NCBI RefSeq assembly: GCF_044704955.1
Contig: NC_091996.1
Span: 17,856,001 to 17,920,000 of the forward strand
DNA from: Pristiophorus japonicus
Taxonomy: Eukaryota
DNA: 64,000 bases
Direction: 5' to 3'
Each line of letters starts with the position of its first letter. The stretch's first letter is position 1. A program made the position numbers and the translations under genes. The notes under the pieces are model-generated. The model searched no databases, was not told where the DNA came from, and saw only the letters and a list, made by a program, of their open reading frames with translations. Positions 1 to 64,000 of this stretch are shown here, piece after piece.

Positions 1-172
1 CAGACCGCAATGTGATAATGACCAGATAATTTGTTTTTGTTATGTTGATTGAGGGATAAATATTGGCCAGGACACTGGGGATAACTCCCCTGCTCTTCTT
101 CGAAATAGTGCCATGGGATCTTTTACGTCCACCTGAGAGAGCAGACGGGGCCTCGGTTTAATGTCTCATCTG
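1..172 (-). mobile_element. Deu-domain SINE fragment (SacSINE1/AmnSINE1-like)
   Basis: Reverse complement contains the Deu core (gatgagacattaaaccgagg...caggtggacgtaaaagatcccatggcactattt). Multiple copies occur in the window. Confidence 0.75.
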
Positions 173-574
173 AACATCCCAGAACAATTTAAGCAGCATG
201 ATGGAAATACAATGCATTTTTACTGAACTCATAAATGGAAGTCCCAACATTAATAATTTCTGGTGTAACAGAGCTTAACTACTTTACGAAAATAACTCAT
301 TGGTCAGAAAATCCTTGAAAAATACGTTGAAAAAAATTTTAAGCTATCATTTGTGTAAAATACTGATTAGAAAAAAAAATATTTTATGGGGTTTTTTGCA
401 CATAAAAGCCAGCATTACAGATCTGATCTTAAAAATCAGAGTCAAATTTGTTCAGGATATGGGCAGCACTGCCAAAGCCATATTTGCTGCTTATCACTAG
501 TTGCCTTGAATTTTACAACTTGCTAAACCATTTCAGAGGGAACTAAGAATCAACCACATAGTGTGTAACATTAC

Positions 575-2154
575 GGGCCCAAGTTTCGGGCCGCGCCTAG
601 AACGGCGCAGCCCCGACCTGGACGCCCGTTTTTCGCGCCACAAAGTGCGCCTAAAAAAAACTTATAGATTCTCCGGCTCCCTGCAGGTCCTCTTGAGTCA
701 GGCGCGGCGCAGCACGAGCTGTTGGGGGGGGGGGGGGGGGGGGGGGGGCGGAGCTAGGTCCCTGCGCTGAAAACAGTGCCGGGACCTCTGCACATGCACG
801 CTACTGTGTAGGAGGGGCCCGAAGCACGCAGCCCCTAGCCCTGGCCGAATGGCCTCACTGGGGCTGTGTGCATAAGGCTGCCTCCCACGCCCAGCTCCTG
901 CTTCCTCCTGACCCGACTCGACTCCCGCTTCCCCCCCCACCGCCCCCCATCCCCGGACCGGATCGGACCCGACCCCCCGGACTGGACCCGACCCGCGCTC
1001 CGCTCCCCACCCCCCCAACCACCCGACCTGTCCTCCCTCGCCCCCCGACCCGAACCAAACCGACCACCCTCCCACCACCACCCCCCCGACCCGACCCGCG
1101 CTCCCGACCGTCCCCTCCCCCCGACCTGACCTCCCGCTCCCTCCCTCCCTCCGACCCGAACCGACCTCCCTCCGCGCCCCCCCCCGACCCGACCCGTGCT
1201 CCCGACCCCGAACCCCGGATCCGACCCGACGGCACCTACCTGTCAATCTGATGCTGGGGACGGGCCTTGCCCAAAGTCTTGGGCCCGGCCCGTTCAGCCT
1301 CCCCCCCACCCCCCTCTCCTTCCGCCCCCTCTCCTTTCCTCCCCCTCTCCTTTCCTCCCCCTCTCCTTTCCCCCCCCTCTCCTTTACCCTTCTCCTCCCC
1401 CTCCCCTTCTCCTCCCCCGCCTTCCCCTTCTCCTCCACCCCTTTCTCTCCTCCACTCCCCTCCCCCTCCCCCTTCCCTCCCCCCCTCCCCCTGGCCCCCC
1501 CTCTCTCCCTCTACCCCCGTCCTCGCTGTCAGAAACACAGACACTGACAGACAGAGAGTGAGAGACACACACAGACAGACAGATAGTGACACTGACAGAG
1601 ACACACTGGGGGGGGGGGGTGGGGGGCATCCCAGCATGCTGTTGGAGGGCTCCCGCTGCTGCAGTCGGTAAGTAGAAAATGTTTTATTTATTGATTTAAA
1701 AAAAAAATTATTTCTTATTAATTTTTTTTGATTGATTTATTGGTTGATTTATTGATGTTTTTATCATTTATTATTGATTATAGCTCTTTATTTGTAATAC
1801 TGAAGTGTTTAATGTTTGTAAACTTCCCTTTAAACCCCCCATTCCCTACGCCTGATTTGTAACCTACACCTGATTTTCTAAAGTGTAGACAAGGTTTTTT
1901 CGAGCGTACAAAAATCTTCGCTTACTCCATTCTAAGTTAGTTTGGAGTAAGTTTTCACTGCCGAAACTTTGAAAACAGGTGTAAGTGGCCGGACACGCCC
2001 CCTTTTGAAAAAAAAATTCTGTTCCAAAGTGAAACTGCTCTAACTGACTAGAACTGGAGCAAACTAAATGCCGAGAATTTGAATTTCTAAGATACTCCGT
2101 TCTACACCAGTTGCTCCAAAAAATCAGGAGCAACTGAGGCCGAAACTTGGGCCC
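575..2154. mobile_element. Non-autonomous DNA transposon (PIF/Harbinger-like MITE)
   Basis: Perfect 15-bp TIRs GGGCCCAAGTTTCGG (575-589) and CCGAAACTTGGGCCC (2140-2154), with 3-bp TSD TAC on both sides. Interior is C-rich low complexity with no transposase. Confidence 0.85.
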
Positions 2155-2451
2155 TACGTGTAGGTCAGAATGTGTGGCAGGTGCCCTTCCTTGAAAGACA
2201 TTAGTGAATCAAATAGGTTTTACCACAATCCAGCTTTCATGGTCATTTATTTTTGTTTGTGCTCACAAATGACCAATTTTACAACTGCCTGCTGGGTGCT
2301 GAATTCATGATCTCCCAGTACCATAAACACTACCATATCCAATTGTAATCCTTTTACCAGATTGTAAACCAGTGGCATTCATAATATGGTCACTTACTGC
2401 CCACTTCACTTTTACTTATGGTTCTCAGGAGATCTGCTGCTCCACATATAT

Positions 2452-2636
2452 TTTTGAATATATTTAAGGTGGAGATAGACAGATTTTTGAATGATAAGGG
2501 AGTCAAAGGTTATGGGGAGCAGGCGAGGAAGTGGAGTTGAGGCCAGGATCAGATTAGCCATGGTCTTATTAAATGGTGGAGCAGGCTCGAGGGGCCAAAT
2601 GGCCTACTCCTGCTCCTATTTCTTATGTTCTTATGT
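2452..2636 (+). mobile_element. CR1 LINE 3' tail fragment
   Basis: End of ORF2 (IFKVEIDRFL...KGYGE), 3' UTR and (ttcttatg)n tail. Confidence 0.85.
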
Positions 2637-2794
2637 CTGTGGGCATGAATTCAAAGCCCACCACTTCTGAAATATTGCCAGAACCAGAATTAGTAGAGGG
2701 AAAGAGAGAGAAAAAATGTCTAAAAAGCAAAAATAAGCAGTTGGAATTGCTTTACGGTCGGTCTGTGAGGCTGTTTCTTGAGCACATCACTCCT

Positions 2795-3270
2795 CGTGAT
2801 ATTTATATAGCGCCTTTAGCATGGAAAAACATTCCAAGGAACTTCACGGAGGCGCAAGGATAGAGGAGAGATTTAGAGCAGTGACCAAAACCTTGATTGA
2901 AGAAGTGGCTTTTAATGAGGGTCTTAAAGAAGGATTGGGGTTGTAGAGAGGCAGAGGAGATTTAAGGAGGAAATTCCAGAGAGTGAAACATACACGGCTG
3001 AAGGCATGGCCAGCAATGGTTGAGAAAAGAGAGAGGAAGATTCACGCGAGGTTAGAGTCAGAGGAAATAAGAGTTCAGCGGGGGGGGGGGGGGGGGGGGG
3101 AAGAGGAGGAGTTGTAGAGCTGGAAGAGGTTGCAGAGATAGGGAGAGCTGAGATGATGGAGGAATTTATACATGAAGATGACAATTTTAACTTTGAGGCA
3201 CTGGGGAACAGTTAGCGAGAACAGGGGTGATGGGCAAGCGTGACTTTGAGTGGTATAGGATAGGATTTAA
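2795..3270 (-). mobile_element. L2 LINE 3' fragment (old)
   Basis: Shares the atttatatagcgccttt...gtgaccaaaa...gaaattccaga 3' end with the L2 at 27105-29685. Confidence 0.6.
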
Positions 3271-3814
3271 TGAGGATTAATTCTGTATCATGCACTTGCA
3301 TCTCTGATTTGCAAACTTGAATTTTACATAAGTTTGTAAAATCAAAATTGATGACATGGAGATTAAATTAATTTATTAACATCAATATTTACCATCTATG
3401 CAACAAATCAAGATATCCACCATACTGACTTTGGCCTTATCCTTCGTGTTAATGCAATCAGGAACTCCTCTCTAGGACATTTGTAACAAGAAAATAGCAG
3501 GATTTCCCATCAATGAGTTGAATGCAAGCATAAGATATTCAAGTTGAAGTATCCCATTCTCTCTACTGTTCTGTTTCAGTTTTGGCTGGAGGCGGAGTTA
3601 ACTAAGAGGCAGAAGATGGATCAGAAAAACGGAATAAAATCCTAACTGAAATGGACAGGGAAAAGAAAGTGAATGGTCATTGATGGAGCATTTCAAAACC
3701 TGTCCTGCTTATGGAACTTAGTTCAAATATTAAACTCTCTCCGCTCCCCTCCCCCTCCCCCAATTTCCCCCTTCTTTCTTTTAAATTTTCTCTCTATCTA
3801 TCCACAGGTACTGA

Positions 3815-4385
3815 ATCATACAATCATAGAATAGTACAGCACAGGAGGCCATTCAGCCCATAGAGTCTGTGCCAGCCCTTTCGAAGAGCAATCCAGTTAG
3901 TCCCACTCTCCTTTTCCTCATATCCCTGCATTTGTTTTCTTGTTCTAGCATTTATCCAATTCCCCTTTGAAGGCTACTATTTCCACCACCCTATCAAGCA
4001 GTGCACTCCAAATCCTAACCACTTTTTATGTTAAGAAGTTTTTCCTCGTGTCAGTTCTGGTTCTTTTGCCAATCACTTTAAATCTGTATCCTCTAAATAT
4101 TGACCCCCTCAGCCATTGGAAACAGTTTCTCTTTCTTTACTCTATCTGAACTCTTCATGATTTTAAAAACCACTATCAAATCTCTTTTTAGCCTTCTCCG
4201 CTTCAAGGAGAACAATCCCAGCTTCTCCAGTTTATCCATGTAACTGTAATCCCTCATCCCTGGAACCATTCCGAGTAAATCTCTTCTGTACCCTCTCCAA
4301 AGCCTTCACATCCTTCCTAAAGTGTGGTGCCCAGAATTGGACACAATACTCCAGCTGGGGCCGAACTAATGTTTTACAAAGCTGA
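3815..4385 (-). mobile_element. CR1 LINE 3' fragment
   Basis: ORF 4232..4441 contains [32 protein letters not shown]; 3' UTR lies to the left. Confidence 0.85.
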
Positions 4386-4842
4386 CTCTTGTTTGTACTG
4401 GCCACCCTCCCCGACATCTTGTCCAAGTGACCATCCTTCATGTGTTAAGCTAGACAGCGAGTGTCAGTAAACTATTGAACGGCAAAGTCTGATTCTGTTC
4501 TGACATGTAATTCACATACACCTTCCTGCAATTGGAAAGCAGGAACGCCAGGTGATTTTTCCACCTCTTGCTCAGAGGTGCTGAGGCCATTTGTAATGAT
4601 CCAGCAACTGCATTCAGCAGATTATGGACCTTTTCCTCTATATTATCCAGAGTGTGCCTTTACACATTAGGCAATTGAAGGGGTGGGTGGGAGCGGCGGC
4701 TATTTTTCTTTCACAATCCACCATCACGTGTCAGGGTGCTCGTGGCCACAGGATTCCATATGTACGGAAGTCCCATAAGCATGAATGGGGATCACATAAA
4801 AAATACATTTAACATAACAATTAAAAAAAATACATATTTAAA

Positions 4843-5585
4843 ATGGTGACAGATTAGGAAAAGGGGAGGTGCAACGAGACCCGGATGTCATGGTACATTA
4901 GCCATTGAAAGTTGGCATGCAGGTACAGCAGGCGATGAAGAAGGCAAATGGTATATTGGCCTTCATAGCGAGAGGTTTTGAGTATAGGAGCAGGGAGGTC
5001 TTACTGCAGTTGTATAGGGTCTTGGTGAGGCCACACCTTGAATATTGTGTACAGTTTTGGTCTCCTAATCTGAGGAAGGACATTCTTGCTATTGAGGGAG
5101 TGCAGCAAAGGTTCACCAGACTGATTCCCGGGATGACAGGACTAACATATGAAGAAAGACTGGATCGACTAGGCCTGTATTCGCTGGAATTTAGAAGAAT
5201 GAGAGGGGATCTCTTAGAAACATATAAAATTCTGACAGGATTGGACAGGTTAGATGCAGGAAGAATAATTCCGATGTTGGGGAAGTCCAGAACCAGTCTA
5301 AGGATAAGGGGTAAGCCATTTAGGACTGAGATGAGGAGAAACTTCTTCTCTCAGAGAATTGTGAACCTGTGGAATTCTCTACCACAGAAAGTTGTTGAGG
5401 CCAATTCATTAGATATATTCAAAAGGGAGTTAGATGTGGCCCTTATGGCTAAAGGGATCAAGGGGTATAGAGAGAAAGCAGGAATGGGGTACTGAAGTTG
5501 TAAAATTGAAAAGCCATGATCATATTGAATGGTGGTGCTGGCTCTAAGGGCCGAATGGCCTACTCCTGCACCTATTTTCTATGTT
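4843..5585 (+). mobile_element. CR1 LINE 3' fragment (family with (ttctatgt)n tail)
   Basis: ORF 4905..5495 is the CR1 ORF2 C-terminus ([13 protein letters not shown]...RRMRGDL...VNLWNSLP), followed by the 3' UTR. Confidence 0.92.
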
Positions 5586-5669
5586 AAAAAGCCATTCCCA
5601 TTTCGACATGGATAATGTAGGAGTATGAAGGCCTAATCAGCATCGACTGAAAATAAAAATTAGAAAAGA

Positions 5670-6120
5670 TAAGAACATAAGAACATAAGAATTAGGAACA
5701 GGAGTAGGCCATCTAGCCCCTCGAGCCTGCACCGCCATTCAATAAGATCATGGGTGATCTGGCCGTGGACTCAGCTCCACTTATCCGCCCGCTCCCCGTA
5801 ACCCTTAATTCCCTTATTAGTTAAAAATCTATCTATCTGTGTCTTGAATACATTCAATGAGCTAGCCTCAACTGCTTCCTTGGGCAGAGAATTCCACAGA
5901 TTCACAATCCTCTGGGAGAAGAAATTCCTTCTCAACTCGGTTTTAAATTGGCTCCCCCGTATTTTGAGGCTGTGCCCCCTAGTTCTAGTCTCCCCGACCA
6001 GTGGAAACAACCTCTCCGCCTCTATCTTGTCTATCCCTTTCATTATTTTAAATGTTTCTATAAGATCACCCCTCATCCTTCTGAACTCCAATGAGTAAAG
6101 ACCCAGTCTACTCAATCTAT
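5670..6120 (-). mobile_element. CR1 LINE 3' fragment (same family as the 3' end of 40531-44098)
   Basis: ORF 5771..6115 is nearly identical to ORF 43695..44000; (aagaacat)n tail on the + strand. Confidence 0.92.
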
Positions 6121-6227
6121 CAAAGATATACTGTATTTTTAGTTATCAGTTGGCTCAATGAAAAAGTCAGACCTGACATTCAGCATTCCATTACCCTGAT
6201 CATTTTGTGCGATCAGAATGAGAATCA

Positions 6228-7707
6228 GAATTTACCAAAATTCCCTGAATTCTGGGGAGGTCCCAGCAGATTGGAAAACTGCAAATGCAATACCCCTATT
6301 TAAAAAAGGAGGCAGACAAAAAGCAGGAAACAATAGACCAGTTAGCCTAACATCTGTGGTTGGGAAAATGTTGGAGTCCATTATTAAAGAAGCAGTCAGC
6401 AGGACATTTGGAAGGGCAAAGTTCGGTCAGGCAGAGTCAGCATGGATTTATGAAGGGGAAGTCATGATTGACAAATTTTCTGGAATTCTTTGAAGATGTA
6501 ACGAACAGGGTGGATAAAGGGGAACCAGTGGATGTGGTGTATTTGGACTTCCAGAAGGCATTTGACAAGGTGCCACATAAAAGGTTACTGCACAAGATAA
6601 ATGTTCATGGGGTTGGGGTTAATATATTAGCATGGATAGAGCATTGGCTAATTAACAGAAAACAGAGAGTCGGGATAAATGGTTCATTCTCGGGTTGGCA
6701 ATCAGTAACTAGTGGGGTGCCGCAGGGATCAGTGCTGGGACCCCAACTATTTACAATCTATATTAACGACTTGGAAGAAGGGACTGAGTGTAATGTAGCC
6801 AAGTTTGTTGACGACACAAAGATGGGAGGAAAAGCAATGTGTGAAGAGGACACAAAAAATCTGCAAAAGGATGTAGGCAGGCTAAGTGAATGGGAAACAT
6901 TTGGCAGATGGAGTATAATGTTGGAATGTGTGAGGTCATACACTTTGGCAGAAAAAAAATCAAAGAGCAAGTTATTATTTAAATGGAGAAAGATTGCAAA
7001 GTACTGCAGTACAGCGAGACCAGGGGATCCTTGTGCATGAAACACAAAAGGTTAGTATGCAGGTACAGCAATACAATCTTGGCCTTTATTGCAAAGAGGG
7101 TGGAGTATAAAAGCAGGGAAGTCTTGCTACAGTTATACAGGGTATGGGTGAGGCCACACCTGGAATACTGCGTGCAGTTTTGGTTTCCATATTTACGAAA
7201 GGATAAACTTGCTTTGGAGGCAGTTCAGAGAAGGTTCACTAGGTTGATTCCAGAGATGAGAGGGTTGACTTATGAGGAAAGGATGAGTAGGTTGGGCTTC
7301 TACTCATTGGAATTCAGAAGAATGAGAGGTGATCTTATCGAAACGTATAAGATTATGAGGGGGCTTGACAAGGTGGATGCAGAGAGGATGTTTCCACTGA
7401 TAGAGGAGACTAGAATCTTAGAATAAGAAGCTGCCCATTCAAAACTGAGATGAGGAGAAATTTCTTCTCTCAGAGGGTTGTAAATCTGTGGAATTCGCTG
7501 CCTCAGAGAGCTATGGAAGTTGGGATATTGAATAACTTTAAGACAGAAATAGACAGTTTCTTAAACAATAAGGGAATAAGGGGTTATGGGGAGCGGGCAG
7601 GGAAGTGGACCTGAGTTCATGATCGGATCAGCCATGATCATATTAAATGGCGGAGCAGGCTCAAGGGGCAGTATGGCCTACTCCTGCTCCTATTTCTTAT
7701 GTTCTTA
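6228..7707 (+). mobile_element. 5'-truncated CR1 LINE (RT domain to tail, frameshifted)
   Basis: [23 protein letters not shown] and KFVDDTK motifs in ORFs 6218-7426; ttcttatg tail. Confidence 0.92.
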
Positions 7708-7892
7708 TTAACATTGAGCAGGGTGTTGGCTGCATGCATCCGAGCACAGTGAACGTCGTTTGGGAGTATTCTATTAATACTAAATGGCCCATCTCAAACT
7801 GAATTATAAAGCTGCTCTTCAAAGTTAGTTCAATAACCCTGCAGTGCACGGAGTGATCCTGTTTTGCTGCATTCTCCAAGATAAATACTCAC

Positions 7893-8034
7893 AAAAGCCC
7901 TGGTATACTGGTTCAGGTCACTGTTTATGGCCCTCGTGAAAGCTTCTTTTACAAAATTCGGAGGCGAGAAGTCAGGAAATCCCTGCCCCAGGTTGACAAC
8001 TGGATAGTCAGCAGCAAGCTGTGTAAATTCTATC
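7893..8034 (-). CDS. KYAT1: Kynurenine--oxoglutarate transaminase 1, internal coding exon (142 nt)
   Basis: Encodes (W)IEFTQLAADYPVVNLGQGFPDFSPPNFVKEAFTRAINSDLNQYTRAF, with the NLGQGFPD motif of KAT-I/III. Acceptor tttcag|G at 8035-8036 and donor TTT|gtgagt at 7892. The DFSPPxFxxEAF and QYTRAF residues are KYAT1-like rather than KYAT3-like. Confidence 0.92.
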
Positions 8035-8629
8035 CTGAAAACATTGGAAAGAAAACATACCAGAAATGTTTTAGCTAGATCCATCCCTTTCTCCCTGGTA
8101 CTCAGCACAACAGCCCTGCTGTGAGGGGTCACTAGGTATCAGGCATCGCTAGATATTCTACTTTACAACTGACTGCTAACAGGTTCAAGAGTGCTGCAGG
8201 CAAACCCAACCTCAGAATATTCCCTCCTGAAAAATGGGCAACAGGATCACTTCCATTTTGTATCTCCCGCAAAGGCCAACTGAGCTGCAGCACCCTCTGT
8301 GGCCCACTCCATTTATCCTTAGATGCACTGTGTCACTTGAAGCATACTAATTTTTCATTTTTTTAGAAAATTTAATCAAAAACAAATTTACATAAAGCTA
8401 TAAAAAGTACTGAGTCATGAAAGTGTAGCGGTTTACACATCACCACCTTTGCATTATAAATTTTTTGAGCATCCACTGTTAGGAATCTTGCCACTGTCAG
8501 AGCATTTATCAGAAAGTGGCAGATGTGTTGCCCCATGATATTCCATCCATTGAAATCTGGCAGCAGGCAAGGCTCCTCGATGTCTGTTTGTAATCGGTAA
8601 CTTACACCATAGGCTAGACATCAACTTAC

Positions 8630-8682
8630 CAAATATTCTTGTCTAATCCTTCAATTCTCCGAGAATGTATCTGACGGGACAT
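8630..8682 (-). CDS. KYAT1: KYAT1 ATG-containing exon (whole exon 8630-8688, 59 nt); MSRQIHSRRIEGLDKNI(W)
   Basis: Minus strand reads tgttcag|GTAAAG ATG TCC CGT CAG ATA CAT TCT CGG AGA ATT GAA GGA TTA GAC AAG AAT ATT TG|gtaagt. The split TG|G Trp codon joins in phase to exon 7893-8034. The peptide matches the KAT-I N-terminus (xRRL/IxGxDxNxW). Too short for the ORF track. Confidence 0.92.
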
Positions 8683-8869
8683 CTTTACCTGAACAATGCA
8701 GAGAGACCAGATTTTAGTTACAATAATCAAATATATCAAAATCAAGCAACTAAATAATGAACAGCACCAAACCATAAAGAAATGAAGTTAAACCTTGTAT
8801 ATATAGCCCATGAGGCTCTTCAAAAACAAAAGTTTGGACATCCCTGATAGAGGAAACAGCATTCCATGA

Positions 8870-10145
8870 ACAAATTGAGGGTATAGTTAATACTGAGGAG
8901 ACTGCAACAGAATACAAGACATCAATAAGCTTGCAGAATGGGCATGTAAATGGCAAATTAATTTCAATATCGATAAGCGAGAGGTGGTGCATTTTGGTAG
9001 GAACCTACTCCTTGAAAAATAAGAGTCTAAGGCCTGGATTTTCGGGTGGTTTGCGATCGTGTTTTCGCCGCGTTTTGACCCTCCACGGCGAAAACCCGGT
9101 CGCGATCCTCAGTTCCTTGTTTTCCGCACCACTTGGAAGCACCGCCGGGGAGAGCAGCGCCGGACATGCAACGACTTGGATTGTGTTACTGTTCGAGTTT
9201 CGGCACTCACCCGACCTGTATGTCGTGCCCTGAGTACTGACAGGTAAAACCTAGCGGTGCAACTCTGCTGGCAGCGGTAAGTTACAAAACCTGTAAAAAA
9301 GGTAAGTTAAAGTTTTTATTTTAATTTTTTTTGGTAAGGGTCTTGGTAATGTTTTTGGAATCCTCCCCCCCCCCGCCCCAAGACCTCTGTCACAGCGCTC
9401 CCGGCCCCGCAATAAAGTTGGCAAGGATCGCGTTATTACGCCCCGAAAATAGTGCAACGCCTCCCTTTACGAGATACCAAGTGCCGAAAGTTAGGCCTTA
9501 AATTGGTAACGCTGCGAAAATGGTAATTTTCACGTATCACTTGCATTTTTGCCCAAAAACCCCAAAATCCAGGCCAAGGGGTAAAGGCGCAAAGAGATCT
9601 AGGGCTACAAATTCACAAATCACTAAAATAGCAATGCTGGTTAACAAGGTCATAAAAAGTGCAAACAAAGCACTGGGGTTTATTTCTAGAGAAATAAGAA
9701 TTCAAAAGCAGAGAAGTTATGTTAAATTTGTATAGAACCTCGGTTAGACTACACTTGGAGTACTTTACACAGTTCTGGTCTCCATATTACAAAAGTGCAA
9801 AAAAGATTTACAAGGATTTTGTAAAAGGTAGGATGGAAAGCGAAGACTGAGAGATGACTTTGATAGGGCAGACGTAAAGATGTTTCCACTCGAAGGGAAG
9901 TCCAAAACTAGGGGCCATAAAGATAAGATAGTCACTAATAAATCCAATTCAGAAATTCAGGAGGTGAGACTCTTGCCGCAGAATACCCAGCCTCTGACCT
10001 GCTCTTGTAGCCTAGTATGTGTGTGTCTGGTCATCATTTTATTATTGATGACTTGCGTCCACGAGGAATGGTTGAGGGGAATACCATAGATGTATTTAAG
10101 GGGAAGCTACATAAGTACATGAGGGAAAAGAGAATAGAAGGATTC
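8870..10145 (+). mobile_element. Degenerate CR1 fragment interrupted by a MITE and a short inverted LINE piece
   Basis: Recognisable CR1 remnants (KSANKALGFISR, RLHLEY, MFPLEGKSKTRGH) flank the 9031-9575 insertion. Confidence 0.65.
9031..9575. mobile_element. Harbinger-like MITE
   Basis: TIRs GGCCTGGATTTT (9031-9042) and AAAATCCAGGCC (9564-9575); CpG-rich non-coding interior. TSD not cleanly resolved. Confidence 0.7.
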
Positions 10146-10147
10146 CT

Positions 10148-11082
10148 TAGAGCAGTGTCCGAGGCACAACCATCTTCAGCTGCTTCATCAATGGCCTCCC
10201 TTCCATCATAAGGTCAGAAGTGGGAATGTTCGCTGATGATTGCACAGTGTTCAGTTCCATTTGCAACTCCTCCGATAATGAAGTAGTCCATGCCCGCATG
10301 CATTGACTTTGAGGCTTGGGCTGATAAGTGGCAAATAACGTTTGTGCCACACAAGTGCCAGGCAATGACTATCTCCAACAAGTGAGAGTCTAACCACTAC
10401 CCCGTGACATTCAATCGTCAACATCCTGGGGTCACCATTGACCAGAAACTTAACTAGACCAGCCACATAAATACTGTGGCTGCAAGAGCGGGTCAGAGGC
10501 TGGGTATTCTGCAGCAAGTACCTCACCTCCTGACTCACCAAAGCCTTTCAATCATCTACAAGGCACAAGTCAGGAGTGTGATGGAATACTCTCCACTTGC
10601 CTGGATGAGCGCAGTTCCTACAACACTCAAGAAGCTCGACACCATTCAGAACAAAGCAGCCCGCTTGATCGGCACCCCATCCACCACCTTCAACATTCAC
10701 TCCCTCCACCACCGGTGCATCGTGGCTGCAGTGTCTACAAAATATACTGCAGCAACTCACCAAGGTTTCTGCGACGGCACCTCCCAAACACGGGACCACT
10801 ACCACCTCGAAGGACAAGGGCAACAAGCGCATGGGAACACCATCACCTTCAAGTTCCCCTCCAAGTCATATGCCATCCTGACTTGGAAATATATCGCCAT
10901 TCCATCAGCGTCGCTGGGTCAAAATCCTGGAACTCCCATCCTCACAGTACTATGGGAGTACCTTCACGTCACGGACTGCAGAGGTTCAAGAAGGTGGCTC
11001 ACCACCACCTTCTCAAGGGCAAATAGGGATGGGAAATAAATGCTACTTGCCAGCAATGCCCACGTCCCAGGAACGAATAAAA
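10148..11082 (+). mobile_element. 3' portion of a non-LTR retrotransposon distinct from the CR1 families (clade uncertain, CR1/L2 group)
   Basis: GMFADDCTVF, LGVTIDQKL and YKAQVRSVMEYSPLAW motifs (RT/thumb region). Its 3' tail is shared with the SINE at 59574-59870. Confidence 0.75.
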
Positions 11083-11364
11083 ACAAGATATGCTGATAGG
11101 GTGAGATGAAGTAGGGTGGGAGGAGGCTCATGTGGAGCATAAACACTGGCATGGACCAGAATGACCTGTTTCTGTGCTGTAAAATTCCATTTACCACACA
11201 GAGTTTTGATGATGTATTTGCAACACTGTTGCAGATGACAGCAGATCTAGGCAACAATCCACACTCCAGTTAGAATAGATAGTTACAAATTCCAGAATAT
11301 CTAACGTTAAAAAAAGATACAAAAAAGTAACAAACCTTGGACAAGCTCAGAATATCAGTAAGAA

Positions 11365-11818
11365 AAAACTTATATTTATGCAATGCCTTTCATTTTGTTA
11401 GGACATCCCAAAGCACTTCACAGCTAATGAATTACTTTTGAAGCATAGTCACTGTCACAATGTTATGTAGACAAACACGGCAGCCAGTTTGTGCAAGAAA
11501 GCTCCCACAAACAGCCATGAAACAAGTAACCAGTTAATCTATTCTGGTGGTGTTGACTGCGGGATAAATGTTGGCCAGGACACCGGTAAAAGTCCCCATC
11601 TCTTTCCTGAATAGTGCCACACGATCTTTTACATCCACTTGAATAGGCAGATAGGGTTTCAGTTCAATGTCTCATCTAAATGATGGCGCCTCCAACAATG
11701 CAGCTCTCCCTCAGTATTACAATGAAGTGTCCTAGATTATGTGCTCAAGTTATGCAGTGGGGCTTGAACCAAAGTCCTTTTGACTCAGACGCAAGACTTC
11801 TATCATTGAGCCAAGCTG
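11365..11818 (-). mobile_element. Deu-domain SINE, near full length
   Basis: L2-like tail on the left, Deu core, and tRNA-like head remnant (B-box-like ggttcaagcc on the minus strand) on the right. Confidence 0.7.
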
Positions 11819-11841
11819 GATCAACAACAACTTGCATTTAT

Positions 11842-12181
11842 CATCATCATAGGCGGTCCCTCGAAACAAGGATTACTTGCTTCCACGCCAAAAAAGGATG
11901 AGTTCACAGGTGTTTCAATGAAGGACTGAATATTCCAGCTCCCGAACTACATCCTGAAGGTTGGAAGATGCATGTGTGTGGATTTTTTTAACGTGGGGTG
12001 GCCGTTGCACACCAGCCACCACACAGGCTTGACAGAGCTAGGTCTTGGTCTAGTGGCAAGGGTTAACCAAGAAGACTGGAGACCTGCTCTGCTGCACGGG
12101 CCTGGTGCGTGCACATAGCACAGTGTGGGCTGGCCCGTGTTGCCCCTGGGCCCCGAACTCACGCCTCTCCTGGGCCCCGAT
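11842..12181 (-). mobile_element. Short retroposon with (TGA)n tail (RTE-type tail) inserted into an L2 3' end
   Basis: (cat)n at the left end; flanked by the direct repeat CATTTAT (11835-11841, 12182-12188), which splits the L2 tail motif aacaacttgcatttatatagcgcc. Confidence 0.6.
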
Positions 12182-12600
12182 CATTTATATAGCGCCTTTA
12201 ATGTCGTGAAATGTCCCAAGGCGCTTCACAGGAGTATTATTAGACAAAAAAATTGACACCGAAACATATAAGGAGAAATTAGGGCAGGTGACCAAAAGCT
12301 TGGTCAAAGAGGTGTGTTTTAAGGAGAGTCTTAAAGGAGGATAGAGAGGGCGAGAGGTTTAGGCAGGACATTCCAAAGCTTAGGACCCAGGTAACAAAAG
12401 GCACGGCTACCAATGCTTGAGTGATTACAATCAGGAATGCTCAAGAAGGCAGAATTAGAGGAGTGCAGATATCTCAAGGGGTTGTGGGGCTGGAGGAGAT
12501 TACAGAGATAGGGAGGGGTGAGGCCATGGAGGGAATTGAAAACAAGGATGAGAATTTTGAAATTGAGGCGTTCATTGCTTAACCGAGAGTCAATGTTGGA
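12182..12600 (-). mobile_element. L2 LINE 3' fragment
   Basis: ORF 12331..12603 contains FKILILVFNSLHGLTPPYL...GSRAFCYLGPKLWN, a typical L2 ORF2 C-terminus. Confidence 0.85.
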
Positions 12601-13060
12601 CACCTACAAGTAGTAGACAGAAGAAGATCCAGTGAGCCAGCAATGAAGTGATAATGAAACAAAAAGTGGAGGGGAATGGGTGGTGGGCAGTGCAGAGCAT
12701 ATAGCCAGCTGAAGCTGAGAAACAGGGAGCATCACCTGGCAAAAAGGAGCGTGGGAGTATTCTGCCAGGGAATTTTTGGCTGTCAACAGGGAACAGTACG
12801 CACTTCACTCTGTGATGTGCCTTCGGACATTTATCTTCACTAAAGGCACAACATAAATCTAGGTTGTTGTTAGGCTGTGCCGTCCTAATCTTGCATGCGT
12901 GCGTTTTTCTAATATCCCTGCTGTACACTGGCTTTTTTGAGTCACCCGACTTCAACCACCTGCGGCTTGAAATATCTCTCCCTCACAACACTAAATTCAT
13001 CAACTATCTCTACCACTCCACCAACCTTAACAACTTTTCAGAACTTTTCAACTTGCTGTC

Positions 13061-13294
13061 TGTCATGTATTCAACCAGCATTGTAACCCATGTATAAATT
13101 GACCTAAGTTGTACACTGTGAGAACAATGACCACTAGGTGGGAGACACTCCTAACCTGGACCTTCAGGTATAAAAGGGGAAGCTCCACCCACCTTCATCA
13201 CTTGAGTGCTAAGGAATAAAGGACAGGTCACAGACTGACCTTCTCTCAAGCATGGGCCTCATGTGCATTTATACTGTTTGGTAAGGACGTATCA
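13061..13294 (+). mobile_element. Solo LTR (Gypsy-type), 234 bp
   Basis: TG...CA termini, perfect 5-bp TSD CTGTC (13056-13060, 13295-13299), internal TATAAAA and AATAAA. Same TGTCATGTAT start and length as the LTRs at 20691 and 24401. Confidence 0.88.
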
Positions 13295-13479
13295 CTGTCA
13301 AACAAAATTGAACCTCACATCTCTGAATTCTCTGCTGATGAAATCAATTCTCAGTGTCATCGATCTTCAGTATTGGCAGTGGTTTTATTCTCTTCTACTG
13401 ATCAGACTGGCACAAATTACTTTATCATGAATAGCCACAAACACCTCATCAATCAGCTTGCTCAGTACAGTTGTTATTA

Positions 13480-13580
13480 GACTGAAGGGTTCACAGCCAA
13501 AACATCATAACCTGTCTTTTCTCTTTAGATGCTGACTGCCCTGCTGTGTATTTCCAGTATTTTGTTTTTTTCTATTTCTG
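13480..13580 (+). mobile_element. Degenerate Penelope-type repeat fragment
   Basis: gatgctgactgccctgctgtgtatttccagtattttg resembles the copies at 48288 and 51070. Confidence 0.5.
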
Positions 13581-13734
13581 TCTGGGATGCCGATCACTGA
13601 ATTAGCATTTTAAATACCCCTTTCCTTCAAAAGATAGCCTTTAACTGGAATAATTCTTGAGCAAAGATTTCTATAATACAAACAATTTCTGAACAGTCAT
13701 ATCAGTTTTCAATACAGCACTTAGAAAGCAAGGC

Positions 13735-14075
13735 CCACTCTAGAAGCTGAGTGCATAACTAAAACTGAAAATGCGTTGTGTGACTGAAGGAAAGTTTCAT
13801 CAAGGACATCATCCTTTGGATGAACCATTAAGTTGAGGCCCTGTGTGCCTGATCAGGTGCAAGATCCTGTAGCACCATCTGGTGAGAAGCAGGGAGCTTT
13901 CTCCCGATTTCCAGGGCAACATTCTTCTTCCAACCAACACTATCAAAAGGAAATTAATTGGTCATTGCTGTCTGTGGGATCCTGCTCTGTGCAAAATGGC
14001 TGCCGTGTTTCCCCTACATTAGTCACCTCACTTATACATGAAACACTTTTAAGACATTACTAGAGGCGTCTTCCT
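13735..14075 (+). mobile_element. Deu-domain SINE (diverged)
   Basis: Degenerate Deu core: gatgaaccattaagttgagg...caggtgcaagatcctgtagcacc...gaagcaggg. Confidence 0.55.
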
Positions 14076-14133
14076 TCCTTTGCTGCTACTCGACTCTTCA
14101 TAGCTAAGTTACTGCAGAAAGAGAACTATTCAC

Positions 14134-14205
14134 CTTTTTCCGATGCAAAATGTTGCTGATCAAGCTGTTATTTCTTATGATGATTTGTGTTGGTCCCCTC
14201 AGCAT
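14134..14205 (-). CDS. KYAT1: Candidate upstream KYAT1 exon encoding an N-terminal (mitochondrial-type) leader, MLRGPTQIIIRNNSLISNILHRKK
   Basis: ATG at 14205 and phase-0 donor AAG|gtgaat at 14133, in frame with GTA AAG ATG of the next exon. Acceptors at ttatttacag (exon start 14233) or ttcattttcag (14281). Peptide is basic with no acidic residues. Lies in non-repeat sequence. Confidence 0.55.
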
Positions 14206-14324
14206 ATCCACTGTCTCCTCTGTAACAAGGAACCTGTAAATAAGACTGTTAGAATCCACCCAGTCTTCTGCCCATCATCTGCTGAAAATGAAAGTACAAT
14301 ATGCTGAATAATTATAGGCACATT

Positions 14325-15503
14325 CATAGAAACATAGAAACATAGAAAATAAGTGCAGGAGTAGGCCATTCGGCCCTTCGAGCATGCACCACCATTCAAT
14401 AAAATCATGGCTGATCATTCCCTCAGTACCCCTTTCCTGCTTTCTCTCCATACCCCTTGATCTCTTTAGCCGTAAGGGCCATATCTAACTCCCTCTTGAA
14501 TATATCCAATGAACTGGCATCAACAACTCTCTGCGGCAGGGAATTCCACAGGTTAACAACTCTCTGAGTGAAGAAGTTTCTCCTCATCCCAGTCCTAAAT
14601 GGCCTACCCCTTATCCTAAGACTATGTCCCCTGGTTCTGGACTTCCCCAACATCGGGAACATTCTTCCCGCATCTAGCCTGTCCAGTCCCGTCAGAATCT
14701 TATATGTTTCTATGAGATCCCCTCTCATCCTTCTAAACTCCAGTAAATAATGGCCCAGTTGATCTAGTCTCTCTTCTATGTCAGTCCAGCCATCCCTGGA
14801 ATCAGTCTGGTGAACCTTCGCTGCACTCCCTCAATAGCAAGAACGTCCTTCCTCAGATTGGGAGACCAAAACTGAACACAATATTCCAGGTGAGGCCTCA
14901 TCATGGCTCTGTACAACTGCAGTAAGACCTCCCTGCTCCTATACTCAAATCCCCTAGCTATGAAAGCCAACATGCCATTTGTCTTCTTCACCGTTGCTGT
15001 ACCTGCCTGCCAACTTTCAATGACTGCTGAACCATGACAGTCAGGTCTCGTTGCACCTCCCCTTTTCCTAATCTGCCGCCATTCAGATAATATTCTGCCT
15101 TCCTGTTTTTGCCCCCAAAATGGATAACCTCACATTTATCCACATTATGCTGCATCTGCCATGCATTTGCCCACTCACCTAACCTGTCCCAAATCACCCT
15201 GCAGCCTTTTAGTGTCCTCCTCACAGCTCACACCGCCACCCAGTTTAGTGTCATCTGCAAACTTGGAGATATTACACTCAATTCCTTCATCTAAATCGTT
15301 AATGTATATTGTAAAGAGCTGGGGTCCCAGCACTGAGCCCTGCGGCACTCCACTAGTCACTGCCTGCCATTCTGAAAAGGACCCGTTTATCCCGACTCTC
15401 TGCTTCCTGTCTTCCAACCAGTTCCCTATCCACGTTAGTACATTACCCGCAATACCATGTGCTTTGATTTTGCACACCAATCTCTTGTGCGAGACCTTGT
15501 CAA
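14325..15503 (-). mobile_element. 5'-truncated CR1 LINE
   Basis: ORFs 14423-15480 give the RT ([16 protein letters not shown]) and C-terminus; (catagaaa)n tail at 14325-14350. Confidence 0.93.
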
Positions 15504-15639
15504 AACATTACCCCTTTAATGAGCTGTATAATACCATAAGAACATAACATGCGAAATAGGAGCTGGAGTAGGCCATTTGAACCTTCAAGCCTGCTCTGCC
15601 ATTCAACAACATCATGACTGATCTTCTACCTCCTTGCCG

Positions 15640-18600
15640 ACCTCTGGGCCTCCCGCTGCCGAGTGCTTTGCTCCCTTGCACCCCGCTGATTTTGGATTCG
15701 GCTCCAAACTGCGTTTCCAACCTCTGTCCGCTCACAGCCCTCATCAGGGAAGGTAAGTGATTGGCTGATGGATTGGTAAGTATCTCCCTTTCTCTTTTAT
15801 AATCAGATAAGTTTAAATTAGAGGGATGGCAGGGCAGCTCAGTCCTGTGGAGTGCATATCCTGCGACATGTGGGAAGTTCTGGACGCTTTGCGCAGCCTA
15901 GACAACCATGTGTGCAGGAGGTGTCTCCAGCTTCAACTACTCGAGCTCCGCGTTTCGGAGCTTGAGCAGTGGCTTGATTCACTATGGTGCATCCACGAAG
16001 CTGAGAGCTACGTGGATAGCATGTTTCAGGAGGTGCTCACCCCGCAGCTTAAAAGCGTGCAGGCAGAGGGGCAGTGGGTGACTACCAGACGGAGGAAGCA
16101 CACTCGGCAGGTAGTGCAGGAGTCCCCCCCGAGACCATCTCGCTTTCCAACTGATATTCTCTTTTGAGCATTGGTGAGGGTGATGGTGCCTCTGGGGAGT
16201 GCAGCCAGAGCCAAGTCCAAGGCACCATGGGTGGCTCAGCTGCACAAGGGGGAGAATAAAAAAGCTATACTGGTGGGGGGGTTCAATAGTTAGGGGAATA
16301 GAGAGGCTTTTCTGCGGCCGTAGACGTGACTCCAGGATGGTATGGTGCCTCCCTGGTGCCAGGGTCAAGGATGTCACAGAGCGGATGCAGAACATTCTGG
16401 GGCGGGGAGGGGGGTGGGGGGGAGGGAGAGGGTGAACAGCTAGAGGTCGTAGTCCATATCGGGACCAATTACATAGGTAGAAAGAAGGGATGAGGTCTTG
16501 CAGGCAGAATTTATGGAGCTAGGAGAAAAATTAAAGGGTTGGACCTCAAAGATAGTAATCGCCGAGTTACTACCGGTGCTACGAGCTAATAAGTACAAGA
16601 ATAGAAGGATAGAGAGGATGAACGCGTGGCTGGAGAGTTGATGCAGGAGGGAGGGCTTTAAATTCCTGAGGCATTGGGACCGCTTCTGGGGGAGATGGGA
16701 CCTGTACAAATCGGACGGGATGCACTTCAACAGCGCCGGGACCAATATCCCTGTGGGGAGTTTTGCTAGTGCTGTTGGGTGAGTTTAAACTAGCTTGGCA
16801 GGGGGATGGGAACCCGAGAACAAATTCAATAGGGAAGGAAATAAAACGGAAATTGCAAAGCAAGAATGTAGAAAGTGAATTTGTAAGACAGAGGAAACAA
16901 GGATTAGTAAGTAGTAATTAAGGAGGTCTTCCTGTGCTAAATGGTATATACTTCAATGCAAGGAGTATTGCAAATAAGGCGGATGAGCTGAGCGTACAGG
17001 TAGACACTTGGCAGTATGACATTTTAGCTATTACAGAGACATGGCTGAAAGAGGGGCAGGTTTGACAGCTCTTTACAGGATTTTTAGACAGGATGGCAGG
17101 GAGGGGTCGTGGTATTGATTAAAGAAACTATTACAGCTGTGAGGAGGGATGATATGTTAGAGGGATCATCAAACTGAAAAATAAAAAAGGGGCGATCACA
17201 TTGCTGGGCGTGTATTATAGACCCCCAACAATGGGTGGGAGATAGAGGAGCAAATCTGTAGGCAAATTAGTGAAGTCCAAAAACCATAGGGCAGTAATAG
17301 TTGGGGATTTCAACTATCCTAATATTGATTGGGACAGATATAGTGTGAAGGATATAGAGGGTGCGGAATTCCTAAAATGCATTCCAGAGAACTTTTTTAG
17401 TCAGTATGTAACAAGCCTAACACGGGAGGGGGCGGTTCTGGATTTCGTTTTGGGGAATGAAGCTGGGCAGGTGGAAGGGGTATCAGTGGAAGAGCACTTG
17501 GGTGCCAGTGACCATAATTCAGTCAGATTCAAAGTAGTTATGGATAAGGACAACGATAGACAACAATTTCCCCAAAGTCACAAATTGGGGAAAAGCTAAC
17601 TTTGCTAAGTTGAGAAGCGATTTGGCCATAGTGGACTGGAAACAGCTACTTGAAGGTAAGTCAGTGTCGGAACAGTGGGAGGCATTCAAGGATAAGATCC
17701 GGAGGGCTCAGGCCAAACATGTGCCCTTAAAGAAAAAGGGTGGGAATAACAATTCTAGAGCACCCTGGATGTCTAGGGACTTAAAGGGGAGGATAAAGAA
17801 AAAAATGGAAGCTTATGTCATATACCGACGGCTAAATACTGTAGAATCTCTGGAGGAATATAAGAAGTTCAGAGGTAAAATTAAAAAGGATATTAGGAAT
17901 GTTAAGAGAGAGCATGAAATATTATTGGCAAGTAAAATCAAGAAAAACCCAAAGATGTTCTATAAATATATTAAGAGCAAGAGGATAACTAAAGAAAGGG
18001 TAGGGCCTATTAGAGACCACAAGGGTAATGTGTGTGTGGAGGCGGAAGATGTGGGTATTGTTCTTAATGAATACTTTGCGACTGTTTTCACAAAGGAAAG
18101 AGGCAATGCAGATACTGCTATCGAGGAGGAGTGTGAAATTCTAAATGAAATAGACATAGTGAGAGAGGAGGTATTGGGGGGGTTTGGCAGCTTTGAAAGT
18201 GGATAAGTCCCCAGGCCCGGGCTGTTGAGCGAAGCAAGAGAGGAAATAGCAGAGACTTTGACCATCATTTTCCTGACCTCTTTGGATTCAGGCATAGTGC
18301 CAGAGGACTGCTAATGTGGTACCCTTGTTTAAGAAGGGAGAAAGAGATAGGCCGAGTAATTACAAGCCTGTCAGCCTAACCTCAGTGGTGAGAAAATTAC
18401 TGGAAAAATTGCTGAAGGACAGGATAAATCTACATTTAGAAAGACAAGGATTAATCAGGGACAGTCAGCACGGATTTGTTAAGGGAAGATCATGTTTGAC
18501 TAATCTGATTGAATTTTTCGAGGAGGTAACCAAGAGGGTCGATGAGGGCAGTGCGTACGATGTAGTGTATATGGACTTTAGCAAAACTTTTGATAAGGTC

Positions 18601-20060
18601 CCACATGGCAGACTGGTCACGAAGGTAAAAGCCCATGGGATACAGGGCAAAGTGGCAAGTTGGATCCAAAATTGGCTTAGAGATAGGAAGCAAAGGGTAA
18701 TGGTTGATGGACGTTTTTGTGACTGGAAGGATGTTTCCAGTGGGGTTCCGCAGGGCTCAGTACTGGGTCCCTTGCTTTTTGTGGTATACATCAATGATCT
18801 AGATTTGAATATAGGGGGTATGATTAAAACGTTTGCAGATGACACTAAAGTTGGCTGTGTGGTTAATAATGAAGAGGAGCGTCATGGACTGCAGGACGAT
18901 ATCAATCTACTGGTCAGGTGGGCAGAACAGTGGCAAATGGAATTTAATTCGGATAAGTGTGAGATAATGCATTTGTGGAGGGCTAATAAGGGAAAGGGTA
19001 TACACATTAAACAGTAGGCCATTTAGAAGTGTAGATGAACAAAGGGACCTTGGAGTGCTTGTCCACAGATCCCTGAAAATAGCAGGCCAGGATGATAAGG
19101 TGGTTAAGGATGGCATACGGAATGCTTGCCTTTATTGGCCAAGGCATAGAATACAAGAGCAAGGAGGGTATGCTTAACCTGTATAATTCACTGGTTAGGT
19201 CACAGCTGGAATACTGCGTGCAGTTCTGGTCGCCATATTATAGGAAGGATGTGATTGCACTAGAGAGGCTGCAGAGGAGATTTACGAGGATGCTGCCTAG
19301 AGTGGAGAATCTTAGCTATGAGGACAGATTGGATAGGCTGGGTTTGTTCTCCTTGGAACAGAGGAGGCTGAGGGGAGACCTCATTTGAGGGGCCTGGATA
19401 TAGTGGATAGCAAGGGCCTATTTCCCTTGGTGGAGGGATCAATTACGAGCGGGCATAGGTTTAAGGTGTTTGGTGGAAGGTTGAGAGGGGTTTTGAGGAG
19501 AAGCTTCTTCACGCAGAAGGTTGTGGGGGTGTGGAACTCACTGCCTGGAAGGTGGAGGTAGAAACCCTCACCACATTTAAAAGGTGCTTGGATGTGCACT
19601 TGAAGTGCCGTAACCTGCAAGGTTACAGACCGAGAGCTGGTAAGAGGGATTAGACTAGATAACCTCTTGTTGGCTGGCGCAGACACGATGATAAATACAT
19701 CATGGAATCTAACACGGCTAGAGTGATCTCCTGGACTAGTTTCGATGGGTCAGAGAGGAATTTTCCCAGGTTTTTTTCCCCCAATTGGCCTGGGTTTTTA
19801 TCTGGTGTTTTGCCTCTCCCAGGAGAACGCATGGCTCCGAGTGAGGTGGAGTGTAAAATGTTGCGATACATGGGGTATCGCAGTTGCGTGGGGTAGACTG
19901 GTTGGGCCGAATGCTCTTTGCCTGTCTGCCATTGCTCATTGTTCATAGGTTTATATGTAACCTTCAAGGCTGCTGACCGAGGGCCGTGTGGCTCTTTGTC
20001 GGCCGACGCGGACACAATGGGCTGAAATAGCCTCCTTCTGTGTTGTAAATTTCTACGTTT
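15640..20060 (+). mobile_element. Near full-length, decayed CR1 LINE (5' UTR, ORF1 zinc finger/coiled coil plus SGNH esterase, ORF2 EN-RT, composite 3' UTR)
   Basis: ORF1 remnant 15826-16793 (CISC...HVCRRC, LELRVSELE, GSIVRG, CLPGARV, HIGTN, DGMHF). ORF2 remnants YFNARSIANK, GDFNYP, SDHN, YMDFSKTFDKVPH, FADDTK. Multiple stops and frameshifts. Confidence 0.93.
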
Positions 20061-20957
20061 ACCTCTATCTTCCAGCACTATTCCCATATCCATTAATTCC
20101 CTTAGTTCCCAAAAATGTATCAACCTCTGTCTTGAATATATTCAGAGACTCAGCATCCATAGCTCTCTGGGGTAGAGAATTCCAAAGATTCACAACCCTT
20201 TGAGTGAAGAAATTTCTCCTCATCTCAGTCTTAAATGGCCGACCCCTTATTCTGAGACTGTGACCTTGTGTTCTAGATTCCCCAGCCAGGGGAAACATTT
20301 TCTCTGCATTAACCCTGTCAAGCCCCTTAAGAATTTTATATGTTTCAATTAGAACACCTCTCATTCTTCTAAATTCGAGGGAATATAAGCCGAATCTACT
20401 CAATCTCTCCTCGTAAGGCAATCCCCTCATCCCAGGAACCAGTCTAGTGAACCTTTGTTGCACTCCCTCGAAGGCAAATATGTATTTCCTTAGGTAAGGA
20501 GACCAGAACTGTACACAGTACTCCATGTGTGGCCTTACCAATGCCCTGTATAATTGTAGTAAGACTTCTCCACTCTTGTACTCTAATCCCTTAAGAACAA
20601 AAGCTAACATACCATTTGCTTTCCTAATTGCGTGCAGTATCTGCATGTTAACTTTCTGTGATTCATGTACAAGGACACCTAGTCCCTTTTTGTCATGTAT
20701 CCTACATGGCTACTGTTGGTACTATCGCAAGGTGTGCCACCAGAGGGCACAGCAGTGTGAAACTTGTAGGTTACCTGTACAGGTGTGCTTAGCCGAGTAT
20801 AAAAGGCAGGCCACCAGGTGTGATCCTCACTCTGGAGTTAACGAATAAAGGACGAAGGTCACTACAGTTCAAGTACAACACATTGCCTCGTGGAGTCATT
20901 ACTCGAGCATCTAAGGACACAACAATTGGCGACGAGATTATGAAATTTCACGCGAAA

Positions 20958-22163
20958 ATGGCTACTCTTGGTACGTTGCAGCAGTTCACCGATGGTGATG
21001 ATTGGGACGCCTTTGTGGAGAGGCTCGAACTTTTCTTCACAGCAAACGACCTGGCAGGAGACGACCCGGCCACACTGGCTGATAAGTGCAGAGCTATCTT
21101 GCTAACCAGTTGTGGGCCCACCATCTATGGCCTCATCAGGGACTTGCTGGCAACAGCGAAGACAACGACCAAGACATACAAGGAGCTCGTAACCCTGATC
21201 TATGAGCAACTCAAACCCAAGGAGAGCATCCTCACAGCCAGACACCGGTTCTATACCCACCGACCACCCGAAGGCCAGGAATTCGCAAAGTACGCCGCAG
21301 ACCTCAGAAGGTTGGCGGCACCGTGCGAGTTTGGCACCCACCTCAACGAAGCAATGACATTTTTGTCATTGGAATTGGCCATGAGGGCCTTCTTCATAAG
21401 CTACTGTGGGCGGATATCACAGTCACACTGCAGAAGACCATCTCTGTGAGCCAGTCATTCATGACCTCGACCTGCGGCTCTAGGCAGATGACTCTCCCTC
21501 AGGACTCAAACCCGGCAGGTACTGTGCACAGAGTGGCACCGTTTAGAGACTGGACTGTAGAGCGCAAACCCTCTCAGGAAAGAGAGAACAGGCCCACAAG
21601 TTCCTTAACTCAGAGTCCGCTGAGAAGGGCTAATCGAGTAGCACCATGCTAGCGTTGCGGAGGGAATAACAGAGCGCACCAGTGCCATTTAAAGGCTGCA
21701 GCACAAAGGGCCACCTCCAGCGAATGTGTAAGAGAAATATGACTCACTATGTCGATGAAGAGTCTGTAGATGGCCAGGAATCCAGGGTGGATTATGACTC
21801 GATAGGCAGAGAGACAGCCCAGCCCCATGGGGAGGTACATAGCATGTTTACCTGCACCACCGAGTGTTCCCCGCTGAAGATGGAAGTCGAGATAGATGGC
21901 ATTCCAGTCTTTACGGAAGTGGGCACAGGGGCGAGCCAGTCAGTGCTGAATCAAGAAGCCTTTGAGTGGCTATGGGACAATCAAGCTGAACGACCCAAGT
22001 TGGTCCCGGTTCAGGCAAAGCTGCGCACCTACACCAATGAAATTGTCCCAGTCGTTGGTAGCGCGAATGTAAAGTTACTCCATGATGGCGCGGTGCACAG
22101 GTTACCTCTGTGGATTGTTGCAGGTGATGGACCAACGCTGCTCGGCAGAAGGTGGATGAAGAA
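20958..22163 (+). pseudogene. Decayed gag (two CCHC-like knuckles) and aspartic protease of the LTR element
   Basis: DWDAFVERLELFFTAN...AILLTSCG...ARHRFY...YAADLRRLAAPCEFG; knuckle remnants C*RCGG..HQC and GCSTKGHLQRMC; protease EVGTGASQSV (DTG changed to GTG) and GPTLLGRRW. Frameshifted. Confidence 0.85.
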
Positions 22164-22800
22164 ACATAGAAACATAGAAAATAGGTGCAGGAGTAGGCCA
22201 TTCGGCCCTTCTAGCCTGCACCGCCATTCAATGAGTTCATGGCTGAACATTCAACTTCAGTACCCCATTCCTGCTTTCTCGCCATACCCCTTGATCCCCC
22301 TAGTAGTAAGGACCTCATCTAACTCCTTTTTGAATATATTTAGTGAATTGGCCTCAACAACTTTCTGTGGTAGAGAATTCCACAGGTTCACCACTCTCTG
22401 GGTGAAGAAGTTCCTCCGCATCTCGGTCCTAAATGGCTTACCCCTTATCCTTAGACTGTGACCTCTGGTTCTGGACTTCCCCAACATTGGGAACATTCTT
22501 CCTGCATCTAACCTGTCTAACCCGGTCAGAATTTTAAATGTTTCTTTGAGGTCCCCTCTCATTCTTCTGAACTCCAGTGAATACAAGCCCAGTTGATCCA
22601 GTCTTTCTTGATAGGTCAGTCCCGCCATCCCGGGAATCAGTCTGGTGAACCTTCGCTGCACTCCCTCAATAGCAAGAATGTCCTTCCTCAGGTTAGGAGA
22701 CCAAAACTGTACACAATACTCCAGGTGTGGCCTCACCAATGCCCTGTACAACTGTAGCAACACCTCTCTGCCCCTGTACTCAAATCCCCTTGCTATGAAA
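22164..22800 (-). mobile_element. Young CR1 3' fragment nested in the LTR element
   Basis: ORF 22257..22841 is almost identical to the C-termini of ORFs 34404..37364 and 56472..57107; (catagaaa)n tail. Splits the protease C-terminal region. Confidence 0.93.
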
Positions 22801-25800
22801 GAGCAATTGGAAGTGGGAAGTGGGAAGTGGGAAGACTTCACCCCTCCAGCGATCGACGTCCTCTGCGCTCAGAGGCAAAGCAAGCCCTCACCTGAGGATG
22901 GACCCGGCACCGGCGAGCAGTCCAGCACGGCACCCGAGGCACAGACCGCTCAGCATGACTGCGTGGAGATGATCCAGCTGGGACGACCCGAGCGCACCTT
23001 TCAGGCTCCAGCGGCGGGACTTCGGAGGAAGAAAATCGGATCCAGAGGCGACTTCCCAGCTTCGGGGAAGAGGATCACCGCAGTCGACATCATGGAGGGA
23101 GAAAAGATGGCGCCCAAACCACGAGGTGAGATGCTGAAGAAAAGGATGGCCGCAGCCAGACCACGAGGTGCAGCGCTGATGGAGCAACATGTGGTACCAA
23201 ACGGAGAAGCGGATTGGGGTAAAGAAAGCAAGGCTCTCTTAAAGGAGGCCTGCAACCCACTACAATTAAAGGGACAGTTCCACACACTCAAGCAATGTAA
23301 TAGTACCTGTAAGTCAGAGACAAAATGTGTAATTAATAATCTGAACTATGTACATGCAACCAACGAGGAAAAGTCACGCAATTATGTAAAATGTGTAATT
23401 GATTATCTGAATTGTGCACATGCAACCAGCGAGGAAATGTCACGCGATCACGATCAGACCCAGAGTGTCCATCATAAGTAAGGAAAAGTTGTGCGATGCA
23501 GGATTTCAACTGCACGCAGCCAATGCAGCGGGCAGACACCCATCGGGAGCACACAGGTCCAGCGAGCTACCCAATGCTGTAGCCTGCGTCCCGGGGACCA
23601 GAGTCATGCACCATGGAGTGTGGCCACAAGCAGCCAACACACACGAGCTGCAGAGCAAGCGACCTCAGCAGGGCAAAGGCACCGGTGGTGATACCATGCC
23701 CCTGGTCGGCTCCATCTGTCAGGCACCTGATGGCACCAACTGCCACGAGCCTGAAGGAGCAACTGTGCTAAGGCGCAGTCTCCAGATCCCATCGCCACCA
23801 GGGCCATACCCGTAAACAAAGGGTCACCCGCCACAGTTCCCTCAAAGGGGACCGGGACCGGCCAGGATCCCAAACAAAACAACGCCCAGGCCAGCAAGTC
23901 AGCAGTCCCCTGTGCACTGCTAGGCGACAGCTCCTCAGGAAGCAGCAGCGACCCGGGGCGCAAAGAAAGGACAGGGAGGTCACAGGCATCTGTGAACTGG
24001 CCCGACGCTAGTGACCACGGCAAGAGCCCCAGGAGCAGGCAACTCGAGCCAACCGGGTTCCCACTGCCAGCACTGGGCACTGAGCCGCCACAAGATTGCA
24101 TGGACTCAATCCAGCAGCCCTGGAACTAGTTACTGGTCTCACAACGGAACCACAAATGTAACGTTTTCCCTATGTATATGAATGCTATGAGCCTCCAGCA
24201 TAATCTATATGGGGGGGGGGGGCGGAGAATGGAGTGGTCAGGGACACACACAAACAGCAACCACCAGCACCCCTGCACCAACCACTCACCCAAGACTGAA
24301 ACGACCTGCCAAGGGTCAACCAGACAGAACCCACATAGAGCTAAGCCCAGAGCACAGTCAATGCAGAGACGATTTGCACGAAAGGCTCAGGGGAGAGTGA
24401 TGTCATGTATCCTACATGGCTACTGTTGGTACTATCTCAAGGTGTACCACCAGAGGGCACAGCAGTGGGAGACTTGTAGGTTACCTGTACAGGTGTGCCT
24501 GGCCTAGTATAAAAGGCAGGCCACCAGGTGTGATCCTCACTCTGGAGTTAACGAATAAAGGACTAAGGTCACTAGAGTGCAAGTACAACACATTGCCTCG
24601 TGGAGTCATTACTAGAGTATCTAGGGACACAACACTCTGAATACAAACATTCCCAGTCTCTCGCCGTTCAAAAAATATTCTGCTTTTTTGTTTTTCCTAC
24701 AAAAGTGAATAACTTCACACTTCCTCACATTTGTATTCCATTTGCCATGTTCTTGCCCACTCAGTCAACCTGTCTATATCTCTCTGCTGCATCTTTGCAT
24801 CCTCCTCACAGCTTACTTTCCCACCTAACTTTGTATCACCATGAAGAACAATCACACAAAATATGAATTTTGACACAATGTCTATGTTACAAAACGCTCT
24901 GAAGGTGATTTGGGATAGGCAGTATATATAGCTCTGCCAAATATTGCTTGACAACGCTACTAAGAGGCCTGTTGGGATGTTTTTCTATGTCAAAGGCGCT
25001 ATATAAATGCAAATTCTTGTCATAAAAATGTTTTTCAATGTGGTTTTATAATAATGGCAAAAATAGCAGGGAATTAATTGCAATACATTTCATTTTGCTT
25101 AGCAACAAGAGCATTACTAAATTCCAGCTAATTATTTTGCATAAAATTGAGTATCTCTGGAATAGTTTAATAACCATCAAAAGATGCATCAGTTTTGCCA
25201 CTTCCCTGTAGTGATTGGTACATTTTGAGGAGGGAGGGGAGAGTTATATAAAAAGTGGCAAGAAAAAAAACATAGACTGAATATACCTACCCTATATCCA
25301 CTATATAAATGTATCCAAGTTCTTCTAGGCTCTTAATGATATTGCTACACCTCATGCCATTTATCACAGTTTTTGCAAATCATAAACTATAATCTCGAAA
25401 GCTCAGCGAGTAGGTGAGCTAATAGATCAGAAATGCCCCAGACTTGATCCTTGATCTGTGCTTGACTTAGCCTACCTCAAAATGGGGGGGGAGGCAACAA
25501 GAGAGGCACAATCATTAGTCTCAGCACCCCCAAGATAGTGATAGGAAAATTGGCTAGGGTGTTGGGTCACTGGGTGGACACAGGATCGGGGCTTGTCTGT
25601 GGGGTCTCCCACAGACTGCCAGCACTCTCAGTTAAGCTTCATGCACAAGCAATGGCCACTTGGACAAGCTACGACAGGACATCTGGTGATCATTAAACCA
25701 TACACCAGAAAAGAGACAATGTCTTCAGAAAATTATGAGAGCAAACTGGTGAGAAATTCATTATTCTTCAGGAAAAAATGGCCATTGTCTTCGTGCCCCC

Positions 25801-25859
25801 CGCCCCCACATGAACTGTTCCCTCGCCACTGATTCCGCCCCCTGGCCCTAAACTCCTTT

Positions 25860-26430
25860 TACACTAGTTAGGCCACAGCTAGAATACTGCGTGCAGTTCT
25901 GGTCACCACATTACAGGAAAGATGAGATTGCACTAGAGAGGATACGGAGCAGATTTACGAGGATGTTGCCTGGACTGGAACATTTTAGCTATGAGGAAAG
26001 ATTGGATAGGTTGGGGTTGTTTTCTTTGGAACAGAGAAGGCTGAGGGGAGACCTTATTGAGGTGTATAAAATTATGAGGGACCTAGATAGAGTGAACAGG
26101 AAGGATTTATTTCTCTTAGCGGGGGGGTCAACAACCAGGGGGCATCGATTTAAAGTAATTGGTAGGAGGTTTAGAGGGGATTTGAGGGGAAATGTTTTCA
26201 CCCAGTGGGTGAGTGGGTGGTGGGGGTCTGGAAAACTCTGCCTGAAAGGGTGGTAGAGGCAGAAACCCTCACCACATTTAAAAAGTACTTGCATGTGCAC
26301 TTGAAGAGCCGTAACCTACAGGGCTACGGTCCAAGAGCTGGAAAGTGGGATTAGGCTGGATAACTCTTTGTCGGCCGGCATGGACACAATGGGCCGAATG
26401 GCCTCCTTCCATGTTATAAATTTCTATGAT
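25860..26430 (+). mobile_element. CR1 LINE 3' fragment
   Basis: ORF 25891..26256 contains [10 protein letters not shown]...[16 protein letters not shown], followed by the 3' UTR. Confidence 0.9.
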
Positions 26431-27090
26431 ACTGTCTCTGGTTGTTTGCAACTTAAGTGTTCTATTTTACTCCGAGTTGAGCTTCCAACCTCATATCGTC
26501 TCCATCACAAAGACCGCTTACTTACATCTCCGTAACATCGCTCATCTCTGCGCTGGCTCAGCCCATCTTTTGCTAAAAGCCTCATCCATGCTGTCGTCAC
26601 CTCCAGAGTTGACTGTCCAATGTTTTCCTGGCCGGCCTCCCATCCTCAATCCTGCATAAGCTTCAGCTCATCCAACACTCTGCTGCTTATATCCTACCCT
26701 GCACCAAGTCCCGCTTACCCATCTCCTCTGTGCTCGATGACCTACATTGGCTCCCAGTCTCCCAACGCCTCCAATGTAAAATACTCATCCTCGTGTTCAA
26801 ATCCCTTTATGGCTTTGTCCCCTGTCTCTGTAACCTCCTCCAACTCTACAACCCTTGTGAATCCCCCACTTCCTTCACCCATCATTGGTAGCTGTGCCTT
26901 CAGCTATCTAGGACCTAAGTTCTGGAATTCCCTCCCTAAACCTCCCAGACCCTCCCCTACCTATCAAGCTTTTAACCACCCCTCTTAATATTTCCTTTGG
27001 TTTGATTTATATTTTGGTGTAATTACGCTTCTGCGAAGAGCCTTAGGATATTTTTCTACATCAAAGGCGCTATATAAATAGAAGTTGTTG
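26430..27090 (+). mobile_element. L2 LINE 3' fragment
   Basis: HIVSITKTAYLHLRNI and AFSYLGPKFWNSLP motifs; ends aaggcgctatataaatagaagttgttg. Tail-to-tail with the next L2. Confidence 0.85.
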
Positions 27091-27104
27091 CTTTTGTCTC
27101 TACA

Positions 27105-29685
27105 ACGACAACAACTTGTATTTATATAGTGCCTTTAACGTAGTGAAATGTCCCAAGGTGCTTCACAGGAGTATTATGAGATAAAACAATTTGACATTGA
27201 GCCGCATAAGTAGGAATAAGCGCAGGTGACCAAAAACTTGGTCAAAGAGGTATGTTTTAAGGAGCATCTTAAAGGAGGAATGAGAGGTCGAGAGGCGGAG
27301 AAGTTTAGGCAGGGAGTTCCAGAGCTTGGGGCCTGGGCAACAGGTGGCACGGCCACCAATGGTTGAGCGATTATAATTAGGGATACTCAGGAGGGCAGAA
27401 ATAAAGGAATGCAGACATCTCGGGGAGTTGTGGGGCTGTAGATTACAGAGATAGGGAGGGGCGAGGTCATGGAGGGACTTGAAAATAAGGAAGAGAATTT
27501 TGAAATCAATGCATTGCTTAACCGGAAGCCAATGTAGGTCAGCTTTGCACAGGGGTGATGGGTGAGCGGGACTTGGTGCACATTAGGACACAGGCAGCTG
27601 AGTTTTGGATCACCTCTAGTTTACGTAGGGTAGAATGTGGGAGGCCAGCCAGGAGTGCTTTGGAATAGTCAAGTCTAGAAGTAGCAAAGGCATTGATGAG
27701 GGTTTCAGCAGTGGATGAGCTGAGGCAGGGGCAGAGACGGGCGATGTTACGGAGGTGGAAATAGCTGGTCTTAGTTATGTTGCGTGTGGTCAAAAGCTTA
27801 TTTCAGGGTCAAATGTGACACCAAGGTTGCGAACTGTCTGGTTCAGCCGCAGATAGAAGTTGGGGAGAGGGATGGAGTCAGTGGCTAGGGAACGCAGTTT
27901 GTGGCGGGGACTGAAAACAATGGCTTCGGTCTTCCTAATATTCAATTGGAGAAAATTTCTGCTCATCCAGAACTGTATGTCGGACAAGCAGTCTGACAAT
28001 TTAGAGACTGTGAAGGGGTCGAGATAAGTGGTAGTGAGGTAGAGCTAGGTATCATCAGCGTATATGTGGAAACTGATGCTGTGTTTCTGGATGATGTCGC
28101 CAAGGGGCAGCATGTAGATGAGAAATAGGAGGGACCAAGAATAGATCCTTGAGGGACACCAGAGGTAATGATGGAGGGGCAGGAAGAAAAACCATTGCAG
28201 GTGATTCTCTGGCTATGGTTAGATAGGTAAGAATGGAACCAGGCAAATGCAGTCCCACCCAGCTGGATGCCAGTGGAGACACCTTGGAAAAGGGTAGAGT
28301 GGTCAACTGTGTCAAAGGCTGCAGACAAGTCAAGAGGTCGAAGAGGGATAGTTTGCCTTTGTCACAGTCGCAAAGGATGTCATTTGTGGCTTTGATGAGA
28401 GTCTTTTCGGTACTGTGGCAGGCGTGGAAACCGGATTGGAGGGATTCAAACACGGAATTGTGGGAAAGATGGGCACAGATTTGGGAGTCGGCAACACGTT
28501 CAAGGACTTTGGAGAGGAAAGGTTGGTTGGAGATGGGGTGGTAGTTTGCAAGGACGGAGGGGTCAAGGGTTGTTTTTTTGAGAGGGGTGATGCCAACAGA
28601 TTTGAGGGAGGGGGACAGTACCCGAGGAGAGAGAACCGTTAACAATGTCGGCGAACATGGGAGCCAGAAAAGTTGGGTGGTCAGCATTTTGGTGGGAATA
28701 GGGTCAAGGGAGCAGGAAGTGGGTCTCATGGACAGGATGAGCTCGGAAAGGTCATGAGGGGAGATTGGTGAAAAGCTGGAGAAAGATGTGAGGTCAGGGC
28801 TAGGGCAGGGGGATCCTTAGAGGAAGTTTGTCCCGGTGAGCTAGGGGAAGGAAGGGAAGAGGCAGAGGAGGCCGAATGGATGGTCTCAATCTTAGAGACA
28901 AAGACGTCCATGCGCTCCTCACACATTGTCGGAGGTGAGGGTAGAGACTGGGGAGAGAGGTTTAAAAAGGCGGTTTGCAGTGGAGAATAGAAGCCGGGGT
29001 TTATCTTTACATTCCAGAATGATTCTAGAATAATGCCCGATTTTGGCAGACGGGAGCAGGACCCGATTGTGCTTTATGTGGTCCAGCCAGATCTGGCGGT
29101 GAATGGCTAAACCATTGTCTGCCATATCTGTTCAAGTCTGTGTCCCTTGGACTTAAGGGAGCGAAGATCAGGGTTATACCAGGGAGAATGGCCAGGGTGA
29201 GAGAGAATAATTGTTTTAACAGGGACTAGGGCATCAAAGGTGGTGGTGAGGGTGTGATTAAGCATATCGGTAGCTGCAGAAATGTCATGGTGAATGGAGG
29301 GTCAAAGACTGGACAGTTGGGAGTTCATGTGCAGTTGTAAGAGAGTCAGGAGAAAGTTTTTTCTGGTGTGGACACAAAAGGAGGTAAGGGACGGGGGCGT
29401 GGAAAGGGGATGTGGGTGGAGAGCGATACGAGAAAGTGCTCAGAGATGGCCTTATCTGTGATTGACACGATGGAAGTAGCAAGGACACGAGAGATGGAAG
29501 GGGGTGGCCGTGAATATGGGTTGGTGAGTTTACATGGAGGGAGAGATTAAGGGAGCGATTAAGGGAGCATAGGAGGCTAGTGAACTCAGAGGAGAGCGTG
29601 ATGAATTTAGATGGAGGCTGAAATCACCGAGGATGAAAAGTCATTCGGTGCAGAGGCAGAGGGGGAAAACTAGTTAAGAAATATC
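27105..29685 (-). mobile_element. L2 LINE, long decayed ORF2 (end of endonuclease, RT, 3' UTR)
   Basis: TSCSLDPIPTKML, QSGF...[33 protein letters not shown] and YFHLRNIARL motifs across ORFs 27174-29488. Confidence 0.92.
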
Positions 29686-29687
29686 AG

Positions 29688-30208
29688 TAACTTATGAAAA
29701 TAGGTTGAGTAGATTGGGCCTATACTCATTGGAATTCAGAAGAATGAGAGGTGATCTTATCGAAACATATAAGTTTATGATCATACTGAATGGTGGTGCA
29801 GGCTCAAAGGGCCGAATGGCTTACTCCTGCACCTATTTTCTATGTTTCTAATGAAGGGGCTCGACAAGATGGATGCAGAGAGAATATTTCCACTGATAGG
29901 GTAAACTAAAACTAGGGGGGGGCATAGACTCAGAATAAGGGGCTGCCCATTTAAAACTGAGATGAGGAGGAATTTCTTCTCTCAGAGGGTTGTAAATCTG
30001 TGAAATTCTCTGCCGTGGAGAGCTGTGGAGGCTGGGCATTGAATATATTTAAGGCGGAGATAGACAAGATTTTTGAGAGATAAGAAAGTAAAGGGTTAGT
30101 TATGGGGAGCAGGCAGGGAAGTGGAGCGGAGTCCATGATCAGATCAGCCATTGAACGGAGGAGCAGGCTCGAGGGGACAAATGGCCTACTCCTGCTCCTA
30201 TTTCTTAT
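29688..30208 (+). mobile_element. CR1 3' fragment containing a nested 70-bp CR1 tail (29781-29850)
   Basis: RLGLYSLEFRRMRGDLIETYK...KGLDKMDAERIFPL, interrupted by a second CR1 3' UTR tail flanked by ATGA. Confidence 0.85.
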
Positions 30209-30397
30209 GACACCGGAGCCACCGGCCGTTAGCTAAACGGTGAAGACAGCACAGCAACTGGGGTCTGGCATCGAGAACATTCCTGACCAACGGTCGACTG
30301 GCTCCTTCAGCCGCTGAGTGTTCCCAGCATTTGGCGTGCATAGTTTTTTTTTTCCTTTATTGCTCACTTACTGGCATGGTAGTTCTTTCTCACTTAC

Positions 30398-30480
30398 TCG
30401 CACTGTAGAAATCAGTGGCTGGCTCGGCCGCTGCTGTTGTTGTCTCCAGGCTGGCCTGGGCGGGGAGCCGCAGTGTGACG
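30398..30480 (-). other. KYAT1: Candidate KYAT1 first (5'-UTR) exon; 5' end approximate; alternative donor extends the exon to 30372
   Basis: Two consensus minus-strand donors gtaagtgag (+ strand ctcacttac ending at 30397 and 30371) at the left edge of the CpG island, facing the KYAT1 coding exons. Confidence 0.6.
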
Positions 30481-30799
30481 CGGTTATCAGGGCGGGCCTC
30501 CTCCGGTGGGACACACGCGCGCGGGGGCGGATCCTTCCCCCCCCACCCTGCGTGCCCCGCCGGACCCTGACCGGAGGTGCACACGCTCACCCTCCGCAAA
30601 ATGGCGTCGGTCTGCCGCGTCCCTCAACCTTAAGGTATTTTATGTGCTTCATTTTTTTAAAAAAAAACAAAACAAACATGACTTTCGGTGCAAGTTATTT
30701 CTTTCTTTGTCCCAAGTATTGGCGCAAAATGAGCACGTTGAATTTCCGAGCCGGGGAGACGTCGCGCCTCTTCCGGCCGGCGTGTGGCGCCACTTCCGG

Positions 30800-30964
30800 C
30801 GGGGCTGTGTGTGTGGGAACGTGTTTATTCGGGGGGGGGGGAATAATCCCCCCCCCCCCCCCCCCACCTCAAAAAAAAACCACCGGGAAAAGAGCGGATC
30901 GAGTAATAGAAGCCCCGCACCGGCCCCGGGAGGGAGAGCGGGGCCCGCTGCCAGGGCCTGGGAG
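30800..30964 (+). other. Candidate non-coding first exon of a divergently transcribed gene (possibly LRRC8A by synteny); start approximate
   Basis: Donor GAG|gtgagc at 30965 on the right edge of the CpG island, downstream of the ETS/YY1 motifs. Gene identity is inferred only from the head-to-head KYAT1-LRRC8A arrangement known in human. Confidence 0.5.
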
Positions 30965-31059
30965 GTGAGCGCTGGCTGCGCGGCGCTTGTCTTTCACTCA
31001 ATGAACTGCTTCAGGACCTGACCGGCACCAACTTGGCGTTTACACCTCGCTGATTGTCT

Positions 31060-31600
31060 GGGCTCTGTGGGAATGGCTGGCAGCCCGGGCTCTGGGACTA
31101 GCCGGCAGTCTGAGCTCTGGGAATGGTTGGTAGCCCTGGGCTCTGTGGGAATGGTTGGTAGCCCTGGGCTCTGTGGGAATGGCTGGCAGCCCTGGGCTCT
31201 GTGGGAATGGCTGGGCTCTGTGGGAATGGCTGGCAGCCCAGGCTCTGGGACTAGCCGGTAGTCTCTCTGGGAATGGCTGGCACTCTGGGCTCTGGTGGGA
31301 ATAGTTGGCAGCCTGGGTTTTGGGAATTGATGGGCTCTGGGAATGTTTGGCAGCCTGTGGCTCTGGGAATAGCTAAGAATCTAGGCTCTGGAGGTTATTG
31401 CTGGCAGCCTGGGCTCTGGAGGTTATGGCTGGCAACCTGGAATCTGGAGGTTATGGCTGGCAGCCTGGGCTCTGGAGGTTATGGCTGGCAACCTGGGCTC
31501 CGGTAGGATTGGAAGGGCAGGCAGGCTGGGCTCCGGTGGGAATGGCTGACAGCCGGGTGTGGCGGTGGGTTGGCAGGGCTCACAACTGGGGCTCTGGTGG
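31060..31600. repeat. Degenerate ~28-bp minisatellite
   Basis: Units GGGCTCTGTGGGAATGGCTGGCAGCCCT drifting to GGGCTCTGGAGGTTATGGCTGGCAACCT. Confidence 0.85.
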
Positions 31601-31865
31601 CAGCGAACTTTTGGCTGAGTCATTGGTAGCCAACAGCTGGGACTTCTGTGCCTGTTTAACTAACAACCAAGGTGTTGGTATCCATGGGTTGGTAGCTGGG
31701 GAATCCGTATTTGTTATCTGGTGACCAGGGCATTGGAGGCTGTGGACTGGATTTGGGGTATTGATTGTAGTTGGCAGGTTCTGCATCATTGATGACTCAG
31801 GGCTGACATAGGGTTGTGGCAATTAGAGGCTGGTGTGTGGAGATCAGTGGTTGTAAGGTGACGTC

Positions 31866-32406
31866 CCACACTCCTGATCTTTGGGCACCCTGTGCAGAGG
31901 GGAGCGGGTAGGTCCGAGGGCCTCCTCATAGGACTGCTCCTGGGCACGGCCAAGGGTGCCATCAGCCGGTCCAGGCAGCGGGCGGTCGAGGGGGTCGTTC
32001 AGCCCGACTGCCTGCCTCTCATCCGCGCCAGGGTGTCCCTGGAAATGGAGCACGTGGTGCCCGCGTTGATTGTAGTTGGCAGGTTCTGCATCATTCTGCA
32101 TCGCGGCCTTCCGCGAGAGGTGGGCGCCGGAGGGACAGGAGTGCATCGTTACCCCCAGCAACCAAATTTTAATTTGATTTTATATGTTTTAAAGTTTAAT
32201 TTGTTTTAATTGCCGGATTTTTAGTGTCCCCCTCCCCTTTTATAGGGGGCACTTGTAAAATATATGGTTTTAATGTCCCCCCAAAAAATCACAAAAAACA
32301 AAAAACATTTTTAAAAAGGGGGCAGTTAAGTGTCTGGAGTGTCCCCCAGATCGGGGGGCACTTGATGTAATGTTTATTTTATTCTCCCCCCCCCCCCCCC
32401 CAAAGA
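31866..32406 (+). mobile_element. L1/Tx1-clade LINE 3' fragment
   Basis: TLLIFGHPV...LLIGLLLGTAKGAISRSR...RARVSLEMEH resembles a Tx1 ORF2 C-terminus. 16-bp TSD GTTGTAAGRTGACRTC (31850-31865, 32407-32422; 2 mismatches). Confidence 0.75.
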
Positions 32407-33702
32407 GTTGTAAGATGACATCGAGTCTGCCATGGTTGGGGCATCTGAAATGGGACATCTAGTAGTCGGTTATTCACTAGGTTTTTACAAGCGGATAGTT
32501 ATTGTACTTTCATTCTTTTAGTCAAATTATCATGAATCCGGAAATTTACCGTTGATCAGATTCAATAATGTGCGAAATTTGGAAACTTTAGAGTCTGGCA
32601 ACAGAAAGACACTAATGCAGTGGCTCAGTAGCTATTTGTACTATCTGATGTGGTGATCCCTAGTTTGTAGTGAGTTACTTAGTCGCAGTGGGGTAGCCGT
32701 GCACGTGATACTTTGTAATATCTTGGACTAGGGAGTAGAACATGGCCAGGTATCTTGCTGCTCATTGCTGTCCAGCAATCCCTGTTGCATGTGCTCGCAT
32801 CTATGGGCATGTGGTGAGTACAAGATCAAACTTAAACTGTAATTGCTCCATTGATCGATTTAATCTTCAAGTTAATTCCAAGTCAGTCTGTCATTCAGTG
32901 ATTGGTTGCGACCATTGCTATTCTCCACCAGCACACTTTATTTCTTCAGCTGGAATGTGGATGGGTTTTAACAATGCCACAGGCAAGAAGGTATTTAGAA
33001 AGGCTGGACTGTTCATCTCCATATTGGCAGGTTTCATCAAGAAGCTGCTCAGCTGAGAATTGTTGAGCCGGGGAGTCGGTATCCATAGTCTGGTGGATGG
33101 GGCATTCGTGACTATGGACTGGCTGTGGGCTGTTGGTTATAGTTGGCTGGCTCAGGGTCATTGACTATTGGTGGGGTTGTGAATGCAGGCAAATTCAATC
33201 ATCTGGAAGCTGACTTCAAACTTGGGAGTCCTCATGTTGTAACTTGAATTACGAGGTCATTTTTGAAGGTTTCTTATTTTTTGTCAAAATGTCAACATAA
33301 TATCAAAAATTAAGTGGTAATTTTTCACACTTTTGTATTTTTATTTAAAGGAATTAAAAGTCCTTTGCAACTAAATACAGAAACTGAAATGGGTAAGTTT
33401 GTTTTCATGCTCTTGTACCCTTGCACCCTAATCTTGCAGTAGTAATAATAACCTTGCTGTGTCTCCCACCTGCCATTAGTCCGTGTGGCCACTGAAACCA
33501 CTCGGCTTACCGTGTTCTGCTTCGAAACGCTGATGAGTTTTTCTTGCTCTGGTGGACTCTTGTATAATTTTTGCTGCATATTTAAATTATAATGTGCTCT
33601 TTATTGGCGAAAAAGATCTACAAATGGAGGTGGGGGCAAAGGTGTCGTGTAATGTTGCAAATTTAGTAAAATAAAATGGTGATGTGAAATTTTCCTGCTA
33701 CA

Positions 33703-34401
33703 GTGGAGCCCAACAGGAAGAGCAGTGCAAGAAAGATAGTGCAGGAGTCCCCTGTGGTCATCCCCCTGCAAAACAGATACACTGCTTTGAGTACTGTTGG
33801 GGAGGATGACTCATCAGGGGAGGGCAGCAGCAGCCAAGTTCATGGCACCGTAGGTGGCTCTGCTGCAAAGGAGGGCAGGAAAAAGAGTGGGAGCGCGATA
33901 GTGATAGGGGATTCGATGGTGAGGGGAATAGATAGGCGTTTCTGCGGACGCAACCGAGACTCCAGGATGGTATGTTGCCTCCCTGGTGCAAGGGTCAAGG
34001 ATGTCTCGGAGCGGGTGCAGGACATTCTGAAATGGGAGGGAGAACAGCCAGTTGTCGTGGTGCACATTGGTACCAACGACATAGGTAAAAAAAGGGATGA
34101 GGTCCTACGAAAAGAATTTAAGGAGCTAGGAGCTAAATTAAAAAGTAGGACCTCAAAAGTAGTAATCTCGGGATTGCTACCAGTGCCACGTGCTAGTCAG
34201 AGTAGGAATCGCAGGATAGCGCAGATGAATACATGGCTTGAGCAGTGGTGCAGCAGGGAGGGATTCAAATTCTTGGGGCATTGGAACCGGTTCTGGGGGA
34301 GGTGGGACCAGTACAAACCGGACGGTCTGCACCTGGGCAGGTCCGGAACCAATGTCCTAGGGGGAGTGTTTGCTAGTGCTGTTGGGGAGGAGTTAAACTA
34401 A
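33703..34401 (+). CDS. CR1 ORF1 C-terminal half (SGNH/GDSL esterase domain)
   Basis: GDSMVRG (block I), CLPGARV, HIGTNDI (block III) and DGLHL (block V). The N-terminal zinc finger seen at 15826 is missing. Confidence 0.9.
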   Translation: MEPNRKSSARKIVQESPVVIPLQNRYTALSTVGEDDSSGEGSSSQVHGTVGGSAAKEGRKKSGSAIVIGDSMVRGIDRRFCGRNRDSRMVCCLPGARVKDVSERVQDILKWEGEQPVVVVHIGTNDIGKKRDEVLRKEFKELGAKLKSRTSKVVISGLLPVPRASQSRNRRIAQMNTWLEQWCSREGFKFLGHWNRFWGRWDQYKPDGLHLGRSGTNVLGGVFASAVGEELN

Positions 34402-34403
34402 TA

Positions 34404-37364
34404 TTGCAGGGGGATGGGAACCTATACAGGGAGACAGAGGGAGACAAAAAGGAGGCAAAAGCAAAAGACAGAAAGGAGATGAGGAAAAGTGGAGGGCAGA
34501 GAAACCCAAGGCAAAGAACAAAAAGGGCCACTGTACAGCAAAATTCTAAAAGGACAAAGGGTGTTAAAAAAGCAAGCCTGAAGGCTTTGTGTCTTAATGC
34601 AAGGAGTATCCGCAATAAGGTGGATGAATTAATTGTGCAAATAGATGTTAACAAATATGTTGTGATTGGGATTACGGAGACGTGGCTCCAGGATGATCAG
34701 GGCTGGGAACACAACATCCAGGGGTATTCAACATTCAGGAAGGATAGAATAAAAGGAAAAGGAGGTGGGGTAGCATTGCTGGTTAAAGAGGAGATTAATG
34801 CAATAGTTAGGAAAGACATTAGCTTGGATGATGTGGAATCTATATGGGTAGAGCTGCAGAACACTAAAGGGCAAAAATCGTTAGTGGGAGTTGTGTACAG
34901 ACCTCCAAACAGTAGTAGTGATGTTGGGGAGGGCATCAAACAGGAAATTAGGAGTGCATGCAATAAAGGTACAGCAGTTATAATGGGTGACTTTAATATG
35001 CACATAGATTGGGCTAGCCAAACTGGAAGCAATACGGTGGAGGAAGATTTCCTGGAATGCATAAGGGATGGTTTTCTAGACCAATATGTCGAGGAACCAA
35101 CTAGGGGGGAGGCCATCTTAGACTGGGTGTTGTGTAATGAGAGAGGATTAATTAGCAATCTCATTGTGCGAGGCCCCTTGGGGAAGAGTGACCATAATAT
35201 GGTGGAATTCTGCATTAGGATGGAGAATGAAACAGTTAATTCAGAGACCATGGTCCAGAACTTAAAGAAGGGTAACTTTGAAGGTATGAGGCATGAATTG
35301 GCTAAGATAGATTGGCTAATGATACTTAAGGGGTTGACTGTGGATGGGCAATGGCAGACATTTAGAGAACGCATGGATGAATTACAACAATTGTACATTC
35401 CTGTCTGGCGTAAAAATAAAAAAGGGAAGGTGGCTCAACCGTGGCTATCTAGGGAAATCAGGGATAGTATTAAAGCCAAGGAGGTGGCATACAAATTGGC
35501 CAGAAATAGCAGCGAACCTGGGGACTGGGAGAAATTTAGAACTCAGCAGAGGAGGACAAAGGGTTTGATTAGGGTAGGGAAAATGGAGTACGAGAAGAAG
35601 CTTGCAGGGAACATTAAGGCGGATTGCAAAAGTTTCTATAGGTATGTAAAGAGAAAGAGGTTAGTAAAGACAAACGTAGGTCCCCTGCAGTCAGAATCAG
35701 GGGAAGTCATAACGGGGAACAAAGAAATGGCAGACCAATTGAACAAGTACTTTGGTTCAGTATTCACTAAGGAGGACACAAACAACCTTCCGGATATAAA
35801 AGTGGTCAGAGGGTCTATTAAGGAGGAGGAACTGAGGGAAATCTTTATTAGTCGGGAAATTGTGTTGGGGAAATTGATGGGATTGAAGGCCGATAAATCC
35901 CCAGGGCCTGATGGACTGCATCCCAGAGTACTTAAGGAGGTGGCCTTGGAAATAGCGGATGCATTGACAGTTATTTTCCAACATTCCATTGACTCTGGAT
36001 CAGTTCCTATCGAGTGGAGGGTAGCCAATGTAACCCCACTTTTTAAAAAAGGAGGGAGAGAGAAAGCAGGGAATTATAGACCGGTCAGCCTGACCTCAGT
36101 AGTGGGTAAAATGATGGAATCAATTATTAAGGATGTCATAGCAGCGCATTTGGAAAATGGTGACATGATAGGTCCAAGTCAGCATGGATTTGTAAAAGGG
36201 AGATCATGCTTGACAAATCTTCTGGAATTTTTTGAGGATGTTTCCAATAAAGTGGACAAAGGAGTACCAGTTGATGTGGTATATTTGGACTTTCAGAAGG
36301 CTTTCGACAAGGTCCCACACAGGAGATTAATGTGCAAAGTTAAAGCACATGGGATTGGGGGTAGTGTGCTGACGTGGATTGAGAACTGGTTGTCAGACAG
36401 GAAGCAAAGAGTAGGAGTAAATGGGTACTTTTCGGAATGGCAGGCAGTGACTAGTGGGGTACCGCAGGGTTCTGTGCTGGGGCCCCAGCTGTTTACATTG
36501 TACATTAATGATTTAGACGAGGGGATTAAATGTAGTATCTCCAAATTTGCGGATGACACTAAGTTGGGTGGCAGTGTGAGCTGCGAGGAGGATGCTATGA
36601 GGCTACAGAGTGACTTGGATAGGTTAGGTGAGTGGGCAAATGCGTGGCAGATGAAGTATAATGTGGATAAATGTGAGGTTATCCACTTTGGTGGTAAAAA
36701 CAGAGAGACAGACTATTATCTGAATGGTGACAGATTAGGAAAAGGGAAGGTGCAACGAGACCTGGGTGTCATGGTACATCAGTCATTGAAGGTTGGCATG
36801 CAGGTACAGCAGGCGGTTAAGAAAGCAAATGGCATGTTGGCCCTCATAGCGAGGGGATTTGAGTACAGGGGCAGGGAGGTGTTGCTACAGTTGTACAGGG
36901 CTTTGGTGAGGCCACACCTGGAGTATTGTGTACAGTTTTGGTCTCCTAACTTGAGGAAGGACATACTTGCTGTTGAGGGAGTGCAGCGAAGATTCACCAG
37001 ACTGATTCCCGGGATGGTGGGACTGACCTATCAAGAAAGACTGAATCAACTGGGCTTGTATTCACTGGAGTTCAGAAGAGTGAGAGGGGACCTCATAGAA
37101 ACGTTTAAGATTCTGACGGGTTTGGACAGGTTGGATGCAGGAAGAATGTTCCCAATGTTGGGGAAGTCCAGAACCAGGGGTCACAGTCTAAGGATAAGGG
37201 GTAAGCCATTTAGGACCGAGATAAGGAGAAACTTCTTCACCCAGAGAGTGGTGAACCTGTGGAATTCTCTACCACAGGAAGTAGTTGAGGCCAATTCACT
37301 AAATATATTCAAAAGGGAGTTAGATGAAGTCCTTACTACTCGGGGATCAAGGGGTATGGCGTGA
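34404..37364 (+). CDS. CR1 ORF2: APE endonuclease plus reverse transcriptase, 986 codons open
   Basis: CLNARSIRNK, ITETWL, GDFN and SDHN (EN); [23 protein letters not shown] and FADDTK (RT). Only a frameshift in the last codons (TRGSRGMA vs TRGIKGYGEKAGMGY in sister copies). The ORF-track start is TTG, not ATG. Confidence 0.95.
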   Translation: MQGDGNLYRETEGDKKEAKAKDRKEMRKSGGQRNPRQRTKRATVQQNSKRTKGVKKASLKALCLNARSIRNKVDELIVQIDVNKYVVIGITETWLQDDQGWEHNIQGYSTFRKDRIKGKGGGVALLVKEEINAIVRKDISLDDVESIWVELQNTKGQKSLVGVVYRPPNSSSDVGEGIKQEIRSACNKGTAVIMGDFNMHIDWASQTGSNTVEEDFLECIRDGFLDQYVEEPTRGEAILDWVLCNERGLISNLIVRGPLGKSDHNMVEFCIRMENETVNSETMVQNLKKGNFEGMRHELAKIDWLMILKGLTVDGQWQTFRERMDELQQLYIPVWRKNKKGKVAQPWLSREIRDSIKAKEVAYKLARNSSEPGDWEKFRTQQRRTKGLIRVGKMEYEKKLAGNIKADCKSFYRYVKRKRLVKTNVGPLQSESGEVITGNKEMADQLNKYFGSVFTKEDTNNLPDIKVVRGSIKEEELREIFISREIVLGKLMGLKADKSPGPDGLHPRVLKEVALEIADALTVIFQHSIDSGSVPIEWRVANVTPLFKKGGREKAGNYRPVSLTSVVGKMMESIIKDVIAAHLENGDMIGPSQHGFVKGRSCLTNLLEFFEDVSNKVDKGVPVDVVYLDFQKAFDKVPHRRLMCKVKAHGIGGSVLTWIENWLSDRKQRVGVNGYFSEWQAVTSGVPQGSVLGPQLFTLYINDLDEGIKCSISKFADDTKLGGSVSCEEDAMRLQSDLDRLGEWANAWQMKYNVDKCEVIHFGGKNRETDYYLNGDRLGKGKVQRDLGVMVHQSLKVGMQVQQAVKKANGMLALIARGFEYRGREVLLQLYRALVRPHLEYCVQFWSPNLRKDILAVEGVQRRFTRLIPGMVGLTYQERLNQLGLYSLEFRRVRGDLIETFKILTGLDRLDAGRMFPMLGKSRTRGHSLRIRGKPFRTEIRRNFFTQRVVNLWNSLPQEVVEANSLNIFKRELDEVLTTRGSRGMA

Positions 37365-38769
37365 AAGCAGGAAGTGGGTACTGAAGTTTCATGTTCAGCC
37401 ATGAACTCGTTGAATGGCGGTGCAGGCTAGAAGGGCTGAATGGCCTGCTCCTGCACCTATTTTCTATGTTTCTATGTTTCTATATTATCTGCCATGTTTG
37501 GTGGGTAATTGAAATTGGCAGGTAATTTGAATTCTTCACATACAGCAATACCCTCGGAACAAGCAACGAAAGAAGCACTCTGCATTTTTATGCGCCAAAA
37601 AAGATGAAATACAAACGACAAAAGGAAGTTGTGCAGTTATTCAATACCTCTGGCATTTCTTTTTCCTGCGAAAATGACTGAACAATGGTGGTTCCACAGT
37701 ATGTCCACTTAAATTAAGGCAAGCACAAAGCTGTACACTTGGGTTATAGACTTGTGACCTTCGGAGCTTGCATTGTGTCAAAGCAGTGTATTTTGAGGTA
37801 GGGTGAAGTACTATTGGCTACAAGTCTGTTAGTAGTTGTAGCAATTTGAGGTGACGATTGAGGAGCTTTTGCTTAAATTATATTTTTTGGCTTTCGTGTA
37901 TTCGAACCAATTTGCTAAATAAGCCGAATGAAGGCTCTGGCATATCAGTATTGTATTTTCATGACCATAGATACGATCAACACATCATTTTTATAAAAGC
38001 AAAGTATTTTTAAACTTTCCATTTGGATGTGGCAGCAGACTTCATGGAGGCTGCAGTGCCTGTATTGTGCAAGAGATCAGAGAACAATAAGTTCAAGGCA
38101 AAGTTCACAGACAAACTTTAAAAATGTCCTTGCTCTAAATTGAAAGGCAAAATCTTGCTGTGTATTGGGATTAAGACACTGACAAAATTGTAGCGATTGG
38201 AGCCGACAGGCAGTCACACTGTCTGATATGAAAGGAAGTTTCATTGAGAATTTATCATCAGCTTGCTGGACTCTTCCTATTGTATCGCAGTCCACTGCCA
38301 AGATTTGTGCATGCAATTGTTCTAAGATGATGTGTGTTGTAAATCTGACGACAAACCCGGGAGCCAAGGTCTAACGGCATTTGAGGCGTAGCAACTACCC
38401 ATCCTGTTCTTTTTTTCTTTGTTTTCAGTTTTAAAATATATTAAATTCATCAGTAAAATTTTTTAAAAGATTTTAACTTGCCAGAAAGCTTTTCTGGATT
38501 GCTCAAAAACAATTTTGATTTTAGTCTTGCGCAATATTATTTTTCTCCCGGTGTATTTGAGGCCCTTTCAGTCTACGCCATTGTCACAGTAGAAGGCAGG
38601 CGGGTAATCTGTTTTTGGTACTCTGCAGTGGTTGCTACTCCATAACCGGAGTGTCCTCTGGTAAAACATGCCCTTTGGTTTTTAACAAGGGCTTAGCACA
38701 AGTGTAGAGTTCACCATGTGATGAGCGGTGGGGGTGACTCCTGTTCCGTGGAACAATCAGCTAATAAAA

Positions 38770-39220
38770 AAAAACAGACTTACGTTTATATAGTGCCTTT
38801 CATGACGACTGGATGTCCCAAAGCGCTTTACAGCCAATTAAATACTTTTTGAAGTGTCATTGTTGTAATGTAAGAAACGTGGTGCCCAATTTGTGCACAG
38901 CAAGCTCCCACAAATAGCTATGTGATAATGGGCAGATCAGCTGTTTTAGTGATGGGGATAAATCAGGACACTGGGGATAACTCCCCTGCTCCTCTTCGAA
39001 ATAGTGGCTATCGGATCTTTAACACCCACCTGAGAGCACAGACGAGCCTTGGTTTCACGTCTCATCCGCAAGACGGCACCTCTGACAGTGCAGCATTCCC
39101 TCTGCACTGGAGTGTCGGCCTAGTTTTTTTTGTGCTCCAGTCTCTGAAGTGAGACTTGAACTCGCAACCTTCAGATTCCTGAGGCGAGGGTGCTACCACC
39201 CACTGAGCTACAGCTGACAC
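38770..39220 (-). mobile_element. Deu-domain SINE, near full length
   Basis: tRNA-like head on the minus strand (gtagctcagtgggtggtagcac...ttgcgagttcaagtc), Deu core and L2-like tail. Confidence 0.8.
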
Positions 39221-40530
39221 TTGACCAATAGACCAAAGAAGTGCACCACTGAGCCAAAAGTAGCAGTTTTCTTTGCAATAATATAATTTACGACGAAGTG
39301 TATCCGGAAGTGACACGATGCTGGTTCATGGCTGCAGTTCCCTACCTGATGAGTTCCCAGTTTCAGTTATATCCTTATGGTGGAGCACTTCTCTCCATGA
39401 AGAAGGAGCAAATCTCTGAGAGTCAGCCCGGAAGGCTACTTAAAAGTAGCAGGGGCTTGGGAGCAGCTGATGGGCTTGGTTGAGCATGGTGTAGCCGTAC
39501 CGATGGAGGGAGAAGAGGGGCAAGGGAATATAGCTGAAAATGGGGATGTGGGAATCGAGAGCGAGTTAAAAAGAACTTGGTTAAACCCGTGAAAGCAGTT
39601 TCAAAGATAATAAGATGGATTGAAAAGCTGAAAAATTGTAGAGCAAAGTTTAAATTGGACCCTGTTTAATGGCTTTTTTAAGAAAATCAAGGACTGCTTA
39701 GTTAGAACTGTAATACTTTCTCTTTCGACCCCCCCCCGACTTGTTTCAGTTTTTATTTTGAGTTTTCTATATCCATTTTTCCAGGAGCTCCGGAGTGCTG
39801 TATGGCCATGCAGCTTAAAGGGAACAGTACAACTGAAGGTCAATGTTTCCATGATTGAGCCTAGTCCTGATTTTATAAAGCATCTCTGACACACTGCACA
39901 GAGTGTGTAAACAGATGATGTTGATTATAAACCTTACTGACATTAATGTACCAGCCTAATAACGGTGCAGCTCCAGTGTTTATTGAAATCCCTATCACTG
40001 TCGGCTATCCTTTCACACAATATAGATTATTTAATATTATTTTGGTCAGCCAGATATCTGACACATGCAGAAACACAGTATATGAAGAGTTTTCAAACCA
40101 AGCTACTGAGAAATCCAGTCTTGTTTTCTGATATCAATTACCCAATTCTGGAAAATTTAGGGAGAGGTTGGCTGGTAACAACTGAGTCATGGGGATCCCT
40201 TGTGTATGCGCATGGATGCTGTCGGGAGATTAATCAGCTAAAGACATGCAGCTTACCTGCGCAGAGACGTGCAAGTTTGCTACTGCTTATTGGGCCAGAA
40301 CTACTGGGGCATTAGCTTGCAAGATATCTTGGAGTCGAGTGGGATGAAGCCAAGCCTCAATAACAGGTGCACCCTTCCAGGTTCCATTAATGAGCCAGGC
40401 TGGCTGTTCAATCAGCGGTACACTCGAGTACTGCCTAGCTCTCAAGAAATTGCCAAGTATGATTGCTTCACTCCCATTCCAGCGTTTCATTGCCAGGAGT
40501 GTCATACTAGATAGAGCCATCTCAACCCCA

Positions 40531-43500
40531 AGTGGTGCACATTGGTACCAACGATACAGGTAAAAAAAAAAGGGATGAGGTCCTACGAGACGAATTTAAG
40601 GAGCTGGGATCTAAATTAAAACGTAGGACCTCAAAAGTAGTGATCTCGGGATTGCTACCAGTGCCACAAGCTAGTCAGAGTAGGAATCGCAGGCTAGCTC
40701 AGATGAATACGTGGCTTGAGCAGTGGTGCAGCAGGGAGGGATTCAAATTCCTGGGGCATTGGAACAGGTTCTGGGGGAGGTGGGACCAGTACAAACCGGA
40801 CAGTCTGCACCTGGGCAGGACCGGAACCAATATCCTAGGGGGAGTGTTTGCTAGTGCTGTTGGGGAGGAGTTAAACTAATATGGCAGGGGGATGGGAACC
40901 AATGCAGGGAGACAGAGGGAAACAAAATGGAGACAAAAGCAAAAGACAGAAAGGAGATGAGTAAAAGTGGAGGGCAGAGAAACCCAAGGCAAAAAACAAA
41001 AAGGGCCACTTTACAGCAAAATTCTAAAGGGTCAAAGTGTAATAAAAAGGCAAGCATGAAAGCTCGGTGCCTCAATGCAAGGAGTATTCGGAACCCAGGA
41101 GAAGGCTCTGAGCTAGTTAGAGTGGGTGAGAGCTCAGATGAACAGGGCCCCAAGAAAGAATGCAAAAGGCAGGAGGCAACAGAGCAGAGTAGCACTGGGG
41201 TAAGTGTAAACCACAAGGTGATAGGAAGGGACAATATGTATGAATATAAAGGGGCTGCTGGAGGGGTCAAAACTAAAAATCATGGTTTAAAAACTAGTAT
41301 TAAAACACTCTACCTAAACGCACGCAGCATTCGAAATAAAGTAAATGAGTTGACGGCACAAATCATTACAAATGGGTATGATTTGATGGCCATTACAGAA
41401 ACGTGGTTGCAGAGTGGCCAAGACTGGGAATTAAACATACAGGGGTATCTGACAATTCGGAAAGATAGACAAGAAGGGAAAGGAGGTGGGGTAGCTCTGT
41501 TAATAAAGGATGATATCAGGGCAGTTGTGAGAGACGATATTGGCTCTAATGAACAAAATGTTGAATCATTGTGGGTGGAGATTAGAGATAGTAAGGGGAA
41601 AAAGTCACTGGTGGGCATAATTTATAGGCCCCCAAATAATAACTTCACGGTGGGGCGGGCAATAATCAAGGGAATAATGGAGGCATGTGAAAAAGGAATG
41701 GCAGTAATCATGGGGGATTTTAACCTACATATCGATTGGTCAAATCAAATCGCACGGGGTAGCCTTGAGGAGGAATTCATAGAATGCATACGGGATTGTT
41801 TCTTAGAACAGTATGTTACAGAACCTACAAGGGAGCAAGCTATCTTAGATCTGGTCCTGTGTCATGAGACAGGAATAATAAACTATCTCCTAGTAAAAGA
41901 TCCTCTCGGAATGAGTGATCACAGTATGGTTGAATTTGTAATACAGATTGAGGGTGAGGAAGTAGTGTCTCAAATGAGCGTACTATGCTTAAACAAAGGG
42001 GACTAAAGTGGGATGAGGGCAGAGTTGGCTAAAGTAGACTGGGAACACAGACTAAACGGTGGCACAATTGAGGAACAGTGGAGGACTTTTAAGTGGCTCT
42101 TTCATATTGCTCAACAAAAATATATTCCAGTGAAAAAGGGCGGTAAGAGAAGGGATAACCAGCATAACCGTGCATAACCAAGGAAATAAAGGAGAGTATC
42201 AGATTAAAAACCAATGTGTATAAGGTGGCCAAGGTTAGTGGGAAACTAGAAGACTGGAAAATTTTAAACGACAGCAAAGAATGACTAAGAAAGCAATAAA
42301 GAAAGGAAAGATAGATTACAAAAGTAAACTTGCGCAAAATATAAAAACAGATAGTAAAAGCTTTTACCGATATATAAAACGGAAAAGAGTGACTAAAGTA
42401 AATGTTGGTCCCTTAGAAGATGAGAAGGGGATTTAATAATGGGAAATGTGGAAATGGCTGAGACCTTAAACAATTATTTTGCTTCGGTCTTCACAGTGGA
42501 AAACACAAAAACCATGCCAAAAATTGCTGGTCACGGGAATGTGGGAAGGGAGGACCTTGAGATAATTACTATCACTAGGGGGGTAGTGCTGAATAGTCTA
42601 ATGGGACTCAAGGTAGACAAGTCCCCTGGTCCGGATGAAATGCATCCCAGGGTATTAAAAGAGATGGCGGAAGTTATAGCAGATGCATTCGTTATAATCT
42701 ACCAAAATTCTCTGGACTCTGGGGAGGTACTAGCGGATTGGAAAGCAGCTAATGTAACGCCTCTGTTTAAAAAAAAAAGCGGGGCAGACAAAAGGCAGGG
42801 AACTATAGGCCGGTTAATTTAACATCTGTAGTGGGGAAAATGCTTGAAGCTATCATTAAGGAAGAAATAGCGGGACATCTAGATAGGAATAGTGCAATCA
42901 AGCAGACGCAATGTGGATTCATGAAGGGGAAATCATGTTTAACTAATTTACTGGAATTCTTTGAGGATATAACGAGCATGGTGGATAGAGGTGTACCGAT
43001 GGATGTGATGTATTTAGATTTCCAAAAGGCATTCGGTTACTGCAGAAGATAAAGATACGCGGAGTCAGAGGAAATGTATTAGCATGGATCGAGAATTGGC
43101 TGGCTAACAGAAAGCAGAGAGTCAGGATAAATGGGTCCTTTTCGGGTTGGAAATCGGTGGTTAGTGGTGTGCCACAGGGATCGGTGCTGGGACCACAACT
43201 GTTTACAATATACATAGATGACCTGGAAGAGGGGACAGAGTGTAGTGTAACAAAATTTGCAGATGACACAAAGATTAGTGGGAAAGCGGGTTGTGTAGAG
43301 GACACAGAGAGGCTGCAAAGAGATTTAGATAGGTTAAGCGAATGGGCTAAGGTTTGGCAGATGGAATACAATGTCGGAAAATGTGAGGTCATCCACCTTG
43401 GGGGGGGAAAAAAAACAGTAAAAGGGAATATTATTTGAATGGGGAGAAATTACAACATGCTGCGGTGCAGAGGGACCTGGGGGTCCTTGTGCATGAATCC

Positions 43501-44098
43501 CAAAAAGTTAGTTTGCAGGTGCAGCAGGTAATCAGGAAGGCGAATGGAATGTTGGTCAACTTACTTAAGGAAGGATATACTAGCTTTGGAGGGGGTACAG
43601 AGACGATTCACTAGGCTGATTCCGGAGATGAGGGGGTTACCTTATAATGATAGATTGAGTAGACTGGGTCTTTACTCGTTGGAGTTCAGAAGGATTGAGG
43701 GGTGATCTTATAGAAACATTTAAAATAATGAAAGGGATAGACAAGATAGAGGTGGAGAGGTTGTTTCCACTGGTCGGAGAGACTAGAACTAGGGGGCAGA
43801 GCCTCAAAATACGGGGGAGCCAATTTAAAACCGAGTTGAGAAGGAATTTCTTCTCCCAGAGGGTTGTGAATCTGTGGAATTCTCTGCCCAAGGAAGCAGT
43901 TGAGGCTAGCTCATTGAATGTATTCAAATCACAGATAGATAGATTTTTAACCAATAAGGGAATTAAGAGTTACGGGGAGCGGGCGGGTAAGTGGAGCTGA
44001 GTCCTCGGCCAGATCAGCCATGATCTTTTTGAATGGTGGAGGAGGCTCGAGGGGCTAGATGGCCTACTCCTGTTCCTAATTCTTATGTTCTTATGTTC
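40531..44098 (+). mobile_element. Chimeric CR1 LINE (ORF1 end of one family, ORF2 of another), decayed
   Basis: ORF 40532..40879 is nearly identical to the ORF1 end at ~34060-34401. ORF 40927..42006 carries NARSIRN twice. RT fragments run to 44000; (ttcttatg)n tail. Confidence 0.92.
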
Positions 44099-44424
44099 CG
44101 CCTGCCTCTAATGTACCCCCTGCTCCCCGCCCCGCTCCTTCAGCGGATAGTGACTAGGTGATTGTAGTGTCGGTTTTCCCATTGGTAGTATTTTAATGCC
44201 GGCTACCCCTTTCATTTTAAGTGGGCTACCACTAGCATTAAAATAATGTTGAATGAAACATCTAGGCTCATGTTTTGCTGCTAGTAGCAAAACGTCAGGC
44301 AGCAGAGAGAATCTGGCGAATGAGTGGCTGGAGGTGAGCTGAACTGTCTTGAGGATCATAACTCCTGCCAGAGAGGAGTAATCCTCCCTCTTAATTGTAT
44401 TATGCTGGAAACTGCTAATTAAAT

Positions 44425-44630
44425 TAAATTTCTGCTCATCCAGTACTGGATGTCGGACAAGCGGTCTTGACAATTTAGAGACCGTGGAGATGTCGACAGA
44501 AGTGGTAGTGAGGTAGAGCTGGGTGTCATCAACGTATATATGGAAACTGACACCGTGTTTTCGGTTGATGTCGCCAAGGGGCAGTACATAGAAGATATAT
44601 AGGAGGGGGCTAAGGATAGCTCCAACAGGT
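44425..44630 (-). mobile_element. L2 RT fragment
   Basis: ILSPLLYIFYVLPLGDINRKHGVSFHIYVDDTQLYL. Confidence 0.8.
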
Positions 44631-44639
44631 GAATGTTGA

Positions 44640-44990
44640 ACTATGTAACTCAAACGGTGAATATGGTCAGGTGAAGTACTGGTGATGCTGTACAGTGCTC
44701 TGGGCAGACCGCACCTCGAGTAATGTGTCCCGTTCTGGTCATTGAGACACAAGGAAGACATTCTAGCACTGGAGGGAGTGCAGAGAGGAGCCATGAGGCT
44801 GAGCCCTAGTGTCAGCAGTCTGAGTTTTAAGGAAAGACTGGGCGAACTTAGTCTTTTCATCCTGGAAAGGAAGCGTTTGATACAGAATATTATAGAAGAG
44901 CATAATATAGTTCTGGGAATGGAAAAAGTACATTTGGAAAATTGTTGGAACTTTAGATCTTGGATGGATGGGTTAAGATGGACCAAATGA
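44640..44990 (+). mobile_element. Old CR1 fragment
   Basis: LYSALGRPHLE*CVPFWS...EDILALEGVQR. Confidence 0.7.
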
Positions 44991-45479
44991 TCTTCCTCAT
45001 GTGTGACTATCTTGTACAATGCTTTGCAGTGTTGCAGAACTATTCAAGGGTGTACTGTGGCTTTATGGTAATTAAATAGTTACTTTCATAAATTGCTATT
45101 TACTTTTTCATTTTCTCCACATCCCTCTCCTGAAAGTGTTGGTTTGTATAACTGAGGTACAACTCTGCAGGCAGGAATTGTGTTCTGGTATCGTGCCCAT
45201 GAAGCTGCTGTTTGTGTGTGAATCTCGATAGTGATTGTTCAAGGTCGTTGCAACCAAGCCAGCTCCTGTCCTCACCTGTTGCACTTCCAGTAAGCGTCGG
45301 TGTACAGTAATAACAATTGGATTTTCCCTTCCCGATCCCTGGGCTGCCGTGGCCAATTTCAGTGGCCCTAAATGCTACTCCAGCTGAGAGCTGACTTGGC
45401 ACAGACTAGGCTGAACCTGGAACCTCTCTGGTCTTTTAGCTCAGAGACCGAGGCTAACTCTGAGCCATTGGAACAGCTT

Positions 45480-45780
45480 TGGAAGAGCAAAACTAGAGAC
45501 CATCAATATAAGATAGTCACCAAGAAATCCAATAGGGAACTCAGAAGAAACATCTTTACCCAGAGAGTGGTGAGATTGTGGAACTCGCTACCACAGGGAG
45601 TGGTTGAAGCAAATAGTATCGATGATTTAAGGGGAGGCTAGCTAAGCACATGAGGGAATAGAGGGTTATGCTGATTGAGTTAGATGAGGAAAGACGGGAG
45701 GAGGCTCGAGTGCAGGATAAATGGCGGCATGGACTGGTTGTGCCGTATGGCCTGTTTCTATGCCGTATATCCTATGTAAG
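45480..45780 (+). mobile_element. CR1 3' fragment
   Basis: KSKTRDHQYKIV...RRNIFTQRVVRLWNSLPQGVVEA followed by the 3' UTR. Confidence 0.8.
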
Positions 45781-47065
45781 CACTAAACCGTGAGTTTCCA
45801 TGAGATTTTTGTCCTTCCATTTTCTGTGCGGGCAAGCAGTAAAATAATGTCTGAGTCAGGGTTTGGAGCTTGACTTTCGAGTTGAGTTCTGTTGATTTTT
45901 CTATAGCATAATCAAAAGTTTATTGGCAGAATGCATGTAGTCAGTTATTTCATGCATTAATTCATTTTATTTTGGATGGGGTGGTTTGTCGGGTTTTGCA
46001 GATTTAAGTTGAAAATCGGGAACCCTGTATAAAATGTGATTTTTTTTTTTGTTTGTTTTTGTTTTATACCCCCACCCTCCCAACCATCTTATTTTCATAA
46101 TCTGTTGATATCCCATCTCATGGCTGACTTTCAATGAACTCGATTAATACCTGTAAACTGTAACAACATTGGTGAACCGAATGGCCCATTTTTCATTCTT
46201 ATATGTTTTCTGTTGTCTTAAACTGTCACTAAATATCCAGGACAAAAGTTCATATAAGCCAGCAGTTTATGGAAATAACGCTTTCACTTTCCAGTGAATC
46301 CAGGGGGTAAAGTGCACTGTCACACTTTGACCTACGAATTGGAGGATGAGAAGTTTGTACTATTATGAGCAATAGTTTGCTGTACAGCTTAAAAATTGCA
46401 GGATATTAGTAGAACAGTGTGACTTCTACATTAGTATTTCTAATAAGCTAGTCAAATTTTATAAATAAGGTAATGAGAGACCAAAGTGTCAGGTTGACAT
46501 GTGCAGTAAAACATCTTTGTGCATTTTGAATGGAAGATGGTAAGAAATTGGTGTGGAAACTATGTCAGTCTGTATTTCAAGTGTAAGCTGTTGAGCAGAA
46601 TGATCCTGACATTGTCTTCTACGGGTTCGCTTTTCCCAAGTAGAAATTATTTTGCTGACGTAAATTCTGAGGTGGCCAGGAGACAGGAGATACCTTACTG
46701 TGAAGTACAGTATAGGAGCTGCTCTCGGTGTTGCTGCTGTGTTCTGTTTGTATGGTATCACACCAGCTCTGTTGTGTACATGGGGATGAATTTCAGTAGT
46801 AACAAAACTATTTTAGAATGGTTTGCATTGTTCTAAGATTGTATTTTAAAAAAAAATCTGTTGAAGGACTTGCTTTCAATCATTAATGAACATGGATAAA
46901 GAATAAAATATTGGAGTGGGGAGAGTTGCTGATGGCTAGTGTTAGGATAGAGTACAGGCGACAATGGAGTCCCACTAATAATCAGATAAACTTTTACCAA
47001 GTACTTTACTATCTTCACCATTAAGTCACTTAGCTTTCTGATTCATTATGTCTCTAAAATTTCAG

Positions 47066-47189
47066 TGCCAGCAACTGCTCCTATGGCGCTGAGAGAGTAC
47101 AAAGTGCCCAGAGTTGGTGGGGATCGAGCACAGAAGGCTGTCTGCCTGACACACAGAGCATCTGAGTACAGATAACAACCAGCAACACG
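47066..47189 (+). other. Candidate internal 5'-UTR exon (124 nt) of the plus-strand gene, containing a 30-codon uORF
   Basis: Acceptor tctctaaaatttcag| and donor ACG|gtgagt. The exon is more GC-rich than its AT-rich non-repeat flanks. Confidence 0.5.
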
Positions 47190-48287
47190 GTGAGTGAGGC
47201 AAAATTGGAAATACTACACTGGACAGAATATGACAAAAGGTTAAAACTGGTGAAAAACATTTAAGCAGCCTTGTGTACAGGATATAACTAAAGCATAACT
47301 GACTATAAGAAGCAAAGTTGGAAATAATTTACATCTACAATAAAATTCTCCTATGAGAACTTCACTGTTTTCCTCCATGAAGCAGGATGTTCTTATAACA
47401 TAGCTTTGCTTGCTTAACATGCAGGTTAATGGGAAACAAGTGGGACTTTAATAAAAAATTTCTGCTGAACAAGATGAGAACAATGACGACTTATGGTGAA
47501 GATACAAGGCAGTCAAGCAGTTTAGAGGAAATTCGAAACCAAAAGACCACAATGGTTTCTGAAGTCAGCTGAGTTCTGTTCCCCATCCCTGTCTTTTGTG
47601 TGCTGCTTTGTGTAGATGTCTCATAGAACACTGAAGCTGCAGACACCAGTAATCGGACTTGACTCAGTACACATGGTATAGGCTGAGGGAGTGTGGAAAA
47701 AAGATATTAAGTTGTGGAGCAAAAAGTACAGGCGCAATTGACTGAAGTTGCAGCATTAGTCAGTATCCAACAAAGAAGTGATCACTGTCTTAAGCTGTGT
47801 TAATGAATCAAACTTCATATCAGATCTTCATTTTCAAGGCACAGTGTCTGCTTACCAGAACATTTGTCGGGCTGTTTTTGCTTAATAAGGTAAATTAGCC
47901 ATATTTAGATGCAAATTGCAAATGACTACATTCAGTGTAAGCATTGCAAGTAATATCTGGAAAAGCCATAGTGAGTGTATTCTGTAGTTTGTATATGTGT
48001 ACCTGCAACCTTAAACTTGAAGTGAGATAATGTCCCCAAGTGGTTTGGATTTACATTGCTCGCTCTACTATTCATGAAAGATGTCATGGATAAGCAGTAC
48101 CGTTAGACTTGGACGGCCCAGTAATGTAGCAGCACAGTAAGCCATGGACTAGTAAGTAGCATGTTAGTTTTCCAGATACTGTAGTTTTATCTTGCCAACT
48201 CGAGTAATAAACTTTCCTGCGGTGGATGGAAGAAAAATTATACGGCTAGTCTTTTGGTGTAGTTCTTAAAAGGCTGGAAATCAGAAC

Positions 48288-48410
48288 TGGCGAAAGATCA
48301 TCGAACTGAAAAGTTAACTCTGTTTCTCTCTCTACGGATGCTGCCTGACCTGCTGAGTATTTCCAGCATTTTCTATTTCAGATTTCCAGCATCCGCAGTA
48401 TTTTGCTTTT
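48288..48410 (+). mobile_element. Penelope-type repeat fragment with a degenerate hammerhead-like core
   Basis: ctggcgaaagatcatcgaactgaaa followed by gatgctgcctgacctgctgagtatttccagca, shared with 51070-51195. Confidence 0.55.
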
Positions 48411-48929
48411 GTAACAGATTACTTCTCTATCTTCAGTTGGGCAAGTAGCACAGTTATGCTGAACAAGATTGAAAGTGGTGTGGGGGAGCAGAATGTTGAA
48501 CGACTTCAACAGAAGGATGTGTTGTGATTTGTATTGAGCTCCTTTAGCCATGTGCATTGAATCAAATTCCATTCAGGACTTTCAGAATTCAAGGCGCAGT
48601 TTCTACCCAGCAGATTATTTGTATGGTTGTCTTTTCTTAATGAGGTCAATTAACTATGTAAACATTTTCATTAACAATTGTTGTTTTAAGGCTCATAACT
48701 CCAGCTACATGCTATATAGTACCAGCCTCAGAACAATAAATTTCTAATTTAAATACAATTCTATCTTGCCATATTTGGGTCAGGACCAGCAGGGGATCGA
48801 ACTGAGGACAGAGCGAGTGTGGCTTGGCTGTTGTGTTATTATATACTTGGACTGGCCAGATGGACCGCAGTGGTCTTTTGCAGTTCTATGCATTCCTGTT
48901 ATGGTGATTGCAGCATTGTCATAACGAAT

Positions 48930-49385
48930 GAAAAACTTGCATTTATAAAGCGACTTTCACGACCACCGGACATCTCAAAGAGCTTTACAGCCAATGAAGG
49001 ACTTTTTGGAGTGTAGTCACTGTTGTAATGTGGGAAATGCGGCAGCCAATTGCGCACAACAGCTCCCACAAACAGCAATGTGATAATGACCAGATAAACT
49101 GTTTTTATGTTGATTGAGGGATAAATATTGGCCAGGACACCGGGGATGACTCCCCTGCTATTCTTCAAAATAGTGGCCATGGGATCTTTTACGTCCACCT
49201 GAGCATGCAGACGGGGCCTTGGTTTAACGTCTCATTTGAAAGACAGAACCTCTGACAGTGCAGCGTTCCCTCAGCACTGCACTGGAGTGTCAACTTAGAT
49301 TTATGTGCTCCCGTCTCTGGAGTGGAACGTGAACCTACAGCCTTCTGATTTAGATGCAAGTGTGCTACCCACTGATCCACAGCTT
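48930..49385 (-). mobile_element. Deu-domain SINE, near full length
   Basis: Same head/Deu-core/tail structure as 38770-39220. Confidence 0.8.
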
Positions 49386-49679
49386 ACAAGAGTCAGAAGA
49401 TGTAAATTTACAGTTTGGAAATAAGCTTTTACTGTTAATGTCATATATATAATGTATTCGTGTATGTGTGTGATGTATATTATAACTGAGATGAGGAGGA
49501 ATTTCTTCTCTGAGGGTTGTAAATCTGGAATTCTCTGCCCTAGAGAGCTGTTAAAAGTGCTATATAAAAGCACGTTGTTGTGATTTTGCAGCTGATTATC
49601 ATATTGACCAATCAAGGGAGCCTGCAAGTATATGTAGGAACCCTGAAGGAAGAAGCACTCTGCTGTGATTAAAGAATCA

Positions 49680-50486
49680 TAAAATCATTGGAATTTACAG
49701 CAAGGAAAGAGGCCATTTCGGTCCATCGTGTCTGCGACGGCCGACAAAGAGCTATCCAGCCTAATCCCACTTTCCAGCTCTTGGTCCGTAGCCCTGTAGG
49801 TTACGGCCCTACAAGTGCACAACCAAGCACTTTTCAAATGTGGTGAGCATTTCTGTCTCGACCACCCTTTCAGGCAGTGAGTTCCAGACCCCCACCACCC
49901 TCTAGGTGAATTCAAATCCCCTCTAAACCTCATACCAATTACTTTAAATCTATGCCCCCTGGTTGTTGATCCCTCTGCTAAGAGAAAGAGGTCCTTTCTA
50001 TCCACTGTATCTAGGCCCATCATAATTTTATACACCTCAATAAGGTCTCCCCCTCAGCCTCCTCTGTTCCAAAGAAAACAGACCCAGCCTATCTAATCTT
50101 TCCTCATAGCTAAAATTCTCCAGTCCAGGCAACATCCTCGTAAATCTCCTCTGTACCCTCTCTAGTGCAATCACATCCTTCCTGTAATGTGGTGACCAGA
50201 ACTGCATGCAGTACTCTAGCTGTGGCCTAACTAGTGTTTTATACAGTTCAAGCATAACTTCCCTGCTCTTGTATTCTGTGCTCAGCTAATAAATGCAAGT
50301 ATTCCATATACTGCCTTAACTGCTTTACCTACTTGGCTTACTACCTTCAGGAATCTGTGGACCTGCACTCCAAGGTCTCTTTGTTCCTCAACACTTCTCG
50401 GTGTCCTACCATTTAATGTGTATTCCCTTGCCTTGTTATCCCTCCCCAAATGCATTACCTCACACTTCTCCGGATTGAATTCCATG
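49680..50486 (-). mobile_element. CR1 3' fragment (family of 25860-26430)
   Basis: ORFs 49685-50485 contain MEFNPEKCEVMHLG...[18 protein letters not shown]. Confidence 0.92.
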
Positions 50487-50983
50487 TATGCTTCTTGAGG
50501 CAGGTTCTTTTGCTAACTGTATATAATACTCAACCTTTTACGAGATTGGAAAATTCAACTTGGCCCAGTAAGACTTGCCAGCAAAGTCAGTCAAGGTTAT
50601 GTTATTGATTACGTTCAAGTTTGTTGTCAAAACAGCCAATATCTGAGGATGCTTCCTGCAGTACATTTATGTAAAGTGATGTCAGTCGGCTTAGCCAGAT
50701 CCATTGTTAAAAGAGATAAGGTTGCCTCCTCGAGGATGAGGTGTGCTTTTGACTAGTTGGTGTTACTTTGTGCACCTTTGTTAAACTAATGACCTCTCCC
50801 TGTTTGGAATGATCCTGCTGGGTCAGACTGCACTTCAGGATCAGTGCTTGCTCCTGGTCTTAGCACAATCTCTAATGTAGGATCATTGTGCCATGTTTCA
50901 CTCTGCTTGTGTTTCTCTGGGTTCTCTGGACAGTTGTGCATGAAGTGATTTTATTTAACAGGGCAATGTTTAACTCTAATAAC

Positions 50984-51195
50984 AAACAGAAAATGCTGGA
51001 AATCTCAGCAGGTCAGGCAGCATCTGTGGAGAGAGAAACAGTTAACGTTTGAGGTCGATGACCCAGATCTGCTGGGTCATCAACCTGAAACGTTAACTCT
51101 GTTTCTCTCTCCACAGATGCTGCCTGACCTGCTGCGTATCACCAGCATTTTCTGTTTTTATTTCAGATTTCCAGCATCTGCCGTATTTTGCTTTT
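50984..51195. repeat. Long inverted repeat (~80-bp arms) made of a Penelope-type repeat
   Basis: 50984-51066 is the reverse complement of 51072-51157 with few mismatches and a 5-nt loop. Confidence 0.8.
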
Positions 51196-51754
51196 GTGTT
51201 AAAATTTAACCTCATCTGGAGTGCTATGTGCAGTTTTGGTCACCATATCGCAGGAAGACAGAAGAATAACAAGGCATTGGAAAAGGTGCAGCAATGGGCC
51301 TTCTGTCTGATACCTGGCACAAGACATTTGAGCTAGGAGGAGCGACTACAGAAACTAACTTGGTTCACAGTAGAGGATAAGACTGTGAATGGATCTTTTT
51401 AAGGTATTTAAGATCTTTAAAGTTAACAATATGAGCCCTAAAACTGTTACCATGGTTCCAAGAATGACGACAAGAGGGTATAGGATAAAGCTCAGAAGAG
51501 GGATGATGAATCTACAAATCAAATATAACTATTTCACACATAAGGTGGTGTTTGGAATTGACTAGTGAGAAAATTATTTGAGGGATATGCGTGAGCTATA
51601 TTCTGTTTTGAAGTCTGGGGCCAGCCAGATCTACCAAAATGGTCTTTTCTGATCCTGTGCATTGCATTGTTCCTTATTAATAGATTTCAAAGGCACACAA
51701 ACTTGGCTGACAGGTTTTCCTGATATATCTACAATTGTGAAACAAAGCAACTCG

Positions 51755-51960
51755 TAACAACAACAACTTGCATTTATATAGCACCTTTAATGTAATAAAA
51801 CATCCCATGATGCTTCACAGGAGAGTTACCAGACAAAATTTGACAGCGAGCCACTTAAGGTGATCTTGGGAAAGGTCACCAAAAGCTTGGTCAAAGAGGT
51901 AAGTTTTAAAGAGGGTCGTAAAGGAGGAGAGGAGTGTTGGGGGGGATTATGAGCTTAGGG
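51755..51960 (-). mobile_element. L2 3' tail fragment
   Basis: (aac)n-ttgcatttatatagcacc...accaaaagcttggtcaaagagg, as in the 12182 and 27105 copies. Confidence 0.7.
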
Positions 51961-52240
51961 CAGGGACTGATAACTTTCCCCGGTTAGTAGGTGAGTAACA
52001 TAAGTTCAAATCATAGTCAAGAACCTCTGATGGGAATATTGTAAAGGCCATGTAACCAAGTAACAGCCTGGTGTTAATATCAACCGTTTCTAAAACCTTG
52101 TTGAATTTTGCACCTAACATGTGTTGAGCAATTCACATAGGCAGAAATGACTCATCTGCCTTTGAAGTGGCATCGCCACAAGATAATTCATATGTATTTT
52201 GGGATTCCGCAGACAAGCTGCTTGTCTGGGTGCACAAATT

Positions 52241-52923
52241 GGCCCAGAAATTCCAGCCGCCTTGTGTCTGTACGGACTCTGGAAGGCATCGCAAAAGCCG
52301 GTTTTCAGTGCACAATGCACGTGCGCTGAAAACCGGCTTTTCCGATCTGTCGAACTCCAGCTTGACCGATCATCCGCATATCGGGACTGAGGACATTTGC
52401 ATGGGCAAGATTGCGGTATTTACCCATAGCCTACTTTTACAGGCTTAAAAGTTTTAAAACACGCTTAAAACATTAAAAAAAACAATTTTAAAAACACTAT
52501 TTTTAAAAACCCTGCCCGCTACATTAAATTTGTTTTAAACCATAATTTTAAAAACTTTCTAAAAACTCGTGTTTTTTTTTTCCTGATATTTATTAACTTT
52601 AATTTCAATTAATTTTAATTGAGGTTTTTTTGTTTTTTTTATTTGGTGTTTGGTTTTTTTTTTCTCAATAGCAATGAGAACTTGTAGATACGGAGTTCCC
52701 ATTGCTATTAATTGAGAATACTTTACCTGATTGGTTGAACGGTCACACGTGACTGCATCTTCTGCATGGGAACCTGGAGGATGGGAGCGCGCTTCACAGC
52801 GCAAGAAGTGAAGGCCTCCCCAACCGAATTCCACACACCTCCGGGACCATCAAGTACTTTCGGAAAAATTCTCCGATCGGAGGCGTTCGTCTGAAAGAAG
52901 CCTCTGACCATAATTTCAGGGCC
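52241..52923. mobile_element. Harbinger-like MITE
   Basis: TIRs GGCCCAGAAATT and AATTTCAGGGCC (11/12 match), 3-bp TSD ATT on both sides, and an internal 21-bp-arm hairpin at 52293-52341. Confidence 0.82.
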
Positions 52924-53109
52924 ATTAAAGTGGCCACAAGCTGGCAGACTATCAGAACCCCACAAGGAAATATTTAAAATACACAGTCTTGAGGGATTTG
53001 AAACAAGACAAATCTCTGATCCCTCGCAATCGGTATCACCCACAGACTCCTATTTGTGAAGCATTCAGTCTTCCCATTTGCACACTCCACCTCGCTCTTG
53101 GACCAGAAG

Positions 53110-53730
53110 TCCTAGTACATGAAAAAAGTTAGCATGCAGGTACAGCAAGTAATTAGGAAGGTAAATAGATTGTTGGCCTTTATTGCAAGGGAGATGTAGT
53201 ATAAAAGTAGGAAAATCCTGCTACAACTGTATAGGGTGTTGGTGAGACCGCACCTGGAGTACTGTGTTCAGTTTTGGTCTTATTTAAGGAGGGATATACT
53301 TGCATTGGAGGCAGTTCAGAGAAGGTTCATGAGGTTGATTCCTGAGATGAAGGGGTTGTCTTATGAAGAAAGTTGAGCAGGTTGGGGCATGACAGGTTAG
53401 ACGCAGAGAGGATGTTTCCCCTCTTGGGGGAATCTAGAACTAGGGGGCATAGTTTCAGAATAAGAGGTCGCCCATTTAAGACAGAGATGAGGAGGAATTT
53501 CTTCTCTGAGGGTGGTGAATCTTTGGAATTCTCTACCCCAGGGAGCTATGGAGGCTGGGTCATTGAATATATTTAAGGTGGAGATAGACAGATTTTTGAA
53601 TGATAAGGGAAGTCGAGGGTTATGGGGAGCGGGCAGGGAAGTGAAGTTGAGGCCAAGATCAGATCAACCATGATCTTATTGAATGGCGGAGCAGGCTCGA
53701 GGGGCCAAATGGCCTACTCCTCCTATTATG
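53110..53730 (+). mobile_element. CR1 3' fragment
   Basis: [21 protein letters not shown]...MFPLLGESRTRGHSFRIRG followed by the 3' UTR. Confidence 0.9.
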
Positions 53731-54429
53731 TTGTCACTCGGTTTGAATCTCATCGTGTATCCTTGGGGTCACCTTTCTGTGATCTTTTGGGCTATGGAAT
53801 CTCGTCAGTTGATCACCTGAATTAGTGAATCGCTTGCTAGTCAGCTGCTGTGAGGCATCTGGCTTCCCATAGGCTTGCTAGATCCATGGTGCTTATGAGA
53901 TTGCATAATGCTCAACTTACTCCGCCATTTGATTCAGGATCATGCTTTCCTCATTACGATACTCGTAAATCATCGAATAAGAAAATCCACTCCCACTCCA
54001 TTCAGAGCCATTGTATGGACATCCATCCGAACTGGTAGCGTTTGCTGTCATTTCGCTTTTGAAACTGACCACAACTTCAGGATTTAGCGCCTGCGCAGCC
54101 TAATGTGAAATGCCAAAATTGCTGTCTGTAATTCACTGCTTCCCCACCCCCGGACAAAATGACGATCTGACGAAAGTTTCCACTTTTCTGAAACCCCATA
54201 AAAAGTGAGACGTATTCAAATGAGGCGTAACTGGGCTTTTAAAGGTGATCTGAGTTATACAGGGTACAACCATTCTGGCCCTGAAAAACTAATTTTATGT
54301 TGGTGGAATGTCACGTTTCTCCATTAAGTTAATAAATGATTGGATTTAAAAGTTAATACATGTTAATTTTTTAATAAATTAAATTTGTAATTTTTTTAAA
54401 AGTAATTATTAGTGCTTTCAATTTGTTCT

Positions 54430-54670
54430 TTATAGCCAATGAAATACTTTTTTGAAGTTTAGTCACTGTTGTAATATAGGAAACGTGAACAGCAATGTGA
54501 TGCTGACCAGATAATCTGTTTTTGTTCAATTGATTTGAGGGATAAATATTGACCAGAGCACCGGGCATAACTCCCCTTTGCCTCTTTGAAATAGTTTCCA
54601 TGGGATCTTTTACGTCCACCTGAGAGAGAGAGCAGGCAGGGCCTCGGTTTAACGTCTCATCCGAAAGATG
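54430..54670 (-). mobile_element. Deu-domain SINE fragment
   Basis: atgggatcttttacgtccacctgag...ggcctcggtttaacgtctcatccgaaaga. Confidence 0.75.
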
Positions 54671-55603
54671 GATTTAGAATATTGCATGAAATGTTAGGTA
54701 CGCTGCCTTTTTTTAAAGAATGCTAAAGATGAAAAGGAAGAGACTCTGAATGCTAGAAATTTGGAACAGAAGATGCTAAGTACACAACTGGTCCATCAGT
54801 ATCTGTAAAGAGAAACAACGGGCTTTTTTATTAAAAGAACACTGATTCATTGGAGAATGTTCAGGGAAAAGTGGCGAGAATGACTTGTGATCAGAACCCT
54901 AGGCTTTTCATGTATCAAAAGCAAGTTAGAGGCAATCCAGATCTTTAAAATGATGGTGTGGTGTTAATACTGTAGATATAAACCAGTTATTAAATATGCA
55001 CTGTGATGGGAAAACTGAAGGGCGGTAGTACAGAATTCAGGGATATGTGCTTTATAGAGCTAGTTGATTCTCTGCAAACATCATGATTCCTGCACTGTAG
55101 AAAAAGCAAAACTATAAATCGCGGAACTATAATTGCCATCTGTGGAATGTAATTTGAATAGTGATCATTGTGTGTTTGGATTGATAGCCAGGAGAGAAAT
55201 GTCACCGTTATTTTTGTGGTGGCGTGTTCTCCCTCCAAGTGATTACATGGGTTGGGTAAAGTATAGTGTTTTTATTGGGCCAAATAGTTGTGGTCTGTCA
55301 AGGGAGAATGGCTTTCAAAGGATGAATAGTGCTTTCTCATTTTGTGCTTTCTTGCGTTGTTAAATGGCATAGCCATAAAACAGTGGCTGCTTATTGTCAT
55401 AGGGTGTGGCTGTTCTGTGTGCTAAATTATTCTGTTAATGCACTATAAAATCAGTCCAGTGAATGCAGAAAGATATTTTGTTTAAAGCTTTGATGTGGTT
55501 AGTGGCCCTGTCACCATGGAGTCAGCAGGTTGGAGTTAATACCCCACACCAAGACTTGAGTGCATAATTTAAGCTAACTCTAGTGCAGTACAAAGGAAAT
55601 TAT

Positions 55604-57706
55604 GGACCAGAATTTGAGATGAGAATAATGGTGAGGCTATCCGCGCTCAGCGTTATAATGGAGGAAATCTAATGGCACCTTCTGGAGTATGCACATGCGC
55701 AGTTAACCTGGTGGCTCACCACCACCACCTCAAGGGCAATTAGGGATGGGCAGTAAATGCTGGTCTTCCCAGCGATGCCCACATCCCGTGAACAAATTTT
55801 TAAAAAAATGCAGAAATCCAGAAGTTGGCATGGGTTGGGTAAAGTGTGGCCAAAAAGGGTGCACTGTTGCAATCCCCGCCGATATACTAGGCATTAAAAT
55901 CATTGCCAACTGCATGAACTTGCTGTGTTTGCTTGACAAATCTTCTGGAATTTTTTGAGGATGTTTCCAGTAGAGTGGACAAGGGAGAACCAGTTGATGT
56001 GGTATATTTGGACTTTCAGAAGGCTTTCGACAAGGTCCCACACAAGAGATTAATGTGCAAAGTTAAAGCACATGGGATTGGGGGTAGTGTGCTGACATGG
56101 ATTGAGAACTGGTTGTCAGACAGGAAGCAAAGAGTAGGAGTAAATGGGGACTTTTCAGAATGGCAGGCAGTGACTAGTGGGGTACCGCAAGGTTCTGTGC
56201 TGGGGCCCCAGCTGTTTACATTGTACATTAATGATTTAGACGAGGGGATTAAATGTAGTATCTCCAAATTTGCGGATGACACTAAGTTGGGTGGCAGTGT
56301 GAGCTGCGAGGAGGATGCTATGAGGCTGCAGAGCGACTTGGATAGGTTAGGTGAGTGGGCAAATGTATGGCAGATGAAGTATAATGTGGATAAATGTGAG
56401 GTTATCCACTTTGGTGGTAAAAACAGAGAGACAGACTATTATCTGAATGGTGACAGATTAGAAAAGGGGAGGTGCAAAGAGACCTGGGTGTCATGGTACA
56501 TCAGTCATTGAAGGTTGGCATGCAGGTACAGCAGGCGGTTAAGAAAGCAAATGGCATGTTGGCCTTCATAGCGAGGGGATTTGAGTACAGGGGCAGGGAG
56601 GTGTTGCTACAATTGTACAGGGCCTTGGTGAGGCCACACCTGGAGTATTGTGTACAGTTTTGGTCTCCTAACCTGAGGAAGGACATTCTTGCTATTGAGG
56701 GAGTGCAGCGAAGGTTCACCAGACTGATTCCCGGGATGGCGGGACTGACCTATCAAAAAAGACTGGATCAACTGGGCTTGTATTCACTGGAGTTCAGAAG
56801 AATGAGAGGGGACCTCATAGAAACGTTTAAAATTCTGACGGGGTTAGACAGGTTAGATGCAGGAAGAATGTTCCCAATGTTGGGGAAGTCCAGAATCAGG
56901 GGTCACAGTCTAAGGATAAGGGGGAAGCCATTTAGGACCGAGATGAGGAGGAATTTCTTCACCCAGAGAGTGGTGAACCTGTGGAATTCTCTACCACAGA
57001 GAGTTGTTGAGGCCAATTCACTAAATATATTCAAAAAGGAGTTAGATGAAGTCCTTACTACTAGGGGAATCAAGGGGTATGGTGAGAAAGCAGGAATGGG
57101 GTACTGAAGTTGCATGTTCAGCCATGAACTCATTGAATGGCGGTGCAGGCCTCCTCCTGCACCTATTTTCTATGTTTCTAGTTCCGCACTGAATTTGGCT
57201 AAAAAAGTTAGGGCTGGTGCATTCAGGAGTAAATGTTTTTTTTAATTACGTTAATTATTACTGAACAAGCTCTCTGGCCCTGAAAAAATTAATTTTACAA
57301 ATGCAGAGTTTAATTTCCTCAAGAAATTTAGTGTTGGAGATTTTTTTTTAAACTTAAACTAAAATATATATTTTTTTACTTTTTCTGTCTCTTATCTCTC
57401 TCCCTTAATCCCATCTGCATTTCCCAATTTTCATTTTGCTTTCTGGACCTCATTTAAATCTAATTTATATTTCCTGGTTTGGACTCTGCGATCTCGGTGA
57501 GAATACTTCAGTCTGATTGGTTGAAGAGCCTAGCTGTTGCTTGACCTGTTCATAAACTCCACAGATCCCCTTTAGAGGGCACAGGACTAGAAAAGACTCG
57601 ATTAGAGGAAATCTCCACTGACAAGCCCGCGACAAGCCTGTGGGCAGCATCCAGCGCATTGAACGGTGAGCGCCATTTCTTCGCCGCTGAGAGCAAAATC
57701 TGGGCA
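55604..57706. mobile_element. Probable Harbinger-like MITE split by a SINE tail (~55710-55800) and a CR1 (55930-57180)
   Basis: Imperfect TIR-like ends (GGACCAGAATTTG / CAAAATCTGGGC). Internal gagaatactt...ctgattggttgaa is shared with the 52241 MITE, and tctggccctgaaaaa with ~54275. Confidence 0.45.
55930..57180 (+). mobile_element. Young 5'-truncated CR1 (same family as 33703-37483)
   Basis: ORFs 55933..56511 and 56472..57107 are nearly identical to the RT and C-terminus of ORF 34404..37364, with one frameshift. Confidence 0.95.
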
Positions 57707-59573
57707 AATATGTTGTTAGAGGTCATCCTTCAATTAGAACCCCAGAAGTTTACAATGCAGAAAGAGGCCATTAGGCCTATCGTGTTTGTGCTGCCTCTTC
57801 CCTAGAGCAATCCAAAACTAATCCCACTAGCTCACTCTCCCCCATAGCCTATATCCTTTGCTTCACATATTTATAGACTCTATCCTAGCCATTCCCTGTG
57901 GTAAAGCATTCCATGTTTCAACAATCCTCTGTGAAGAAATTTCTCTAACCATCACTGGTCACTCTGTGATCATTTTAAATTGATGAGACCTTGTCACTGA
58001 CCCTCCAACCAGGGGAAATAGGCATTCCCCATGCACTCTACCAAAACTCCATTCAGCCGGTGCTCTGGCCAATATTTATCCCCCAATCAACATCACTAAA
58101 ACAGACTACCCGGTCATTATCATAGTGACTGCACTTCAAAAAGTACTTCATTGGTTGTAAAGCGCTTTGGGACGTCTGGTGCTCGTCGTCAAATGTGCTA
58201 TTTCAATGCAAGTGTTTCTTTTCTCCTCTTAGCTTGCTTTGCTTCAGTGGAAATAGTTCCAGATACTCAAGTCTCTCTTCATAACTATAGTTTTCCATCT
58301 CTGGAAAATAATGACACACCCAAAACTGCACACGCAGCTCTAACTGATCTAACCAATATTTTGTATAAATTTATCATTGCTTCTTTACTCTTGTACTTTG
58401 TCCCTATTTATAAAACCCCAAAATCTATGATCCTTTTTCATGGCTTTATCTATTTACACCCACACTTTCAGGGAATTATGCATTTGAACCTTAACGTCAA
58501 ACTTAAGGTTCATCTACACCCTTCAGAGTCTACCCATTCCTTGTGTTTTTTCTCCCAAACTGTATCACCTCAGCTTGCCCACATTGAATTGCATCTACCA
58601 CCGGCACTAGCATGTCTTATCTTTGTTGTGGCTCAGTTACTTGCTGGATAAACACTCTCAGCCATCAAAAGAGCAGGGTTCTCTCTGTTTAAGGAACAGC
58701 CCTCGCCCACCACAGGTAAATTTCCACAGGAGCTTTAACTTTGTGACCATTGTGCCCTTGTAAATTGGCCCTACTGTTTTCTGTGAATCAGGCTGTCCTT
58801 TAATTCTGTAATAGTTAAAAGCTGTGAAACCACAGGGCTTGGGACTACAATGGATATAACTGAATCAAGAATGCAGCAAGACTGGACATTACCTCCCCTC
58901 CAACGCTGAACACACCTACTCATGCAGTTAGTCATTTACAGGCTTTAATTTACTAAATGGGTCAGAGTTAACGTTACCCCAGTGGATAGCTGTGGGATGA
59001 CAACACCATCTTGAGACTCCTAAATATTTATAAATGGATGCCCAGACTCATCAGGAAATTGTGTGTACTGTGGTTTCGTGTACTATTGGCTGACTCAGCA
59101 AGCAGAAACCATGATTGATATATTTATTGAGGTGCATCTTCACATAACCGTGATTCCCTGAATAATAAAACGTGCTTGTTTTTCCTAGAATGATTTTCCC
59201 TGTACCAAGGGTTTGGCAATTTTGATTTTTTTTTTTCCTTCGTGGAGCTGCAGTCGCTTGCTGTATCCGATTCTGAAATCAGCATTCAGTGGGGGAAGAA
59301 GGAAAAGGCTATAACATAGTTCTTTTCAAATGGATATCATTATTTTTTTAAATCCAAACCTGTTTCATCAATTCAAATATTTTAAATTGTATAGACTGCT
59401 GATTATAAATACTCAACTTTAACACTATTTGCATTTTGAGTTGAGAGAGAATGGACAGAGTGCTGAGCAGCCCCGTAGAGAGGTAAGATGCAAAATTGAA
59501 TTACTAATCTCAGTAGCTCTGATGTGGGAGGCATTGTGTGGGGGTCATGTGACTCAGGAAAGGAAGTAACCCA

Positions 59574-59870
59574 ACTGGTTCACTAATGTCCTTTAGGGGA
59601 GGAAATCTGCCTTCCTTACCCGGTCTGGCCTATATGTGACTCCAGACCCAAAGCAATGTGGTTGGCTCTTAATTGCCCTCTGAAATGGCCTAGCAAGCCA
59701 CTCATTTGTACCAAACCGCTGCGACAAAGCCAGCACTTGGGAGTACCTTTACCGGAAGGACTGCAGCAGTTCAAGAAGGCGGCTCACCACCACTTTCTCG
59801 AGAGAAGTTCGGAATGGGTGATAAATGCTGGCCTTGCCAGCGCTGCCCACATCCCATGAATGAATAAATT
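59574..59870 (+). mobile_element. SINE sharing its 3' tail with the LINE at 10148-11082
   Basis: ggactgcagcagttcaagaaggcggctcaccaccac...ataaatgctggccttgccagc...gcccacatccc...gaataaa matches 10972-11082. Confidence 0.75.
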
Positions 59871-62373
59871 TTTAAAAAGGTGAAAATTGTAGAATCAACC
59901 ATGGCCATGTTCTTCAACGGCCGTAGGGTTGCAAAGATGTGAGAGCCAGTTGTATGTCAGCTGCGGGAGACGCATGGTTCAGAGAGACCAGAAGTAGTGA
60001 AAATGGTTCTCGGAGGGGAGATGAAGAATAAAGAATAACCCTAAAACTTGATTGTGGTGAGCTAGACAATCGAAACGAGAACTATTGCATTCTTTAGGAG
60101 AGGGCCACATTCCCCATGTTTAATGAGGAACCGTCTGTGTCTCCTCAGCAACTTTAATATGTACATGTTGTACACTGGAACAAGGACATCGGGTCTAGGC
60201 TCGCAGGTTGGAGCTGGACTGTAGATGGCCCTTAATTTCTAACCTGTTACTGTAGCTGAGTGCAGCCCTCCAGGTGTTGGGACCATATGCTGTTGTTGAT
60301 ATAAGATGTCCTTCAGCTGCATTCACACACATTTTGTTTCTTAAAAATAGCCATTGCCCTTAAAACTCATTTAAACTTGCATTTGCGTCACAGTTTCTAA
60401 AAGATGAGCTGTAGTAAGCAGAAAGGGATCAGCTGTTAAAATGTCCTCGTGTTGTGTGGAAGAAAGTCGGCAACATCCATAGGAATAGAGAAGTGGTTAC
60501 GAGGTAAGCGTCTGCATCAATACCAGCTGCCGTTGAGGCTCGAACACATTCTGGGTTTTTTCTATCTGGTTCCCACAGTATATTTTTCTCTGAGTAGGAA
60601 GGGTTAGTTCTATAATTTTCTTTTCTTTTAAAACCTTGGGTATGATTGAGTTTCAGATAGAAGATTGAATATTTTCAACCGGTTATGATGAAGTATTTTC
60701 TTGCTGAAATTCTTTTTATGGTTATGTAATTTAGACAGTATTGATGTGCATTGTTGTATCTCCCTAGCTGTGTTGCATGTCTTAAACTTACATCTGCACC
60801 GCTCTTCTGTGAGTATGATGAGTACCGTAATGGTGGTGGGCAGGGGTTAGTGTATCTATTTCCATGCGATGAGCCAAGGGCTATGAAACATTATACAATA
60901 ATATGTTGTTGGTTGGACACTAGTCACATTGAATGTTGTGTGGGAAAATCTGGCTCAGTTTATTGAAGTGAAGTCTTGGCAACTGTAGCTGGATTGAATT
61001 AGCAGAAGAATTGCTAACTCACTAATAAACAAGCTTATCCATCTCAGCAACTGTTTGGCATTACATTGCCAAATTTAAAGTTGCTTTATATAATAGTGTA
61101 ATTCATGTTGAAGTCTTGTGGGGACTGCTCAATTTAACCATCAGCTTGGATTTTGAATTTTAATGTCTATTTTGGGTAAACTTTCACAGCAATGCTTATT
61201 TTTGTCTTTGTTTTTGAATGTTGCTGTATAGCCTTGGGATTTCTTGAACGATGTGAATTGGGGATTGTTGAACCTGTAAAAATACAAGGTTCTTTTTCCC
61301 CAACCACTTGGGTTTTATTTGATGTGCAATTGATTGTCGGGCAGGTCTGTCGTAGAAGCACTGCATGTTGGCAATGGAAAGAGTGAAGCTGTGTAGCGAA
61401 AAGTTAAGTTGGTAAAGTGCAATTTCTCAATTTTTAACATTTTGAACACATTTTAGTTTGTATTGTTGGGATTGCTTTTCTGTGTATGTTACCCGAGAAC
61501 GATCTCCAGATTCACATACCTGGTATTTGCAATCCTGTTGGTTTCTATGGCAGGGTGATAATTTCATGTGCCATTTGTCTTTACAGTAAAAAAAAATGAC
61601 GTGGTGTCTATCGGATATTTATACTAATCTAGCTTCATGGTGCAAATCTGCAAACAGGAGATTGTGCTTATTTTTCTGCCCATGTCAGAATAAAATCTCT
61701 GCATCATCTACATTGGGACAGTGTTTTTCCCCTCAAACCAGCTACAAAGTGTACAGTTGTGTAAATGAGGCTACGCTGTACCTCAATCATGGGAAAATGT
61801 TGATCTTAGGATTGTCTTTCACTTTGGAAAAAGAATCAAAGTCTATTCAGTAGCTCTCATAAACCCTTCTGGTAAGTTGAACTGAATGCATGTACAGAAG
61901 TTCTGTTGTTTCAAATAGCTCGCGCTTGAACTTATTCCAGACTCCAGGAGATCAGTGCCGTGTGAGAAAGAGGAGACTTTTGTTATCATTCTCACCAGCT
62001 GTGTGATTCATTCTCTGATTCTCTCAGGAGAATGAGTGTGTTTTGAATGTACTTGGAGCCCACTAGATAGACACTGAAATGTCAGAGTAATTTGCCAGGC
62101 TGCTATTTCTGAAAAGGAAACATCTTATTATTTTGTTTAAAGCATTTAAAACAACATTGTTTTTAAGTGCAGACTGTTCCATCAAATTGATTTCTGTCCT
62201 CCATTTTTCCATTTCCCACACTAGTTGTGGCCTTTGTAAGTAACATTGCCAATTAGCACTGAGCTGGGTTGTGCTATGGGCTCATGCTGAACAGGAAGTG
62301 GTCTGAGACTGTCTATAAACTTATTTCACATGGTACTCTTACAGCCAGTAAACAGGAAATGTTCATCCAATCA

Positions 62374-62727
62374 GTCAGGACTGGATTTGTACATGGGTCC
62401 CAGAAGTGAAAGGTCAGGACTGGATTTGTGCACAGGTCCCAGAGGTGGAAGGTCAGGACTGGATTTGTACACAGGTCACAGAGGTGGAAGGTCAGGACTG
62501 GATTTGTGCACAGGTCACAGTGGTGGAAGGTCAGGACTGGATTTGTGCACAGGTCCCAGAGGTGGAAGGTCAGGACTGGGTTTGTGCACAGGTCCCAGAG
62601 GTGGAAGGTCAGGATTGGATTTGTACGCAGGTCACAGAGGTGAAAGGTCAGGACTGGATTTGTGCACCGGTCCCAGAGGTGGAAGGTCAGGACTGGATTT
62701 GTACGCAGGTACCAGAGGTGGAAGGTC
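62374..62727. repeat. 39-bp minisatellite, about 9 copies
   Basis: Unit TCAGGACTGGATTTGTGCACAGGTCCCAGAGGTGGAAGG, head-to-tail with no spacers. Confidence 0.95.
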
Positions 62728-63049
62728 TATGACTGATCCACTGAGCTGTCTAGTCCCTCTTTAATATCCATGTTATAGTCCGAATGTACCTTGTGGGTTT
62801 CTAATTTCTGTGAAATTCAGTCACAGGTTGTGCACCTGAATAAGTTGCGTCTAAATATTCAGATGAAATTAAAGCATGACCTATTTACCACATTTTATTG
62901 CAATTTCTCCTACCACAACACTGGAACAGTAGCTTTAATATCTTGAGCTATGGTGTATCCAGTTCAGGTACCTGCATGTGTTTCACTGTGGTCTGATAAA
63001 TCCACAGTTCCCCATGGACTGGGAAAGGAAAGAAATAAAAAGGTAAAAG

Positions 63050-63430
63050 ACTTGTATTTTGGCATCTTCTGCTAAAATATCCTGAAGTACTTCACATGCA
63101 ATGAATTACTTTTTAAGTGGAGTGACTATTGGAATGTAGGCCAATCCAGCAGTCAATTTGTAAAGTAAGATTCCAAAAACCACACATGAATGACCAGTTA
63201 ATCTGTTTTGATGCTGTCGGGTTAGGAAGGAATATTGGCTGGAACATCAGGCGAATTCTGTTCTGTTCTTCAAATGGTTCCATGGAATCTTTAGCATCCA
63301 CTTGAACTACAGGAAATTGGTTTAATTTCTCATTCAAAGAATGGCATCTCTGACAATACAGCACACCCCAGTACTTCACTGGAGTGTCTGCCTAGATTAT
63401 GTACTCAAAGCCTGGTGTGAGATATCATAA
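63050..63430 (-). mobile_element. Deu-domain SINE (diverged)
   Basis: Degenerate tail and core similar to the 11365 copy. Confidence 0.6.
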
Positions 63431-63519
63431 CCTTCTGTCTCTGCCAGCTTCTACCAAACCAACCAAACTGACCTCTCTTGGTTGAGAAAAAGAGCGAAGT
63501 CACAATAAGTTAGAAATAG

Positions 63520-63900
63520 TTGCATTTATATAGCACCTTTCATGACCACCGGACATCCCAAAGTACTTTACAGCAAATTAAGTACTTTTTGAAGTGTATT
63601 CACTGTTGTAATGTAGGAAGCATGGCAGCAAATTTGCTCACAGCAAGCTTCCATAAACAGCGATGTGATAATGACCAGATAAACTATTTTAATGATTTGA
63701 TTGAGGGATAAATATTGACCAGGACACCGGGGATAACTCCCTTGCTCTTCTTCAAAATAGTGCCCTGGGATCGATTACATCCACCTGAGAGGGCAGATGG
63801 GGACCTCTGTTTAACATTACATTCAAAAGACTGCATCTCCGACAGTGCAGCGCTCCCTCAGCCTAGATTTTGTGCTCCAGTCTCGAGTGCAACCCACAAC
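63520..63900 (-). mobile_element. Deu-domain SINE
   Basis: ttgcatttatatagcacc tail; gagggataaatattgaccaggacaccggggataactccc...catccacctgagagggcagatgggg core. Confidence 0.8.
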
Positions 63901-64000
63901 CTACCCAGAGTGATTCTCGGCTGCCCTAGTTCACTTCCCATTGGTTGGTTACAGAAGCCTGGGAAAAGATTAACTGCCAACCTTGGTCAGGGAATGCTGA

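Follow-up and report, generated by a model that had tools for sequence, protein, structure and literature searches.

The ORF1/ORF2 junction of a young CR1 LINE of Pristiophorus japonicus very probably carries a programmed -1 ribosomal frameshift site, at which, judging from the comparison of relatives, a slippery heptamer would yield an ORF1-ORF2 fusion. The junction lies in the window (the whole stretch of 64,000 nt that was analysed), where the following features were located:

33704..37487, + strand: young CR1 LINE copy, 5'-truncated, carrying the junction (3' end approximate, at a short tandem repeat tail)
33704..34401, + strand: ORF1 remnant, SGNH/GDSL esterase (PF13472, E 2.8e-13), with the C-terminus G-E-E-L-N-stop
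33759..33771, + strand: 5' arm of a candidate long-range duplex, in ORF1 codons V-I-P-L-Q, ~630 nt upstream
34377..37364, + strand: ORF2 in the -1 frame, with basic linker, APE endonuclease and reverse transcriptase (PF03372, PF14529, PF00078)
34392..34398, + strand: slippery heptamer, reading G_TTA_AAC here, G_GGA_AAC in L063 and T_TTA_AAC in most relatives
34399..34401, + strand: ORF1 stop, adjoining the heptamer on its 3' side (TAA or TAG in relatives; 8 codons later in L084)
34404..34416, + strand: 3' arm of the candidate long-range 13-bp duplex, 5 nt past the heptamer, lineage-limited
34409..34418, + strand: conserved G-tract GGGGG-NN-GGG, beginning 10 nt past the heptamer, without a stable local fold
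40870..40896, + strand: second cassette (heptamer, stop, G-tract), of a sister subfamily
16784..16810, + strand: third cassette, decayed (T_TTA_AAC, TAG, G-tract), of a more distant family

The window copy starts at 33704, its 5' edge being set by blastn against five sister copies (identity 98.7-99.6%), and is 99.6% identical to L052; ORF1 in full-length sister copies forms frames of 316 codons. Since the window copy is 5'-truncated and the C-terminus of its ORF2 is altered by a small indel, it is a young but dead copy. The esterase-type ORF1 of vertebrate CR1 was identified (PF13472 above cut-off), in agreement with the description in the available part of PMC13343379, as were the APE endonuclease and reverse transcriptase in ORF2 (PF03372, PF14529 and PF00078) and two further CR1 hallmarks, the short tandem-repeat 3' tail and the 5' truncation. 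Compared by eye, the junction hardly differs from that of the published ScyCan_CR1-1a consensus. By its domains, tail and consensus likeness, the element is an esterase-type CR1 LINE and the junction its ORF1/ORF2 boundary.

Most of the layout proposed in the first-pass annotation was read directly from the DNA: ORF1 ends GAG TTA AAC TAA, with G_TTA_AAC (34392-34398) in the ORF1 register, and the frame of ORF2 is exactly -1, running from 34377 through the heptamer for 995 codons without a stop, its first ATG (34479) being codon 30 counted from the heptamer. The CR1 at 40531 repeats this arrangement, with G_TTA_AAC at 40870-40876 and matching register and order. For the family at 15640, the reported T_TTA_AAC was found at 16784-16790 but is out of register in this decayed copy, in which ORF1 stops just before the heptamer and the -1 linker is interrupted by a stop; in L250, a sister of the decayed copy, the site is in register. 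The peptide ascribed to the -1 frame of the three copies, L(I/A)(W/L)QGDGN, also matched. N-TTAAAC occurs 51 times on both strands of the 64,000-nt window, and the motif by itself is not rare; what goes beyond chance is the position, register and conservation of the heptamer rather than its occurrence. Genome-wide, the 35-nt junction occurs 21,646 times.

Of the ORF1 relatives, which come from sharks, rays, a teleost, Xenopus, turtles, lizards and birds, 153 terminate at the expected position, 145 of these in L-N. At the DNA level the terminal Leu codon was TTA in all 15 clusters having that Leu, while the control Leu of DGLHL was TTA in 2 of 18, and TTA accounts for 14 of the 106 Leu codons within the window element. 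Some of the 19 DNA clusters are decayed singletons belonging to one family, so that independent lineages number around ten. At greater distance, 91 representatives (50% level, expected place) ended in L-N (52), G-N (11), K-N (3) or otherwise: 15 of the 39 non-LN ends were compatible with XXY-YYZ codons (versus a background of 6%), and 24 of the 91 did not fit a heptamer; another 39 of 130 distant ORF1s end elsewhere than the expected place. By the codons open to it, the preceding residue covaries with the L-N, G-N and K-N ends as X_XXA_AAC demands: before L-N, 17 residues had pyrimidine-ending codons only versus one with purine-ending only, and before G-N/K-N the counts were zero versus nine (Fisher 2e-6, kinship ignored). 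Such swaps are seen in DNA as well, L063 reading G_GGA_AAC-TAG followed by 825 open -1 codons, and L084 carries T_TTA_AAC in register, 8 codons upstream of its stop. In published consensuses, T_TTA_AAC-stop was read by eye at the junction in 17 of 20 motif matches (alligator, crocodile, chimaera, sharks, rays, coelacanth, bowfin and bullfrog), a count over motif matches, as the PMC13343379 supplement gives the first 400 letters per consensus and yields no denominator. The site takes the X_XXY_YYZ form in the zero-frame register, strictly in the relatives and as the relaxed arterivirus form G_TTA_AAC in the window. A search of viral contigs gave no relative, and nine weak loci in prokaryote genome contigs were excluded from the analysis.

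Because TTA was found in 15 of 15 clusters against 2 of 18 at the control Leu, and because the L-N, G-N and K-N ends covary with the residue before them, the junction signal looks RNA-level, not protein-level. One could argue that the L-N end and the Q/K-G-D/E-G start of the linker are kept for protein function and that the heptamer is incidental, given that the last esterase helix ends with L-N in almost every vertebrate member and that G-x-G recurs in the -1 frame. This argument is very improbable, being largely refuted by TTA fixation and preceding-residue covariation: conservation at the nucleotide level goes beyond the protein (TTA fixation, heptamer swaps, covariation), synonymous sites are fixed (TTA, and third-position G at +8, +11 and +14 in 15-17 of 19), Leu, Gly and Lys are chemically dissimilar yet all have XXA codons (TTA, GGA, AAA), and the -1 peptide is conserved upstream of any AUG, implying that it is translated.

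The -1 frame was open in all nine distant metagenome loci having the heptamer and a readable endonuclease start or motif, with linkers of 99-264 nt, and in 46 of the 56 young copies in which the motif was found; ORF2 identity between deep lineages is 28-46%. In old genomic copies, the endonuclease lay in -1 in 3 of 11 copies of an old family whose G run is unstable and in 6 of 12 from random stretches, a frequent loss of frame that we read as decay. Termination-reinitiation has been described for L1 and SART1: having finished ORF1, ribosomes start again at an AUG of the linker, or at a non-AUG codon, to give free ORF2p. It is the LINE norm according to the available parts of two reviews (PMC2881922, PMC10275272). 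Against frameshifting, the heptamer G_TTA_AAC of the window family is imperfect, and all 63 open linkers of that family have an AUG upstream of the endonuclease (at codon 30 in 56, at codon 20 only in 7). The same holds for 8 of the 9 distant loci; in L069 and L075 an in-frame AUG lies 2 nt past the ORF1 stop, and some bird-like loci have an AUG there. By a rough estimate, a Met in a linker of 35-85 codons is common by chance. In the remaining bird-like loci the codon in question is GTG, TCG or TGG; linker Met positions outside L061 are not homologous, and L061 has no Met upstream of the endonuclease Asn motif. The latter is not fatal to reinitiation, since L1 is said, in the portion of PMC5009743 consulted, to be independent of its AUG. 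In the 40870 copy the ATG at 40881 lies in the +1 frame rather than that of ORF2, and the SART1-type overlapping UAAUG stop-start is absent from the window junction, which reads TAATAT. Moreover reinitiation leaves unexplained the TTA fixation, the L/G/K swap with its covarying preceding codon, and the frame that stays open across 29-64 codons from heptamer to AUG. As the explanation of this junction it is unlikely, although the two processes could coexist.

It is hardly credible that the junction serves as a splice acceptor or an internal promoter and that ORF2 is translated from the spliced or subgenomic RNA so produced. CAG-G is present at 34407-34410, and two published shark consensuses have words like TTTAAACTA in their 5' UTR, but the junction has no polypyrimidine tract, the acceptor is not kept in bird-like loci or L061, and the G_GGA_AAC and K-N variants are incompatible with one DNA motif. 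No recurring splice-like joint was found at the junction in contigs of four presumed-RNA runs, a result silent on expression.

Comparative support for the -1 frameshift and ORF1-ORF2 fusion put forward by the first-pass annotation is strong (codon fixation, heptamer swaps and a kept -1 register). As distant relatives retain or swap the heptamer in register, ribosomes likely slip at the junction: the majority would terminate at TAA, giving ORF1p, and a minority, shifted back by one base on the heptamer, would continue into ORF2. The predicted product, at a low ratio to ORF1p, would consist of ORF1p, linker, endonuclease and reverse transcriptase (~1,300 residues), joined through the trans-frame sequence ...GEELN-LILQGDGN. 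Frameshifting would explain how the second protein is produced in CR1, a very abundant, major vertebrate element and the retrotransposon that predominates in birds, reptiles and sharks. The ORF2 start would then be currently misannotated, the active enzyme would include the esterase domain as well as the multimerising one, and the proportion of ORF1p to RT would be set the retroviral way; design of functional CR1 retrotransposition assays would benefit, and a new class of frameshift stimulator may be involved. The junction lends itself to a short, cheap reporter test.

For zebrafish ZfL2-1, stop-codon suppression, i.e., fusion by another route, was reportedly proposed by Kajikawa in 2012. Like CR1, ZfL2-1 is described as having an esterase ORF1 (PMC3905857, in part). 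In L1 and SART1, both bicistronic LINEs, translation of ORF2 requires that of ORF1 (PMC2881922, available part), and the product is free ORF2p, unlike the fusion proposed for CR1. Dictyostelium TRE5-A and TRE3-A are APE-type LINEs whose ORF2 is said to require a -1 frameshift; they differ from CR1 in clade and host, and the passage in question gives no heptamer, assay or esterase ORF1 (PMC5911963). In Penelope-like elements, non-LTR like CR1, a frameshift with a pseudoknot can split ORF1 from RT (PMC8557442, in part), but these are of another class (GIY-YIG endonuclease) with a pseudoknot stimulator. G_UU(A), U_UUA_AAC, G_GGA_AAC and A_AAA_AAC are given as shift sites in the accessible text of PMC5009743. 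The heptamers, register and -1 polymerase of arterivirus and coronavirus ORF1a/1b (equine arteritis virus G_UU(A)..., U_UUA_AAC) are as in CR1, whereas there a pseudoknot follows 5-9 nt downstream (PMC5009743, PMC8915115, both in part); in CR1 no local structure was found in most lineages, and the host of the site is a LINE. The review PMC3894237 treats the translation of LINE ORF2 as an open question, its parts 1-2 of 3 not offering frameshifting, and no earlier description of CR1 frameshifting was found in a literature search that did not reach several key papers.

The stimulator is the weakest step of the frameshift model. The G-rich block was confirmed: counted from the heptamer, its runs begin at +11, +18, +31 and +41, with loops of 2, 10 and 7 nt between them. 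Of 19 clusters, 14-17 had G at +11..+15 and 18 had it at +18, the first two runs being conserved and the third and fourth variable. A conserved G-quadruplex, as first suggested, was rejected: the three-tier pattern appeared in 1 of 10 junctions tested, with loops totalling 19 nt and a start at +11, whereas PMC3919603 puts the optimum at short loops and 6-8 nt. G-quadruplex stimulation of frameshifting declines as loops lengthen, up to 10 nt, in the available part of PMC3919603. The local fold at the window junction gave z -0.15, and stable local structure was absent in 6 of 8 junctions folded locally (L069 borderline, z -1.96). By analogy with arteriviruses, the G-tract 10 nt downstream may be a pause element bound by a protein, a reading we hold tentatively, at somewhat less than an even chance. 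The PRRSV nsp2 frameshift has a 10-nt spacer between slippery site and motif. Like CR1, it combines a slippery site with an unstructured conserved downstream motif, but that motif is C-rich (CCCANCUCC) and bound by PCBP and nsp1beta (PMC8915115, in part), whereas the CR1 motif is G-rich and known from sequence alone. Pairing of the G-tract at long range is a rather unlikely alternative; otherwise, the G-tract may act together with the adjacent stop codon.

The 13-bp inverted repeat (33759-33771/34404-34416) is the longest perfect one of the element; the sequence of its 5' arm varies among relatives, and pairing holds only in this shark lineage. As a general mechanism the upstream duplex was rejected, cognate arms not consistently outdoing swapped ones (top-ranked in 1 of 18) and the synonymous-codon null being beaten by 4 of 17 copies, all in two related shark families (4 further loci were without the anchor motif). 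No downstream long-range partner was found at a common position among 10 junctions. It is possible, though we lean against it, that CR1 has relied on -1 frameshifting from before the vertebrates radiated to make its RT within a Gag-Pol-like esterase-endonuclease-RT fusion, with a stimulator new to retroelements. This would be a single-stranded G-tract 10 nt downstream that is protein-bound or that, in this shark lineage, is clamped by a stretch of ORF1 lying 630 nt upstream, the latter serving as a built-in antisense oligonucleotide. In L084, an ordinary hairpin takes the place of the G-tract, 10 nt after the heptamer (z -4.8, with 0 of 200 shuffles as stable).

The ORF1/ORF2 junction of the CR1 LINE in the window is real and deeply conserved, and from its sequence it is likely a programmed -1 frameshift. 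The copy, 99.6% identical to a sister copy, encodes an SGNH esterase in ORF1 (closest named relative: a sawshark protein, 97%) and an APE endonuclease and reverse transcriptase in ORF2:

33704 to ~37487, + strand: CR1 LINE copy, 5'-truncated
34392-34398, + strand: slippery heptamer G_TTA_AAC, in ORF1 register, the end reading GAG TTA AAC TAA
34479, + strand: first ATG in the -1 (ORF2) frame, by frame reading

As the first-pass annotation had described, the heptamer sits in the zero-frame register before the ORF1 stop, and the ORF2 frame is -1, open from 34377 through the heptamer. This open frame measures 995 codons; the +1 frame is shut immediately at the junction. The copies of the cassette reported at 40870 and 16784 both match their description, the latter in decayed form. 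N-TTAAAC occurs 51 times within the window, thus the word by itself carries no meaning. A 35-nt junction pattern matched 21,646 places in the genome, and its reversed control none.

Conservation was assessed at loci anchored on the DGLHL motif, independently of the heptamer, the anchors being drawn from 140 own-genome sources (targeted or pattern-selected, and random) and from metagenome loci. Among 173 anchors with a stop within the locus, 123 had that stop 22-36 codons on plus a downstream endonuclease motif; these formed 19 clusters, several of them decayed singletons of the main family. The terminal Leu was TTA in all 15 clusters having it, versus 2 of 18 for control Leu. The other four comprised two early stops, L084 (a distant CR1-like element with T_TTA_AAC eight codons upstream of the ORF1 stop) and L063, a relative with the junction G_GGA_AAC-TAG (L063:1644-1653) and 825 open -1 codons, which stands for at least 11 protein clusters whose members end in G-N. 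Of 35 metagenome anchors, 19 lacked a heptamer-like word (most were remote esterases, with no downstream endonuclease found) and seven lacked a readable endonuclease motif; in all nine remaining the -1 frame was open over linkers spanning 99 to 264 nt, so the -1 register is kept across these relatives. ORF2 identity between deep lineages was 28-46%. In old own-genome copies the frame was frequently broken (one old family: 3 of 11 in -1). Contigs of four other organisms aligned across the junction to ~34435 and then dropped away, and in them the G at 34392 was mostly T.

The C-terminal ends of ORF1 proteins carry the same signature. Two protein searches gave 164 homologues, 158 of which extend to the C-terminal region; 153 stop within 4 residues of the expected place, 145 of these ending in L-N. 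In a wider profile search of 50%-identity clusters (best 150 examined), 130 extend to the region and 91 terminate as expected: L-N 52, G-N 11, K-N 3 and others 25, the relevant Leu, Gly and Lys codons being TTA, GGA and AAA. XXY-YYZ codons fit 15 of the 39 non-LN ends, versus 6% of internal dipeptides. In another protein group K-N occupies the equivalent column and the stop lies ~10 codons further on; L/G/K-N fell inside the expected position range in 66 of 113 anchor-motif proteins versus 8.5% background. The heptamer's first base is the last base of the codon preceding the pair. Ahead of L-N, 17 residues had only pyrimidine-ending codons, against a single residue with purine-ending codons alone, that of the window's own family; ahead of G-N or K-N the counts were zero and nine (p 2e-6, kinship uncorrected). 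Judged from these codon sets, the preceding residue covaries as the heptamer's first base demands, bearing out the proposed conservation of an X_XXA_AAC register. Building the profiles from sequences that end in L-N biases them somewhat towards L-N, but this bias fails to explain the covariation.

Some predicted proteins or frames (proteins P0021 and P0025, locus L046) continue from ORF1 into ORF2 in frame, probably as single copies with an indel or a gene-model splice where the two ORFs join. Two CR1 ORF1 proteins on short contigs, P0007 and P0051, are labelled bacterial SGNH hydrolases (Pseudomonas, Klebsiella), labels that likely reflect host DNA in those records.

We infer slippage, fusion and a stimulator from this anatomy: a ribosome with UUA in the P site and AAC in the A site would most likely pause on meeting the G-tract, or at the neighbouring stop codon, then slip back one base, joining ~315 residues of ORF1p to 988 of ORF2. 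Reinitiation at a linker start codon is possible in most lineages, since every open linker of the window's family holds a Met (63/63; codon 30 in 56, codon 20 only in 7) and, at some bird-like loci, an ATG in frame follows the ORF1 stop by two bases. However, reinitiation leaves the heptamer unaccounted for, and L061, a distant locus, has its first Met eight codons beyond the endonuclease Asn motif; Met positions in other lineages spread over codons 5 to 67.

As for a stimulator of the predicted frameshift, the proposed conserved downstream element stood as a G-tract: GGGGG (+11 to +15) and GG(G) (+18) are kept, even at the third positions of -1-frame codons. A G-quadruplex, also proposed, was rejected as a conserved stimulator, its three-tier pattern being satisfied at 1 of 10 junctions. 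Local folding was unremarkable at the window junction (z -0.15) and five others and borderline at the related locus L069; the sole strong fold was that of L084 (hairpin at +11, z -4.8), which lacks the G-tract. At L084:2029-2075, T_TTA_AAC is followed 10 nt downstream by a 14-bp hairpin containing the ORF1 stop, which reads as a textbook frameshift cassette and would be the easiest to assay. In the old own-genome family L143-L172, the G-tract has grown in many copies to long, variable G runs, shifting the ORF2 frame.

The window G-tract also lies inside a 13-bp stretch that is perfectly complementary to 33759-33771 in ORF1; the two form the longest inverted repeat in the element (3,785 nt). 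This pairing was noticed post hoc; 4.3% of 300 shuffles gave any such repeat, and none gave an arm of at least 11 starting 4-12 nt past the heptamer. The pairing beat a synonymous-codon null in four of 17 copies (z -2.6 to -3.5). All four belong to two related shark families; copies of a third shark family, bird-like loci and distant loci did not beat it. Cognate arm pairs scored about the same as swapped pairs. In three other organisms the ORF1 arm differs at two places (one G-U compatible, one pair-breaking), with no compensatory change among them. The putative long-range pairing is a lead for this shark lineage only.

A full-text literature search found no report of CR1 frameshifting; early CR1 papers fall outside its scope, and a prior mention is possible. 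"Frameshift", "slippery", "ribosom" and "overlap" do not occur in the main text of a 2026 CR1 survey (PMC13343379). In its supplement, 17 of 20 motif matches (a motif-led count by eye over the first 400 letters per consensus) fell on the ORF1/ORF2 junction of a CR1 or Crack consensus; the hosts were crocodilians, chimaera, sharks, rays, coelacanth, bowfin, bullfrog and a teleost. The portions consulted of PMC4316615, PMC4120745, PMC3905857 and PMC1965478 yielded nothing on CR1 ORF2 translation, and those of PMC5009743, which mentions HeT-A, TART and L1, no CR1 passage. A -1 frameshift, as predicted here for CR1, is stated for Dictyostelium TRE5-A and TRE3-A (PMC5911963), and a frameshift for some Penelope-like elements (PMC8557442). 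The predicted recoding is of a known kind, in a major element for which no description was found; the stimulator is unusual and a candidate only.

Elsewhere in the window, two versions of the linker/endonuclease start follow each other in tandem, in frame, in the second CR1 copy (41060-41330), with two NARSIRN motifs 243 nt apart; of 90 further copies inspected, 2 share this layout. A heptamer-like AT-rich word immediately upstream of the third element's ORF1 start (15810-15835) is possibly due to composition; published shark consensus sequences have similar words in their 5' UTRs (PMC13343379, supplement). By eye, 20793-22461 holds decayed ORFs, split by a CR1 fragment, that resemble gag and protease from a Gypsy-like LTR element. 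A tandem array of ~30-nt units, with several frames open, lies at 62291-62764.
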